This document shows positions 1-64,000 of a stretch of 64,000 nt of DNA, in pieces. A model generated the notes under the pieces. The model was not told the origin of the DNA and did no database searches. It was given only the letters and a program-made list of their open reading frames with translations. Source of the DNA: Spirochaetia bacterium (GTDB lineage: Bacteria; Spirochaetota; Spirochaetia; SZUA-6; Bin103); contig CBDAOI010000002.1 of assembly GCA_965198005.1 (NCBI GenBank), positions 32,001 through 96,000 on the forward strand, read 5' to 3'. Positions within the stretch are counted from its first letter, which is position 1, and every line of letters starts with the position of its first letter. Both the position numbers and the translations under genes were made by a program.

Positions 1-785
1 GGCGCCAGCTCCATGTACTTACGCCCGTCCCGGCTGAGCATACCACCCCAGTCGGGAATGTTCGGTGGCAGACCGAATCCGAGGAAGCCCAGCGAAGCCA
101 GTGCCATGATCACGCCGCCGATGCTGGTGCTGAATGAGATGATGATGACGGGTGTGATATTGGGCACGACATGTCGTAGCAGCGATCTCCATCTCGGCGA
201 GCCAACCGCCTCCGCCACTTGGAAATAGACATTCTCCTTGATGCCGATAACCGCGCCTCGGATTACTCTGGCGCCGCCTATGCCACCCGATATCCCCATC
301 ACCAGAATTATCTGCAAGAGGCCCTTCCCGAACACAGCTATCATGGTCAACAACAGGAGCAATCCAGGAAAAGCCATCCACGCGTCGACGAACCGCTGCA
401 CAACCAGGTCAAATTTACCTCCAACGAATCCTGACACTCCGCCGATCACCGTGCTGATGACTATGCTGATAGTGGTCACTGTAAGACCGACGAGCACCGA
501 GATACGAGCCCCAAAGATAAGGCGGCTCAGTAGGTCTCGTCCCGCCTGGTCGGTACCCAGAAGATACTTGGCAGAGGCGCTCTGAAGCCTGTCTATCAGG
601 TGAATCTCGTTATAGGGATAGGGAGAGAATTGACCGCCAAAGATAGCCACCAAGATCAAGAAAAATATGACGATTCCGCTGGCAGTGCCGAGCGGCTTCT
701 CCTTGACCAGCCTGATGAAAAAACTCGCCACCGCGCCACGCCTTCTGGGCTCGCTCACTGTAGCGGTGTGTGCCGGCGACGTCAT
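1..785 (-). CDS. Peptide/nickel ABC permease, DppC/OppC-like (runs off window edge)
   Basis: ATG at 785 overlaps upstream stop (ATGA); translation MTSPAHT...KEKPLG...LGTDQAGRDLLSRL...GFGLPPNIPDWGGML matches the other DppC paralogues in the window. Confidence 0.9.
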   Translation of the reverse strand, partial: MTSPAHTATVSEPRRRGAVASFFIRLVKEKPLGTASGIVIFFLILVAIFGGQFSPYPYNEIHLIDRLQSASAKYLLGTDQAGRDLLSRLIFGARISVLVGLTVTTISIVISTVIGGVSGFVGGKFDLVVQRFVDAWMAFPGLLLLLTMIAVFGKGLLQIILVMGISGGIGGARVIRGAVIGIKENVYFQVAEAVGSPRWRSLLRHVVPNITPVIIISFSTSIGGVIMALASLGFLGFGLPPNIPDWGGMLSRDGRKYMELA

Positions 786-1789
786 GTATAGCGAATCCTA
801 GGGTCCAAATAGGGATAGAGCATGTCGACAAGCAGCGTGCTGAGTAACACCACCGTCGCCAACATCATGTTTATTGCGGATACCACCGGGTAGTCTCTGA
901 AATCGAGGGCTTCCAGGAACATGCGGCCTAGCCCCGGCAATACGAATATCTCCTCCAAGATGACGGAGCCGCCTACCAGGAGCGGGAGTTGCAGGCCTAT
1001 CAGGGTAAGTACCGGGATGAATGCATTTTTCAGAGCGTGTCTGATAACAATCGCTCTCTCCTTGAGCCCCTTCGACCAGGCCGTCCTGATGTAGTCCTGC
1101 CTGAGCACCTCCAGCATCATGGTGCGCGTCAGCCGCATGGTGGCGGCAGACATGGCCGTGCCGAGAATCGCGGCCGGAATGAGGAACATCCCGATATTCC
1201 CCAGCGGGTTTTCCCTGAAGCGAATCAGCTCTAGCGGCGGCGACCAGCCCCACCAGATTGCCGGGTAGAGCATCACCATGATTCCGAGCCAGAAGTTAGG
1301 GGTTGCTATGCCGATGACGGCCACGGTCCGCCCCACGTAGTCGGCGGCCGTATCCTGGCGGATCGCCGAGTAGACGCCCACCGGCAGGGCGATGACCAGC
1401 CCAATGACGATTGCCATCACCCCAAGCTCAATAGTTACCGGCAATCTGCCGAGTATCCGCTCTCCTATCGACCAACCACCCAACAGTGATTCACCAAAGG
1501 TGCCCTGGAGGAGACCTCTGAAGTGGGACTCACCGGTAACCCCGTCAGGGGTCGGCAACAATCCTATCCAGCGTCCATACTGCACGTAGACGGGCACGTC
1601 CAATCCCAGCATACGCTCCAGAGCTTCGCGGTCTATGTCGGCACCCGTGGCATGCCATGCTTCCATCTCTGCCACCATTACGTCTACTACATCCCCGGGG
1701 ATGAAGCGGACGGCGAGAAAGACGATCCAGCTCAATATGAACAGGGTCGGGATCATGAGGAGCAAGCGCCTGATCAGATAGGCTCTCAT
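782..1789 (-). CDS. Peptide/nickel ABC permease, DppB/OppB-like
   Basis: 335 aa; MRAYLIRRLL...PGD, EAA loop (LRQDYIRTAWSKGL), C-terminal RDYP...LDPRI. Confidence 0.93.
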   Translation of the reverse strand: MRAYLIRRLLLMIPTLFILSWIVFLAVRFIPGDVVDVMVAEMEAWHATGADIDREALERMLGLDVPVYVQYGRWIGLLPTPDGVTGESHFRGLLQGTFGESLLGGWSIGERILGRLPVTIELGVMAIVIGLVIALPVGVYSAIRQDTAADYVGRTVAVIGIATPNFWLGIMVMLYPAIWWGWSPPLELIRFRENPLGNIGMFLIPAAILGTAMSAATMRLTRTMMLEVLRQDYIRTAWSKGLKERAIVIRHALKNAFIPVLTLIGLQLPLLVGGSVILEEIFVLPGLGRMFLEALDFRDYPVVSAINMMLATVVLLSTLLVDMLYPYLDPRIRYT

Positions 1790-1813
1790 GTGTCACGCCT
1801 CATGGATGGGAGG

Positions 1814-1855
1814 GGAGCTGGGAAGCGCACCGGCAACCGGCCGCTTCCCAGCTCC
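1814..1855 (-). terminator. Intergenic stem-loop between binding-protein gene and dppB-like gene (mRNA stabiliser or partial terminator)
   Basis: 14-bp perfect inverted repeat GGAGCTGGGAAGCG...CGCTTCCCAGCTCC. Confidence 0.6.
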
Positions 1856-1870
1856 TCCGGCATATAACTA

Positions 1871-3685
1871 CTAGTTCCCCATCGACTCCTTCAGCTCACT
1901 ATCAATCCAGAGGCGGGCGAAGAATTGATTCCGTTCACCAAGTCCCATAGCCGATTCACCGTTATAGCCCTTGACCCACGGCTGGTTTACGCTGAACCTC
2001 GGGGCGATGGATTTGACCAGGCCAAAGTGCTGTCTTACGGTGATCTCATCGGCTTCTCTCATGATACGCTGAACGTCCTCGAGCTTGATGCTGTTCATGG
2101 CGGCGTCATGCAGATCCTTCAGACGCGTGCACTGTCTCTTGGTGTAGCTGTGGTCATCGATGTTTTGGCACATGTGTTGGATCCGACTTTGCCCTGCATC
2201 ATACCCATATCCTGCGCTCATAAAGTGCCACTCAGCCGTCTCGCTGCGCATCCTCGCTCCCACCTCAGCGTTGGCCTGCATGTCGAGCTCGCTTGCAACG
2301 CCAATGGCTTCGAAGTACCCCATGATGAGCTCTGGATGGGTTGGTTCGTACCTGTCGTGCAGGGCGAGCTTGACCTTGAACCTGACGCCGTCGGCGCCGC
2401 GCGGATAGCCGGCCTCATCGAGCAACGCTTCGGCCTCTTCCGGGTGATACTCATACTCACGCTTGACCTCTTCCGGCCACTCTTCATATGGCCAGGCCCA
2501 ACCTGTCTGAGTGTACAGCATCATCCCATACGGTGCCGGTCTTCCATGACCCCTGAAGTAGGCAGCGGATATCGTCTCGCGGTCCACTGCCATCTGTAGC
2601 GCCTTGCGCACTCTGACATCGTCCGTCGGCGACAGTTCGTGGTTGAAGAGGAAGCCTCCGTCTGCTCCCCGATAACTGGCCCAGACCTCGATTTCAGGGT
2701 TGGTCCGCTGGAGGGTCTCCAGATCGTCCATAGAGTATATCGCAGCATCTCCGGTGTTACTCATCATGTCGACCTTGCCCGTGCGCAGGGCCGCCAGGCG
2801 CGTTGACATGTCTGGCATGAGCAAGGCTCGGTACGTGTCGATATAGGGCAGGCGGTTCTGCGGGAACTTCTCGTCGTAGCCCCAGTAGTTGGGATTCTTC
2901 TCCCAGGTGGCAGAGCTGCCCTCCACCAACTCAACAAATTGCAGCGGCCCCGTACCGACGGTGTTCCTCCAGTCCTTGGCGTCGCCGTCCCTCTCGACCT
3001 GCTCGGGGCCGTGCACAAAGAAGTACGAACGGAGCATCTTGCCCAAAAAATCGTATGTGGGCTCCGCCAGCTTGATCTCCACCGTCCATTTATCGGTGGC
3101 CGTTACCGACTCGATCGTGGCACCCCAGGTGATACCTCTCACAGCGGCGTTAGGTCCGTCTTCGCTGAAATCGCCGAGGCCCAGATAACGGTGATAGTTC
3201 CATTCGATGTCATGGGCATCGAGCTCGCGACCGTTCATCGGCTCCTTGTCGTGCCAGTAAACGCCCTGACGGATGTGCCAGATGAACGTGGTGTCGTCGG
3301 GCATTGACCAGCTTTCAGCCAGAGCTCCCTGAATGATCGGTGGTCTCGCCGGCCCGTACTGTTGGTCGGTACCGTCCCATAGCTCCCTACTTACAGCCCA
3401 GTTGACGTTGGACATCTTCTCATTAACGCCACTGATAAGGTGAGGCGCCCAGCCAAGATTCCACCAGTTGTCGGAACTGGGAGGAAAGACCACAGTGGGC
3501 CAAGTGAGCGTCCCGCCATACTCCGGCGCGGTCACCATCTTGCCGGTGGACGGGTCGAGCACCATCTCCTTGTCCGAGGCGGCTGCCGACTCATCCTCGT
3601 CCGCACCGCTTGCCCAGAGGCCGGTTGCGGTCAGGGTGAGGCCAATCAGTACCGCCAGGCACTGCTTGAACATTGCGAAAAACAT
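1871..3685 (-). CDS. ABC substrate-binding protein, family 5 (DppA/OppA-like)
   Basis: Signal peptide ending LWASG; PEYGGTL, GALAESW, GTGP, NPNYW...LPYID, VRKALQMAVD motifs; start chosen after AGGAG. Confidence 0.9.
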   Translation of the reverse strand: MFFAMFKQCLAVLIGLTLTATGLWASGADEDESAAASDKEMVLDPSTGKMVTAPEYGGTLTWPTVVFPPSSDNWWNLGWAPHLISGVNEKMSNVNWAVSRELWDGTDQQYGPARPPIIQGALAESWSMPDDTTFIWHIRQGVYWHDKEPMNGRELDAHDIEWNYHRYLGLGDFSEDGPNAAVRGITWGATIESVTATDKWTVEIKLAEPTYDFLGKMLRSYFFVHGPEQVERDGDAKDWRNTVGTGPLQFVELVEGSSATWEKNPNYWGYDEKFPQNRLPYIDTYRALLMPDMSTRLAALRTGKVDMMSNTGDAAIYSMDDLETLQRTNPEIEVWASYRGADGGFLFNHELSPTDDVRVRKALQMAVDRETISAAYFRGHGRPAPYGMMLYTQTGWAWPYEEWPEEVKREYEYHPEEAEALLDEAGYPRGADGVRFKVKLALHDRYEPTHPELIMGYFEAIGVASELDMQANAEVGARMRSETAEWHFMSAGYGYDAGQSRIQHMCQNIDDHSYTKRQCTRLKDLHDAAMNSIKLEDVQRIMREADEITVRQHFGLVKSIAPRFSVNQPWVKGYNGESAMGLGERNQFFARLWIDSELKESMGN

Positions 3686-3823
3686 GAATATGTCTCCTAT
3701 TTCCTCGAGAGCACGAAGTTCAGTGCCGGCCCCTCGCCTGCTCTCGAGGCATGCCTGCAATCGCAGGTCACCGGAAAGCGAGGGCGACACGTTCGGGTCC
3801 GGGCCCGGGGTGGTGGTGGGGAG

Positions 3824-3850
3824 TTAGTCGTATCCGGTCTTGGGTGGCAT
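3824..3850 (-). CDS. Putative leader peptide MPPKTGYD
   Basis: AGGAGG 7 nt upstream of ATG; ends TAC GAC TAA as in the paralogous leader at 26308. Confidence 0.55.
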   Translation of the reverse strand: MPPKTGYD

Positions 3851-4341
3851 CCCGTTTCCTCCTGTGCGCGGTGCGAACGTCGACCGCTTGTGCGACCGTA
3901 GCACGGACCCGCGACTCGGGTCAACCACCTGCACCCCTGCACAGCAATTCTCGGTGAACGGCTGGTAGAGGGGCAGAGTGTCATAAGCTCAAGCCCTCCG
4001 TATGTGAAATGCGACCATGCCCCACCTGTTGGCCCACCGCGTGAATGCACGACCCAATAATACCCATTCCTCCCGTGAAAGGCATGCACCGGACGGCCCG
4101 ACCCGGCCCGACCCGGCCGAACTTCTATAACTGATTGCAGGTGAAGTAGTTAGCCACCGTCATGCCAGCCCGGTGCGATGACCTGACCACCGTCAGCCAC
4201 CGCCGGTCGGCCGATGCCGCGGGCTGGCGCGGTGCGGCGATCGGCCCTTCGGGGCCGGTTGCCCGCGCGCCGCCGGCACACCTGCGCCGCAGCCCCAGTC
4301 AGGGATCGTTCAGGGAGCAGGTTCAGTTCCCCAGGGAGCGG

Positions 4342-5640
4342 CTACCCGGACAGCGGCTGCGGCGGCGAGTTCATCCGCACCAGCACCTGGTCCCACGACC
4401 GGATCAGGAATAGCCGGAACGTGGCGCGGATCGCGCCCCAGAACTCCCGGCGCGACCCGAACCCAGCCCGCACCTGCTGATTCAGACCGTCCACCAGCTC
4501 GAATATCTGGTGCATGAAATAGGCCAGCAGGTTGAGCACGAAGAACGCCTCCGACAGGTACTTGTCACCGTGGCCGAAGTTGTGCTCCAGGTGATAGCCC
4601 TGGTTCTTCAGCGTATTGAACCCCTCGTTCTCGATCTTCCAGCGTGCCCGTCCCGCACGCACGATCCGCGCGACGCTTCCAGCGGTGGGTACCAAGTCGG
4701 TCACCCAGGCGTTTCGATAGGTGGTCGTGCCGGCCCGTACGATGCGGTAGTGCACGAAGTTGATCTGGGGACTGCGGGGGTTGCCGTTCAGCGGCACCCC
4801 GGTAACCCACTCGTATTCATGCCGGTCCCCGGTCGCGTCGATGGTGCAGTGGTGGTCCAGCAGCCGACCGCGGCGCAGCCCGTCGATATCCTGGTACAGG
4901 CTGGTGTGATCCTCCGGCTTGGCCACCAGCAGAAACGAGAAGCGGGCGGCGCGCACCTGTTCGATGAACGGTTGCTTGGAGTACAGACTATCGGCGACGA
5001 TCACCGCAGCCAGCCGGGGATGGTCGTTACGGATGCGCTGCAAGGCACGGTAGCCGGCTTTTATTTCACAGTCCTGCTTGCGGCGTTTGGCATTCTTGGC
5101 GCCAGAGTCATCGGCGTTGTGAATGAACACGGGAGCCAACGGCAGCACCTGCCGCTTGTCGGGGTGGACGATGGCGGTCTGCAGGATGTCGTGGTGGTAG
5201 CGTACGGTGCCGTTCTTGGTGGCGGTCAGACAGCACTCACAGTTCACCTTGTACGAGCTGAAGTACTGGGAGCCGTCCATGGTGATGAGATAGCGACCGT
5301 CGAGGAACTGATAGTGCTGCAGCCATTTGGCGTCCTGCATGCGCCCTATCCAGTCGCCGAAGCAGCCGAGCAGCGGTTCATAGTCATGGCTGTCGAGCAG
5401 ATCGCGGAACTGGGAGTCGGCAGGGATCCGAGCGACCCCAAACGTAGAGTTGAGGTTGTTGGTGCGCAGTTCGTCCTGGAAGCGGCGTTGGAACTCCAGC
5501 ACGGAAGAGGAGATTCTGAAGGCATAGTCCGTATCTCGAACGTGACGACATTGATCAGTACCTGGCTTACGCCGCATGGAGGCTTGAGGAGCGCGAGGTT
5601 CCCCTTCGCCCGACCTCGGCATGAAGCTTCTGGTCGACAT
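4342..5640 (-). mobile_element. DDE transposase (ISNCY-like); N-terminus probably carries a small deletion
   Basis: ITMDGSQYFSS, CxCC, KQDCE, VADSLYS, GRARWKIENEGFNTLK motifs. Confidence 0.8.
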
Positions 5641-5668
5641 GAATCTGTCGCCATCCTGGGTTCCCGTG

Positions 5669-7282
5669 CTAGGAGTCTGTCGGAGTCATGGTCGCGGGGT
5701 TACGAAGTGAGCGAGCCGAGGGGAACGCCGTAGGCGGCCGCCTAGCTCGCCAGCGCTTGGTTGCGCTCGGTCGGGTGCCCAAAGCAGCCCTGCGGGAGGG
5801 ATTGAGGCCCTGCGGGAGGGATCGTGATGCCAGCAACACCCTCCAAGGTGTCTCCGGCGCCCGTTCCGGTGCCACAGCTCGTCCACCGGGACCCACTGAC
5901 CCCACTTATCCTCCTGCCAGGGCATACATCCGCTTCAGATTCCACGCCGTGCACACCAGACTCCATTCCCCCTCGGCGCCGCGTAACCCGCGCAGATGAA
6001 AGCGCCGGAATCCCAGCACCTCCTTGATCACCCCGAACACCGTCTCCACCGTGGACTTCCGCTTGCTATAGATCGCCTTCCCCTCAGCCGTCTGCAAACG
6101 ATGCTTCATCGCCGTCACCGCATCCGCATCAGCAGGACACTCCGGGGGTGCCTTGAGACGATCTTCCAGCGGCCGGTTGTGGCGTTCCCGGCTCCCCGCG
6201 ATATACGGCTCGATGTCCTGTTCCACGCACCGCTCCACGTTCTCTTTGCTGTGGTACCCGGCATCCGCCACCAGCGCCTCCGGCTTGCCCAGCTCGTCTG
6301 CCACCTTTCCCAACTCGTTCAGCGCCGGCGCCACTTCCTGCTTGTCGTTGGCCGCTTGGCTGACGTGGTTGCCCACCACCATGTGACTGTCCTGCTCCAC
6401 CACCGCTTGCGCGTTGAAACCCTGTATGAACTCCCCGTTCGCGCCCGGCATGATCCGTGATTCTTCATCCGTGAAGTTCACTTGGTCCTTGTCTTTCGGT
6501 CCTGCTTCCGGCTCCTGCGGCGGCTTCCCCCCAGGCTTCTTACCAGTCGCTGCTTCGCGTTCCTGCCGCCGCTTCAGCTTCGCTTCGTACTCCGCCCGCT
6601 CCGCCGCATGCCGCTCCTGCGCCCGCTCCTTTATCTTCTCCTGCGCTTCCCGAATCGCCGCCAGCCGCTCCTCCCGGCGCTGTAATTCTTCCGGGATGTC
6701 CAGCTCCTGCTGTTCCTGCTCCCCCTCCTGGTCCGCTCGCTGCGCCAACTCCAGCAGCTTCTCTACCTCCCCCTCCAACTGCCGCTCCAGCTTCGTCGCA
6801 TGCCCCCAGCTCATCGCTTTGTGCTTGCTCGCGTTCCCCTGCACCTTCGTCCCATCCAGGCTCACCCGTCCCAGCCGCAGCGTCCCCAGCGTCTTCGCCA
6901 GCACCAGAATCTGCTTGAACAGCCCTTGTAACTCCGCCAGAAACCGCTTGCGAAAATTCGCTATCGTATCATGGTCCGGATGCTCATCTCCGCTGATGTA
7001 GCGAAACGCCACCGAATCGTACGTCGCCTGCTCCAGCTTCCGGCTCGAAAACACTCCAGTGGCGTAGCCGTAGAACAACAGCGCCACCAGCATGGCCGGA
7101 TGATACGCCTGCTTGCCGCCGCTACCTCCATACTGGCTCGTTATTTCACCGAGCTCCAGTTGCTCTACAATATCAACTACAAAACGCGCCATGTGCCGCT
7201 CCGGTAGCCACTCTTGAATGGACGCCGGCAGCAGCATCGGCGTGTCTCGATCAAGCACGCGAAAATCCTCGACCATGAACAC
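5669..7282 (-). mobile_element. IS1182-family element; transposase 5906-7276/7282, right end at 5669
   Basis: YHPAMLVALLFYGY...SSRKLE (DUF772-like), LDGTK, ADAGY, RKSTVETVFGVIK; minus-strand end TCCGACAGACTCCTAG; left end not seen. Confidence 0.88.
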
Positions 7283-7318
7283 CTGGACTCCAGTTCGCGG
7301 AGGTGATACCTTGGACCC

Positions 7319-8194
7319 ATGACCGACGTCATGGTCATCCAAGGACGGGAGTTACACACTGCGGATCTCGAGCTGATTCGAGGTCTTCTGAGCGACCATC
7401 CGCAGTGGAGTAGAAGGCGGCTCAGCGAGGAACTGTGCCGCCGCTGGGACTGGCGCAACGCGCAGGGCAGAATGAAAGACATGGCCTGCCGCACGCTGCT
7501 GCTGAAGCTGGAGCGGGCCGATCTGATCCGACTTCCGAACCGCCGAGGGCCGTCCACCAACGAGTTGCGCAACCGCCATGTGGCTTCGGTGGCGCATGCT
7601 ACCGACCCGATCGGTGGCGCGTTGCGCGCCCTGCGGCCGCTACGGGTGAGCGTGGTGGGGCCCGGTTCGCACGAGCTGGGACTGTTCAACTGCCTGCTTG
7701 ATCGCTACCACTACCTGGGCCACCGCAACACGGTGGGTGAGAACCTCCGCTATCTGGCGCGCGACCGGAGCGGCCGGCCGCTGGGTTGCGTGCTGTTCGG
7801 TTCGGCGGCGTGGACCTGCGCCGCGCGCGACCTCTGGATCGGTTGGGAGCGCAGTGCACGGCAGCGGAACCGGCAGTTGTTGACCAACAACACGCGCTTT
7901 CTGGTGTTGCCCTGGGTCACGGTGCCGCATCTGGCCAGCCACCTGCTGGGCCTCATCGCGCGGCGCATTGGCGCCGACTGGCAAGCGAAATATGGACATC
8001 CGGTGCATGCGCTTGAAACCTTTGTGGATCGCCGCTTCCGCGGGACCTGCTATCGCGCCGCCAACTGGGTACGGCTCGGAGAAACCCGGGGACGCACCCG
8101 CAACGACCGCGAGCATCGCATTCAGGCTGCGGTCAAGGCGGTCTACCTGTATCCCCTGAGCAAGGACTTTCGCCGGGAGTTGTGCGCATGCTGA
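7319..8194 (+). CDS. DUF4338-domain protein (IS66 accessory ORF)
   Basis: HYLG...GENLRYL, NNTRFLVLPW, LETFVD...GTCYRAANW; overlaps IS66 transposase start. Confidence 0.82.
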   Translation: MTDVMVIQGRELHTADLELIRGLLSDHPQWSRRRLSEELCRRWDWRNAQGRMKDMACRTLLLKLERADLIRLPNRRGPSTNELRNRHVASVAHATDPIGGALRALRPLRVSVVGPGSHELGLFNCLLDRYHYLGHRNTVGENLRYLARDRSGRPLGCVLFGSAAWTCAARDLWIGWERSARQRNRQLLTNNTRFLVLPWVTVPHLASHLLGLIARRIGADWQAKYGHPVHALETFVDRRFRGTCYRAANWVRLGETRGRTRNDREHRIQAAVKAVYLYPLSKDFRRELCAC

Positions 8195-9818
8195 GCCGCG
8201 ACCAGGCAGTGGCGATGTTCCATGCCGGGCTGGATGCCGTGGTGCGTACGGTGCAGGAGATGGGCGCCCGCATCCACGCTCTGGTGCAGCAGGTGCAGGA
8301 GCTGAGCACGCGCCTGGAGGTCAGCGAACAGCGGGTGAAGGATCTGGAAGACCAACTGGCCAAGAACTCGCGCAACAGCAGCAAACCACCATCCTCCGAT
8401 GGCTTGAAGAAACCCAAGCCCAAAAGCCTGCGTAAGAAAGGCCAGCGCAAGTCCGGCGGTCAGCCCGGCCATCAGGGGCATACGCTCAAGCCGGTCGACA
8501 AGCCCGATCACACCGAGGTCCACCGGGTGCAGGAATGCGCGGCTTGCCAGCGCTCTCTGGCGGATCACAAGCCCGACCGCGTCGAGCACCGACAAGTCCA
8601 CGACCTGCCTCCGCTGCGGCTGGCAGTCACCGAGCATCAGGCCGAAATCAAGCTGTGCCCGTGCGGCCACATGAACAAGGCGGCGTTTCCCGCAGGGGTG
8701 GGCGCCCCGGTGCAATACGGTCCACGCGTACGGGCTGCGGCAGTGTATCTGAACAACTATCAGTTCCTGCCCTACAAGCGCACCTGCGAGCTGTTGGACG
8801 ATCTGTTCGGTTGCCCGATGAGCCAAGGGACTCTGGCCAACATCATCGCCGACTGCCACCACCGGCTGGAAGATCCCGTGGCACTCATCAAACAGCTGAT
8901 CGCACAGGCCCCGGTCGCGCACTTCGATGAGACCGGCTCACGGGTGGAAAGCACCCTGTGGTGGCTGCATACCTCCTCGACGGTCAACGCCACCTATTAC
9001 CACATCCATCGCAGGCGCGGCAGCGAGGCCCTCGATGCCATCGACATCCTGCCTCACTTCACCGGCCGCGCCGTGCACGACTTCTGGAAACCCTACTACC
9101 GCTACTTATGCCTGCAGGCGTTGTGCAACGCCCACCATCTGCGCGAGTTGACCTTTGTGCACGAGCAATACGACCAGCCATGGGCCGCGAGCATGATCGA
9201 CTGCCTGCTCGATATCAAGGGCACGATCGAGCGGACCGCACCAACCACCGACTGTCTCTCTGCTGCGCAAATCGAGGAGTTTGAAGCCCGCTATCAACAG
9301 ATACTCGATCAAGGGTATGCGCAAAACCCGTTGCCACCGCTACCCGCAGGCGCACCCAAGAAGCGCGGACGAAGAAAAAAGACCAAGCCCAGAAACCTCC
9401 TCGAACGGCTCGACCAGCACCGTCTGGAAGTCCTGGCGTTCATGTACGACCTAGCCGTCCCCTTCACCAATAATCTGGCTGAAGGCGACATTCGCATGAT
9501 GAAGGTGCAGCAGAAAATCTCCGGCACGTTCCGCACCGACGAAGGCGCCAACGCCTTCTGCCGGATCCGCTCCTACATCTCAACCGTCCGCAAGAATGCG
9601 GTCGGTGCCATCGACGCCTTGGACGCCGTCTTCACCGATACCCCGTTCGTACCGACCATCGACACTTCCTGAACCACCACTCCCCTGACTGTACGCAGTC
9701 GACCAGCTCGCCTGGATGCACAATTGTGAGCGTGCGCAAACAGGTAGAATACCGAACCGCCTCCGCACCAATCCCCTTCATCCTGAAACTCCTGTCAGAG
9801 GTCCACCTGAGTAGTTAC
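8182..9818 (+). mobile_element. IS66-family transposase (8182-9672) with right terminal repeat ending at 9818
   Basis: KNSRNSSKPPSSD, GGQPGHQG, Zn-ribbon Cys pairs, HFDETG, LCNAHHLREL, FTNNLAE; end reads GTAACTACTCAG on minus strand. Confidence 0.9.
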
Positions 9819-9953
9819 CACTTCATTTTGCTTTCACGCGCCGCAAGGTCGTAATGCAGAGCCTCGCTGATCCTGGTGACGGCATGCTTACTCACCGGGT
9901 AGCCGGAACCAGGACCTGCGAAGTCTTGCATGGTGGGGGACTGCGCCGCGCGA

Positions 9954-10850
9954 CTAGGCGTCGCGGGTGGGATCGGGGCTGACTCGCACCAGCAGCTTGC
10001 CGAAGTTCTTGCCCTGCATCATGCCGATGAATGCCTCGGGCGCCTTCTCCAGCCCGGCGACGATGTCTTCCCGGTAGGCGATTCTGCCGCCACGCACCCA
10101 CCAGGCCAGCAGGGCCAGTGCCTCCTCGTGACGATCCTGGTACTGTCCCTGGTTCATCCCCACCATATGGGCCAGGCCCCCCTGCACGTAACGGTTGATG
10201 CGGGTGCCCTGCAGCGATCCGAGCGGGTCGTTGTACTCCGCCCCGTCCAGGTCGCCCGCCCGGTAGTTGACGGCGGCGTCGAAGCCAAGCTCCTCGACGA
10301 CGTAGTTGCATTTCTCGTCGCTGCCGGCGATGCCCACCGCGCGACAGTTCTTGATCTTGGCGATCTGTCCGACCACCGCGCCGACCGCACCAGCTGCCGC
10401 CGAAACCACAACCGTCTCGCCGGCGACCGGCTGCCCCACTGCCAACAGTCCGAAATAGGCAGTTACCCCCGGCATGCCGACTACGCCCAGCGCCGTGGAT
10501 ATCGGCACCAAACCGGGATCCAGCACCCGCAGCTCAGCCCCCGGAACCGCGCCGTAGCTCTGCCAGCCGTAGCCGCCGACGTACTGGCACACGAATTGGC
10601 CGGCGTGGAAGTCCGGGTGGCGCGACTCGACCACTTCGCCGACCACGCCGCCAACCAGCACCTGGCCGACGGTCTCGGTTTTGCTCATGGAGCCCCGCAT
10701 ATAGGGGTCCAGGGAGACGTAAATGGTGCGTACCAGGACCTCGCCGTCACCCGGTTGCGGAATCGGCGACTCCACCAATTCGAAGTCCTCCGGGACCGGC
10801 ATGCCGCTCGACGTTCGCCGCAGGATAATCTGGCTGTTGCTGTCACTCAT
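9954..10850 (-). CDS. NADP-dependent oxidoreductase (CurA/prostaglandin-reductase-like MDR), internally deleted
   Basis: SLDPYMRG, GMPGVTAYFGL, VSAAAGAVG, GKNFGKLLV; the usual DVYFDNVGG segment is absent at the DLDG|AEYN junction. Confidence 0.8.
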   Translation of the reverse strand: MSDSNSQIILRRTSSGMPVPEDFELVESPIPQPGDGEVLVRTIYVSLDPYMRGSMSKTETVGQVLVGGVVGEVVESRHPDFHAGQFVCQYVGGYGWQSYGAVPGAELRVLDPGLVPISTALGVVGMPGVTAYFGLLAVGQPVAGETVVVSAAAGAVGAVVGQIAKIKNCRAVGIAGSDEKCNYVVEELGFDAAVNYRAGDLDGAEYNDPLGSLQGTRINRYVQGGLAHMVGMNQGQYQDRHEEALALLAWWVRGGRIAYREDIVAGLEKAPEAFIGMMQGKNFGKLLVRVSPDPTRDA

Positions 10851-10910
10851 CTCTTCGACGGCAGCGTACGGTATGCGGCCAAGAACAGCCACCCCCTCAC
10901 CGCAAAACTC

Positions 10911-10997
10911 TTTTGGCGGCCCCGCCCAACGTGCGCCCCACCTAGCTGGGGCACGGGCGCTGGCTGGGCTGGACCAGACGGCGTGCTCGCGCCGTTA
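10911..10997 (+). repeat. Dispersed ~90-bp non-coding repeat, copy A
   Basis: TTTTGG..CCC...GTGCGCCC...GGGCACGGGCGC...GGACCAGACGGCGTGCTC; homologous to 13865, 21986 and 26752 (inverted). Confidence 0.75.
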
Positions 10998-11124
10998 CCC
11001 AGCCGGCTGAGAGGCCCGTCGAGGTTGCCGACGCCGGCGGGCTGGGCGGGCTGGCGATTGATTGCCGCCGAAGAGACCCCGTATAGTCAAATGGAACGTT
11101 GCCGTGGGCGAGAGCGTCGACAGA

Positions 11125-11350
11125 CAGCTGCAGGGAACGCAACCGTCCGGTGGTGCCGCTCTTCATTTCCACAGGCACCACCCCCTCGTCGCCCGCCAGC
11201 AGATAGTCCACCTCGGCGTTGCTCGAGCGCGCCTCGCGATGCCAGTAGAACAGCTCGGGTCTGGCCCGAGGTCGGCCGTACGCCAGCAGCTCTTGCCCGA
11301 CGAACGCTTCGGTGAAGGCGCCGGCGTTGCCGATCGTCGCCTCGGGGTCA
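11125..11350 (-). pseudogene. AAA+/DUF4143 ATPase C-terminal remnant
   Basis: EAFVGQELL...FYWHRE...AEVDYLL...PVEMKSG. Confidence 0.7.
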
Positions 11351-11422
11351 GTTCATGCTCCCCAGTCAAGCCTAGGGCGTGCCTTCTTGGGAACTAGCGC
11401 GCCTCGCGAAGGGCGAAGGAGC

Positions 11423-12517
11423 CTATTCGCTCAGCAGATCGATGAAGCGGCGATTGATGTAGTAGTTTTCGCGGCCGCGCCGGATGCGCTCGAGGGACCC
11501 GAGTTGGGTCATTTCTTCGAGGTAGCGTTGGGCCGTGAGCCGGCTGCACGCGAGCTCGCGTTCCACTATGCCGATTTTGCAGTAGGGCCACTTGAACAGG
11601 ATATCCATGAAGCCGGCACGTTTGGCGGCGCGTGTTGAAGGTCGCGCTCGCTCCGACATTTCCTGTGCCAAGTCCTGGATGCGCCTGATCCTGGAGATGG
11701 CGTCTGTTGCGCTTTCCTCCACGGCCGCGAGGATGTAGCGCACCCACGGTTGCCAATCACCGCGTTCGGTGACCGCGCGCAGCAGTCGGTAGTAGGCGCT
11801 GCGGTGTGCCATGAAGTAGCGGCTGAGGTAGATTATCGGAGCGTCGAGCAGGCCCCGAATCTTCAGGTAGAGGACGTTGAGGATGCGCCCGGTGCGACCG
11901 TTGCCGTCGGTGAACGGGTGAATGGCCTCGAATTGGTAGTGCATGACGGCCAACTTGATGAGTGGATCGACTCCATCCGCCTGCTCGGCGAGAAAGCGTT
12001 CCAGATTGGCGAGTAGCCCGCCGAGCGCAGCGCCGTCCGGAGGTGTGTAGATGACTCGCCCGAGGGCCGGGCTACCGATGGCGACCCGGCTCTGCCGCAC
12101 GCGTACTTCTACACCCCGGATGCGCGAACAGATCCGCTCGAACAGGAGGACGTCCAGAATGGGACGCTGATCGAGACCCTCCATCCCCTCCCATAACGCC
12201 TCGCGATAACGCAGCACTTCCTTTGCGGCCGCATCCGCGCTCGCGCCGGACGCCAACGCCTGGTACAACTCGTCGCCCGTGGTAACGATGTTTTCGATCT
12301 CGGAGCTGCTGCGCGCCTCCTGCAAGGGAAGGGCGTGGATGAGGATTGACCGGTTCGGCAGGGACTCCGCCAGCGCGTTGACGCGAGCCAACGCCACCCT
12401 CGCTTCGATGCAGGTCTTGAGGATGGCGGGTGTCTCCAGATCCGTCGTCGGCGGCAAGCCCGGGAGGGCGTTCCAGGGGACTCGAGGGTCGTAGGGAACA
12501 GCGGGAGGCGGAGCCAT
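11423..12517 (-). CDS. Fic family protein (putative adenylyltransferase)
   Basis: Canonical HPFTDGNGRTGR motif; EARSSSEIENI segment; C-terminal HTH-like region. Confidence 0.92.
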   Translation of the reverse strand: MAPPPAVPYDPRVPWNALPGLPPTTDLETPAILKTCIEARVALARVNALAESLPNRSILIHALPLQEARSSSEIENIVTTGDELYQALASGASADAAAKEVLRYREALWEGMEGLDQRPILDVLLFERICSRIRGVEVRVRQSRVAIGSPALGRVIYTPPDGAALGGLLANLERFLAEQADGVDPLIKLAVMHYQFEAIHPFTDGNGRTGRILNVLYLKIRGLLDAPIIYLSRYFMAHRSAYYRLLRAVTERGDWQPWVRYILAAVEESATDAISRIRRIQDLAQEMSERARPSTRAAKRAGFMDILFKWPYCKIGIVERELACSRLTAQRYLEEMTQLGSLERIRRGRENYYINRRFIDLLSE

Positions 12518-12654
12518 ACCTGCGCAAAGCGTATACTATTTGCCAGAAACTATACATATCGGTCCCGAATGAGGGGAACGTGCATACTTTGCTAGTGAAA
12601 GCACCGGCGAGCGGCTCGCTGGCGATGGCAGGTACCACGACCGCCATGCCGGTC

Positions 12655-12776
12655 TAGCGCATGTGCGCTAGCAGTAGGCGACTGGAAACGAGGGTTTGTT
12701 GCCACAGTCCTACAGGCGGGCGCCGATCCTCGGCCAGCAGATGGGCAAGTGCCACGGACGTGTCGAGGTAGATCAG
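12655..12776 (-). pseudogene. Truncated VapC/PIN toxin
   Basis: (M)IYLDTSVALAHLLAE...SSRLL then an abrupt stop inside the inverted repeat CTAGCGCA-TG-TGCGCTAG. Confidence 0.7.
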
Positions 12777-13072
12777 CGGTCGCCTCTGTCGTCGGCCAGC
12801 TCAGCGAGCAGCTGCCCGAGCTTCGCCACCGGCAGCGCTTGCGGAGGTGGCGCGGATCGCGAAACCGACGGCGGCGTGAGCCAACCCTCCCGCACCGCCT
12901 GCGCCAGGGAGGCGTCGGGGAGGAGCGGACTGCGTCCCGCCCGCGGCGCACTGAGCTCCGCGACGACTCGGTCGTGGTCGGTCACCAACACCGTCTCGCC
13001 GCCGCTGGCCAGGCGCACGTACTCGCTGAGTTTGTTCTTGAGCACCTTGAGCCCGACAGACCGCATGCGCAT
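12773..13072 (-). CDS. Phd/YefM-family antitoxin
   Basis: VGLKVLKNKLSEYVRLASGGETVLVTDHDRVVAEL; overlaps the PIN start. Confidence 0.85.
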   Translation of the reverse strand: MRMRSVGLKVLKNKLSEYVRLASGGETVLVTDHDRVVAELSAPRAGRSPLLPDASLAQAVREGWLTPPSVSRSAPPPQALPVAKLGQLLAELADDRGDR

Positions 13073-13184
13073 AAAGTAAAGTAGCTTCCAGTAGCTACCT
13101 GATCAAGCGCGCAACGAATCGTTCTGCACGGACCAGCCGCCCCTTGCTGTGGTGGTTGCCGGCAACGCCGGAGTCAGTGGACTG

Positions 13185-13860
13185 GGAAATGGAGCCCGAG
13201 GTGGGCTGTAGGCCAGCAACTCTTGCCCGACGAACGCTTCGGTGACCGCGCCGGCGTTGCGAATCGTCGCCTCGGGGTCGAGGAACCAGGGCCGCACGTC
13301 GGCACCCATGAGTCGTTGCGCCACGCCAACATCGAATAGCAATGCCTTGAAGCGTCGCGGAACCGACTCCGCGGCAAGCGGGGTCCCGTTGCCGGCGGAG
13401 TGCGTAACCCGGTGCACGGCGGCTTTGCACAGCAGGTCGAGCGCCGGCGCCAGCTCGCGGGCACCTCCGGGAGGCCCCCAACCACGAGGTACTCGCCTGC
13501 CAGGCGCAGGAGCCGTTGGTGCACGGCGTCGCTAGGCGCTGGGCCGGGCGCGGCTTCGACCGACACCCCAAGTAGATAGCGAGCCAGCGCCGGGCCGTCG
13601 CGGGCGACCAGGAACTCCAGGAACGACAGCGGGTACATGTGCAGCGAAGTCACCCGGCCCACCGGGATGCCGACCTGCTCGAGTGCGAACTCCAGGAGCG
13701 AGCCGGCGGCGATGACGTGGAGCGCGGGGGTCTCCTCGTACAGATAACGCAGCGCGGTGATTGCCGCAGGGTGCTGTTGAATCTCGTCGATAAACAGCAA
13801 CGACGATCCGGCAGTGAGCCGCTTGCCGGTGATGAGGCGAAGGTCCCTGAGCACCCGATG
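13185..13860 (-). pseudogene. AAA+/DUF4143 ATPase fragment (frameshifted, deleted)
   Basis: LLFIDEIQ (Walker B), AAGSLL, MYPLSFLEFL, VGGLPE, FDVG in two frames; Walker A missing. Confidence 0.78.
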
Positions 13861-13864
13861 TGGA

Positions 13865-13955
13865 TCTTTTGGGGCCCCAACCGCTGTGCGCCCCTGCACA
13901 GAATGGGCGTGGGCGGGGGTGGGCGGGACCAGACGGCGTGCTCTCGCCCTACTGA
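13865..13955 (+). repeat. Dispersed ~90-bp repeat, copy B
   Basis: TTTTGGGGCCCCAACCGCTGTGCGCCC...GCGGGACCAGACGGCGTGCTCTCGCCCTACT. Confidence 0.75.
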
Positions 13956-13981
13956 GCGCCGACCGCGCCACGCTGGGGAGC

Positions 13982-14182
13982 CTAGGTACTACTGAATTGA
14001 TTAGAAGAGAGTTGCTCCTCTGAGGCACGTTGGGAAATGTCCAGAAGCTCGAGGCCGACGACCTGGTCGTTCTCGTCGTAGTCGACGATGACACCCGGAC
14101 GTATCTCCTCCGATTCGACGATCCGACTTTCGTCGAGGCGAAAATAGAGCGCGTCAGCTTTCCGGTCAACTTTCACTCTCAC
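13982..14182 (-). CDS. DUF2283-like small protein (putative antitoxin)
   Basis: DRKADALYFRL...SEEIRPGVIVDYDENDQVVGLELL; preceded only by a partner C-terminal remnant (VTAFFDRR). Confidence 0.8.
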   Translation of the reverse strand: MRVKVDRKADALYFRLDESRIVESEEIRPGVIVDYDENDQVVGLELLDISQRASEEQLSSNQFSST

Positions 14183-14568
14183 GTTTGGCCCTCCGATCGA
14201 AGAATGCCGTCACTTTCAGGTTGTCGACTAGCTACGTCGTCGCGGAAAACCGAGTCGTTTCGCAAATCACGCAGCGTCGCCGGGGCGCGCAAGCCGGCCA
14301 GGGCGATGTCGATGCGACCGTCGTCGTCGAGGTCGGCAAGCGCCACGCCGGCACCGTTGCTGTCGAAGAAGCGAGCCGGGCTGTCCGCCGCAGCCGTCGT
14401 GTGGAGCAGGGGGTGGCGGACGAAGCGTCCACTGCAGGTGTCAGAAACGGTGAAGGCGGTCGCCGACATGCCGACCTGGGCGACCAGTGGCACCGGCACC
14501 AGCAGCGCGCAGCACGCGGCGACCAGCGCACCGGCACCGGCCCGACGGCGGCGGCGCGCTCCGAGCAT
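14179..14568 (-). pseudogene. Truncated secreted FG-GAP/CRTAC1-like protein
   Basis: Signal-peptide-like start, NGAGVALADLDDDGRIDI motif, then junction to unrelated sequence. Confidence 0.55.
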
Positions 14569-14573
14569 CCGAG

Positions 14574-15473
14574 CTAGCGGCCGCCGACGCGGAGCCGGGG
14601 GTCGAGCAGGTCGCGCAGGGCGTCGCCGAACATGTTGAAGCAGTAGACGACGAGCGTCAGGCACAGCCCCGGCCACAGCGCCAGCCACGGCGCCGACTCC
14701 ATGTACTGCAGCCCCTCGCGGCTGAGCATGCTGCCCCAGTCCGGGGTGCCGGGTGGCAGGCCGTAGCCCAGGAACCCCAACGACGCGGCCGCCAGGATGT
14801 TGCCGCCGATGGTTACCGAGAAGACGATCAGCATCGGCGCGGTGATGTTGGGCAGGACATGCCGCAACAGCGTCTTCCACACCGGCGTGCCAACCGCCTG
14901 CGCCGCCTGGAAGTAGTCGTTCTCCTTGATGCCCACGACCGCGCCGCGCGGCACGCGTGAGCCGCCGATGCCGCCCGACACGCCGAGCACCAGGATGATC
15001 TGCAGCACGCCGGGCCCCAGCAGCGACATGATGGTGAGCAGCAACAGCAGCGAAGGAAACGCCATCCATGCGTCCACGAACCGCTGCACCATCAGGTCGA
15101 ACTTGCCGCCGACGAAGCCCGAGGTGCCCCCCACGACCATGGCCACCACGATGTTGAGCGAGGTGGCAGCGAAGCCGACCAGCAGCGAGATGCGCGCGCC
15201 GTTGAGCAGACGGCTCAACAGATCCCGCCCCACCTGGTCGGTGCCCAGCAGATACTTGGCCGAAGCGCCCTGCAGCCTGTCGATGACGTGCAGCTCGGCG
15301 TGGGGGTAGGGGGCGATGAGGTCGGAGAAGATGGCCACCACGACCAGGATCACGATGACGGCGGCACTCGCGGCGCCCAGCGGTTTGGTCTTGATCAGCC
15401 TCCTTACGAAATCGGCAACGCCGGAGCGCCGCGCCCTCCGCGCGGTGGGATCCATTGCCGGTGGTCCTGCCAT
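14574..15473 (-). CDS. DppC/OppC-like ABC permease
   Basis: 299 aa; LGTDQVGRD, EAA loop, WGSML, FGDALRDLLDPR. Confidence 0.92.
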   Translation of the reverse strand: MAGPPAMDPTARRARRSGVADFVRRLIKTKPLGAASAAVIVILVVVAIFSDLIAPYPHAELHVIDRLQGASAKYLLGTDQVGRDLLSRLLNGARISLLVGFAATSLNIVVAMVVGGTSGFVGGKFDLMVQRFVDAWMAFPSLLLLLTIMSLLGPGVLQIILVLGVSGGIGGSRVPRGAVVGIKENDYFQAAQAVGTPVWKTLLRHVLPNITAPMLIVFSVTIGGNILAAASLGFLGYGLPPGTPDWGSMLSREGLQYMESAPWLALWPGLCLTLVVYCFNMFGDALRDLLDPRLRVGGR

Positions 15474-16435
15474 TAGCGGTAGCGGATCCTCGGGTCCAGT
15501 AGGGCGTAGACCACGTCGATGAACAGGTTGTTCAGCAGGACCACCGTCCCGAACAGCAGATTCACGCCCGATACCACCGTATAGTCACGATCTTGCAGGG
15601 CGAGCAGCATCAGCCGGCCGAGCCCGGGCAGGTTGAAGATGTTCTCCATGATGACCGCGCCACCCACGAGAATCGGCAGCTGCAGACCAACCAACGTAAC
15701 GACGGGGATCAGCGCGTTCTTGAGGGCGTGCCTCACCACCACGACGCGCTCGCGCACTCCTTTCGACCAAGCGGTGCGGATGTAGTCCTGCCTCAGCACT
15801 TCCAGCATCATCGTGCGGGTCATGCGCATCACCGCGGCGGCGCCGGCGGTGCCCAGAATGAGGGCGGGGATGAGGAAGCCCGCCAGATTTCGTAGCGGGT
15901 CCTCGAAGAAGGGGACCAACTTCAGTGGCGGCGTCCAGCCCCACCAGATTGCCGGATAGATCATCACCATCACGCCCAGCCAGAAGTTGGGCGTCGCCAG
16001 GCCGATGATGGCGACCGAACGCCCGACGTAGTCGCCGACTCTGTCCTGCCGGATCGCAGAGAAGATGCCCACCGGTATTGCGATAACCAGGCCGATGACG
16101 ATGGCGAGCAACCCCAGTTCGAAGGTTACCGGCATGCGTCCGAGAATCCGCTCGCCCACTTCCCAGTTGTGCAGCAGGGATCGCCCCAGACTGCCGCGCA
16201 GCAGGATGTCGCCCACCCAGCGCCCATACTGGACGTGGATGGGCTGATCGAGCCCCAGCCTGCGCTCGACCGCCTCGCGATCCACGTCCTGAATGCCACC
16301 GCTGAGCATCATCTCATGCATCAGGACGTCGACGATGTCGCCGGGTATGAAACGGACCGACAGGAAGACCAGCATCGACAGGATGATGAGGGTCGGAATC
16401 GTCAGCAGCAGACGCCGGATCACATAGGCTCTCAT
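15473..16435 (-). CDS. DppB/OppB-like ABC permease
   Basis: 320 aa; LRQDYIRTAWSKG, LDPRI. Confidence 0.92.
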   Translation of the reverse strand: MRAYVIRRLLLTIPTLIILSMLVFLSVRFIPGDIVDVLMHEMMLSGGIQDVDREAVERRLGLDQPIHVQYGRWVGDILLRGSLGRSLLHNWEVGERILGRMPVTFELGLLAIVIGLVIAIPVGIFSAIRQDRVGDYVGRSVAIIGLATPNFWLGVMVMIYPAIWWGWTPPLKLVPFFEDPLRNLAGFLIPALILGTAGAAAVMRMTRTMMLEVLRQDYIRTAWSKGVRERVVVVRHALKNALIPVVTLVGLQLPILVGGAVIMENIFNLPGLGRLMLLALQDRDYTVVSGVNLLFGTVVLLNNLFIDVVYALLDPRIRYR

Positions 16436-16546
16436 CGAATTGTTAAAGGAGGTGGGATGGCGGGCTCACCCACCACCCCACTGTTCGCACTACTCAGCAG
16501 CCGCGTAGCCCGGGAAGCACTACGCGGCTACTCGTGGAGTCGTTGC

Positions 16547-17736
16547 TCAGAATCCGAGCTCGCGCTTCAGATCCTGATCGATCCAGAGGCGCGAGTAGAT
16601 CACCATTCGGTCCGCGTCGCCGGGGTCGGCCTCGCCGTTGTAGCCCTTCACCCACGGCCAGAACACGTTGAATGAGGGCACGCGCGCGCCCCAGAGCGCA
16701 AAGTGCTGGCGGTTGAGGTAGTCCGAGGCCTCCCGCGAGAGCCTCTGGCGCTCCTCCATGGTGGTCGCCGCCTGCACGCGTTCGACCATCGCGTCGTAGA
16801 CCGGATCACTATTGCCGGCAGATCCCTGGCAGCCCGGGTTGAATCCGCCGTCGGTGACGTGATGCAAGAGCTGGCCGATTGGATTCCATTCGTATCCACT
16901 TATCAGCATCTGGACGTCGAAGTCACACTCGTTGCGCTTGGCGGTAAACACAGGGCCCTCTTGGACCGTGAGCGTTACATCGATGCCGATCTGGCGCCAG
17001 CTGTCCGCAATGATCTCATTCCAACCCGCGTCCCCAAGCGCTGGCAGAGCCGTCAACTCGAGCGCGAAACGGGTGCCGTCCGCGCCACGCGGCAGGCCTG
17101 CCTCGTCGAGGAGCGCCTCCGCGCCGGCCGGGTCATAGGAGTAAAACTTCTTCAGGTCTGCCGGCCAGTCTTCGTACCGATTCATGTACGGGTACAGGTT
17201 GCGGCCCAGCCACCCCTGCGGCTGGGTGACTGCGTAACCCTTGAAATAGGTACCCCCGGCGCCCTCGACGTCGATTGCCATCTGCAGGGCGTGGCGTACA
17301 CGGACGTCATCGAAGGGCGGCCTGCTCATATTGATGACGGGCGAGGTCTCGGACCGGTAATTGTAGCCCTCCGCGACGAGGTCGGGGGTGGTGCGCTGCA
17401 GGCTCTCCAGCTGGTCGATCGACGTCACCTGAGAACTGCCATGGAAGCCGAGGAAGTCGACCTGTCCCGAGCGCAACGCCGCCAGACGCGTCTGCGCCTC
17501 CGGCATCACCAGCGCGTTGATGCTATCGATGTAGGGCAGTCGGTTCTGCGGGCTCCAGGTGATGGTCAGGTTGCCGCCGTATTCGGGGGCGGTAACCTGC
17601 TTGCCGGTGGTCGGGTCGGTGACCATCGGCTTCGCGGCCGCCGCCGACGAGTCGTCGCTGTCGCTGGCCCCGGCGGCAAACGCAGCGGTCGCCACCAGCG
17701 CGAACGCCAGTGCTATCGATAAAACCTGGAAACCAT
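16547..17736 (-). pseudogene. Family-5 binding protein with signal-peptide frameshift and large internal deletion
   Basis: ATG 17736 (after AGGAGG) is out of frame with the body; PEYGGNLTITW jumps directly to NRLPYID (~200 aa missing versus paralogues). Confidence 0.82.
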
Positions 17737-17779
17737 AATGGTTCCTCCTTGCGGGTCAACGCGTGACCCATTTTTGCAA

Positions 17780-18208
17780 CTAGGGATAGGTCCAATCGGA
17801 GAAGGCACGGCTATGATCGACGTTTCGGTGGCCATCCAGTCCATCGCCGAACGCCCGGTACTCGACGAGCAAGCCGTCACGTAGCTTGAAGTGGCTGGCC
17901 ACGTGGCACACCACCTCACGCCCCGTCGGTTGAATATTGAAGAATTCTGCCACCGGCGTCCCACGCCAGTGCCAGATGCCTATGGCCGTGTCCTCGTTGG
18001 CCACGATATCGTGGATGACGACCTTCGGATCCGGCACTATGGCAAGAAAGTCGCGGACGTGCTTCCACAGGCCGTCGCGGCCCGGTTTCGGCTGGCCGCG
18101 GTCGAACATATCCTCGGCGGCTAGTTCATCGATGACCTCGAGTTTCTTCTCACCGATCACCTCGGCGATGTAACGTCGCATTACTTCTTCAGAACGCTCA
18201 ACGCTCAT
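17780..18208 (-). CDS. SnoaL-like / ester cyclase (NTF2-fold) protein
   Basis: 142 aa; IDELAAED...PD...GT...FFNIQPTGREV pattern; AAGGAG RBS. Confidence 0.8.
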   Translation of the reverse strand: MSVERSEEVMRRYIAEVIGEKKLEVIDELAAEDMFDRGQPKPGRDGLWKHVRDFLAIVPDPKVVIHDIVANEDTAIGIWHWRGTPVAEFFNIQPTGREVVCHVASHFKLRDGLLVEYRAFGDGLDGHRNVDHSRAFSDWTYP

Positions 18209-18332
18209 GTATTTCTCCTTTACGTAATCTCACGGACAGACCCCAACCACGTCACACCTTCCTCAATGAGCATGGAGCCGGGAGGCGATACCCCCGGCTG
18301 GGGTGGATGGCGTCAGTGCCCGTACGCGGACG

Positions 18333-18361
18333 AGTGTAGCCGGCCGCCCACGTTAGTCCAA
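18333..18361 (-). promoter_or_regulatory. Sigma70-like promoter TTGGAC-17-TACACT (weaker copy TTGCAC-17-TCCACT at 18495-18523)
   Basis: Two ~35-bp direct repeats with 17-nt spacing; homologous to the promoter at 26711-26739. Confidence 0.55.
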
Positions 18362-18656
18362 GCGGCGAGCTAACCCTGCTAACCCTGCTAAGCAAGCGCT
18401 TTGAGCAGACTGTCTGCGTGGCTGCCGGCTAGAGCTTGCTGCGTCAGCGCTAGCCTGCGGCTGTGCTGGCTAGTGTCAGGCGCCATCGCCGACGAGTGGA
18501 GCCGGCCGCCCACGTTAGTGCAAGCACTTCTTTGGACTGGACCCAGCGACAGCAGGTTCGGTGCACGGCCCCTTGCATGCTCACGCTCACCTTGGCGTTG
18601 GTGTTGGAGCTCGGAAGTGTGGGCTGCAACGATGCTTCAGAGTAAACTTCCGAGTG

Positions 18657-18932
18657 ATGGACCTCGTCGAGATGCTACGCAGGCCCGAGGGCAAGAACCT
18701 GGAGTTCAAGCGCGACCTCTCCTCGCCGGAAGGGTTTCTGTGCACGCTCGTTGCGTTTGCCAACACGGCCGGGGGCACCACTCTCATCGGTGTCGAGGAT
18801 CGAACCGGCCATGTCCGTGGCGTGAGTGAGCCGCTGGACATGGAGGAACGTGTAACCAATCTGATCAGCGACTCCATCAGGCCGCGGCTCCTGCCGGATG
18901 TGCAGTGCAACCGCTCCCAGCCCCCGACGTAA
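18657..18932 (+). pseudogene. Truncated duplicate of AlbA_2 (Schlafen-like) domain gene
   Basis: Near-identical to 26916-27164 (EGKNLEFKR...AFANTAGG...IGVED), cut after LLPDVQ. Confidence 0.85.
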
Positions 18933-19061
18933 TGTCCGGTCTCGATCAGCTCCGCGTTGAGCAACGCGCCGTCGGGCAGGTAGACGTCCTCCGGACGCCG
19001 CGCCCCAAGCTGTCCACAGGACTCATCGTCCGTGTACACCAGCACGTTGGAGTCGAGGAAA

Positions 19062-19295
19062 CTACGTTCGCTCATGCAGCTGGTCGCGGTCGAACCGCCA
19101 TCCTTGGCGATGTCCCCCGCTGGTCCTCGAGAGCTCGATGACCTCTGCGACATCACCGTGCGGCGACTGCAGGCCAGCAAGCTCCTCCAGGTAATCGCGA
19201 ATGACCTGGTTCAGACTCTTGCCCATGGTTCGCGCGGCATCGCGGGCGCGATCGAGGACCTGCTCATCGGCGGACAGCGTGATATTCGTCTTCAT
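19062..19295 (-). CDS. Ribbon-helix-helix (DUF6364-like) antitoxin; cognate PIN reduced to ~17 codons (from 19075)
   Basis: MKTNITLSADEQVLDRAR...KSLNQVIRDYL; overlapping MSERSFLDSNVLVYTDD remnant. Confidence 0.78.
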   Translation of the reverse strand: MKTNITLSADEQVLDRARDAARTMGKSLNQVIRDYLEELAGLQSPHGDVAEVIELSRTSGGHRQGWRFDRDQLHERT

Positions 19296-19472
19296 TCGAT
19301 TTGCACGCAGGTTACGTGCGCACATTACGTGCGCAGCTGCCGCGTGTCGACTTGGCGCCCCACAAGATTTGCTCATTTGCTCAAAGAGTATCAGCGCGAG
19401 ATCCTTGTCTCCTTGTCTACACCGAGTTCGAGCAGCAGTTTTTGGCATATACTGGAGGAGCAGCTATCGCCC

Positions 19473-20609
19473 ATGACCTGGATCTGGCAACACGCCGAAT
19501 GGCCCAGCTTCGTGTGGGACCGCTCCCGGCTCGCGCTACTGGAGGATCGCTTCCTGCACGAGTCCGGCCGGCGGGTGGGAGCGTGGCGCCATCTGCCCGA
19601 CCAGGCTCGGACCGACCTGCGCATCGAGTGGCTGAGTGACGAAGCGCTCGACACCTCGGCGATCGAGGGCGAAATCCTCAACCGCGCGTCGGTGCAGTCC
19701 TCGATCCGCCGTCAATTCGGACTGAGCGGCGACCCGCGCCGCATCACGCCCGCCGAAGCCGGCGTGGCCGAGATGCTGGTGGCTCTCTACCGGACGTTCG
19801 ATTCGCCACTGGATCGGGCAACGTTGTGGGCGTGGCACCGGATGCTGATGCGCGAACGCCCCGCCTTGGCGGTGATTGGCGGATATGACAGCATGCCGAG
19901 GCCATGCAGGTGGTGTCCGGCCCCGACAACCGTCGGCGAGTCCACTATGAGGCGCCACCGTCCGCCAGCGTCGCCACCGAGATGGACCGTTTCATCGCGT
20001 GGTACGGGCGGACGAAGAATGCCGGCTCTAACCCGCGCCGGAATCGCGCATTTCTACTTCGTCTCCATCCATCCCTTCGAAGATGGGAATGGTCGCATTG
20101 GCCGGGCCCTGGCCGAGAAGGCGCTGGCCCAATCGCTCGGCGAGCCCAGCCTGATCGCCCTCTCGCGCGCCATCGTCCGCCAGCGCAAGGCCTACTACGA
20201 CGTTCTGGAGGCCGCCAACCGCTCGCTCGATATCACCGACTGGTTGGAGTGGTTCGCCGGCATCGTGCTCGACGCCCAGGCCTGGAGCGAGCGCCGCCTG
20301 ACGGGCCTCATCGAACAAACCCGGATGCTCGACCGGCTCCGCGGGGGGCTAAATCCACGGCAGACAAAGGCGCTGCTGCGTCTGTTTCGCGAGGAGCCGG
20401 ACGGATTCCAGGGCGGCCTCAGCGCTGCCAACTACCGCCGTATCACTGGAGCGCCAGCCTCTACCGCCACCCGCGACCTCGCCGATCTGGTCGCCAAGCG
20501 TGCGCTGCGCCGCACCGGCGAACGTCGTCACACGCGCTACTGGCTCGACCTGCCCTCATCTGCTCCCGACGTCGACGACGTTGCTGACGAACCGCCGCCC
20601 ATGCGCTAA
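19473..20609 (+). CDS. Fic family protein (DUF4172 N-terminus) with compensated double frameshift
   Basis: WIWQHAEWPSF, TSAIEGE, HPFEDGNGRIGR; the conserved MQVVSG...VHYEAPP block lies in another frame (~19890-20015). Confidence 0.8.
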   Translation: MTWIWQHAEWPSFVWDRSRLALLEDRFLHESGRRVGAWRHLPDQARTDLRIEWLSDEALDTSAIEGEILNRASVQSSIRRQFGLSGDPRRITPAEAGVAEMLVALYRTFDSPLDRATLWAWHRMLMRERPALAVIGGYDSMPRPCRWCPAPTTVGESTMRRHRPPASPPRWTVSSRGTGGRRMPALTRAGIAHFYFVSIHPFEDGNGRIGRALAEKALAQSLGEPSLIALSRAIVRQRKAYYDVLEAANRSLDITDWLEWFAGIVLDAQAWSERRLTGLIEQTRMLDRLRGGLNPRQTKALLRLFREEPDGFQGGLSAANYRRITGAPASTATRDLADLVAKRALRRTGERRHTRYWLDLPSSAPDVDDVADEPPPMR

Positions 20610-20641
20610 GGGCCAGGCAAGAAAGCGCGGCGACCATGTGG

Positions 20642-20866
20642 TCACCCCGCATGCCTGGACAATAGCTCTCGGACCTCCACAACAAGCTCGTTTGGAATCC
20701 CCATCATGGTTTGCGTGTCGTCCACCAAGGCTTCCTCATCCTCCGCCACCGCCTGTTCCTCGGTTTGGGATTCATAGTGCTCTATCAGTCGTTGCACGCG
20801 CGCCTCATCCCAACCAGAGGGGAAGCCGGAATCTCTGTTCATTTTCTTCTCCTTCTCGTCCGTCAT
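20642..20866 (-). CDS. Small putative antitoxin-like protein
   Basis: FPSGWDEARVQRLIEHYESQTEEQAVAEDE; size and context resemble TA antitoxins. Confidence 0.55.
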   Translation of the reverse strand: MTDEKEKKMNRDSGFPSGWDEARVQRLIEHYESQTEEQAVAEDEEALVDDTQTMMGIPNELVVEVRELLSRHAG

Positions 20867-20989
20867 CGGTTGGCGCCGGCGATGGCGATGGCGGACGTGA
20901 CCGCGAGCATCTCGCGCACCGGCGAGTTCACGTTCGCGCGAAATCCAATCGCCTCGCAGAGTGGGGTATTGTGGTATTGTTGAGGTCCG

Positions 20990-21385
20990 ATGCCCACTAT
21001 AAGTACATTCTTCGGGGTGGTGATCCAGATGTACTGGAGGGAGCACGGCCCGCCGCACTTTCATGCCATCTATGCCGATACCCCCGCTGGAATAGCTCCG
21101 CCGCCACGACCATCGGCACCCTGGCGGGTGGTCGACGTAAGACCACTTGCGAACATGCGCCTTCGCGTCAGATTCGTTGACGGCACGGTCGGCGAGGTAG
21201 ATCTGCGGAGCTTCCTCGGCAGTACGGAGGTGCAAGGCACGATCTTCGAGCCGTTACGATCAGAGGAGCAGTTTCGGCACGTGCATGCCGAGCTGGGAGC
21301 TGTGGTGTGGCCAAACGGCGCCGACCTGGCGCCCGACGCGATGTATGACGCCATCCGTGTTAGCGGGCGGTGGGTGGTCCAGTGA
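20990..21385 (+). CDS. In-frame fusion of DUF4160 N-terminus to DUF2442 domain
   Basis: MPTISTFFGVVIQMY..EHGPPHFHA followed by VVDVRPL..RLRVRFVDG...WPNGADLAPD. Confidence 0.75.
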   Translation: MPTISTFFGVVIQMYWREHGPPHFHAIYADTPAGIAPPPRPSAPWRVVDVRPLANMRLRVRFVDGTVGEVDLRSFLGSTEVQGTIFEPLRSEEQFRHVHAELGAVVWPNGADLAPDAMYDAIRVSGRWVVQ

Positions 21386-21589
21386 TTAGCTTGCCTCTGG
21401 CGGCGCCGTAGCGCCCGAGCCGGCCACGCGCCGGCCACGCAGCCGCGTCCCGCGATCCCCGGCGCTCATCACCGAGACCCACAGCTCAGCATCCCCCCAA
21501 CGCTCCATCACCTCGGCGATGAGGTCTTCCGGCGTCTCACGGTTGCGTTCGGCGTGGATGAAGGCCGTCGAATCGATCAGGAGCCCCAT
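21386..21589 (-). pseudogene. Truncated VapC/PIN toxin
   Basis: MGLLIDSTAFIHAER...SVMSAG then loses similarity. Confidence 0.7.
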
Positions 21590-21888
21590 GAGGGGCGCTC
21601 CTCCATCGCCTCTCCCGCCAGGATGTCGAGCAGATCCTCGCCAAAACGATCATCCAGCACAACCGGGGAGCGGCTGCGCAGATATGCAAGGCACTCAGAG
21701 GCGCGACGACTGGTCAGCGAGGGCGGGGCGATGACGCATACGTCACGCCCTCGGCGGTGGACCACGAACCGGCCACGAGATGACTCGATCCGGTCGAGGA
21801 TCCTGGAAAAGGAGCGGCTCGCCTCTGTCGCCGACACTCGCTCTTCGCGAGGGTTGTCCGATCCAGTCTTTTCTGATTTTCTTGCCAC
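21577..21888 (-). CDS. Phd/YefM-family antitoxin
   Basis: VSATEASRSFSRILDRIE...FVVHRRGRDV; start uncertain. Confidence 0.75.
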   Translation of the reverse strand: MARKSEKTGSDNPREERVSATEASRSFSRILDRIESSRGRFVVHRRGRDVCVIAPPSLTSRRASECLAYLRSRSPVVLDDRFGEDLLDILAGEAMEERPSWGS

Positions 21889-21985
21889 AAATCTGATTGT
21901 ACAGCGGCTGCCGCAGCAAGTCACTTCAGCTCATTGCCTATCTCGAAAATGCGGCCCGCGCGAGCCGAGGTGCGGGATCGATCCC

Positions 21986-22078
21986 TCTTTCTTGGGGCCC
22001 AAACCGACGTGCGCCCGATCCACCATGGGCACCGGCGCCCGCTTGCGGGACCAGACGTCGTCCTCTCGCCCTACTCGC
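21986..22078 (+). repeat. Dispersed ~90-bp repeat, copy C
   Basis: TTGGGGCCCAAACCGACGTGCGCCCGATCCACCATGGGCACCGGCGC...GCGGGACCAGACG. Confidence 0.75.
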
Positions 22079-22280
22079 ACGCGCGACGTTGTCATCGTAT
22101 TCGGGCGCCACGAAGTGGCTGCGCGACCTTCCCTCCTCCATCGATATAACTAAACTAAACCCGGCACGCCACCTCGAATGAAGGGCTGAAGGGTGAGCTC
22201 TGGCGCAGTCGAACAGGCGCCGCGGTCACCGGTGAGCCGCGGAAGTGCAGCGTAAGCAGCCGAAGGGCGCGATGGGGGCG

Positions 22281-23234
22281 TCAGCGCGGGGTCAGGTGGC
22301 CTTTGGCAGCGGCGCCGTAGCGGCCGAGCCGGCCGCGCAGCCGCGGGTCCAGCAAGTCCCGCACCGCGTCACCGAACATGTTGAGGCTGTAGACGACCAC
22401 GGTCAGGCACAGCCCCGGCCACAACGCCAGATGAGGCGCTACCTCCATGTACCGCCGCCCCTCGCGGCTGAGCATGCCGCCCCAGCTGGGAATGTCCGGT
22501 GGCAGACCGAAGCCGAGAAAGCTCAGCGCCGCCTCCGACATGATCACCCCGCCGACGTTGATGCTGAAGATGATGATGATGGGCGCGGCGATGTTGGGCA
22601 GCACGTGGCGCAGCAGCGAGCGCCGGCGCGAGCTGCCGATCGCCTGCGCCGCCTGGAAGTAGACGTTCTCCTTGACCCCCAGCACCGCGCCGCGCACCAC
22701 CCGCGAGGCCGGGATGCCGCCCGACACCCCCAGCACGATGATGATCTGCGGCATGCCGCGGCCGGCAATCGACATGATCGTCAGCAGCAACAGCAGCCCC
22801 GGGAACGCTATCCAGGCGTCGACGAAGCGCTGCGTCACCAGGTCCAGCCGCCCGCCGATGAACCCGGTGGTGCCGCCGATCAGCACCGCCACCACGACGT
22901 TGAGCGACGTGGCGGCCAGCCCCACCGTCAGCGACAGCCGCGCCCCGTGGATGAGGCGGCTCAACAGGTCGCGCCCCACGTGGTCGGTGCCCAGCAGGTA
23001 CTGGGCCGACGGAGCCTGTAGGCGATCGCGCAGGTGGATCTCCTCGAAGCGATAGGGCGCCAGCCCATCGGCGAAGATGCTCACCAGCACCAGGAGCAGG
23101 ATGACGATGCCGCCGGCGGTGCCCAACGGCTGCTCACGCACCAGCCGGCCGAAGAACCGCCGCGCTCCGGCCTGCCCAGCCGCGCCCGCGGCCGGCTCAG
23201 CTACGGCCGGCGTCAGCTGTGATACGTCACCCAT
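22281..23234 (-). CDS. DppC/OppC-like ABC permease
   Basis: 317 aa with full motif set. Confidence 0.92.
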   Translation of the reverse strand: MGDVSQLTPAVAEPAAGAAGQAGARRFFGRLVREQPLGTAGGIVILLLVLVSIFADGLAPYRFEEIHLRDRLQAPSAQYLLGTDHVGRDLLSRLIHGARLSLTVGLAATSLNVVVAVLIGGTTGFIGGRLDLVTQRFVDAWIAFPGLLLLLTIMSIAGRGMPQIIIVLGVSGGIPASRVVRGAVLGVKENVYFQAAQAIGSSRRRSLLRHVLPNIAAPIIIIFSINVGGVIMSEAALSFLGFGLPPDIPSWGGMLSREGRRYMEVAPHLALWPGLCLTVVVYSLNMFGDAVRDLLDPRLRGRLGRYGAAAKGHLTPR

Positions 23235-23243
23235 GCGCGTGCC

Positions 23244-24200
23244 TCATTCGTAGCGAATCCGCGGGTCCAGCAACGCATACAGCAGATCGGTCACCAGGTT
23301 GACCAACACCACCACCGTGGCGAAGAACAGATTCACCGCGGACACCACCGGGTAGTCGCGGTCGTTGAGGGCGTCCAGCATCAGCCGCCCGAGCCCCGGC
23401 AGGTTGAAGATGTTCTCGATGATGACCGAGCCGCCCACCAGAATCGGCAGCTGCATGCCCACCAGCGTCACCACCGGGATGATGGCGTTCTTGACCGCGT
23501 GGCGCAGGATCACCGACCGCTCCAGCAGACCCTTGGCCCAGGCGGTGCGAATGTAGTCCTGGCGCAGCACCTCCAGCATCATGGTACGCGTCATGCGCAT
23601 GGTGCTGGCCGCCAGGTAGGTGCCCAGGATCAGGCTGGGGATGAGGAACATGCCGAGGTTGCCGAGCGGGTCCTGGGCGAACGGGATCAGCTCCATCGGT
23701 GGCGACCACGCCCACCAGATGGCGGGGTAGATCATCACCATCGTTCCCAGCCAGAAGTTGGGCGTCGCCAGCCCCATGATGGCGACCGACCGTCCGACGT
23801 AGTCGGCGGCGGTGTACTGGCGCACCGCCGAGTAGATGCCCACCGGCAGGGCGATGACCAGTCCGATGAGGATGGCCAGCAGCCCGAGCTCGGCGGTGAC
23901 CGGCAGTCGTCCCAGCATGCGCTCCTCGATGCGCCAACCGCCAAGTAGCGACTCGCCGAGCGTGCCGCGCAGCAAAATATCTCCGATCCAGCGTCCATAC
24001 TGTACGTAGACAGGCACGTCTAATCCCAGCATACGCTCAAGAGCTTCACGGTCAACATCGCCGCCCACAGACAACATACGGCTTGCCATGGCGCCGATGA
24101 CGTCGCCTGGGATGAAGCGCACCGACAGGAACACCAACACGCTCAGAATGAACAACGTGGGGATGACCAGCAGCAACCGCCGGATGATGTAGGCTCTCAT
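23244..24200 (-). CDS. DppB/OppB-like ABC permease
   Basis: 318 aa with full motif set. Confidence 0.92.
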   Translation of the reverse strand: MRAYIIRRLLLVIPTLFILSVLVFLSVRFIPGDVIGAMASRMLSVGGDVDREALERMLGLDVPVYVQYGRWIGDILLRGTLGESLLGGWRIEERMLGRLPVTAELGLLAILIGLVIALPVGIYSAVRQYTAADYVGRSVAIMGLATPNFWLGTMVMIYPAIWWAWSPPMELIPFAQDPLGNLGMFLIPSLILGTYLAASTMRMTRTMMLEVLRQDYIRTAWAKGLLERSVILRHAVKNAIIPVVTLVGMQLPILVGGSVIIENIFNLPGLGRLMLDALNDRDYPVVSAVNLFFATVVVLVNLVTDLLYALLDPRIRYE

Positions 24201-24210
24201 ATCTTCGTGA

Positions 24211-24259
24211 CAAAAAGGGCGCCGGGAAGCGCGGTCGGAACCGTTCTCCCGGTGCCCTT
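24211..24259 (-). terminator. Intrinsic terminator-like hairpin between binding-protein gene and dppB-like gene
   Basis: AAGGGCACCGGGA...TCCCGGCGCCCTT stem followed by a T-run on the minus strand. Confidence 0.55.
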
Positions 24260-24373
24260 CTCTGCGGGCAGAACGAGCGCGAAAACGCTCGCGGACCCGC
24301 TGCTAGGCGCGGTCCCGACTCGTGGAGTCGCGCAGCGACTCCCGTTTCACTCGCTCAAGGGCAATGGACTTGC

Positions 24374-26170
24374 TCAGAATCCCATTTCTTCCTTTAGATC
24401 TTGGTCAATCCAAAGGTGGATGAGGACGCTACGTTCTCCCGCAATTTCCAGCTCCCATTCTCCGTTATAACCTTTGACCCACGGCTGGGCCACCTGATAC
24501 CTTGGAGCCATAGGACTATATATCTGATTGTGGTGCTTTATTATGGCCATATCAAACTCTTTAAATGCCCTCTGCTGCTCCTCAACGGTGGTAGCGGCGA
24601 AAAAGGCTTCATAGGCGGCGGTCATCTCAGGGGTGTCGACATCGCCGCCCATGTAATGGCGGACATGTCCACCCCCACGATACCAGCCTATCAACATTGA
24701 AGGGCTAAGATTAAAGCCCATGTCGCCAAGGGTCATGTGATAAATACCGTCGTTTCTACGATTGTACCAAGTAGGCCCGTCATACATATCGATCTCTACA
24801 TCAACGCCAATCGCAGCCCAGTAGCCGACAGCTATTTCTGCATAGCCTAAATCATCGACGATGACGTGGTCATAGTTGACCTTGAATCGAACGCCGTCCG
24901 CGCCGCGCGGATATCCAGCCTCATCAAGGAGCTTCTCGGCACCTTCCGGGTCATACCTGTAGTATTGCTTGACCTCTTCGGGAAAATCTTCAAATGGGGT
25001 GTAATACTCCGGGAGGGCATACCCTATCATCCCCATGGGTTCCCACTTTGCGTAACCGCCAAAGTAGGTATCGTTAATCGTCTCGAGGTCCAGCGCCATC
25101 TGCAGTGCGTGGCGAACCCTGACGTCGTCAAAGGGCGGCTTGTGTACGTTCAGACTAAAACTCCCAACCGCTCGCATGTAATATCCGGTCACCTGGACTT
25201 CGGGGTTGGTCCGCTGGAGGCTCTTTACCACGTCGAGGGTATTTACCGCCGCCGTGCCGGCATGTATTATATCAACCTGACCCGTGCGTAGCGCCGATAG
25301 ACGTGTTGCTTCTTCTGGCATATACAGGAGCCTTAACCGATCAATATAGGGCAAGCGGTTCTCCGGGTATTTTGGGTCGTAGCCCCAGTAGTCAGGATTC
25401 TTGTCCCAGGTAATAGAGACGCCTTCGACATAGTCAGTCAGCATAATGGACCCGGTGCCGACCACGTTCCTCCAATCCGCATAGTCGCCGTATTGCTCAA
25501 TTACCTCGGGGGGTAATATCCAACCCTGTATGTCGCTGAGGATAGCCTTCAGCGCACCGAGGTATGGCTCCTTCAGCTTGAAAACAACCGTATATTTGTC
25601 GGTGGCCTCTATCGATTCCCATGGCAGGTTGATCACCTCGTAAGTCTTGAGGGGACGTTCGGTGAAGTCGCCCTGAACGGTATTACGCTGAAAGGTATAC
25701 ACGACATCATCGGCAGTTAGCTCCCGACCGTTCATCGGTGGCTTATCATGCCAGTGAACGCCCGGGCGGATGTGGACGACGATCGTTGTGTCGTCGGGCT
25801 GCTCCCAGCTTTCCGCCAGACTCCCTGTAGTGGCAACAGTGGGATAGCTGAAATTGGTTGTAAAGTCCCACAGGTCCCTATCTATTGACCAGTCCCCCCA
25901 GGCGAGCTTCTCATTAACGCTACCAATGAAACGGGTCGCAGGGTGGCCAGTAATAAAGGGGTCAGTAGTCTCGGCCTTTGATAGGTCGGGATAGGTTAAT
26001 GTCCCGCCATACTCGGGCGCGGTCACCACCTTGCCGGTGGCGGGGTCGGTCACATAATTCTTGTCGGCAGCGGCTGCCGGCGCCTCTTCTGCGCCGGTGG
26101 CCCACAGGCCGGCTGCGGTCAGGGCGAATCCAATCAGGATCGCCACGCTCTTTTTTACCATATTGGTCAT
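24374..26170 (-). CDS. Family-5 ABC substrate-binding protein
   Basis: 598 aa, LWATG signal, complete motif set. Confidence 0.92.
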   Translation of the reverse strand: MTNMVKKSVAILIGFALTAAGLWATGAEEAPAAAADKNYVTDPATGKVVTAPEYGGTLTYPDLSKAETTDPFITGHPATRFIGSVNEKLAWGDWSIDRDLWDFTTNFSYPTVATTGSLAESWEQPDDTTIVVHIRPGVHWHDKPPMNGRELTADDVVYTFQRNTVQGDFTERPLKTYEVINLPWESIEATDKYTVVFKLKEPYLGALKAILSDIQGWILPPEVIEQYGDYADWRNVVGTGSIMLTDYVEGVSITWDKNPDYWGYDPKYPENRLPYIDRLRLLYMPEEATRLSALRTGQVDIIHAGTAAVNTLDVVKSLQRTNPEVQVTGYYMRAVGSFSLNVHKPPFDDVRVRHALQMALDLETINDTYFGGYAKWEPMGMIGYALPEYYTPFEDFPEEVKQYYRYDPEGAEKLLDEAGYPRGADGVRFKVNYDHVIVDDLGYAEIAVGYWAAIGVDVEIDMYDGPTWYNRRNDGIYHMTLGDMGFNLSPSMLIGWYRGGGHVRHYMGGDVDTPEMTAAYEAFFAATTVEEQQRAFKEFDMAIIKHHNQIYSPMAPRYQVAQPWVKGYNGEWELEIAGERSVLIHLWIDQDLKEEMGF

Positions 26171-26307
26171 GGTTCTCTACCTCACATCAAATAATTGTTG
26201 AGAGCACTGATTCCACTGCCGGCCCCTCGCCACGCTCGCCTGCGAGCGCACTCTCATAAGCGAGGGCGACACTTTTAGCGGCCGAGGCCGCTCGGTCCCG
26301 AGCCGCG

Positions 26308-26328
26308 TTAGTCGTACGGAGATTTCAT
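26308..26328 (-). CDS. Putative leader peptide MKSPYD
   Basis: AGGAGG 6 nt upstream; ends TAC GAC TAA, 138 nt before the binding-protein start. Confidence 0.55.
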   Translation of the reverse strand: MKSPYD

Positions 26329-26710
26329 CTCTTGCCTCCTTTGACCTGGGCATGCCGCACAACACCACGCGGGGTGGGGGTGCGGGCCCCTTGAGCGAGT
26401 GGACTCGTGGGGTTTGCGGCCAACAGGGTTGGCCGTTAGACGCGCGGACGCGTTGCGGCCGACGCGGTCGGCCGTTGGGCGCATGGATGCGTGGCGGCTG
26501 GGTGCCACGCAGATCGATGGTGCCGCGCTCAGCACCGGCGCCGGGCGGTCGGCTGGGCCGGGTCATGTCGTTACCCATACACCTGCAGCTTAGACCAGCG
26601 CGAGGTATGTAGCAAGCGCTTCGGGCTGCGCTGCGTGGCAGCCTCATCGCCCGCCGCGCGACTGCTAGCCGGGGGCTGGGGTGGAGCGCGTGGGTCCCCA
26701 TACGCGGACT

Positions 26711-26739
26711 ACTATAGCCGGCCGCCCGGGTTATGGCAA
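26711..26739 (-). promoter_or_regulatory. Sigma70-like promoter TTGCCA-17-TATAGT
   Basis: Exact 17-nt spacer; spacer sequence conserved with the 18333 copy. Confidence 0.6.
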
Positions 26740-26751
26740 GCACTTCCCTGG

Positions 26752-26842
26752 AGGCACCGACAGCACGGTCGTCTGGTCCCGCACACACGCGCCCGTGCCC
26801 ATGGTGGATCGGGCGCACTTCAGTTGGGGCCCCAAAAAAAGA
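26752..26842 (-). repeat. Dispersed ~90-bp repeat, copy D (inverted)
   Basis: Reverse complement TTTTGGGGCCCCAACTGAAGTGCGCCCGATCCACCATGGGCACGGGCGC...GCGGGACCAGACG. Confidence 0.75.
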
Positions 26843-26915
26843 GCAACTTGCGCGTGCTGTGCTTGGAGCTCGGAAGTGTGGGCTGCAACGATGCTTCAGA
26901 GTAAACTTCCGAGTG

Positions 26916-27917
26916 ATGGACCTCGTCGAGATGCTACGCAGGCCCGAGGGCAAGAACCTGGAGTTCAAGCGCGACCTCTCCTCGCCGGAAGGGTTTCTGC
27001 GCACGCTCGTTGCGTTTGCCAACACGGCCGGGGGCACCACTCTCATCGGTGTCGAGGATCGAACCGGCCATGTCCGTGGCGTGAGTGAGCCGCTGGACAT
27101 GGAGGAACGCGTAACCAATCTGATCAGCGACTCCATCCGGCCGCGGCTCCTGCCGGATGTGCAGATCCTCAGTTACCGCAACACGCTGATCTTGGCGGTC
27201 GAGGTCTATCCGAGCCCGGCTCGGCCTCACTTCATCGCCCGCGCCGGCCCCATGGCCGGCTGCTACGTGCGTGTCGGTTCCAGCAACCGTTTGGCGGATG
27301 CGGCTCTGATTGCTGAAATGAGACGCTTCGCCAGTGGCGAGACCTTCGACGAGGGGCCGCTGCCGGCCCTCGACTCGGAAGCCATCGACTTCCGAGCTGC
27401 TTCCGAGTTGTTTGCCCCGGTACGGAGGCTGACGCGCCGCAACCTCGAAACCCTCAGGCTCCTGACCTCGCACCAGGGTCGCATGGTCCCGACCGTCGGC
27501 GGCGTGCTGCTATTCGGGGTGGATCGACTTGCCCATTTCCCCGACGCATGGGTTCAAGCCGGCCGGTTCACGGGAACCGACAGATCGACCATTCGCGACC
27601 AGATCGACCTCAAGATGTCGCTGCCCCACGCGATTGAGGAAGCGATCGCGTTCGTGAGCAAGCATGCGCTGCGCGGCGCCGACATTGGCCCAGTGCGCCG
27701 GCGGGACCGGTGGAACCTGCCCCCGGCCGCGGTCCGCGAAGCGATCGTCAACGCGGTCGCCCACGCGGACTACTCGCAACGCGGTGCGCCGATCCGAGTC
27801 GCGATCTTCGACGATCGGCTGGAGGTGGAGAATCCGGGCCTGTTGCCGTTCGGGATCACGCTCGACGATCTGCCGCTCGGTATCTCAAAGCTGCGTAACC
27901 GGACGAATCACGGGTAG
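26916..27917 (+). pseudogene. AlbA_2 + HATPase_c_4 (RecG-like ATP-binding) protein, C-terminally truncated
   Basis: EGKNLEFKR, YVRVGSSN, REAIVNAVAHADY, RLEVENPG, ends abruptly at SKLRNR. Confidence 0.8.
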
Positions 27918-27924
27918 TCACCTC

Positions 27925-28469
27925 AACCACACCAGCACCAGGATCAGGATGACGATGCCGCCGGCGGTGCCCAGCGGCTGCTCGCGGACCAGCCGGCCGA
28001 AGAACCGCCGCGGTCCAGCCTGCCCAGCCGCAGCCGCCCCGGCGGCGGGCTCGGCGACGGCCGGCGTCAGCGGTGATACGTCACCCATGGGCGTGCCTCA
28101 TTCGTACCGAATCCGCGGGTCCAGCGACGCGTACAGCAGGATGGCCAGCAGCCCGAGCTCGGCGGTGACCGGGAGTCGTCCCAGCATGCGCTCCTCGATC
28201 CGCCAACCGCCCAGCAGCGACTCGCCGAGGGTGCCGCGCAGGAGGATGCCGCCGATCCAGCGGCCGTACTGCACGTGGATCGGCAGGTCCAGACCGAGCC
28301 GCTGTTCGATGGCCGCGCGGTCGAGCTGGCCGCCCACGAATAGCGTGCGACTGGCCATGATGTCGATGACGTCGCCGGGGATGAAGCGGACGGACAGGAA
28401 CACCAACACGCTCAAGATGAACAGGGTCGGGACGACCAGCAGCAGCCGCCGGATGATGTAGGCTCTCAT
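27925..28469 (-). pseudogene. Collapsed dppB (in-frame deletion, 28098-28469) and dppC N-terminal stub (27925-28088)
   Basis: Close copy of 22281-24200; ELGLLAIL joined directly to LYASLDPRIRYE. Confidence 0.85.
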
Positions 28470-28580
28470 GACGCAGTCACCACGACCCGGCCCCTCCCAC
28501 CCTGGGATGGGTGAGAGGGACAAACCGGCTCGTCGAGTCGCGCAGCGACTCCTATTTCACTCGCCCAAAGGGCGATTGAA

Positions 28581-30026
28581 TCAGAACCCCATTTCTCGCT
28601 TCAGATCCTGGTCGATCCAGAGGCGGGCGAGGATGGGATGATACGTCAGGTCTCCCAGCGAGAATTCACCGTTATAGCCCTTGACCCACGGATTGTTCGC
28701 CTGAAACTGTGGAGCCAGAGGACCCCAAATCTGCATGTGTTGCTCGATCGCGAACATATTATACGCTTGCGCTGCCTCCGCCTGCTCCTCCAAGGTCGCA
28801 GCAGCGTAAAAGGCATCGGAGGCCGCGTCCATCACGGAGGTGTCGATTGCGCATGGGTCGCTACAGGCCAGGTATTCGCGGATAAACGGATTGCTATCGC
28901 GATGAACTTGCATGGCCCACACAGCGTTCGGTTGGGCCATGTCGCCACCGCTCATCTCATACGTGGTATCTGCTTTGGTAGCCACCCAGGTCCCTGTGTC
29001 TATAACACTAGTCGTTACATCAACGCCAATATCAGCCCAGTAGCCCACAGCTATTTCCGTATAGCCCAAATCGTAGGCATCTCGGTGCAACAATTCTGCC
29101 GTGAATCGGATTCCGTCCGCTCCGCGCGGATAGCCGGCCTCATCCAGGAGTTTCCCGGCACCTTCCAGGTCATACGTGTAATAGCCCTTCAGCTCTGCCG
29201 GCCACTCTTCAAATGGAGTGTGATGCCCCGGGAACTTCTCGTCGTCTTTCCAGTAGTTGGGGTTCTTTACCCAGGTCAGAGAGGCGGCCTCGACCCAGTC
29301 AGTCAGCATCCAGGGCCCGGTGCCGACTATCGTCCGCCAATCCTCAGCGTTGCCGTGTTCCTCGATTATCTCGGGGGGGTATACAATACCATGGCAATCC
29401 CCGAGGAGAAACCCCAGCGCACGGAGGTCCGGCTGGCTCAGCTTGATTTCAACCGTCCATTTGTCGGTCGCTGTTACCGATTCGATTGGCAACGTCAGGA
29501 CACCCCACGTCTGGGGGGAAGGTTCAGTGAAGCCGCTGCCAAGACCCAACAAACGATGAAAGTTATATTCCACATCCTGGGCAGTTAGCTCCCGCCCGTT
29601 CACCGGCTCCTTATCGTGATAGTGAACGCCCTGGCGGATGTTGAAAACAATCGTTGTGTCGTCGGGCGTTTCCCAGCTTTCCGCCAGGTGCCCTCTGAAG
29701 AGCCATGGAGCGTTCTGATCACTTGTCAAGTCGTACACGTCCCTATCTATTGCCCAGTCATGGATGGCTAGCCCCTCTACAACGCCACTGACGGCCACTT
29801 GAGCCCCGTGCCATATGTAGGTGTCAGTGTGCGTAAGCGGCGTCTCCAGGGCATAGGTGATTGTCCCGCCATACTGGGGCTTGAGCACCTGTTTGCCGGT
29901 GGATGGGTCGGTCACGTACTCCTTCTCGGCCGCCGCGGCCGAGTCGTCATCGCTGTCGCCGCTGGCGAACGTAACGGTAGCCACCAGCGCGAACGCCAGT
30001 GCCAAAGAAATAAATCGAAGAGCCAT
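28581..30026 (-). CDS. Family-5 binding protein with in-frame internal deletion (possible pseudogene)
   Basis: KDDEKFPG jumps to HHTPFEEWP; LPYID...VRHAL segment absent. Confidence 0.82.
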   Translation of the reverse strand: MALRFISLALAFALVATVTFASGDSDDDSAAAAEKEYVTDPSTGKQVLKPQYGGTITYALETPLTHTDTYIWHGAQVAVSGVVEGLAIHDWAIDRDVYDLTSDQNAPWLFRGHLAESWETPDDTTIVFNIRQGVHYHDKEPVNGRELTAQDVEYNFHRLLGLGSGFTEPSPQTWGVLTLPIESVTATDKWTVEIKLSQPDLRALGFLLGDCHGIVYPPEIIEEHGNAEDWRTIVGTGPWMLTDWVEAASLTWVKNPNYWKDDEKFPGHHTPFEEWPAELKGYYTYDLEGAGKLLDEAGYPRGADGIRFTAELLHRDAYDLGYTEIAVGYWADIGVDVTTSVIDTGTWVATKADTTYEMSGGDMAQPNAVWAMQVHRDSNPFIREYLACSDPCAIDTSVMDAASDAFYAAATLEEQAEAAQAYNMFAIEQHMQIWGPLAPQFQANNPWVKGYNGEFSLGDLTYHPILARLWIDQDLKREMGF

Positions 30027-30297
30027 AGTGCTCCCCCTTGTATCGGGATCTCGGGTCTGCGACCCGTAGCCCGGGGTTTTGCTTGCGCCGGTAACACCGG
30101 CTTCCTTGCATGATGGTGGTGGTGTCGCCCCACGGCGTGTGGCGGCCGGCGCCGAGCCGGCGGCCGCACGGGAGTGAGGGACGTTGGGTGTGGACGTCTA
30201 CGGGAGCCGCTCCGCGGTCGACGCCAGCGGCGGCGAAGGAATCGAGGGCGCGGCCAGGCGCGCCGACAGGGCTTTCTAGTAGGCTGCCTGCAATTCT

Positions 30298-30530
30298 GGG
30301 GGGGGGAGGGACTCCTCACCATTAAGCAAGCCCGCCGCGAGCTGATTTTCAGCAATTCTCGGCGAGCGGCTGTCAGGGGAACAGAGCGTCATAAGCGTTG
30401 ACGTGTTATAGGTCACTCAAGCCCTCCGCAGGTGAGGCACAGCCATACCCGGATGTAGCGGCGATTGACTGCATCCACCCTATGATAACCTCCATTCCCA
30501 TGGACGCCAACCACGAATCGGCCCAGCCGG
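30298..30530. repeat. ~230-bp repeat, also at 48533-48780 and partially at 3943-4006
   Basis: G-run-ACTCCTCACCATTAAGCAAG...GTCATAAGCGTTGACGTGTTATAGGTCACTCAAGCCCTCCGCAGGTGAGG...CACGAATCGGCCCAGC. Confidence 0.85.
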
Positions 30531-30539
30531 CCCAACTGC

Positions 30540-30735
30540 CGAGGTCCTCTCGAGGCGGCGCCGACGCTTGGCCGAGCACCGCACGCAGAGCGGCCTCAAG
30601 ATCGTCGACCATGGCGAGTTCCCGCTCGATCGGGCGAATCACCTCCGCGCGCATCCACAGACCGCGGGTGGCACACAGCAGCTTGAAGCGGCGATGCAGG
30701 GGGTCGGGGAGAGCGCGTACGGAGAGGGTTGCCAT
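30540..30735 (-). pseudogene. Arc/FitA-like RHH antitoxin reading into the repeat
   Basis: MATLSVRALPDPLHRRFKLLCA... Confidence 0.55.
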
Positions 30736-30932
30736 CAGAGCGATACCAACATGGCTAACGTAGCTAACGCAATGAGCCGAATGAGCCGCCCAGGCCGCCA
30801 GCAGGGGCGAATGGCCGCTCCGAGGGCCAGCACACCGGCTGCGTCACCGCGAACCGGTGCCAGAGCTGGGAAGTATCGTCACGCATCACCGTGCCCATGA
30901 GAAACGTAGCCTACCACACACGCGGCACACAG

Positions 30933-31110
30933 TCAAGCTCCGATCATAGCCAGCACAAGCGCAACGCTGCCGAGGTGAAACGCGGTCTCGGCCAGCACTG
31001 CTTCGCACGTGAGGCATGGCGGGGAGACTCGCCGCGCCACACTGACGGCCCAATCGTGGTGGACGTCGCGGGCATTGGCGAATGCTACCAGGAAGCCGGT
31101 ATCGGCGACC
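30933..31110 (-). pseudogene. PIN-domain toxin fragment
   Basis: VADTGFLVAF..ARDVHHDWA...LTCEAVLAETAF. Confidence 0.7.
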
Positions 31111-31211
31111 TCACGGCATCGTGTCGCTCGCACTTGGCTAACGGCTAACGCCAACAAGACCGGTCATCTACAGTCGGCCATCAGCACCTGGGCGAAGCTC
31201 ATATTGACCCT

Positions 31212-31240
31212 TTGACGTTCTTAGCGTTATCCGATATAAT
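31212..31240 (+). promoter_or_regulatory. Consensus sigma70 promoter TTGACG-17-TATAAT for higBA (likely leaderless)
   Basis: Seen directly; GTG start 8 nt downstream. Confidence 0.8.
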
Positions 31241-31247
31241 GTGATCC

Positions 31248-31542
31248 GTGATACGGTCGTTCCGTGACCGCAGGTACTGCAGATGTGTTTGACGGAACTG
31301 ACTCCGTCGCGGCGCGGAGGACCTGTCCGAGAGTTGTTTGGCCGGTGGCGCGGCGTAAGCTGGATCAGATAAATCGAGTCAGCGACATTCGAGAACTGGC
31401 CGTCCCGCCGGGGAATCGATTGGAACGATTGCGCGGGTCTCGCTCAGGGCAGTACAGCATCAGGATCAACGACCAGTACCGAATCTGTTTCCGTTGGGAG
31501 GCCGGCTATGCCGACGAGGTTGGAATCGCAGACTACCACTGA
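31248..31542 (+). pseudogene. higB: HigB (RelE/ParE-type) toxin, frameshifted after MIRSFR
   Basis: GTG ATA CGG TCG TTC CGT is 1 nt out of frame with TAGTADVF...PPGNRLERL..GQYSIRINDQYRICF...DYH. Confidence 0.78.
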
Positions 31543-31585
31543 ACCGCGCCATGCCCGGCGAACCACCACTGACGACAGTCGACTG

Positions 31586-31900
31586 GTGACGAAGCGGCTC
31601 CCTGGAGGCAGGCCCCCGACTCACCCCGGGGAGATGCTTCTGGAGGAGTTCCTGAAGCCTCTCGGCGTGAGTCAGTCGGCGTGTGCCATCCAACTGGGTG
31701 TATCATTTCCCCGCCTGAATGAGATTATCCGTGGCCGGCGCAGCGTGACGCCCGACACGGCGTTGCGACTGGAACGGGTAGTCGGCATGTCCGCGGACTT
31801 CTGGCTCGGGCTACAGCAGGATTGGGATCTCTGGCATGCCATGAGGAGTGACAAGGCGGCAGCAATTACGGAACTGAAGCCACTCCGGCCACCGCCATAG
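31586..31900 (+). CDS. higA: HigA antitoxin (Xre HTH)
   Basis: PTHPGEMLLEEFLKPLG...RLNEIIRGRRSVTPDTALRL...FWLGLQ. Confidence 0.88.
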   Translation: MTKRLPGGRPPTHPGEMLLEEFLKPLGVSQSACAIQLGVSFPRLNEIIRGRRSVTPDTALRLERVVGMSADFWLGLQQDWDLWHAMRSDKAAAITELKPLRPPP

Positions 31901-31939
31901 GCCTACTGGCAGCCACCTTCATCTCCCCGTATCTAGGCA

Positions 31940-32101
31940 GATGCTCTGCGGGCCGACAAGAAGCGACCGGAGCTACCGCCCATTATGCCGGTGGTATTCT
32001 ACCAGGGTAAGCGACGCTGGCGGCATGCGCGGGAATTCGTGGAGCTGTTTGCGGAGGCGGTGCGGGAGTGGCCGTGGACGCCGCGCTTTCAGCGCTGCTG
32101 A
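31940..32101 (+). pseudogene. Rpn/YhgA-like (PD-(D/E)XK) internal fragment
   Basis: LPPIMPVVFYQGKRRW...FVELFAEAVREWPWTPRF. Confidence 0.55.
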
Positions 32102-32207
32102 TGGCGGCCCAGAGCATGGGCGAGTTGGCAAGAAGCGGTGAGATCGAACCGTTCGTGGCTCATTTGTTCTTCCTCGAAAGAACGCGTAGTGCGCATAATA
32201 ATTTGTG

Positions 32208-32450
32208 TCACGAAAATTGCTTATTAGCCCTGGCTTCCGGTTTCTTCCTGGCTTTCTTAACCGACTTCGTGCCATAGGCACCCATTCGCCCGACACCGCC
32301 CCTGAGCCTCGGATCAAGCAGGTCCCTCACTGCGTCGCCGAACATGTTGAAGCTGTACACGACGATGGTCTGGATGTGAACGTGCTGATCGCACGGATCG
32401 ACCCACGGCACGAGAACCACGAACGGGTCGTCCGCTGGGCAGCTTTCCGA
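32208..32450. pseudogene. dppC C-terminal stub (minus) abutting a PIN N-terminal stub (plus)
   Basis: TIVVYSFNMFGDAVRDLLDPR; LDVNVLIARIDPRHENH. Confidence 0.65.
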
Positions 32451-32615
32451 CGTATATCTCCTTGGACTGGCGGTCAGTGAGGGCATCGACTTCGCCACGA
32501 CAGACTCCCGGATTCACCATGAGGCCGTCGTTCGCGGCGAGGAGAAACTGCACGTGATTCCGGTGCTATGACGTTTCGGTATCAGTCTGGAGTCTCCCGA
32601 AGGGACCGCGGCGAT

Positions 32616-32900
32616 TCATCTACGCCGGAGCTGGTCTAGGTGGTTCAAGTCTCTCCAGAAGGTCCAGTAACTCAGGGAGCAGTGGACGGAGCGTACGGCC
32701 AGCGGTAACCTGCTGAGGTTCTGTTGATACTCCAGATTCTGATCGGCCGTGAGAAACACATCAAAGCCAGGAGCGGCCGTACGCAACAATTCACCATTTT
32801 CCAGTCCGGACCAACCACAATCGGTTACTGTGGACGCTGTATGACCAGCAAGCTCGCCGACCAGTCTTCGTGGTAGTGACTCATCAAGCAGAATGCGCAT
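32616..32900 (-). pseudogene. DUF5615 PIN-like toxin, C-terminus apparently replaced
   Basis: MRILLDESLPRRL...GWSGLENGELL...FDVFLTADQNLEYQQNL then divergent tail. Confidence 0.72.
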
Positions 32901-33102
32901 CGGCGTCCAGAGCCGCGCGTGCCATCTCCAGGGCAGCAACGGCCTTCGCGCGATCCACTGCAGGGAAATCGAACAAGAATTGTTCCAGTGTTTCCCCAGC
33001 TTCCAAGTAATCGAACAGGTTCTTTACGGGTGTACGCGTCCCGATGAACACGGGGACACCGCCCTGAATCCGTGGGTTCTTCTGTATGACCTGGTCTTTC
33101 AT
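32884..33102 (-). CDS. DUF433 antitoxin-like protein
   Basis: PRIQGGVPVFIGTRTPVKNLFDYLEAGETLEQFLFDFP. Confidence 0.85.
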   Translation of the reverse strand: MKDQVIQKNPRIQGGVPVFIGTRTPVKNLFDYLEAGETLEQFLFDFPAVDRAKAVAALEMARAALDADAHSA

Positions 33103-33229
33103 TGTCGTCTGCTCAATGCGCGTACGGTAGAGATAACCACACCGTGATCCGCAACAGGCGTGAGAACACCCTATCACCGATGCACCCGTCGTTCAAGCTG
33201 GCATCAGCATCAGGCGGTCGAGTGGGTGC

Positions 33230-33645
33230 GTGAAGCCATATACCACGATGGTCAGGATGTCGCGCCCGGTGTGATCGGTGCCCAGCAGATGCTCGGCCGA
33301 GGAGCCCTGCCGTCGCCGGGTTACGTCCTGACGCTGCTCGGGGTCCGGGGCCAGCACATCGGCGAAGACGCTCACCAGCACGAACAGCACGATGATGACG
33401 GCGCCGAGCAGGCCCATCGGCTTCTCCCGGACCAGCCGGTAGAAGAAGTCCGCAAGAGGGCCGCGCCGGCGTCGCATCTCGCGAAACCGCTCCGTGTCGA
33501 CATTCGGTCGCGCCATACTGAGCGTCGCTCAGCAAGAGGTCGACAAAATCGCCCGGGAGCAGGCGTACCGACAGGAACACCAGCATGCTCACGATGAACA
33601 GCGTGGGGATGAACAGGCCCTTCCCAGCCACAGTTGCCAATCTGC
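33230..33645 (-). pseudogene. Skeleton of an SBP-dppB-dppC operon collapsed to ~420 bp
   Basis: Ordered fragments QIGNCGW | LFIPTLFIVSMLVFLSVRLLPGDFVD | RRRGPLADF..EKPMGLLG..TDHTGRD | IVVY, matching 39485-41560. Confidence 0.82.
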
Positions 33646-34050
33646 TCCGCGCCACGCCGGCTCGGTCGCTGCCAGCTTGCCCACTGCCGCTCCGGCGGTC
33701 GCCGGCCCCCGCGTCGCGCGCGCCGACAGTTCGGCGCAGAACCGGCGAGCGGAGCTGGTAGTAGCGGCCCCGGGGAGCGAGCACGACCAGCGGGCCACAC
33801 CCGGTTCGGCGCAGAACCAACAGGCGGCGCGGGTCCCGGACCGGAGTGGCGCTCGGACACCGCGCCACGCCGCCGGCTCGGCCGATGCCGGTTCTCCCGC
33901 GCCCGGTCCTGCTGCGGCCGACTCCAGCGTCGCACTTGCCGGCGGTTCGGTGCAGAACCAGCAAGCGCAGCGCAGGCAGTACCGGCCCCGGGCCGCGAGC
34001 AGGTTCGGCGCGACACGACCCGCTCGGCGCCGAACCGGCAGGCGGCGCGG
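33645..34050 (+). repeat. Detached copy of the HNH-gene internal repeat region
   Basis: GGTTCGGCGCAGAACC-type motifs at 33728, 33803, 33944, 34021 with flanks homologous to 36660-37340. Confidence 0.85.
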
Positions 34051-34296
34051 GCAGGAGTACGTCGCGCCGTCCAACGTGGTGGCGTCGCCCAACAATGACC
34101 TCGGCCGGATGCTGCTGGCGGGCGAGATCGACGCCGCCATCGCGCCCGGGTGCATTCTTTCTGTGTGGTAGCGCACTACCGGTGCCACCGGCATCGAGCA
34201 TGGCAGCGAGCGCGGCCAGGGCGCAGCCGGTTAGCGCAGCCGGCGATTGGCGTTGACATCGAAGATGCCGCACGGATACGTTCGCCGGCGGGTCTC

Positions 34297-35087
34297 ATGG
34301 CCGACGAGCGGGCAGCAGAGCAACCGGACATCGACGAGCCGGGGAAGGCGATCAGTCAGCCGCACGACAAGTACTTCCAGCGCGTGTTCTCGAACGAGCA
34401 GGACGCCGCCAGCCTGCTGCGCACCTGCGTGCCGCGCCCGCTCGCCGACACGCTGAAGTGGTCGACGCTCGCCCTGCTGCGCGGTCGCTTCGTGGCTGAC
34501 GACTGGCGGCGCAACGAGACCGATCTGCTGTATTCGGTGGAGCGGGAGGGAACGGAGACGCCGGTGCTGGTGTACGTGCTGCTGGAGCATCAGTCGACGC
34601 CGGACCAGTGGCTGCGGCTGCGGCTGCTGGGCTACTGCGTACAGGTGTGGCAGCAGTGGCACCGGAACCATGAAGATGAAGCGCGGTTGCCGCTACTGGT
34701 GCCGGTGGTACTCTCGGAGCTGGTCGGATACGACAGCTCCGAGAGAGAGGTTCGGCTGGGCGAAAAGCGGCGCTGAAAGCGGCGGTTTTCGGGCGCTATC
34801 AGGGAGCGCTGTTTGCGGAGTCGTTGCGGAGGAACGTGCCGGGCCGCGGAGGAGAGGTGATGAATTACGTGGAGGAAATGATTGAGCGAGGCCGTCGGGA
34901 AGGCCGTCGGGAAGGCCACCGGGAAGATGAGTTGAAGGGGCGCGTGCGAGCCATTGAGGGCTTTGTGGCACGAGATATACCGTGGTCCACCATCGAAGCG
35001 GCCACGGGAATCGACGAGGCCACATTCCGGCGCCTCAGGCAGCGAATAAACAGGCCAATGATCGGATCTCTGGTCTGCGACCCGTAG
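34297..35087 (+). pseudogene. Rpn family recombination-promoting nuclease/putative transposase, middle deleted
   Basis: HDKYFQRVFS, ETDLLYSV, YVLLEHQSTPD, LRLLGY; C-terminal EMIERGRREGRREG...IEAATG at 34860-35087. Confidence 0.8.
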
Positions 35088-35401
35088 CCCGTTTCTTGCT
35101 TGCGCCGGTAACACCGGCTTTCACTCCCGACGACGACGCCACGCCGCCGGCCCTCACCGGACGCGAGCGGGAGGAGCGGTGCTGACGCGGTGTCTAGGCG
35201 ACCTGACGTGGCCGCCAGGATCACCGACTACTACGAGGATCGATCTCCGGAGTTGGACCGATCCGGCTGGCTGGCCGTTGCCGAGCGCGTGGGCGACCGC
35301 TTTCAATCCATGCCGACGATGACCTATCCAGCGATCTAGTCACCGAGTTTCTGCAGTCCTTATCGAATCATGGATTATTCTAGAATTACGCCGCTGTAAG
35401 C

Positions 35402-35430
35402 TTGCATATTGTTTCGCTTCGTGGTATACT
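35402..35430 (+). promoter_or_regulatory. Sigma70 promoter TTGCAT-17-TATACT, leaderless for the HNH gene
   Basis: ATG 35437 lies 6 nt after the -10 box. Confidence 0.7.
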
Positions 35431-35436
35431 ATCGAC

Positions 35437-37714
35437 ATGAATAATGTCGTATCTGATGCCTCTTGCCAGTCTCTCGATGTACCCAACACTTTCCACTTGG
35501 TAAGCGACGCCGATCTACTGTTCAGGACCAGAGAACTGGCCCGCCACGAGACCGCACTCACCATCGTCACGATCCGGCACTTGGACGAAATAGAGCGCCG
35601 TGAGCTGTACGAAGAACGTGGCTATCCGAGTCTGTTCGCGTACGCGGTACGGGAGCTGAACTACAGTAATGGATGCGCTTGGCGGAGAATCATGGTGATG
35701 AAGTTGTGTCGTGAAATGCCAGGGATAGCAGACAAGCTGCGCAGCGGCGAGTTGAATCTCACGACCGCGAGTCAGTTGCAGAACGCGATTGAAAAGCGTG
35801 CGCGGAAAGCGGCTCGTAAGGCTTCCCGTAAAGCCGTCCGTGAGCGGGCGAGTGAGTCGGCGAGCGTGTCGGCGACGGGCGCTGTAAGGGTGGGCGCCGG
35901 GGAGTCGTCGGCTGGAGGGGTGCACCCGGCGCAGACGGAAGTCGCGGGAACCCAGGAAGTCGCGCCTGCCGCAGCGCTGGCGCCAGGGCCGGCGACGTCG
36001 CCGGCTGCGGAAACCGCGGCCGCCGCCGGGAAGGCCGCGGCCGCATCCCCGGCGGCGTTGGCGTCGGCCGCTGCGTCGCCGCCCCCGGGTGCGGCCCGCG
36101 AGTCTGCGCCGCCGCCGCCCGCGACGGAACCACCACCGGCATGGACCCGGGACCAGAAGGTCGAACTGGTCGATCTGGTCGCCAACAAGTCGGCCCGTGA
36201 GACCGAGAAGCTGCTGGCGGAACTGGAGCCGGAGCTGGGCCTGCCGCGAGAGCAGCAGCGCGCCCTCGGCGGCGGCCGCTACGCGGTGCGGGTGATCCTG
36301 GACCAGAGCAGTATAGGGACCATCGCCAAGCTGAAGGGCTGGCTGTCGCACGTGAACCCGGGCTTCACCACCGGGCAACTGCTCGCCTACCTGCTGCAGC
36401 AGGCGGAGCGGAAGTACGACCCGATGCGGGAGCGGAGTCGCGCCAAGCGGGGGGCGGCGGTGCCGGCGCGGCCCGCCGAGACGTGCGAGCAGGAACGCGC
36501 CGTCACCGGCAAACGCCGGGTCGCCGGAGGTGCGGTGGGCGCGGCTACGCCCGAGGCCGGCTCGTCGACCTGCGCCACCAGTGTGCCTGGCGAGGGGGTG
36601 CCCGCGACCGCGGCTGCCCGCAGTTCGGTTGCCGCGGGTCCGGTTGCTGGCAGCCCCGCACCCGCTCCGGTCGCCGCCGGCCCCGGCGTCGCACTTGCCG
36701 GCGGTTCGGCGCAGAACCAACAGGCGCCGCGGGTCCCGGACCCGAGTGGCGATCGGACTCCGCGCCACGCCGCCGGCTCGGCCGATGCCGGCTCTCCCGC
36801 TCCCGCTTCGGCCGCCGCCGGCCCCAGCGTCGCACGCGCCGGCAGTTCGGCGCAGAACCGGCGAGCGCCGCGGGCAGCGGATCGGAGTGGCGATCGGACT
36901 CCGCGCCACGCCGGCTCGGTCGCTGCCAGAACCCACTGCCGCTCCGGCGGTCGCCGGACCGCCGAGTGGCGATCGCACGACATACCCGGTTCTGCGCAGA
37001 ACCAACACGGACCGGAGTGGCGATCGGACTTCGCGCCACGCCGGCTCGGTTGATGGCGGCTTTCCCACACGCGGTCCGGTCGCCGCCGGCACCGCGGGCG
37101 CACGCGGTGGCAGTTCGGCGCAGAACCAACAAGCGCCGCGGGCAGCGGATCGGAGTGGTGATCGGACTCCGCGCCACGCCGGCTCGGTCGCTGCCGGCTC
37201 TCCTGCGCCCGGTCCTGTTGCGGCCGACTCCAGCGTCGCACCTGCCGGCGGTTCGGCGCCGAACCGGCAAGCGCAGACAGTAGCGACCCCGGGAAGCGAG
37301 CAGGTTCGCCGCGGCACTCCGAGTTCGGCGCAGAACCAGCAGGCGCCGCGGGCAGGGAAGGGGCCTTCCCGGACGGCCGCCGAGTTGCACTGCGGGGTGC
37401 GAGCGCGGCTGTCCGGAGATCGCACGGCGGCGCAGCCGCCAGCACCCGAATCCGCCCGCGCGCGCCGGGGGAGGCGGCACATTCCGGCGGCGGTGCGACG
37501 TGCGGTGTGGCGGAGGGACGGTGGGGCTTGCTGCTACCAGGACCCGCTCACCGGCGTGACCTGCGGGTCGACCCACCTGGTGCAGATCGACCACATCGTG
37601 CCGGTGGCGCAGGGCGGCAGTAACGACATGGTCAATTTGCGTTTGCGCTGCACCGTCCATAACCGACGGCGCGACCCGCGCTGTGCCAGCTACCGCTCTG
37701 CTCCGGCCGCGTAG
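35437..37714 (+). pseudogene. HNH endonuclease with DUF222-like N-terminus and repeat linker; frameshift near 37005
   Basis: N-terminal HLDEIERRELY..GYPSLFAY..ELNYS; C-terminal RHIPAAVRRAVWRRDGG.C...C...QIDHIVPVAQGG...NLRLRCTVHN in a second frame. Confidence 0.82.
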
Positions 37715-37986
37715 CGCGGTCGGGTTCGCGCCAGCAGTTCCTCAGGCGATCAGAGGTCATCGTGATTAACGCGGCGGCGGATCGGCTCATGTGCGTGGCC
37801 CGGTGTACCCGGATGCCGGCCATGGATTATGACCATGGTCCATCATTTGTCGGCCTACGACTTCCGCACGGGCTGCGCGGGCAGCGTACAGCCGACCAGC
37901 AGCGACAGGCGTGCTCCGGTGATGGGGGTTTGACCGGACGGCCGTAGACGAGCGAGTATGACTCCATGCAATGAAGCAATGGAGGC

Positions 37987-38265
37987 ATGTCTATGAGTCA
38001 CATCACGCTGCGAGACGTTCCTCAGGCATTGGATCGCCGATTGCGCGAGTTGGCACGGACGCAAAACAAGAGCCTGAACAAAACAATCATCCAGGTCCTG
38101 ATTGAATCGCTTCATCTCGGAGACGGGAACGATCGTCAACGTGACGTGTCCGACCTCGCCGGGACCTGGAGCAACGAACAAGCAGCGGAGTTTGAAGCCA
38201 ACACGCGGGTCTTCGACCAGCTCGACAACATTCCCGGTGTGTTTGCCACAGGACCGGAGCTCTGA
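37987..38265 (+). CDS. FitA/Arc-like RHH antitoxin (orphan)
   Basis: HITLRDVPQALDRRLRELARTQNKSLNKTII...DLAGTWS; GGAGG upstream. Confidence 0.75.
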   Translation: MSMSHITLRDVPQALDRRLRELARTQNKSLNKTIIQVLIESLHLGDGNDRQRDVSDLAGTWSNEQAAEFEANTRVFDQLDNIPGVFATGPEL

Positions 38266-38401
38266 ACTTCGTGTCGGTCGCGGTCTTCCCACATAGCTGT
38301 GCCGCTCGCACAACGGCTGCTGCTCGTGGTCACTTGATGCCATCATATTTGACACACCCGGCGAGACCACCTACCCTTGCAGAGACGAGGACCGGATTCT
38401 G

Positions 38402-39180
38402 GTGATGAGAACCGTGAAATATGTGTATTGGCAAGAAGGCGGCTTGTGGATCGGCTATCTCCAAGACTATCCCGACTACTGGACTCAGGGTGAGACGTCT
38501 TTTGCATCCGTTCCAACCCGAGGCGCCTACCCTGGCACACTTGCGGCAAACAAGTCAACCGGGCGGCAAAATGAACAAAATAAACAAAACGCGATCACCT
38601 CATGCCTCGCTCCGCTCCGCAGCCTTCCCGAGCCTCCCGCAGTGTTCATCCAGCCACGATTGACCCGTGACGGCATCGAATCGCTACCCATTGAACACCG
38701 TCACGCCTGCCGGGTCGCGCAGTTGCCTGATCATCATCGCGATCCGTTCGACCGGCTGCTCGTTGCAGTGGCACAACTGGAATCTCTCAGGGTGCGCCAT
38801 GCGCTGCAGATGGCGATCGACCTCGAGACCGCCAACGGCAACTACTTCTCCGTCTGCTTACTCTGTCATGGAATACCGAACACTGCCCCGACCGTGAAGC
38901 CGGAGTACGGCGGGATCATTGGTTCTGGTCCTACGACCCGGCGGGTGCCGAGCGAGTACTTCTCGTCGTCCTTCCAGTAGTCCGACGCTGTTCATCCTGA
39001 GCACGCTGGTGTTCTTTACCGTGCGCCTACTCCCCGGCGACTACGTCGACATCTTGCTGAGCGACCGCGCCCTTGATTCCTTCGCCGCCGCTGGCGTCGA
39101 CAGCGCGGCGGCTCCCGTAGACGTCCACACCCAGCGTCCTTTGTGGCAGCGGCCGGCGCCGACGCCACAATCGAGCGGCG
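38402..39180 (+). pseudogene. Patchwork of HicB-like, PIN, SBP, dppB and SBP-leader fragments
   Basis: YVYWQEGGLWIGYLQDYPDYWTQGET | LPDHHRDPFDRLLVAVAQ | VRHALQMAIDLET | PEYGG | YWKDDEKY (minus) | PTLFILSTLVF | leader copy. Confidence 0.75.
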
Positions 39181-39484
39181 CCTGACTGCGCATGAGCGTT
39201 ACTACCGAACAGGCGTACCGTATCAGCGGAGACTAAACCAAACTAAGTCAATTTCGGCAACACACAATTGCCCGGGGATCGGCTTGTGCAGGAGGCTATC
39301 CCCGGCGAGATTGCCGCCGGTCCGCGCGGGGCGCACGGCAGCGGGCGTAGCGCATCAAGCTCCCGCTTGAGGCGATCGATGGTCTCGAGGATGTTGCCCG
39401 GCATACTCACCCGCTCCGAATCAGCACGGGCCACGGAGAGGTATCGCCGGTTTCGTTGCTCGTGGTTTGGCGCCCCCGTGTCGG

Positions 39485-40455
39485 TCAGCTGCGCGACGAG
39501 CGCGCCCGCACCGCTTTCTGCAGCGCCTTGCCGCCGTGGGCGCCCATGCGGCCCACCCCGCCGCGCAGCCGCGGGTCGAGCAGGTCGCGCACCGCGTCGC
39601 CGAACATGTTGAAACTGTACACCACGATGGTGAGGAAGATGCCGGGCCACATGGCCAGCCACGGTGCCTGCTGCATGTAGTGGCGGCCCTCGCGGCTCAG
39701 CAGGCCGCCCCAGCTGGGAACGCTCAGCGGCAACCCGAAGCCCAGAAAGCTCAGCGAGGCCTCGGTGATGATGACCGCGCCGACGCGCCGATAGTGATGC
39801 TGAAGATGACGATGATGGGCGCCAGCACGTTCGGCAGCACGTGGCGCAGCACCGTGCGCCAGGGCGGGCTGCCGAACGCCTGTGCAGCCTGGAAGTAGGC
39901 GTTCTCCTTCACCCCGATCACCGCGCCCCGGATCACGCGCGAACTGCCAATGCCGTAGGTCAGGCCCAGCACGATGATGATTTGCGGCGCACCGGTACCC
40001 AGGATCGACATGATGGTCATGAGCAGGAGAAGTCCCGGAAACGCCATCCAGGCATCGACGAATCTCTGCGTCAGCAGGTCGAGTCGGCCGCCGACGAACC
40101 CCGACAGGCCGCCGACGGCGGTGGCCACCAGCACCGCCACCGTGGTCGCCGCGAAGCCGACCAGCAGCGACAGGCGCGCGCCGTAGATGTTGCGGCTCAA
40201 GAAGTCGCGCCCCGTATGATCGGTTCCCAGCAGATGCTCGGCCGAGGAGCCCTGCAGCCTCCGGGTCACGTCCTGACGCTGCTCGGGGTCCGGTGCCAGC
40301 ACGTCGGCGAAGACGCTCACCAGCACGAACACCACGATGATGACGGCACCGAGCAGGCCCAACGGCTTCTCCCGGACCAGCCGGTAAATGAAGTCCGCAA
40401 GAGGGCCGCGCCGGCGTCGCTCTTCGGCGCCGGCGGGTTCAGCGAAGTTGCTCAC
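39485..40455 (-). pseudogene. DppC-like permease frameshifted by an 8-bp tandem duplication
   Basis: CGCGCCGA repeated at 39776-39791; removing one copy restores SITIGAVIITEASLSFLGFG. Confidence 0.85.
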
Positions 40456-41411
40456 TGGTAGCGAATCCTCGGGTCGAGGTAAGCGTACAGCAGGTCGATG
40501 AGCAGGTTGGCGAACAGGATGAAGGTGGCAATGAAGAGGTTGATGCCCGAGACCATCGGATAGTCACGCAACGACAGCGCCTGGACGAGCAGCGACCCCA
40601 GGCCGGGCAGGTTGAACAGCGTCTCGATGATGACCGAACCACCCACCAGGATCGGCAACTGCAGCCCGATGAGCGTCACCACCGGAATGAGCGCGTTCTT
40701 CATCGCGTGGCGGACGACGACCAGCCGCTCGCGTAGGCCCTTGGCCCACGCCGTGCGCACGTAGTCCTGCCGCAGCACTTCCAGCATCATGGTGCGCGTC
40801 ATCCGCATCGTGGCGGCAGAGAGGCCGGTGCCCAGGATCAGGCCGGGGATGATGAACATGCCGACGTGGGCCAGCGGATCCTCGCTGAAGTCGAACAGTC
40901 GCAGCGGTGGCGTCCAACCCCACCAGATGCCGGGAAAGATGAGGACCATGAGGGCCAGCCAGAAGTTGGGCGTGGCCAGCCCGAAGATGGCGGCACTGCG
41001 GCCCGCGTAATCGCCCAGGGTGTCCTGACGCACCGCCGAGTAGATGCCCACCGGCAGCGCGATTAACAGGCCGATGAGCAGCGCGGCGCCCCCCAGCTCC
41101 AGGGTGACGGGCACTCGGTCGAGGATCTTGATCTCCACGGGCTTGTGACCCCGGAGCAGGGATTCACCAAGCGTCCCGTGCAACAGGATCCCCGACACCC
41201 AGCGCGCGTAAGCGATGTGCGCTGGGACGTTCAGCCCCAGCCTCTCGCGAAACCGCTCCCTGTCAACCTCGGTCGCGCCATACTGAGGGTCGTTCAGCAA
41301 GATGTCGACAAAATCGCCGGGGAGCAGGCGTACCGACAGGAACACCAGCATGCTCACGATGAACAGCGTGGGGATGAACAGCAGCAGCCGGCGGATGACG
41401 TAGGTTCGCAC
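40452..41411 (-). CDS. DppB/OppB-like ABC permease
   Basis: GTG start (MRTYVIRRLL); full motif set. Confidence 0.9.
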   Translation of the reverse strand: MRTYVIRRLLLFIPTLFIVSMLVFLSVRLLPGDFVDILLNDPQYGATEVDRERFRERLGLNVPAHIAYARWVSGILLHGTLGESLLRGHKPVEIKILDRVPVTLELGGAALLIGLLIALPVGIYSAVRQDTLGDYAGRSAAIFGLATPNFWLALMVLIFPGIWWGWTPPLRLFDFSEDPLAHVGMFIIPGLILGTGLSAATMRMTRTMMLEVLRQDYVRTAWAKGLRERLVVVRHAMKNALIPVVTLIGLQLPILVGGSVIIETLFNLPGLGSLLVQALSLRDYPMVSGINLFIATFILFANLLIDLLYAYLDPRIRYQ

Positions 41412-41475
41412 GCGAGAAGGAAGGCCTGGGGCCACGCAGGCCGACCCCAGGCGCAAAAAGGCAAAGACGAGCTAG

Positions 41476-43107
41476 CTAGTTCAACTCGGACTTGAGCTGA
41501 CTATCGATCCACGACCGAGCCAATAGCCCTCCCCAGCCGCAGTTGCCAATCTGCAACTCGCCGTTGAGGCCGACGATCCACGGCTGCGCAACGTTGAACG
41601 TTCCAACCCGCACACCCCAGATGTAGGGGTGCTGCTCGATCACCCACATGTCGAGCTCCTTCGCCAGCCGTATGGCTGCGTCCTGGTCGGTCATCGCCTG
41701 GTACTCCGCGTACCTGGTGGCGTCGTCGAGCACATTCAGCTCGACCTCCACCCCGATCTCCTTCCAGTAACCGACTTGCAGCTCATGGTAGCCGACGTCG
41801 GATCGTTGCGCGCTTTGCCACATCGAGGTCCGGAAGCGGACGCCATCCGCCCCGCGTGGGTAGCCGGCCTCGTCGAGGAGTCGCTCGGCACCTTCCGGGT
41901 CGTAGACCCAGTGCTGCTTGATCTCTTCGGGCCAAGTATCGAAGGAGTTATAGGAGCCCCACGACGGCCCGGTGGGGCCCATTGGCTCCCAGGTTCCGAA
42001 GCCCGAGAAGTAGGTGTCCCTGATGGTCTCGTTGTCGATCGCCATCTGCAGTGCGTGGCGCACCCGTATGTCGGTGAGAGGCCCCTCCTCTGTCAACTTG
42101 ATGGCCGACGCCGTGTCGTTTCGGAACGCGATCGGCCAGGCCTGCATGCCGGGGTTGCTTTTCCGGAGGTCCTGCACGCTTTGGGGCGAAGCGATCTGCG
42201 CAACACCCGGCGACCCGCTGAAATCGACCTGACCCGAGCGCAGCGCCGCAAGCTTGGTCGCCTCGTCGCCCATCGTCAGCGCCACGATCCTGTCGACATA
42301 GGGCAGCCGGTTCCCGGGGAATTTCTCGTCGTCCTTCCAGTAGTTGGGGTTCCTGTCATACGTGATCGAGCTGCCGAGGTCGGCCTCGACCATGGTGAAG
42401 GGCCCGGTGCCGATCAACTTGTTGGGGTCGTCGAGCGTGTCTAACGTCTCCGGTGCAAATACCCGGATGTGGCAGTCGTCGAACAGCTGTCGATACGTGT
42501 CCGCGTGCGGCCGCGAAAGCTTGATCACGAACGTCAGCTCGTCGGTAGCCGTTACCGACTCGACGGGGATCGACTTGGTTCCCCAGGTGTGCGGCGCGGG
42601 CTCCTGGCCGGCAAACCTGCCGATGCCAAACAGGCGCTCGTAGTTCCAGGCCACGTCGTCGGCAGTCAGCTGGCGGCCGTTCACCGGCGGCTTGTCGTGA
42701 AAGAAGACGTTATCGTGGAGCTTATAGATGTAGGTCAACGGATCCGGGTTCTCCCAGCTCTCTGCCAGGTGGCCGGTCACGACGCTCTCGGGAAAGAAGG
42801 TTGTGAACGCGAGGATACTGCGGTCGGTAGCCCAGTCCGCCTGGCCCAGCTTGTCCGTCACCGGTGCCGAGATTAGCCCCGCCGCGTGGGTGACCCAGCT
42901 GTCGCCATGCGTCTCCGGGCGCTTATTCATCACGTACGTGAGGGTCCCGCCGTATTCCGGCGCGACAACCTGCTTGCCGGTGGACGGATCGGTCACGTAC
43001 TCCTTCTCGGCCGCCGCGGCCGAGTCGTCATCGCTGTCGCCGCTGGCGAACGTAACGGTAGCCACCAGCGCGAACGCCAGTGCCAAAGAAATAAATCGAA
43101 GAGCCAT
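41476..43107 (-). CDS. Family-5 binding protein with short C-terminal in-frame deletion
   Basis: Same N-terminus as the 30026 gene; DDATRY joined to AEYQAM, shorter than paralogues. Confidence 0.85.
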   Translation of the reverse strand: MALRFISLALAFALVATVTFASGDSDDDSAAAAEKEYVTDPSTGKQVVAPEYGGTLTYVMNKRPETHGDSWVTHAAGLISAPVTDKLGQADWATDRSILAFTTFFPESVVTGHLAESWENPDPLTYIYKLHDNVFFHDKPPVNGRQLTADDVAWNYERLFGIGRFAGQEPAPHTWGTKSIPVESVTATDELTFVIKLSRPHADTYRQLFDDCHIRVFAPETLDTLDDPNKLIGTGPFTMVEADLGSSITYDRNPNYWKDDEKFPGNRLPYVDRIVALTMGDEATKLAALRSGQVDFSGSPGVAQIASPQSVQDLRKSNPGMQAWPIAFRNDTASAIKLTEEGPLTDIRVRHALQMAIDNETIRDTYFSGFGTWEPMGPTGPSWGSYNSFDTWPEEIKQHWVYDPEGAERLLDEAGYPRGADGVRFRTSMWQSAQRSDVGYHELQVGYWKEIGVEVELNVLDDATRYAEYQAMTDQDAAIRLAKELDMWVIEQHPYIWGVRVGTFNVAQPWIVGLNGELQIGNCGWGGLLARSWIDSQLKSELN

Positions 43108-43409
43108 AGTGCTCCCCCTTGTTTCGGGATCTCGGGTCTGCGACCCGTAGCCCGGGGTTTTTTGCTTGCGCCGGTAACACCGGCTTCCTTGCATGATGGT
43201 GGTGGTGTCGCCCCACGGCGTGCAGCGGCCGGCGCCGAGCCGGCGGCCGCGTGGGAGTGAGGGACGTTGGGTGTGGACGTCTACGGGAGCCGCCGCGCTG
43301 TCGACGCCAGCGGCGGCGAAGGAATCAAGGGCGCGGCCAAGCGCGCCGTCAGGGCTTTCTAGTAGGCTGCTTGCAAATCTTGGGGGGGGGTAGGATGCAC
43401 CGGCTGCGC

Positions 43410-43866
43410 CACCGCCAGCCGGTTACTGCGCTGACTGTCGTCGTGGCACTTCATCGGCATCCGTCGTCCCAGACGAGGCAAGCTTGCTGTGGACGCGGCC
43501 ACTCTGTCAACAACTCGGACGTCACCGAACATCACCGGCCACCGGCCACTGTGCTGACTGTCGTCATGGCGCTTCATCATCGATCCGTCGAACCCCAGAC
43601 GAGGCAAGCTTGCTATGGACGCGGTCACCCTGTCAACGACTCGGGGGTCACCGGGGTCACCGAACGTCACCGCCAACCGGTCACCGCGCTGACTGTCATC
43701 ATGGCGCTTCATCGGCATCCGTCGAAACCCCAAGCGACGCACGCTAGCATAGGCGCGGCGCGCCTGTCAACGACTCGGAGGTGACCGACAGTCACCGCCG
43801 ACCGGCCACTGCGCTGACTGTCGTCATGGCGCTTCATCACCGATCCGTCGAACCCCAAGCGAGGCA
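43410..43866. repeat. Tandem array of ~3.6 diverged 123-135-bp units
   Basis: Units start at 43410, 43533, 43668, 43793; core GCTGACTGTCRTCRTGGCRCTTCATC...ATCCGTCG. Confidence 0.88.
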
Positions 43867-44179
43867 CGGATACCCCGTTAAACGAAATAAATCAAGTAAT
43901 CAGCCGCCGTAGCTTGGCGTCCCCGTAGGAGCTTCGCCACCGCCACGCCGACCGGTTGGTGTTCGAGCACCTCCCCATCGTCCCAGGCGGTGCTCGCTTA
44001 CAAATAGCGACAACGCGCGCGGGTGGCCGTCCACCCCTCCCACCGACGTTGGACCAGGTCGGTCGCAGACGTTTTTCGCTCGATCACCCCGGCGCCAGCA
44101 GTCGTGGCGTGTCACGAGACTGCCATGGATTGGCGCTATCCTGGTCAGAGGGGGGTGCATGGTTACCCTGCGGGCCGTA

Positions 44180-45112
44180 TTAAACCGACCTGGCGGCATC
44201 GGCACCGAGGCGACTGCCACTGCCGCGCAGCCGCGGGTCGAGCAGATCGCGCACCGCGTCGCCGAACATGTTCAGACAAAAAACGACAATCGTCAGGCAA
44301 AGACCGGGCCAGAGAGCCAGCCATGGCGCCATCTCCATGAACTGGCGCCCTTCCCGGCTGAGCAGACCTCCCCAGTCAGGAGTCGAGATTGGCAGGCCGA
44401 ATCCCAGGAAGCTCAGAGAAGCCGCAGCCAGGATGTTGCCTCCTATGCTTATCGAGAATATGATGATTATGAGGGGCATAATATTCGGCAGGACATGCTG
44501 GATAAATGTTCTCCATATTGAGGAGCCAATCGCTTCTGCTGCCTGAAAATACACATTCTCTCCAATATCGATAACGGCGCCTCTGACTACTCTTGAGCCG
44601 CCGATGCCTCCGGCTATCCCCAGGACCACTATTATCTGTGGCAAACCCCGCCCCACCAGGGACATTATGGTCAGCAACAGGAGCAGTCCCGGGAAACTCA
44701 TCCAGCCATCAACAAATCTCTGCACAGCCAGGTCAAATACACCACCAAGGAATCCTGATGTGCCGCCTATCAGGACCGCCACCACAACATTAAGAGCGGT
44801 CGCTGACAGACCGACAAGTAACGAAAGACGGGCTCCGTAGAGAAGGCGGCTCAAGGAGTCTCGCCCTAGGTGGTCGGTACCCAGCAGATATTGGGCTGAT
44901 GGGCCCTGCAGCCTGTCTGCCAGGTGTATTTCAAGAAAGCCATAAGGGGCCAGAACATTGGCAAAGATAGCGACAAGAAACAATATCAATATGATAATCC
45001 CGCTGAAGGTACCCACTGGCTTCTCCCTCCACAGCCTGGTAAAGAAATCAGCCAGCCAGGTTCGTCTCTTTGGCTCACTTGCTGGTGGTGGTATCCCTGT
45101 GGCGTCACTCAT
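44180..45112 (-). CDS. DppC/OppC-like ABC permease
   Basis: 310 aa with full motif set. Confidence 0.92.
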   Translation of the reverse strand: MSDATGIPPPASEPKRRTWLADFFTRLWREKPVGTFSGIIILILFLVAIFANVLAPYGFLEIHLADRLQGPSAQYLLGTDHLGRDSLSRLLYGARLSLLVGLSATALNVVVAVLIGGTSGFLGGVFDLAVQRFVDGWMSFPGLLLLLTIMSLVGRGLPQIIVVLGIAGGIGGSRVVRGAVIDIGENVYFQAAEAIGSSIWRTFIQHVLPNIMPLIIIIFSISIGGNILAAASLSFLGFGLPISTPDWGGLLSREGRQFMEMAPWLALWPGLCLTIVVFCLNMFGDAVRDLLDPRLRGSGSRLGADAARSV

Positions 45113-45130
45113 ACTCGTGATTTCCCCCCT

Positions 45131-46135
45131 TTATCTATAACGGACCCTGGGGTCTAAATAAGGATAGATCAGGTCGATCATTAGATTGGCCCCCATAACC
45201 GCGGCGCCGAAAACCAGGTTTACTCCGGAGACCACCGGGTAGTCTCTGTCATCGAGGGCAGTCACCATGAGACGACCTAACCCGGGCAGGTTGAAGATGT
45301 TCTCCATGATAACGGAGCCGCCTACGAGGAGAGGCAACTGCATGCCTACCAGGGTAACTACCGGGATGAGGGCATTTTTTATGGCGTGTCTCATAACAAC
45401 CACCCTCTCCTTGAGACCCTTGGACCAGGCTGTCCTGACATAGTCCTGCCGGAGCACCTCCAGCATCGTGGTGCGCGTCATCCGCATTGTGGCTGCGGAC
45501 ATGGCTGTCCCCAGAATCAGGCTGGGAATGATTAGAATCCCGAGATTCCCCAGCGGGTCTTCCGTGAAAGGAACCAGCTCCATCGGTGGCGACCAGCCCC
45601 ACCAGATTGCCGGGAATATCATGACCATCAGTGCCAGCCAGAAGTTAGGCACTGACATGCCGATGATGGCCGCGGTGCGCCCCACGTAGTCCTCGGCCGT
45701 ATCCTGGCGAATCGCCGAGTAGATGCCGACTGGCAGGGCTATCAAGAGCCCGATGATGATTGCTATGACACCAAGCTCGATGGTTACCGGCAAACTATCT
45801 ATTATCCTCTCCTCTATCGTAAAAGCGCCCATCAGTGATTTTCCAAGGGTGCCCTGGAGGAGACCTCTAAAGTGGGACTCACCGGTAACCCAGTCAGGGG
45901 TCGGCAACACTCCTATCCAGCGTCCATACTGCACGTGGACAGGCACGTCCAATCCCAGCATATGTTCAAGAGTTTCACGGTCAACCCTCCCCACGCTTGG
46001 GAACATTTCCATCCTACTCAATATTACGTCTATTACATCGCCGGGGATAAAGTGGACCGAGAAAAAGACCAGGATAGTCAATATCCACAGGGTGGGGATT
46101 ACCAGCAATAACCGCCTGATAAGATAGACTTTCAC
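45131..46135 (-). CDS. DppB/OppB-like ABC permease
   Basis: 334 aa; shares the LPTPD.VTGESHFRGLLQG insert with 782-1789. Confidence 0.92.
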   Translation of the reverse strand: MKVYLIRRLLLVIPTLWILTILVFFSVHFIPGDVIDVILSRMEMFPSVGRVDRETLEHMLGLDVPVHVQYGRWIGVLPTPDWVTGESHFRGLLQGTLGKSLMGAFTIEERIIDSLPVTIELGVIAIIIGLLIALPVGIYSAIRQDTAEDYVGRTAAIIGMSVPNFWLALMVMIFPAIWWGWSPPMELVPFTEDPLGNLGILIIPSLILGTAMSAATMRMTRTTMLEVLRQDYVRTAWSKGLKERVVVMRHAIKNALIPVVTLVGMQLPLLVGGSVIMENIFNLPGLGRLMVTALDDRDYPVVSGVNLVFGAAVMGANLMIDLIYPYLDPRVRYR

Positions 46136-46154
46136 AATGAGAAGTGTGACATGT

Positions 46155-46188
46155 CATTGCGAGCCCCGATTTATCGGGGCTCGCAATG
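46155..46188. terminator. Intergenic palindrome after binding-protein gene
   Basis: CATTGCGAGCCCCGAT-TT-ATCGGGGCTCGCAATG, 16-bp arms. Confidence 0.6.
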
Positions 46189-46209
46189 GCGTTGTCGGCT
46201 GCAAAACCC

Positions 46210-47994
46210 CTAATAACTCATTGCTTCCTTCAGCTCACTATCAATCCAGAGGCGCTCGAGAGGGGGAGTATAGCCGTTGAGGTAGAAATCACCGTTAAAC
46301 CCTATGACCCACGGCTGGGTTCCGCCAAATTGGGGAACTTTAGGACCCCATATGTACCAATGCTGCTCTATGATGTACATATCTGCCTCTGCAACCAGCC
46401 TCTGCTGCTCCTCAACGGTGGTGGCGGCCATGGCGGCTTCAGCCATGGCGTCAAACACAGGGTCCTGGTGTCCAGTGCGGTTGTTGTAATTTCTCGAGTG
46501 AATCCTGTCCATCAGCCCACCGGGGGACCAGTCCACACCGAGATCAATATAGGTCATACCTTCATAAGTACCTTCCCTTACTAGCTGCGAACGAAAAGCC
46601 CCGTCACCTGTATAAATCTCTACATCAACGCCAATCTCAGCCCAGTATTCAACGGCTATTTCTTGATAACCTACATCCCAAGAGGGCAGGTAGAGACGGA
46701 AGGTCTTGAATCTAATGCCATCCGCGCCACGCGGATGCCCAGCCTCATCAAGCAACGCTTCGGCACCTTCCGGGTCGTAGTCAAAGACCTTCTTGACATC
46801 TTCGGACCACTCTTCAAATGGGACGTAATACCCCTTCAGACCATCCCCTATAACCCCCTGAGGCTTCCAACTTGCAAAACCCTGGAAGTAGGTATTGTTG
46901 ATTGTCTCCAGGTCAATTGCCATCTGCATTGCCTTGCGCACCCTGATGTCGAGAAAGGGCGACGGGTGGCGCAGGTTAAAAGCACTAGGGGTCTCCGACC
47001 GAAACGCAGACGGCCATAGCACGATTTCGGGGTTGGTACGCTGGAGACTCGCTGCCTGGTCGAGAGACCGTAATTGAGTGCTGTCGGGACCTATGTAATC
47101 AATCTTACCCGAGCGCAATGCCGCCAGACGTGTTGCTACCTCTGGCATAATCAGCCGCCTTAACTGGTCAATATAGGGCAAGCGGTTCTCCGGGTACTTT
47201 TCGTCGTAGCCCCAGTAGTCAGGATTCCTGGTATAGGTCAGAGAGGTGCCCTTGACCCAGTCAGTCAGCATATAGGGCCCGGTGCCGACTATGGTCCTCC
47301 AATCCTCAGCGTTGCCGTGTTCCTCGATTACCTCGGGGGGCAATGTGACAGCGGCGCGGTTCAAGAGCATAATAAGCGGCGTATCTATGCGTGGCTCCTT
47401 CAGCTTCACAACAACCGTATATTTGTCGGTTGCCGTTATCGATTCGAATGGTATGGAGGCGATTGCGCCAGTAACGGGGCCTGGTCCGACTTCGCTGAAC
47501 TGGCCCAGACCCGCATTACGTTCAAAGTTATATGCGACATCCTCGCCAGTTAGCTCCCGACCGTTCATCGGTGGCTTATCGTGCCAGTGAACGCCCTGAC
47601 GGATGCGGAAGATATAGGTTGTGTCGTCGGTCATTTCCCAGCTTTCCGCCAGCTTCCCTGTTACGACATGTAGAGGCATGTAAGGGTCTGTAAAGCCATA
47701 TTCGTCCCTATCTATTGCCCAGTTCCCCATGCCTAGCCTCTCTACAACGTCCTCAATGGCCCTTGGCGACCCGGACCAGGGGTCAGCATGCGGAGGCTCG
47801 ACCCCATCGCTGTAGGTCAATGTGCCGCCGTACTCTGGCGCCACCACCACCTTCCCGGTCGTGGGGTCGGTCACGTACTTCTTGTCGGCGGCGGCTGCCG
47901 GCTCCTCTTCTGCGCCGCTGGCCCAGAGGCCGGTTGCGGTCAGAATCACGACCAACGCAACCGCGAAGGTCATTCTGATTTTTACAATGTTCAT
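46210..47994 (-). CDS. Family-5 ABC substrate-binding protein
   Basis: 594 aa, LWASG signal, complete motif set. Confidence 0.92.
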   Translation of the reverse strand: MNIVKIRMTFAVALVVILTATGLWASGAEEEPAAAADKKYVTDPTTGKVVVAPEYGGTLTYSDGVEPPHADPWSGSPRAIEDVVERLGMGNWAIDRDEYGFTDPYMPLHVVTGKLAESWEMTDDTTYIFRIRQGVHWHDKPPMNGRELTGEDVAYNFERNAGLGQFSEVGPGPVTGAIASIPFESITATDKYTVVVKLKEPRIDTPLIMLLNRAAVTLPPEVIEEHGNAEDWRTIVGTGPYMLTDWVKGTSLTYTRNPDYWGYDEKYPENRLPYIDQLRRLIMPEVATRLAALRSGKIDYIGPDSTQLRSLDQAASLQRTNPEIVLWPSAFRSETPSAFNLRHPSPFLDIRVRKAMQMAIDLETINNTYFQGFASWKPQGVIGDGLKGYYVPFEEWSEDVKKVFDYDPEGAEALLDEAGHPRGADGIRFKTFRLYLPSWDVGYQEIAVEYWAEIGVDVEIYTGDGAFRSQLVREGTYEGMTYIDLGVDWSPGGLMDRIHSRNYNNRTGHQDPVFDAMAEAAMAATTVEEQQRLVAEADMYIIEQHWYIWGPKVPQFGGTQPWVIGFNGDFYLNGYTPPLERLWIDSELKEAMSY

Positions 47995-48155
47995 AGTAGC
48001 TCCCTATGTAGATGTTTCGAGAGTATTGCGTAGCGGATTGCCGCTCCCTGGCTACTCTGACGCCCGCAACCGCGGGCGCGCCCGCAAACGCGGACGGCCA
48101 GTCTGAGTCAAATTCCTGAAGCGCGCGGCGTGTGACTCACCGGGTTCACCCGGGC

Positions 48156-48191
48156 TCACGCCGCGCGCGCGTGCGGTTCTTTCAGTATCAT
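48156..48191 (-). CDS. Putative leader peptide MILKEPHARAA
   Basis: AAGGAGGTG RBS; 3' end lies in a 12-bp inverted repeat GCGCGCGGCGTG...CACGCCGCGCGC. Confidence 0.5.
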   Translation of the reverse strand: MILKEPHARAA

Positions 48192-49599
48192 CTTCACCTC
48201 CTTCTTGGGGCACAGGGTGCCCTGCCAGATGGCTGACATAAGATGGGATCCGCGTGCGCGGCCCATCATGCGAACGCCCACCGCTCGGCGGACGTCGGGA
48301 CCTGCGTCACAACGCCACGCGGGGCGGTGGTCGGCCGAGCAACGAATGTGGTTGACCGGCGACGTCGGCGGTCGGTTCTGTGACGGTGAGTTGGGGGGCG
48401 GGGATCCCGGACCGTTGCGGTCGTAGCCGGCCGCTACCCCGGTGCTGAGGGCGACGGCGTGCGCGGGGGCACGTACGGGGCGATCAGCCGGAGCGGCTAG
48501 TTGTTTCTCGGTTCGAAAAAGTGTGTGTGTGTGGGGGGGGGGGGGGGACTCCTCACCATTAAGCAAGCGCGCCGCGAGCTGATTTTCAGCAAATCTCGGC
48601 GAGCGGCTGTCAGGGGAACAGAGTGTCATAAGCGTTGACGTGTTATAGGTCACTCAAGCCCTCCGCAGGTGAGGCACAGCTATACCCAGACCCAGATGTA
48701 GTCGCGATGTCGCGATTGACTGCATCCCACCCTATCATAACCTCCGCCCCCGAGGACATCAACCACGAATCGGCCCAGCAATTCTCGGTGAACGGCAGTC
48801 GATGGCCTGAAGAGACAGTCTGGGGGGCCCCCCATTTGTCAACCCCCGCCGCGAAAGGATTCCGGGGGGGCAAGGGTAGGACGCGCCGGTTGCGTTGCCC
48901 CTAACCGGTGGCAGCGCTGAGTAGTGTTTTCAGCCATCTTTTGCATCCGTGAAACCTGAGCCGTTTACTCTGCCACCCCTGCGGCAAACACGTCAACAGG
49001 AAAAACTGGCGAATTGAAGGTTTCTTGAGATTTCGTTCGGGCAGCCGCGGCAGCCGAGAGCCCCTCGCGGCGCCGACTCGGGCGCATCGCCCCTCCGGAG
49101 CCGTCATTCGCCGGCGATGTGGTCGTCCGCAGGCCGTTCACCGTCCACGTCGGCCTCACAGCGGCCCGCTGAGGGCCTTCCAGCCCCTCGGGGGTAAGCC
49201 TGGGGTACCCCCTGCAACACCCGTCAACGCCGATTCCCGGCACCGCTGGCTCCGTATTGACCGCGCCGCCACCGCCCGCAGCCCAGCCTGGTCGGGTCGC
49301 AGCCACCTCCAGGACCAGCTACTAGCGACGGCAGACCTCCTCGAGCGTCAAGCCGCCGCTCCGTCAGTCGGCGCGCGCGGGGGGAATGGGCCGTTGCTGC
49401 GGCCGTCGCGGCGCTCCGGAGGTGCAACCGCGAGCCGCTCGCCGGTTGAGTTCGAGGCTGCTCGGACAGGAGCGGCAGCACGAGCGCCGCCGCGGCGACG
49501 ATCTCGGCACTCGGACCCGTTCAGGGCCGGCATTCACCGCCGATTGGCCGGCAGCGGGCCGCTCGGCGTCCGAGTCGGCCTCATAGCGGCCCCCTGACG

Positions 49600-50375
49600 G
49601 CGTGCGGTCACGCAGCATCGCGCACGCCACCGCGAGCAACCGGTCCGCGACCGTACGCAGCGCCCGGCCATGGCGCTGCCCGCGCGCGCGCAGCGCCGCA
49701 TACCGCTCCCGACTCACCGGATCGTGCTGGATCGCCACCCGCGCCCAGTGATACATCGCGTTGCTCAGCCGCTGGTTGCAGGCACGGCGCATGCTCACCT
49801 GGCAACTCTTCCCCGACCGGCGCGACTCCGGTCAGAATCCGCAAACTGCGGTAGTCTCGCTCAGCCAGCAACTGTGAGGCCTCCGCGAACAGCGTGGCGA
49901 GCACGATCCGACCAACACCGGGCATCGAACGCAGGATGACGGCGTCACGCTGCTCTTCTGGTTCACCCGAGTCGTCGTCGGCCACAATCTCGGCCACGAA
50001 TGCTCGGCCAGCAGTTCGCTCGAGCGCTGCTGCCGCAGGATGCGCAGCACACTGACAGCATCATGGCGCCGGATGCGGTTGCGCTTCAGGATGGCCGCGA
50101 CCGACGCCTTCCGGACCCGCGCTGCCTCCGCCGGCGTCGAAGCCTTCTCCCACAACTCCAGAACCCAGCCCGCGCCGAGATCACCGCCCAGCTCCAGCAT
50201 CTCCGGGTAGTAGCGGCGCAGTTGCTCGCGCATGCGATTGATCAGCCCGTTGCGTTCCTCCTGCAACTCGGCAGTCAGGCGCGACCATTCCCGCAACTCG
50301 ATCACCGGCGGTGCCTGCACCTGCAACTGACGAAAGCTGCGGCGGTCGGTGCGCAGCGAGTCTGCCAACACTCCG
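49600..50375 (-). mobile_element. IS110-family transposase remnant (three frames, N-terminus lost)
   Basis: VLADSLRTD...INRMREQLRRYYP; LRSMPGVGRIVLATLFAE; MRRACNQRL...ALRTVADRLL. Confidence 0.78.
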
Positions 50376-50505
50376 AAGTTGAGACGCGCTATGCATACGT
50401 GTGGCGCCGATTGACTGCACGTCCCCGCTATAACCGCGTTTCCCGTCGAGGTCAAACAAAAAGGCCCGGATGGCGAAATTGTTGATATACGTTACGTTGG
50501 TCGAC

Positions 50506-51675
50506 ATGAAGACAACGGAGCAACGCCTGTTCACTCCCGGCGACGGCGCCACGCCGCCGGCCCTCACCGGACGCGAGCGGGAGGAGGCGGTGCTGACGCG
50601 GTGCCTGGGGGACCTGCTCGGCGGCAGGGCTCCGCCGCACAACGTCGCCCTGACGGGGCCGCGCGGCACCGGCAAGACGGTGCTGCTCAATTGGTTCAAG
50701 CGCGCCTGCCGCGAGCGCGAGCCGGAAGTGGACGTGGTGAACCTGACCCCGGCCGACATCCCGACCCGCGACGCGCTGATCGAGGTCCTGACGCCGCCGC
50801 CCGGGATCGCGAAGCTGCTGCCCCGGAAATTCGGCGTGGCCGCGGTGGGCTCGGTCGAGTGGGCGCCGCCGTCGGGGGGTGTGGGAAACCTGCGAGCGGA
50901 ATTGACCGCCCGGTGCCGCAAGAGACCGCTTGCGGTCCTGCTCGACGAAGCACACACGCTGGACCCGGAGGTGGGCAGAACGCTGCTCAACGCCAGTCAA
51001 CAGGTGCGCGACGAGGCGCCGTTTCTGCTGGTGTTGGCCGGCACGCCGGGCCTGCCGGCGCATCTCGGCGCCATGAATGCGTCCTTCTGGAGTCGGCTGG
51101 GCGAGGGCCGCCTGGGCATCGGCCTGCTGAGCGCCGCGGCTACCCGAGCCGCCCTGGTGGAGCCGCTCGCCGCCCACGGCGTGCGCATCGACGCCGACGC
51201 CCTCGATGCGGCCGTCGAAGACAGCCAGCGGTATCCGTATTTCGTCCAACTCTGGGGCGAGGCCCTGTGGAAGCGGCGTCTGGTCACCGGCGCGACCCGA
51301 CTGACCGCCGCCCACGCGGCGGCAGCGCAGCCCGACGTGGCCGCCCTGGTCACCGATTACTACGAGGATCGGTATCTCGAGTTGGACCAATCCGGCTGGC
51401 TGGCCGTTGCCGAGCGCGTGGCCGACCGCTTTCAATCCATGCCGACGCTGACCTACGAGCAGTTGAAGGTCGTGGTCGCCTCAGGCCTCGGCGCGCACGC
51501 GGACCCGGGGCAGGTGCAGACGGCCCTGACCGCCCTACAGCGCCTGGGTTTCGCCTGGCGCCCGCCCGGACAGCTTGCGCCGGTTCGCTACGAGCCCGGA
51601 ATTCCCTCGCTGATGGCCTACGTACTCGACCACGCCGCACCGACGCATGGAGAAGCACTTCCCGAGACCCGATAG
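50506..51675 (+). CDS. AAA+ family ATP-binding protein
   Basis: FTPG..PPALTGRE, Walker A GPRGTGKT, Walker B VLLDEAH, YPYFVQLWG; alternative start 50470. Confidence 0.85.
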   Translation: MKTTEQRLFTPGDGATPPALTGREREEAVLTRCLGDLLGGRAPPHNVALTGPRGTGKTVLLNWFKRACREREPEVDVVNLTPADIPTRDALIEVLTPPPGIAKLLPRKFGVAAVGSVEWAPPSGGVGNLRAELTARCRKRPLAVLLDEAHTLDPEVGRTLLNASQQVRDEAPFLLVLAGTPGLPAHLGAMNASFWSRLGEGRLGIGLLSAAATRAALVEPLAAHGVRIDADALDAAVEDSQRYPYFVQLWGEALWKRRLVTGATRLTAAHAAAAQPDVAALVTDYYEDRYLELDQSGWLAVAERVADRFQSMPTLTYEQLKVVVASGLGAHADPGQVQTALTALQRLGFAWRPPGQLAPVRYEPGIPSLMAYVLDHAAPTHGEALPETR

Positions 51676-51676
51676 C

Positions 51677-53071
51677 TCAGAGGATAAAGCGGGTGAGGTC
51701 GCGGTCCTGGATGATGGCGTTGAGGCGCTCGTCGACGTAGTCGGGGGTGATGATGACGGTCTGCCCCTTGAGGTCGCAGGCGTTGAACGAAAGATCTTCC
51801 AGCAACAGCTCCATGATGGTGTGCAGCCGCCGCGCGCCGATGTTCTCGCTGCTGCGGTTGACCTCGGAGGCCAGCTCGGACAGCCGTTCGATCGCATCGT
51901 CGGTGAATTCCAGCGTCACCTCTTCGGTGGCGAGCAGCGCGGTGTACTGCGTGATCAGGGCGTTGCGCGGCTGGGTGAGGATGCGCTTGAAGTCCTCCTT
52001 GTCCAGCGCGGCGAGCTCGACGCGAATCGGGAACCGGCCCTGCAGCTCGGGTATGAGATCGGCCGGCTTGCTCATGTGGAATGCGCCGGCAGCGATGAAC
52101 AGGACGTGGGAGGTGTCGACCATCCCCCACTTGGTGTTGACCGTGCTGCCCTCGACAATCGGCAGAATGTCGCGCTGCACGCCCTCGCGCGAGACGTCCG
52201 CCCCCATGCGACCATCCTTGGAGGCGACCTTGTCGATCTCGTCCAGAAACACGATCCCCATCTGCTCGACCCGATCGATCGCCAGCTCCGACACCCGGTC
52301 CATGTCCACCAGCCGGTCGATCTCCTCGGCCATCAGGACCTCGCGCGCGCGCCGCACCGGCACTTTCTTCTTCTTCTTGCGGCCGCCGAACAGGTTCTCC
52401 AGCCCGCCCAGGTTCACGTCCATCTCCTCGACGCTCTGGCCGGAGAAGATCTCGATCGAGGGCATGCCGATGCGGCGGGCGACGCTCACCTCGACCAGCT
52501 TCTCCTCCAGCTCGCCGGCGCGCAGCCGCTGCCGGAACTTTTCCGCGGTCTCGTTGCGCGGCGGCGCGGCCGGCTCCTGGCGCGGTGGCTGGAAGCCGGG
52601 GCCCCGCTGCGGGCCGGCCGGGGCGCTCACCGGCGGCTTGTTCAGCCCCGGCAGCAGCAACTCCAGAAGCTGCTCCTCGACCCGGGCCTGCGCCTCCTCC
52701 CTGACCCCCTCCTGCAGCTCGGCCTTGACCATGGTCACTGCCACCGACGTGAGGTCGCGGATCATCGACTCGACGTCACGCCCGACGTAACCGACCTCGG
52801 TGTACTTGGTGGCCTCGACCTTCACGAACGGCGCCCGGCACAGCTTGGCCAGGCGGCGCGCGATCTCGGTCTTGCCCACCCCGGTGGGGCCGATCAGGAT
52901 GATGTTCTTGGGCGTAACCTCGTCGGCCAGCTCGGGGTCCAGCCGTTGCCGCCGCAGGCGGTTGCGCAGCGCAATGGCCACGGCCTTCTTGGCCGGTTCC
53001 TGGCCGATGATGTAGCGGTCCAGCTCGAGTACGATCTCGGCCGGTGTGAGTTGATCCAGATCCACGCTCAT
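51677..53071 (-). CDS. hslU: ATP-dependent protease ATPase subunit HslU
   Basis: [36 protein letters not shown]. Confidence 0.97.
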
Positions 53072-53619
53072 GTCAGTTCCTCGACGGTGATTTCGGTGTT
53101 GGTGTAGACGCAGATGTCGGCCGCGATCTGCAGCGCGCGTACCGCGACCTCACGCGCGCTCAGCGCGGCGTCGCCGCCGGCCGCCGGCCGATCGAGATAG
53201 GCGCGGGCGGCGGCCAGCGCGTAGTTGCCGCCGGACCCGATCGCGATCACCCCGTGATCGGGCTCCAGCACGTCGCCGTTGCCGGAGATGAGCAGGGTCT
53301 GCGCCCGGTCGGCCGCCAGCAGCAGTGCCTCGAGCCGGCGCAGCAGCCGGTCGGAGCGCCAGTCGCGGGCCAACTCCACGCTGGCGCGGGTCAGGTCGCC
53401 GCTGAATTCCTTGACCTTGGCCTCGAACCGGTCGAACAGGGTGAAGGCGTCGGCGGTGCCGCCGGCGAACCCCACCAGGATGGTGCCGTCGGCCACGGTC
53501 CGGATCTTGCGCGCGCTGCCCTTGACGATGGTGGCGTCCAGGGTCACCTGGCCGTCCCCGGCCATCGCCACCTGGCCGCCGCAGCGCACCGCGACGATGG
53601 TGGTACCGTGCATCGTCAT
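53068..53619 (-). CDS. hslV: ATP-dependent protease peptidase subunit HslV
   Basis: TTIVAV...[32 protein letters not shown]. Confidence 0.96.
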
Positions 53620-54578
53620 CCTCCTTTGCTCCGCGTGGTTCGGGCCCGCGGGTGGGCGTCGCGGTGCACCTGCCGCAGGCGGGCGAGGCTGGTATGAGTA
53701 TACACCTGGGTGGTGGAGATGCTGGCATGGCCGAGCAGCTCCTGCACCACGCGCACGTTGGCGCCGGCGTCGAGCAGGTGGGTCGCGAACGAGTGCCGCA
53801 GGCTGTGCGGGGAGACGCGCTTGTCGATGCCGGCCGCGGCCGCGGCCGCGGCCACGATTTGGCGCGCGCTGCGCTGGTGCAGGCGGCCGCCGCGGCGGTT
53901 GTGGAACAGCGCGTAGGCGGCGATGCGCTCCGGTTGGACGGCGCCGGCGCTCCACTGCTGCAGCTGCGCGGCCCGCTGCGGCAGGTACGTCTCCAGCAGC
54001 CGGGCGCAACCGGCGCCGAAGAACACCACCCGCTCCTTCCTGCCCTTGCCCATGACGCGGGCGACGCCGCCGCCAGGGTCCACGTCGCCCACGTCCAGCG
54101 CCACCGCCTCGGCCACCCGGCAGCCGCTGCCGTACAGCAGCTCCAGCAGCACCCGGTCGCGCAGCCCCCAGAAGTCGTCACCAGCCTCGGCACCGGTGTC
54201 CTGCCCCGCCAGCAGCCGCTCCGCTTCGCGCGCGAACAGGAACGTCGGCAGCCGCTTGCCGGTGCGCAGCCCGCGCTGCGCCTGCGCCGGGTTGCCGCCG
54301 CCGGCGCCCTCGATCTCGTTCAGGAACCGGTAGTATCCGCGCACCGCCGACAGGGTGCGGTTGACCGTGGCGGCGCCCTGGCCGGCGCGGGTCAGCGCTC
54401 CCACGAACGAGCGCAGGTGGACGGCGGTGGCCTCCGGCGCCGCCACGCCGGCCCGGGCGAGGTGGTCCAGGTACGCTCCCACGTCGCGCCGGTAGGCGCG
54501 CACGGTCTCGGGCGAGTAGCCGCGCACCGCGCCCAGGTACCGCACGTAACGCTCGGCGGGCGCACCTTCCGGCGCCAT
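53616..54578 (-). CDS. xerC: Tyrosine recombinase XerC-like
   Basis: [48 protein letters not shown]; XerC versus XerD assigned by position. Confidence 0.85.
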
Positions 54579-54733
54579 CAGCACCCTCCCCCGACGGCGC
54601 CCGCCCGGTTGCCGGCGGCCCCGCACTCCAGGTTGATGCGGACCCGCTCCAGGTCGCCGTTCGCGCCGGCGCCGGCGCGCGGGCTGCGCTCCACCAGAAA
54701 CCAGCCGCAGGCCGGGCAATCGTTCTTCCCCAT
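54578..54733 (-). pseudogene. 51-aa ORF resembling the last zinc-ribbon of topoisomerase I (topA relic)
   Basis: MGKNDCPACGWFLVER...RINLECG; located between dprA and xerC; TGATG coupling to xerC. Confidence 0.6.
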
Positions 54734-54757
54734 ACTTATCTGATCGGATTCCTTGCT

Positions 54758-55843
54758 CTACATCCGGTCTTCAATCGACCAATCATTCACCACGATCTGC
54801 CGCTCCCGCTCGAGGGCGAAGCGCCCAGCCAGCCACGCCCCCGCGGCGCGCTGATGCCGCGGCACCTCGCACCGGACCGGCGCCGCGGCCGGCGGCGGCG
54901 CCCCCGGAGCCGTCAGCCCGACCTCCGCCAGCAACGCGCCGGCGCCGTCCACCGGCGGCGCCCCCGCCGCGGCCAGGGCGGCGCAGCCCGCGGCGCGGGA
55001 GCTGCCCAGCACGTCCGCCGAGACCAGCACCTCGCGTCCCTCGTCGGCGGCGCAGGCGGCGGTGATCAGCGCTCCGGAGCGGGCCGGCGCCTCGACCACC
55101 AGCACCGCGCGACTGAAACCGGCGATGATGCGATTCCGCAGCGGGAAGTGATGGGGGTAGGCTGCGGCACCGGGCGGGAACTCGCTGACCAGGCAACCCC
55201 GGCGCACCACTTCGCGCGCCACCTCGCGACTGCTGTACGGGTAGATGCGATCGATGCCGCACCCGAGCACGGCCACCGTCGCGCACCGTTCCCCCCGCCA
55301 CCCGGCGAGGCTGCCGCGATGGGCTGCCAAGTCGATCCCACGCGCCAGACCCGAAACCGTGGGAATCCCACACCGGGCAAGCTCGAACCCGAACCCGCAG
55401 GCCGTGTTGCGGCCATGCCCGGTGGGCTGCCGCGTACCCACCACCGCCACCAGCGGCCAAGCCGGCGGCGGCAGTTCACCGCGATAGAACAGCACCTGCG
55501 GAGGATCATGGAGCTCCCGCAGCGCGCGCGGAAACCCCGATTCCCACAGAAAGGTGCATTTCAGCCTCCCGGCGGTCAAGTGATTTTGGTCCCGCGCGGC
55601 CCGGGCCAAGTACTCCGCGGGCGGCCGGTGGCGGTGGCGCCGGGTGCCCACGCGCCGGCCCAGCACCGCCGCCAGCCGCTCCAGCGACATCCGTTCGAGC
55701 TCCGCCAGCCGGCACCGGCGCGCTACCCGGCAGCGCTCCGCCGGCCGCAGAAACGACATGCGCGCCAAGCCCATGGCCAGGAGGCGGCGCGCCGGCAGGT
55801 CGGCTTCCGCCCACTCCATTGCCCACTCCATTGCCCACTCCAT
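54758..55843 (-). CDS. dprA: DNA-processing protein DprA/Smf
   Basis: AVVGTR, VSGLARGID, FPLRNRIIAG, VVEA..RSGALITA; start uncertain (MEWA x3). Confidence 0.92.
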   Translation of the reverse strand: MEWAMEWAMEWAEADLPARRLLAMGLARMSFLRPAERCRVARRCRLAELERMSLERLAAVLGRRVGTRRHRHRPPAEYLARAARDQNHLTAGRLKCTFLWESGFPRALRELHDPPQVLFYRGELPPPAWPLVAVVGTRQPTGHGRNTACGFGFELARCGIPTVSGLARGIDLAAHRGSLAGWRGERCATVAVLGCGIDRIYPYSSREVAREVVRRGCLVSEFPPGAAAYPHHFPLRNRIIAGFSRAVLVVEAPARSGALITAACAADEGREVLVSADVLGSSRAAGCAALAAAGAPPVDGAGALLAEVGLTAPGAPPPAAAPVRCEVPRHQRAAGAWLAGRFALERERQIVVNDWSIEDRM

Positions 55844-55877
55844 CACCCTGAACAACGGCGGCGGAACCGGCGGCGCT

Positions 55878-56912
55878 TCAACCGCGCGGGTGATAGCGGC
55901 GGTGCTGCCGTTTGAGATCGTCGCGCTGGACGTGGGTATAGATCTGGGTGGTGGTGATGTCGGCGTGGCCGAGCAGCTCCTGCACCGAGCGCAGGTCGGC
56001 GCCGCCGGCCAGCAGGTGGGTGGCGAACGAATGGCGCAAGGTATGGATCTTGGCCTCCACCCCGGCCCCGGCGCAGATCTCATGGAACCGTTTCCACATG
56101 CCCTTGCGGGACAGCCGGCCGCCCCGCTGGTTGAGGAACACCGCGTCGGTGGCGGCCGCGGCGCGCGCGCGGGCGCGGCCGGCGGCGCCGGTCGCGGGAG
56201 CTGCGGTCGCAGCGGCGGCGGTGCCGGTGGCGGTGGCGGCCCGCCGGCCGGACCGCACCAGCCGGGGGCGCGCCTCGGTCAGGTAGCGGCGCAGCCAGGC
56301 GATCGCCGGTTCGCCCAGCGGGACGATCCGCTCGCGCGACCCCTTGCCGTGCAGGCGCACGCACGCTTGCTCCAGGTAGAGCCACGCCAGGTCCAGGCTG
56401 ACCGCCTCGCTCACCCGCAGGCCGCTGGAGTAGATCAGCTCGAACAGGGCGCGGTCGCGCAGCCCCAGCGGGGTGCTCAGGTCGACCGCGGCGAAGAACC
56501 GCTCGAGCTCGTGCACTGCGAGCACGCGCGGGATGCGGCGCGGTGCCCGCGGCGGCCGCACCGCGGCGGCCGGGTTGGCGGCGTGCCCGTTGGCGGGGCC
56601 GGCGCCGTGCGCGCCCGCGGGGAGCGCCTGCGGCGCGGGCGGTTCGGCCTGCAGGAACCGGAACCAGGCGCGCAGGGCGCTGATCGCCTTGGCCAGGGTG
56701 CGGCTGTCGGCGCCGCCGGACTGGCGGTACAGCAGGTACTCCACCACCGCCGGAGGTTGCGCCGCCCGCTCCGGCTCGGCGGCGCAGAACCCCACGAACC
56801 GCAGCGCCTCGCCCGCGTAGGTGTCGATGGTCAGCTCCGCCAGCCCCTCGACCGCGCGCAGGTAATCGGCAAACCGCGTAACCTGGTCGACCCCGGTGCC
56901 GGCGCCATCCAC
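55878..56912 (-). CDS. xerD: Tyrosine recombinase XerD-like
   Basis: [56 protein letters not shown]. Confidence 0.87.
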
Positions 56913-56928
56913 GGTGGCCGGTTCCGCG

Positions 56929-58086
56929 TCAGCCTCCGGAACGGCGCTTCTCGCGCAGCACCGTGGGCACGCTCAGGTCGTCGAGCCCGCCGGCGCCGAC
57001 CGCGCTCTCCACCGGCTCGGGCAGCGCGTCGCCCAGCTTGCCGATTCCCTTGTTGAGCTTCACCCATTCCTCGTAGGAGATGATGTCGGGGTCGGACGCG
57101 GCCTGCTCCGCATCGGGCACCGGCTCCCGGTTGAACCCGGTGGCCACCACCGTGACCCGCACCTCGTCCGACAGCGCGGCGCTGGTGGTGGTGCCGGCGA
57201 TGATCAGCGCGTCCTCGGAGGCGCTGGCGGTGATGATCTTCAGCACCTCTTCGTATTCGGTGAGGCACAAGTCGTCGCCGCCGGTGACGTTGACCAGAAT
57301 CCCCTGCGCGCCCTCGATGCGGGCGTCTTCCAGCAGCGGGTTGTTGATCGCGTTGGTCGCGGCGTCGACCGCGCGGTTGTCGCCGGTGCCGGAGCCGATG
57401 CCCATCAGCGCGTCGCCCTGCCCCTGCATGATGGTGCGCACGTCGGCGAAGTCGATGTTGATGTCGCCGGGCTCGGTGATCAGGTCCGAGATCCCCTGCA
57501 CGCCCTGGCGAAGCACGTCGTCGGCGAGCACGAACGCCTCCTTGATCGGCGTACGCCGCTCGACGATCTTGAGCAGATGCTGATTGGGAATGACGATCAG
57601 CGTATCCACCTCCTGGCGCAGCTTCTCGATCCCCTCCTCGGCCAGGCGGCGCTTGCGGCGGCCCTCGAAGTCGAACGGCTTGGTGACCACCGCCACCGTC
57701 AGAATGTCCAGCTCGCGCGCCACGTGCGCGATCACCGGACCCGCCCCGGTACCGGTTCCGCCGCCGAATCCGGCCGTGATGAACACCATGTCCGCGCCGT
57801 TGAGCACGTTCTCCAACGAGCCCTGGTCTTCCAGGGCGGCTTTCTCACCCACCTCCGGAACCCCGCCGGCGCCGAGGCCGGCGGTCAGCTTGTTGCCGAT
57901 CGGCAGCCGGGTATCGGCATCGCACAGCTCCAGCGCCTGTTGGTCCGTGTTCACCGCGATGAACTGGACGTGCTTGAGACCGGACTCGATCATCCGGTTG
58001 ACCGCGTTGTTACCACCGCCACCCACCCCGATCACCTTGATGTCGGTGAGGTGGGCGCGCCGGTCCTCGTGAATTTCAAACGTCAT
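56929..58086 (-). CDS. ftsZ: Cell division protein FtsZ
   Basis: [26 protein letters not shown]-terminal DLSVPTVLR. Confidence 0.98.
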
Positions 58087-58114
58087 GTGTTCCCCTCCAA
58101 ATCAATAGACGTTG

Positions 58115-59362
58115 CTAAAAGAACTCTCCAAACCACTTGCGCATGCGGGCCCACACGCTGGTGAACCCCGCTTCGCTGGTATTCATGTCAAATTGTTCGA
58201 CCCCGAGCCGGGTCGCGCCGTACTGCACCAGCCCCACCGCGGTAGCGAAGATCGGGCTGTGGTACTCCTCGACCAGACCGCCGAGCCGCATCGGATAGCC
58301 GACCCGGGCCGGCAGCGAGAAGATGTCGCTGGCCAGCTCGGCGGTGCCCGGCAGCAGCGCCCCGCCGCCAGTAAGCACCAGCCCCCCGGCCAGCCGCGAC
58401 AGGTAGCCGGCGCGTTCGATCTGGGTCTTCACGCTGCTGAGCATCTCGGACATGCGCGGCTGAATGATGTCGGTGAGCTGGCGGCGGGTGACGATGTGCG
58501 GCGGGCGCCCGCCGATGCCGGGGATGCTGGTCTCCAAGTCGGGCTCGTCGAGCGCCGGCACGTAGCAGCAGCCGGCATCGCGCTTGACCTGCTCGGCCGC
58601 CTCGTTGGGGGTGCGCAGCATGATCGAAAGATCGTTGGTCACGTGGTCGCCGCCGACCGCCAGCACCTCCGTGTGATGCGGCACGCCTTCCAGATGGACC
58701 AGCACGTCGGTGGTGCCTCCGCCCAGGTCCACCAGCAGCACGCCCAGCTCCTTCTCGTCGTCGGCCAGCACCGCGCGCGAAGACGCGATCGGCTCCAGCA
58801 CGATGTCATTGGCCTTGAACCCGGCGCGATTGACGCACCGAATGATGTTCTGCGCCGACGAGACCGCCCCGGTGACGATGTGCACTTCGGCCTCCAAGCG
58901 GACGCCGATCATGCCCTGAGGGCTGCGGATGCCGCCCTGGTCGTCGACGACGTATTCCTGCGGGATCACGTGCAGGACCTCCCGATCCATCGGAATGACG
59001 ATGGCCCGGGCGGCGTCGATGACGCGATCGATGTCGTCCTTGCCGATCTCGCGGTTCTTGCCGGTGACCGCGACCACGCCGCGCGAATTCACGCTCTCGA
59101 TGTGGCCGCCGGCGATGCCGGCGTAGACCCCCTGCACCTGGCGGCCCGACATCATCTCCGCCTCTTCCATCGCCGTGGTGATCGACTGCACGGTGGCGTC
59201 GATGTTGATCACCACGCCGCGCCGCAGCCCGCGCGAGGGGGTGAGGCCGACCCCGGTAATCTCCAGCTTGCCGTGCTCGCCAACCTGGCCAATGACGACA
59301 CACACCTTGGTGGTGCCGATATCCAGTCCTACGATCAGATCGTCGTTGCTCATGCTCGTCAT
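58115..59362 (-). CDS. ftsA: Cell division protein FtsA
   Basis: GLDIGTTK, DLGGGTTD, GLVLTGGGA, amphipathic C-terminus WFGEFF. Confidence 0.97.
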   Translation of the reverse strand: MTSMSNDDLIVGLDIGTTKVCVVIGQVGEHGKLEITGVGLTPSRGLRRGVVINIDATVQSITTAMEEAEMMSGRQVQGVYAGIAGGHIESVNSRGVVAVTGKNREIGKDDIDRVIDAARAIVIPMDREVLHVIPQEYVVDDQGGIRSPQGMIGVRLEAEVHIVTGAVSSAQNIIRCVNRAGFKANDIVLEPIASSRAVLADDEKELGVLLVDLGGGTTDVLVHLEGVPHHTEVLAVGGDHVTNDLSIMLRTPNEAAEQVKRDAGCCYVPALDEPDLETSIPGIGGRPPHIVTRRQLTDIIQPRMSEMLSSVKTQIERAGYLSRLAGGLVLTGGGALLPGTAELASDIFSLPARVGYPMRLGGLVEEYHSPIFATAVGLVQYGATRLGVEQFDMNTSEAGFTSVWARMRKWFGEFF

Positions 59363-60333
59363 GTCCCGTTGGCCGGCTCCGAGCCGGTCACTGCGACCGG
59401 AGGTCCGGCCCGCAGATCGAGTTCGCGCAACCGTGGCAACTCCTGACTCGCCGCGCGCGTGCGCCACAGTTCCAGCAGCACGAAGGCCTCGGCCAAGTCG
59501 TGCGGTACCAGCCGCGGCCCCAGGCGCAGCGGCGTGGTGTAGCCGATCGGGTACAGCAGGACGTCGAACCCCGCGCCCACGGCCAGGGCTTCCGCCAGCC
59601 CGCCGCCGGACTCCGGATTGGTGCCGGAGGCGCCGGTGGGGACCACTTCCAGTTCCGAAATCAGATCGGACAGCGCCGGCCGGGTGGCGCGCAGGTGGTC
59701 GAGATCCTGCAGCAGCAGCGCGACCCCCGCCGGCAGATAGTCGCCCAGCCGCACCAGCTCCGCCGGCAGGCCCGTGACCAGGGGCAGATCGAAGCCCGGG
59801 TCGGCCGGCGGCAGCCCGTCGCGGAACACGAACCCGCTCTCGTCCACCACGGCCGGCACCAGCTCGCCGGTCTCGGCCGCGGTGAGCACCACGGCGAGCG
59901 GTTCGCGCGCGCTCACCGTCAGGTACAGAGTGTCGGGAAACCGCAGCTCCACCACCGCCTCGCGGATCAGCGGGTGCTCCTGCAGGCGGGCGCCGATGGT
60001 GTCCGTGTCGAGCGAGAAGAACAGCTCGTTGCCGGTCAGGTCGGCCATCGCCAGCACCTCGGAATCGCTGACCGGCAGGTCGCTGACCACCTGGATCGTG
60101 GAGATCCGCAGGCGCGGCGCCAGCACCAGATAGAACACCAGCTCCAGGGCCAGCACCGCCAGCAGCGCGGCGATGACGAAGTGCAGAACGCGGCGCAGGC
60201 GGTTCCTGCGGCTGGACTGCGCGCTGCGCAAAGTGCTCGCGGCGGCGGCCGCGCCGACGCTGCCCGTGCCTCTGGCCGGGCCGCGGCCGGCGGCGGGGCG
60301 TTCAGCCAGATAGGGAGCTACCGCGTTAGCCAT
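59359..60333 (-). CDS. ftsQ: FtsQ/DivIB
   Basis: Single TM, POTRA-like (HPLIREAVV..RFPDTL), C-terminal LDLR; position between ftsW and ftsA. Confidence 0.88.
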   Translation of the reverse strand: MANAVAPYLAERPAAGRGPARGTGSVGAAAAASTLRSAQSSRRNRLRRVLHFVIAALLAVLALELVFYLVLAPRLRISTIQVVSDLPVSDSEVLAMADLTGNELFFSLDTDTIGARLQEHPLIREAVVELRFPDTLYLTVSAREPLAVVLTAAETGELVPAVVDESGFVFRDGLPPADPGFDLPLVTGLPAELVRLGDYLPAGVALLLQDLDHLRATRPALSDLISELEVVPTGASGTNPESGGGLAEALAVGAGFDVLLYPIGYTTPLRLGPRLVPHDLAEAFVLLELWRTRAASQELPRLRELDLRAGPPVAVTGSEPANGT

Positions 60334-61510
60334 GGCCGCTCCGCACCGGCGCCAGGACGGGTGCCGCGGCGGACCGCGCCGCCTGCCGCGACAGACCGAT
60401 CAGCAGTCCGCACATGGTAAAGGTGGTCAACAGCGAGGAGCCGCCGGACGAGAAGAACGGCAGCGGCAACCCGGTGGCCGGCACCAGACTGGATACCACC
60501 GCCACGTTGAGCAGTGCCTGCGAGACGATGCTGGTGGTCAGCCCGAACGCGAGGTAGCGGCCGAACCGGTCGGGATGGTCGCGGGCGATCAGGTAGCCGC
60601 GCCAGGCGATGATCCCGAACAGGCCGAGGATCAGGACCACGCCCACCAGCCCGAGTTCCTCTCCGGCGATGGCGAAGATGAAGTCGGTATGCGCCTCCGG
60701 CAGGGTGCCCAGCTTCATTTCGCCGCGGCCGATGCCGGCGCCCCAGGTGCCGCCGCGCGCCAGTGCGTCGCGCGCCTGCAGCACCTGGTAGCCGCTGCCG
60801 GCGGGGTCCGCGTACGGTTCGAGAAACGCGATCAGGCGCAGCACGCGGTGCTCCTTCGACAGCAGCAGCAGCAGCACCAAGGGGGCGCCTACCACCGCCA
60901 TGCCGGCGAACAGCCCCAGCCGCACGCCGGCAATCCAGAACATCGCCATCGCCACGAACACCAGAAAAATCGGAGTGGAAAAATCGTTCTGGAGATACAC
61001 CAGACCCGCGAACAGCAGCACGATCAGCAACGGCGGCAGCGTGGCGCGCAGACTCTGGGAGTAGCTGAGCTCGGGCAGGTTCCCCTTGCGGTCCAGGATG
61101 TGCGCCAGATAGAGCACCAGCGCCAGCTTGGCCAGCTCCGACGGCTCGAACGACAGTCCCGCGACCGAGAGCCAACGCTGCGCACCCATCGCGCGCACGC
61201 CGATTCCCGGCACGAAGGTGAGCATGATCGCCGGCAGGCTCACGGCGAGCAGCACCGGCATCGCCTGGCGCAGGCGCGGCAACTTGATCAGAGACGCGAT
61301 CACCGCGGCCCCGCTGCCGAGCGCCAGCCACATGACGTGGCGGCGAAAGAAATACAGCGAGTCGCCGAACAGCCGCTCGCCGGAGAAGTAGGACGCCGAC
61401 AGGAGCAACGCCAGGCCGCTGCCGGCAAGGATGAACAGCGTCGACACCAGCACGGTGTCGCTCGTGGCCTGGCCGGCCGGCCGCGGCGGGCGCGCGTCGG
61501 ACACCGTCAC
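60326..61510 (-). CDS. ftsW: SEDS peptidoglycan polymerase FtsW
   Basis: GAQRW, EPSELAK, LPEAHTDFIFA, LPFFSSGGSS. Confidence 0.95.
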   Translation of the reverse strand: MTVSDARPPRPAGQATSDTVLVSTLFILAGSGLALLLSASYFSGERLFGDSLYFFRRHVMWLALGSGAAVIASLIKLPRLRQAMPVLLAVSLPAIMLTFVPGIGVRAMGAQRWLSVAGLSFEPSELAKLALVLYLAHILDRKGNLPELSYSQSLRATLPPLLIVLLFAGLVYLQNDFSTPIFLVFVAMAMFWIAGVRLGLFAGMAVVGAPLVLLLLLSKEHRVLRLIAFLEPYADPAGSGYQVLQARDALARGGTWGAGIGRGEMKLGTLPEAHTDFIFAIAGEELGLVGVVLILGLFGIIAWRGYLIARDHPDRFGRYLAFGLTTSIVSQALLNVAVVSSLVPATGLPLPFFSSGGSSLLTTFTMCGLLIGLSRQAARSAAAPVLAPVRSGHG

Positions 61511-62937
61511 GCCGCCTCCAGCGCGGGCACGAGCCGGTCGAGGGCGACTGCCCGCGAGCCCTTGAGCAGCACCGTGTCGCCGGGGCGCAGCGCCGCGACC
61601 ACGGCGCGTTCCAGCTCCGCGAAGCAGCAGGTCCGCACCAGCGGCCGGTCGTAGCCGGCGTGCGCGAGCACCGCCGCCGTGGCCTCGGTTTCGCGGCCGA
61701 ACAGGAACACCGCATCCGCCTTGACGGCGGCCAGCAGGGAACCGAGCGCGGCGTGCGCCGCCGCCGATGCCGCCCCCAGTTCGAGCATGCTGCCAAGCAC
61801 CACCAACACTCGTCCCACGTCCGGCACCGAGGTGAGCGAGCTCACCGCGGCCGCCATCGACTCGGGATTCGCGTTGTAGGCATCGTTGACGATGGTAATA
61901 CGTCCCCGTATCACCTGTGAACGCCCCGGCATCGGACGTACCGCTTCGATTCCCTGCTGGATTGCCGCCGCACTTACTCCCAGGGTCGACGCCACCGTGA
62001 TTGCGGCCAACACGTTGGCGACGTTGTGACTCCCGAATAGAGGGAAGTGAATCTGGAGACCCTCCCAGTGGATGAGCGAACCCTCCAACCCCAGAGGTTC
62101 ACTCCCCTCGTATCCGGGTGTCGTGGTCGGACCGAATCGCACCACCGTTACGTCCGGCGCCAGCGGCAGCCGTGCGCGGTCGAGCAGCTCTTCCTGCTCG
62201 GGAACGAAGGCACGCCCGCCGCGGTGGAGATACGTGAATACCCGGCTCTTCTCGTCGGCGATGCGGGCCCGCGAGCCCAGGGGCCCGATATGGGCGCTGC
62301 CGATGCCGGTGATCAGCGCGTGGTGCGGCCGCGACATCGCGCCCAGCAGATCCATCTCGCCCGCGTGGTCGATGCCCAGTTCCAGGATCGCCACCCGGTG
62401 GCGGTGATCGATCCCGCACAGCGCCAGCGGCAGGCCGATCTCCGAGTTGTAGTTGGCCGGCGCCTCGTAGGTGGGCGCATGCTGGTTGAAGATCGACGCC
62501 AGGATGCGCCGCGTGGTGGTCTTGCCGTTGGACCCGGTGACCGCGATCGACAGCAGCGCGCCGTGCCGCGCGCGGTGGTCGGTCGCCAGCCGCTGCAGCG
62601 CCGCCAGCGGGTCGGGGACCAGCAGCAGCAGCGCGTCGTGTTGGCGCGCGGCCGCCAACAGCGCCGCCGTGCGCCGCCCCCACCGGCGGCCGCCCCACCG
62701 GGAGGCGTCCACCAGCGCCGCGCGCGTGCCGGCCGCGAACGCGGCCGGCACGTAGTCATGGCCGTCGACGCGGGCGCCGGCAAGGGCCACGAACAGGGCG
62801 CCCGGCGTAACCCGGCGCGAGTCCACGACGACGCCGGTGACGCACCGGGCCGCCACCTTCGGCGCGGGCGCCGCGCCGCTGCCGGCCACCAGGTCGGCAC
62901 CGGTGATCCGGGCCAGGTCGGCCAGGGCGAGCGTCAT
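61507..62937 (-). CDS. murF: UDP-MurNAc-tripeptide D-Ala-D-Ala ligase MurF
   Basis: AVTGSNGKTTT, NSEIGLP, NDAYNANPESM, LKGSR. Confidence 0.95.
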   Translation of the reverse strand: MTLALADLARITGADLVAGSGAAPAPKVAARCVTGVVVDSRRVTPGALFVALAGARVDGHDYVPAAFAAGTRAALVDASRWGGRRWGRRTAALLAAARQHDALLLLVPDPLAALQRLATDHRARHGALLSIAVTGSNGKTTTRRILASIFNQHAPTYEAPANYNSEIGLPLALCGIDHRHRVAILELGIDHAGEMDLLGAMSRPHHALITGIGSAHIGPLGSRARIADEKSRVFTYLHRGGRAFVPEQEELLDRARLPLAPDVTVVRFGPTTTPGYEGSEPLGLEGSLIHWEGLQIHFPLFGSHNVANVLAAITVASTLGVSAAAIQQGIEAVRPMPGRSQVIRGRITIVNDAYNANPESMAAAVSSLTSVPDVGRVLVVLGSMLELGAASAAAHAALGSLLAAVKADAVFLFGRETEATAAVLAHAGYDRPLVRTCCFAELERAVVAALRPGDTVLLKGSRAVALDRLVPALEAA

Positions 62938-63272
62938 TCGCCGGCCTCCTCGGACGCCGGAGCGGGGGCCGGAGCGGGGGCCGCGGCCATCAGCCGCACC
63001 GCAATGCGGCGCTCCACCGTGAGCCGCTGCAGCTCGGGGTCGGCGCCGGCCAGCGCCGCCAGCCGTTGCGGCGACCGCAGCTCGGCGGCCGCGGCGATGA
63101 GCTGCTTGTTGCGCTCGTGCCAGAGGCGCTGCTCGCGCTCGCGCACGTTGACGGCGTTCAGCAGCCGCTCGTAGCGGTAGCCCTGCCAAGCGCCGAGCAA
63201 CAGCGCCGCCCCGAGCAGAGCGGCGGTGAGGAACAACGCCACGCGCGGAACGCGCCGGGTCTCGCTCAGCAT
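62934..63272 (-). CDS. ftsL: FtsL-like bitopic coiled-coil protein
   Basis: TM plus coiled coil with LRSPQRL; directly after rsmH. Confidence 0.72.
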   Translation of the reverse strand: MLSETRRVPRVALFLTAALLGAALLLGAWQGYRYERLLNAVNVREREQRLWHERNKQLIAAAAELRSPQRLAALAGADPELQRLTVERRIAVRLMAAAPAPAPAPASEEAGE

Positions 63273-64000
63273 GGCCGGGGCACCTGCCGGCCCGGCTTTT
63301 CGGCCACCCGCAGGCGCGCGCTGCGTGCGCGCGGGTTGCGCCGCACCTCGTCCGCGCCCGGGCGCAACGGCCGGCGCGTGAGCACCTGCACCAGGGCGGG
63401 CGCGGTGGTGTCCGGCTGCGCGCTCTCCAGCAACGTGCGCTTCACGATCCGGTCTTCCAGCGAGTGAAAGGCGATGACCCCCAGGCGCCCGCCCGGCGCC
63501 AGCCGCTCGATGGCCTGGGTCAGGCCCCGCTGCAGCCGCCCCAACTCGTCGTTGACCGCGATCCGCAACGCCTGAAATACGCGCGTGGCCGGGTGCACCC
63601 CACGCCGCCGCTGCGCCGGAGGACACGCGCTCCAGGCAACCTGCTCCAGCTCGTCGCTGGTCCGGAACGGCCGCGTCGCCCGGCGGCGCACCACTTCCCG
63701 CGCCAGCCGGCGCGCCCGGCGTTCCTCTCCGTACCGATGGAACAGATCCGCCAAGATCGACTCCGGCTCCTCATTGAGAATATCGGCCGCGGTGCGCGAC
63801 AGGCGCGTGGTGAGCCGCATGTCCAACGGCTCCGCGCGCCGGAACGAGAACCCCCGGCCGCTGGCGTCGAAGTGAAAGCTGGCCACCCCGAGGTCGAGCA
63901 GCACCAGGTCGGGGGTGCGGCTGGTGCCGGCCAGGACGTCCGCGAACCAGCCGTGCACGAACTCCGCCCGGCCGCCGAACCGGCCCAGATTGGTGCGGGC
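63266..64000 (-). CDS. rsmH: 16S rRNA m4C1402 methyltransferase RsmH (5' part outside window)
   Basis: DLGVAS, PLDMR, YGEER, TRVFQALRIAVNDEL, FHSLEDRIVK, NPRARSARLR. Confidence 0.96.
   Translation of the reverse strand, partial: ARTNLGRFGGRAEFVHGWFADVLAGTSRTPDLVLLDLGVASFHFDASGRGFSFRRAEPLDMRLTTRLSRTAADILNEEPESILADLFHRYGEERRARRLAREVVRRRATRPFRTSDELEQVAWSACPPAQRRRGVHPATRVFQALRIAVNDELGRLQRGLTQAIERLAPGGRLGVIAFHSLEDRIVKRTLLESAQPDTTAPALVQVLTRRPLRPGADEVRRNPRARSARLRVAEKPGRQVPRPC

Follow-up and report, generated by a model that had tools for sequence, protein, structure and literature searches.

A recurrent leader with a mini-ORF and a pseudoknot precedes paralogous family-5 SBP genes in a Spirochaetia genome

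The stretch of DNA analysed here (64,000 nt, hereafter the window) comes from a Spirochaetia bacterium genome of 4.89 Mb, which is 90% complete, has a G+C content of 66% and is assembled in 4 contigs. It includes two minus-strand genes for SBP_bac_5 proteins with a signal peptide, both followed by permease genes, and the two SBPs are 44% identical to each other. Upstream of each gene, a first-pass annotation had described an AGGAGG box, a mini-ORF ending in TAC GAC TAA (MPPKTGYD-stop in copy A and MKSPYD-stop in copy B) and a distance of 139 (A) or 138 nt (B) to the SBP gene. All of this was borne out by reading the sequence, with the distance counted between the final stop-codon base and the A of the SBP ATG, and both sites also carry common arms. 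The codons of the copy A mini-ORF are ATG CCA CCC AAG ACC GGA TAC GAC TAA. The features of the two leaders are listed below in 5′ to 3′ order.

3858..3863, minus strand: copy A, Shine-Dalgarno box AGGAGG of the mini-ORF, 7 nt ahead of its ATG (sequence read)
3824..3850, minus strand: copy A, mini-ORF MPPKTGYD-stop, YD class, inside the RNA-library contig 3536-3856
3791..3823, minus strand: copy A, C-rich spacer from the mini-ORF stop to the outer stem, varying in sequence and length among copies
3777..3790, minus strand: copy A, 5′ arm of the outer stem P1, GUGUCGCCCUCGCU (P1 predicted by RNAalifold; pair counts)
3754..3767, minus strand: copy A, optional inner hairpin P2 (CCUGC GAUU GCAGG), which short copies lack and which has other sequences in other subfamilies
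3739..3746, minus strand: copy A, pseudoknot strand S2a, CGAGAGCA, adjoining the P1 3′ arm on its 5′ side, with compensatory changes
3724..3738, minus strand: copy A, P1 3′ arm, GGCGAGGGGCCGGCA, with a 2-nt bulge (arm search, RNAalifold, pair counts)
3706..3713, minus strand: copy A, pseudoknot strand S2b, UGCUCUCG; a single-sequence fold lengthens S2 to 11 bp in this copy
3694..3698, minus strand: copy A, SBP Shine-Dalgarno box AGGAG, 8 nt past S2b
1871..3685, minus strand: copy A, SBP_bac_5 gene (604 aa, Pfam E=2.3e-59) with signal peptide, then two permease genes
26335..26340, minus strand: copy B, Shine-Dalgarno box AGGAGG of the mini-ORF (sequence read)
26308..26328, minus strand: copy B, mini-ORF MKSPYD-stop, YD class (sequence read)
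26278..26307, minus strand: copy B, G+C-rich hairpin region P0 between mini-ORF and P1, with a predicted helix that begins 4 nt after the first base of the stop codon
26259..26272, minus strand: copy B, P1 5′ arm (arm search, RNAalifold)
26251..26255, minus strand: copy B, S2a (GAGAG) 5′ of the inner hairpin, as read from the sequence; the model alignment instead puts GAGCGU (26238-26233) in the S2a columns
26217..26231, minus strand: copy B, P1 3′ arm (arm search, RNAalifold)
26200..26207, minus strand: copy B, S2b, GUGCUCUC (sequence read, pair counts)
24374..26170, minus strand: copy B, SBP_bac_5 gene (598 aa, Pfam E=3.8e-71) with its ATG at 26170

Read along copy A, the order is AGGAGG, 7 nt, mini-ORF, C-rich spacer, GUGUCGCCCUCGCU, a small hairpin, CGAGAGCA, GGCGAGGGGCCGGCA, ten bases, UGCUCUCG, the AGGAG box and finally the SBP start at 3685. 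The 14-mer GTGTCGCCCTCGCT and the 15-mer GGCGAGGGGCCGGCA match the 64 kb window free of mismatches solely at copies A and B, and the remaining listed matches to them have three mismatches each, which is about the shuffled expectation. Both copies have an interior GAGAG(C/U) and a downstream GUGCUCUC, but the position of GAGAG differs, since it lies 5′ of the inner hairpin in copy B and 3′ of it, against the 3′ arm, in copy A.

The two sites described at first are real, but they are part of a far larger set. A paired-arm search of the whole genome found 26 copies, and a covariance model (R1) built on 22 of them (alignment A1) produced 52 matches at E ≤ 0.01 in the source genome. This genome contains 151 paralogous loci of the SBP family (tblastn count), and 44 of the 52 R1 matches are located directly upstream of an SBP locus on the same strand. 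The other eight lie beside broken or truncated SBP remnants or, by the distance rule, have no SBP. The leader-bearing SBPs have a median pairwise identity of 46.7% (40 proteins, 780 pairs), which indicates that the SBP duplications are old, and the leader arms are near-invariant. The distance from S2b to the SBP ATG is 12-36 nt (99 copies), with the SBP Shine-Dalgarno box 1-21 nt past S2b.

The high copy number might be expected of a dispersed repeat or mobile sequence, and a GTG inside the motif that is in frame with the SBP in 8 of the 52 copies could reflect an N-terminal coding extension of this protein; the shuffling of leader classes relative to the SBP bodies, described below, also fits a non-regulatory origin. 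Such an origin is excluded in practice by the fixed orientation and distance to the SBP start (44 of 52 on the same strand and directly upstream), by compensatory base changes, and by arm-to-arm spacings (24, 25, 28, 38, 41, 42, 52, 53, 54 and 66 nt) that do not keep to multiples of three, with most copies out of frame or interrupted by stops.

Among ten congeneric genomes, six contain the R1 motif with 6 to 48 matches each, and 13 sister-genus genomes and 17 genomes from other families of the order gave no R1 match. A second model (R2) was built from 101 matches, and scans of more than 40 genomes were run under stricter filters; under these filters, R2 had no match in 150 other genomes of the phylum representing 88 genera. 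Homologues of the SBPs in other MAGs ("MAG: bacterium", Dehalococcoidia; 40-66% identity) carried the motif at 2 of 52 loci, both in "Spirochaetia" MAGs, and "MAG: Spirochaetia bacterium" is the title of the related records that bear the motif. In JGI metagenome contigs, a pattern scan returned 12 loci including two identical sequences that are full matches (58.3 bits each) and locus L172 (22.4 bits, E 5.6e-05), in which most of the third loop and S2b are missing; the other nine loci were rejected as chance hairpins. The sequencing runs containing the stretch include sponge metatranscriptomes. The element is a modular 5′ leader before paralogous family-5 SBP genes, so far in one genus.

The structure of the leader was analyzed using alignment A2, to which 7 genomes contribute 101 matches (98 distinct rows). 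The outer stem P1, predicted by RNAalifold, has 11-12 bp with a 2-nt bulge, whereas S2 has 8 bp and the inner hairpin P2 is optional and variable. The strand GAGAG(Y)A (S2a) is located within the P1 loop and its partner U(R)CUCUC (S2b) beyond P1, with 0 or 1 base between S2a and the P1 3′ arm. Because S2a is within the P1 loop and S2b outside it, the two helices cross, and with each of them backed by covariation they form an H-type pseudoknot. Thus, the outer stem and the second pairing that the first-pass annotation had presented as conserved RNA structure are both upheld by the alignment and are present in both window copies; since they cross, they are parts of one pseudoknot and not two pairings side by side.

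P1 and S2 together have 93.3% of the alignment cells paired, with compensatory changes in 14 of 20 pairs (104 cells), and for S2 alone these values are 90.3% and 7 of 8 pairs (78 cells). In both cases, none of 500 shuffles reached these values, and slid controls for P1 plus S2 were 29-56% paired. The A2 alignment was fitted to P1 and the search model did not contain S2, so the covariation of S2 is not circular. For example, one S2 pair is U-A in 42 cases versus C-G in 31, and another is A-U in 37 versus G-C in 27. In P1, compensation is seen between genomes, with CCC/GGG replaced by CCU/AGG or CCG/CGG and U-A by G-C. In the copy B subfamily, GAGAG is located 5′ of P2 and the alignment fills the S2a columns with another strand, so part of the unpaired S2 cells reflect misplacement by the model alignment. 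The 2-nt bulge and an A-G-U-G following P1 are unpaired and strongly conserved.

A nested fold, in which the P1 5′ arm pairs with S2a and the P1 3′ arm with S2b, has 89.4% of its cells paired, but none of its 11 pairs shows compensatory changes, which is no better than shuffles. It was rejected as a conserved structure on this ground, and it could be a transient conformer. Single-sequence folds of the two window leaders gave z-scores of -0.13 and -1.79, which are uninformative because this type of folding leaves pseudoknots out. At gathering scores, the 64 kb window matched no Rfam 15 family, and neither did nine copies at E ≤ 5, in agreement with the initial view that the element was not a recognised one. 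A known repeat had also been considered at that stage, and the fixed orientation and place before SBP genes speak against a repeat. The leader is a well-supported structured RNA new to Rfam.

A conserved structured element upstream of functionally related genes is what would be expected of a riboswitch. The pseudoknot might be a riboswitch-like aptamer, or an operator for an RNA-binding protein, that responds to a common metabolite or factor and controls SBP translation on its own, with the mini-ORF being an accessory for mRNA protection or ribosome delivery, for example. This would fit the covarying helices with a conserved unpaired bulge and A-G-U-G, the many copies per genome adjoining the ribosome-binding site, and the copies in which the pseudoknot occurs without a mini-ORF. 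We consider it doubtful, because the P1 helix is more conserved in sequence than usual riboswitch stems, the element is found in one genus only and has no match in Rfam, and a sister leader (see below) keeps the topology and S2 but has another P1 and third loop. With these two parts differing, no common pocket is evident.

The proposal that a micro-uORF forms part of the leader also gained support from the wider set of copies. Using an AGGAGG box with at most one mismatch, a spacer of 4-9 nt and an ORF of at most nine codons as criteria, the unit of Shine-Dalgarno box and mini-ORF was detected by script in 70 of 101 copies, and nearly all of the source genome's own copies have AAGGAGG followed by a tiny ORF. 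The mini-ORF classes include start-stop ORFs (ATG-TAG or ATG-TAA); MQN-stop, MQK-stop and MSK-stop; MKD-stop together with the same frame opening with ATA, CTA or GTA; MKSPYD-stop; M-x-P-K/R-T-G-Y-D-stop (MxPKTGYD-stop), MKHPTGYD-stop and MQTLTVYD-stop; and the GTG-started MKL-stop, MKP-stop and MKR-stop. In 29 distinct instances of the YD class, Gly is encoded by all four codons, Thr by ACC or ACG and the end by all three stop codons, while TAC GAC is invariant and the spacer after the stop is scrambled and unalignable. This pattern suggests that the YD-class peptide is translated and under selection. The Tyr-Asp ending stressed by the first-pass annotation therefore holds up as a peptide-like feature within the YD class but does not define the sensor, because the peptides differ across classes, ranging from ATG-TAG to unrelated peptides of eight codons, which makes Tyr-Asp a class or subfamily trait.

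The other 31 of the 101 copies have no unit by these criteria, although many of them retain a Shine-Dalgarno box with an indel or no canonical start behind it, and several copies have ATA, CTA or GTA at the position of the expected start codon. In one subfamily (L151, L155, L046, L113, L114, L118 and L139), no Shine-Dalgarno-like box is present in the upstream stretch printed. Thus, the pseudoknot can exist without the mini-ORF. In 23 of the 70 units, the first P1 pair follows the stop codon at a distance of 11-17 nt, and no hairpin intervenes, so a ribosome at this position and P1 should exclude each other. In the remaining 47 units, a predicted hairpin (P0) mostly begins 3-16 nt past the stop, a measure that has no shuffled control and is to be read with the easy folding of G+C-rich spacers in mind. 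From this geometry, a ribosome on the mini-ORF should hold the first downstream helix open.

In local folds of 99 copies, at least 3/4 of the bases of the SBP Shine-Dalgarno box were paired in 42%. Specific masking of this box by S2b was considered and rejected, with 52 of 99 local folds compared to 45.1 of 99 with shuffled S2b. These results bear on a reading without any switch, in which the leader is constitutive and a 5′ ribosome plus a stable structure stabilise the mRNA and raise SBP synthesis over that of the downstream permeases. The masking result and the lack of compensatory pairs in the alternative fold are in line with it, as is the retention of a strong Shine-Dalgarno box before an ATA, CTA or GTA start or a bare ATG-TAG, which fits ribosome binding and not coding. 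However, ribosome binding does not need the codon-level conservation seen in the YD and MILKEP classes (the latter from the sister leader), and the elaborate pseudoknot with conserved loops exceeds the needs of a stabiliser. RNase J and RNase E/G are the enzymes whose 5′-end-dependent attack can be blocked by a bound ribosome, but neither was found in this 90%-complete genome, which encodes RNase Y. We therefore regard a constitutive leader as improbable.

The first-pass annotation had named the element an attenuator. In the sense of transcription termination, this part of the proposal gained no support, since scans of both window copies (3500-4350 and 26100-26750) revealed no terminator-like hairpin with a U tract, and the mini-ORFs of 1-8 codons have no codon runs of the trp/his type. 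A different route to attenuation would resemble TnaC: the nascent Tyr-Asp-stop peptide would sense a small molecule, stall the ribosome at the stop codon and block Rho at a C-rich site, letting transcription proceed into the SBP operon. The genome encodes Rho (698 bits), copy A has a C-rich, G-poor spacer right behind the stop, and the YD-class peptide is apparently under selection. Nevertheless, this model is very unlikely for the family, in which the peptides have 1-8 residues and are unrelated between classes, with no single conserved arrest peptide. Across 101 copies, C does not generally outweigh G in the 60 nt ahead of the motif (0.33 versus 0.35), 23 copies have 11-17 nt from stop to P1, and the conserved pseudoknot would be left without a role.

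Two sequencing runs of one study (X2 and X3) each yielded a 321-nt contig identical to positions 3536-3856 (0 differences), which runs from the 5′ end of the SBP gene through the leader to the mini-ORF. The contigs were assembled from RNA libraries, which can contain DNA, and they show presence and not strict proof of transcription. Because they are assembled and come from one study, their end at 3856 cannot be taken for the start of a transcript. Runs X16 and X19 have next to no cover over 3697-3862. A promoter scan found no sigma-70-like promoter near copy A. A sigma-70-like site (TTGCCA-17-TATAGT) is present at 26739-26711, approximately 370 nt upstream of the copy B mini-ORF.

Many of the SBP loci without an R1 match also have a conserved upstream element. 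Sixty of these 107 loci have an upstream GAGAG...CUCUC pattern, compared to 49 of 5000 random 350-nt segments, and their alignment (A3) revealed a second, very uniform leader type, the sister leader, with one copy in the window.

~47995-48205, minus strand: copy of the sister leader

It consists of a Shine-Dalgarno box, a uORF, a 5-bp outer stem (CUGGC/GCCAG) around a hairpin, GAGAGUA abutting GCCAG, a loop hairpin and UACUCUC. Compared to the R1 leader, the topology and the S2 sequence are equal, whereas P1 and the third loop differ. The sister uORF reads ATG ATA CTC AAA GAR CCN followed by TAG (MILKEP-stop) or by five further codons that run into the long hairpin, and MILKEP-stop ends at or within this hairpin. 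Its synonymous variation (CTC/CTG, GAA/GAG, CCN) suggests that the uORF is translated. A stop codon that follows a Pro codon is decoded slowly (PMC3082878). In BLAST searches, the sister leader was found in seven of ten congeneric genomes and in none of the 30 other genomes searched.

By the rules of the classification script, the 125 intact paralogues comprise 57 with the sister leader, 38 with an R1-type leader and 30 with neither. The leader class changes 46 times on a FastTree tree of the SBPs, versus 51-57 times in five shuffles, and the nearest paralogue has the same leader class in 68 of 125 cases (chance 0.35). One pair of SBPs with 83% identity has different leader types. Leader class thus tracks the SBP tree weakly, and the leaders behave as exchangeable modules. 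Given this weak fit, recombination or gene conversion may explain part of the similarity among leaders, but the patchy conservation and the compensatory changes indicate selection on the fold.

We propose that the leader exerts translational control, with ribosome occupancy of the mini-ORF governing the folding of the pseudoknot beside the SBP ribosome-binding site. This mechanism is tentative, and we put its probability at approximately 45%. The leader itself has four parts: a mini-ORF of 1-8 codons, apparently translated, behind a very strong Shine-Dalgarno box; a G+C-rich hairpin (P0) in many copies; the H-type pseudoknot with the 5′ strand of S2 abutting the P1 3′ arm; and the SBP ribosome-binding site with its start codon 12-36 nt past the knot. 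A ribosome would be kept on the mini-ORF by its strong pairing with the Shine-Dalgarno box and perhaps also by termination being slow, and as long as it stays there, the first downstream helix (P1 or P0) would remain open. The state of this helix would decide whether the pseudoknot forms next to the SBP ribosome-binding site, and the pseudoknot would in turn set the loading of the 30S subunit at this site.

Control of individual cassettes, as originally suggested, is not what the distribution shows: the same core precedes 44 paralogues and the sister leader 57 more, which points to a shared signal and not to one for each cassette. With more than 100 transporter genes sharing two leader types, the input is probably global, for example translation capacity or some common factor or metabolite, instead of the substrate of each transporter. 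Approximately a hundred of the 151 SBP paralogues in this 4.9 Mb genome carry one of the two related leaders, and the signal that these leaders sense probably governs much of the nutrient uptake of this uncultured, sponge-associated bacterium.

A bolder extension of the translational model, which we consider quite improbable, is a new translation-coupled sensor in which a ribosome parked on a start-stop or few-codon ORF would be the moving part of the pseudoknot switch. The peptide endings (Tyr-Asp-stop, Asn-stop and Glu-Pro-stop) and the two types of outer stem would then represent separate regulatory classes swapped as modules among more than 100 transporter genes. If so, the classes would differ in the small molecule or in the state of the release factor to which they respond at the peptidyl-transferase centre, and the symbiont could retune whole uptake sets by exchanging leaders. 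For RNA biology, the leader is a new structured RNA that joins a mini-ORF, sometimes only a start-stop, to a pseudoknot. Its short length allows a direct in vitro test of how an RNA switch can be driven by a ribosome occupying an ORF of a few codons. A literature search did not find a leader composed of a mini-ORF (sometimes start-stop) and a pseudoknot described.

Several known systems share parts of this arrangement. The leader of the E. coli tna operon has the TnaC arrest peptide and an adjacent Rho site. Like the leaders described here, it has a short upstream ORF, and a ribosome terminating there is proposed to determine what happens to the operon that follows; the sister uORF, with its Pro-stop ending, adds to the likeness. 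A role for the C-terminal proline of TnaC is mentioned in PMC3082878. In contrast to tna, peptide sequences here differ from class to class and span 1-8 residues, a C-rich site is not a general feature, the most conserved part is a pseudoknot, which is absent from tna, and roughly a hundred genes are involved instead of one operon. The riboswitches SAM-II, preQ1-II and guanidine-III are pseudoknots that act on translation. They resemble the present leader in having a compact H-type pseudoknot in the 5′ UTR beside the ribosome-binding site, covarying stems and conserved loop bases, whereas here the knot does not include the Shine-Dalgarno box, the stem sequences are conserved to an unusual degree, a mini-ORF is located ahead of the knot and even E ≤ 5 gave no match to an Rfam family. 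The translational operators of rpsO (S15), the alpha operon (S4) and T4 gene 32 are protein-bound pseudoknots. These also lie immediately 5′ of the ribosome-binding site and can trap or exclude the 30S subunit, but they belong to single autoregulated operons with a known protein, unlike the many-copy leader of this genome. The ermC leader and the STAB-SD of cryIIIA are ribosome-dependent 5′ stabilisers. Upstream ribosome-binding sites (uRBS) have been surveyed in Sinorhizobium (PMC13285730). All of these share with the present leader a strong Shine-Dalgarno box located upstream, sometimes with a tiny ORF, which acts via ribosome occupancy and not through its product; here, however, this box is coupled to a conserved pseudoknot, and some classes conserve the peptide.

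A single SBP_bac_5 family occupies about 151 paralogous loci in the 4.9 Mb Spirochaetia genome, which is an extreme expansion for one binding-protein family. The median identity among these paralogues, measured on the 40 leader-bearing ones, is 46.7%. The sister (type 2) leader, which has a different outer stem and the same knot topology and S2, was assigned by script to 57 SBP loci of this genome. One copy lies in the window and contains an AAGGAGG box, a uORF and a long hairpin as one of its parts, with the following features:

47995-48205, - strand: type 2 leader, upstream of the SBP gene
46210-47994, - strand: SBP gene behind this leader
48191-48156, - strand: uORF, ATG ATA CTG AAA GAA CCG CAC GCG CGC GCG GCG TGA
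48101-48097 / 48052-48048, - strand: outer stem, CUGGC / GCCAG
48059-48053, - strand: S2a, CAGAGUA
48025-48019, - strand: S2b, UACUCUC

Among the paralogues of this genome, the type of leader that a gene carries does not follow the SBP phylogeny (for example, the loci at C4:142920 and C4:1968816). Different leader types are found on SBPs that are 83% identical, and the class matches that of the nearest paralogue in only 68 of 125 cases. Modules comprising the leader and the signal peptide seem to have been swapped between these paralogues.

Upstream of the mini-ORF, 51 of 101 aligned leaders from this genome and its relatives share a conserved inverted repeat, CCGGCGTTGCCGG, followed by (T/C)CACTCA..TTCGCTGCG. 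The repeat is located 60-130 nt 5' of the mini-ORF Shine-Dalgarno box, and together these elements could belong to a promoter, act as an operator or form a hairpin at the 5' end of the transcript. Both are absent from copy A (the pseudoknot leader before the SBP gene with its ATG at 3685, - strand), whose upstream region abuts a gene for a 432-aa DDE transposase (4342-5640, - strand). The stretch 3942-4080 was present at high depth in RNA-library contigs from three runs (X3, X16 and X19). This stretch may represent one end of the insertion sequence, present in multiple copies, or a small RNA.

In lower-G+C MAGs (records OZ242383.1 and CBDBHR01), homologous SBP genes are preceded by a repeated upstream block of their own, ...GGCTGACCGTGGCA.ACGTCGTGTCTGC.GC... 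(loci L052, L056-L058 and L062-L066), which is duplicated in some cases and looks like repeated signal-peptide-like segments, not the pseudoknot leader. In the Dehalococcoidia MAG OY761144.1, SBP homologues with 40-60% identity (L054, L059, L068, L070 and L072) are preceded by long in-frame tandem repeats encoding (V)VKEV.VPGETV-like units, which suggests that these proteins have a repetitive linker at the N-terminus where the others have a leader RNA.
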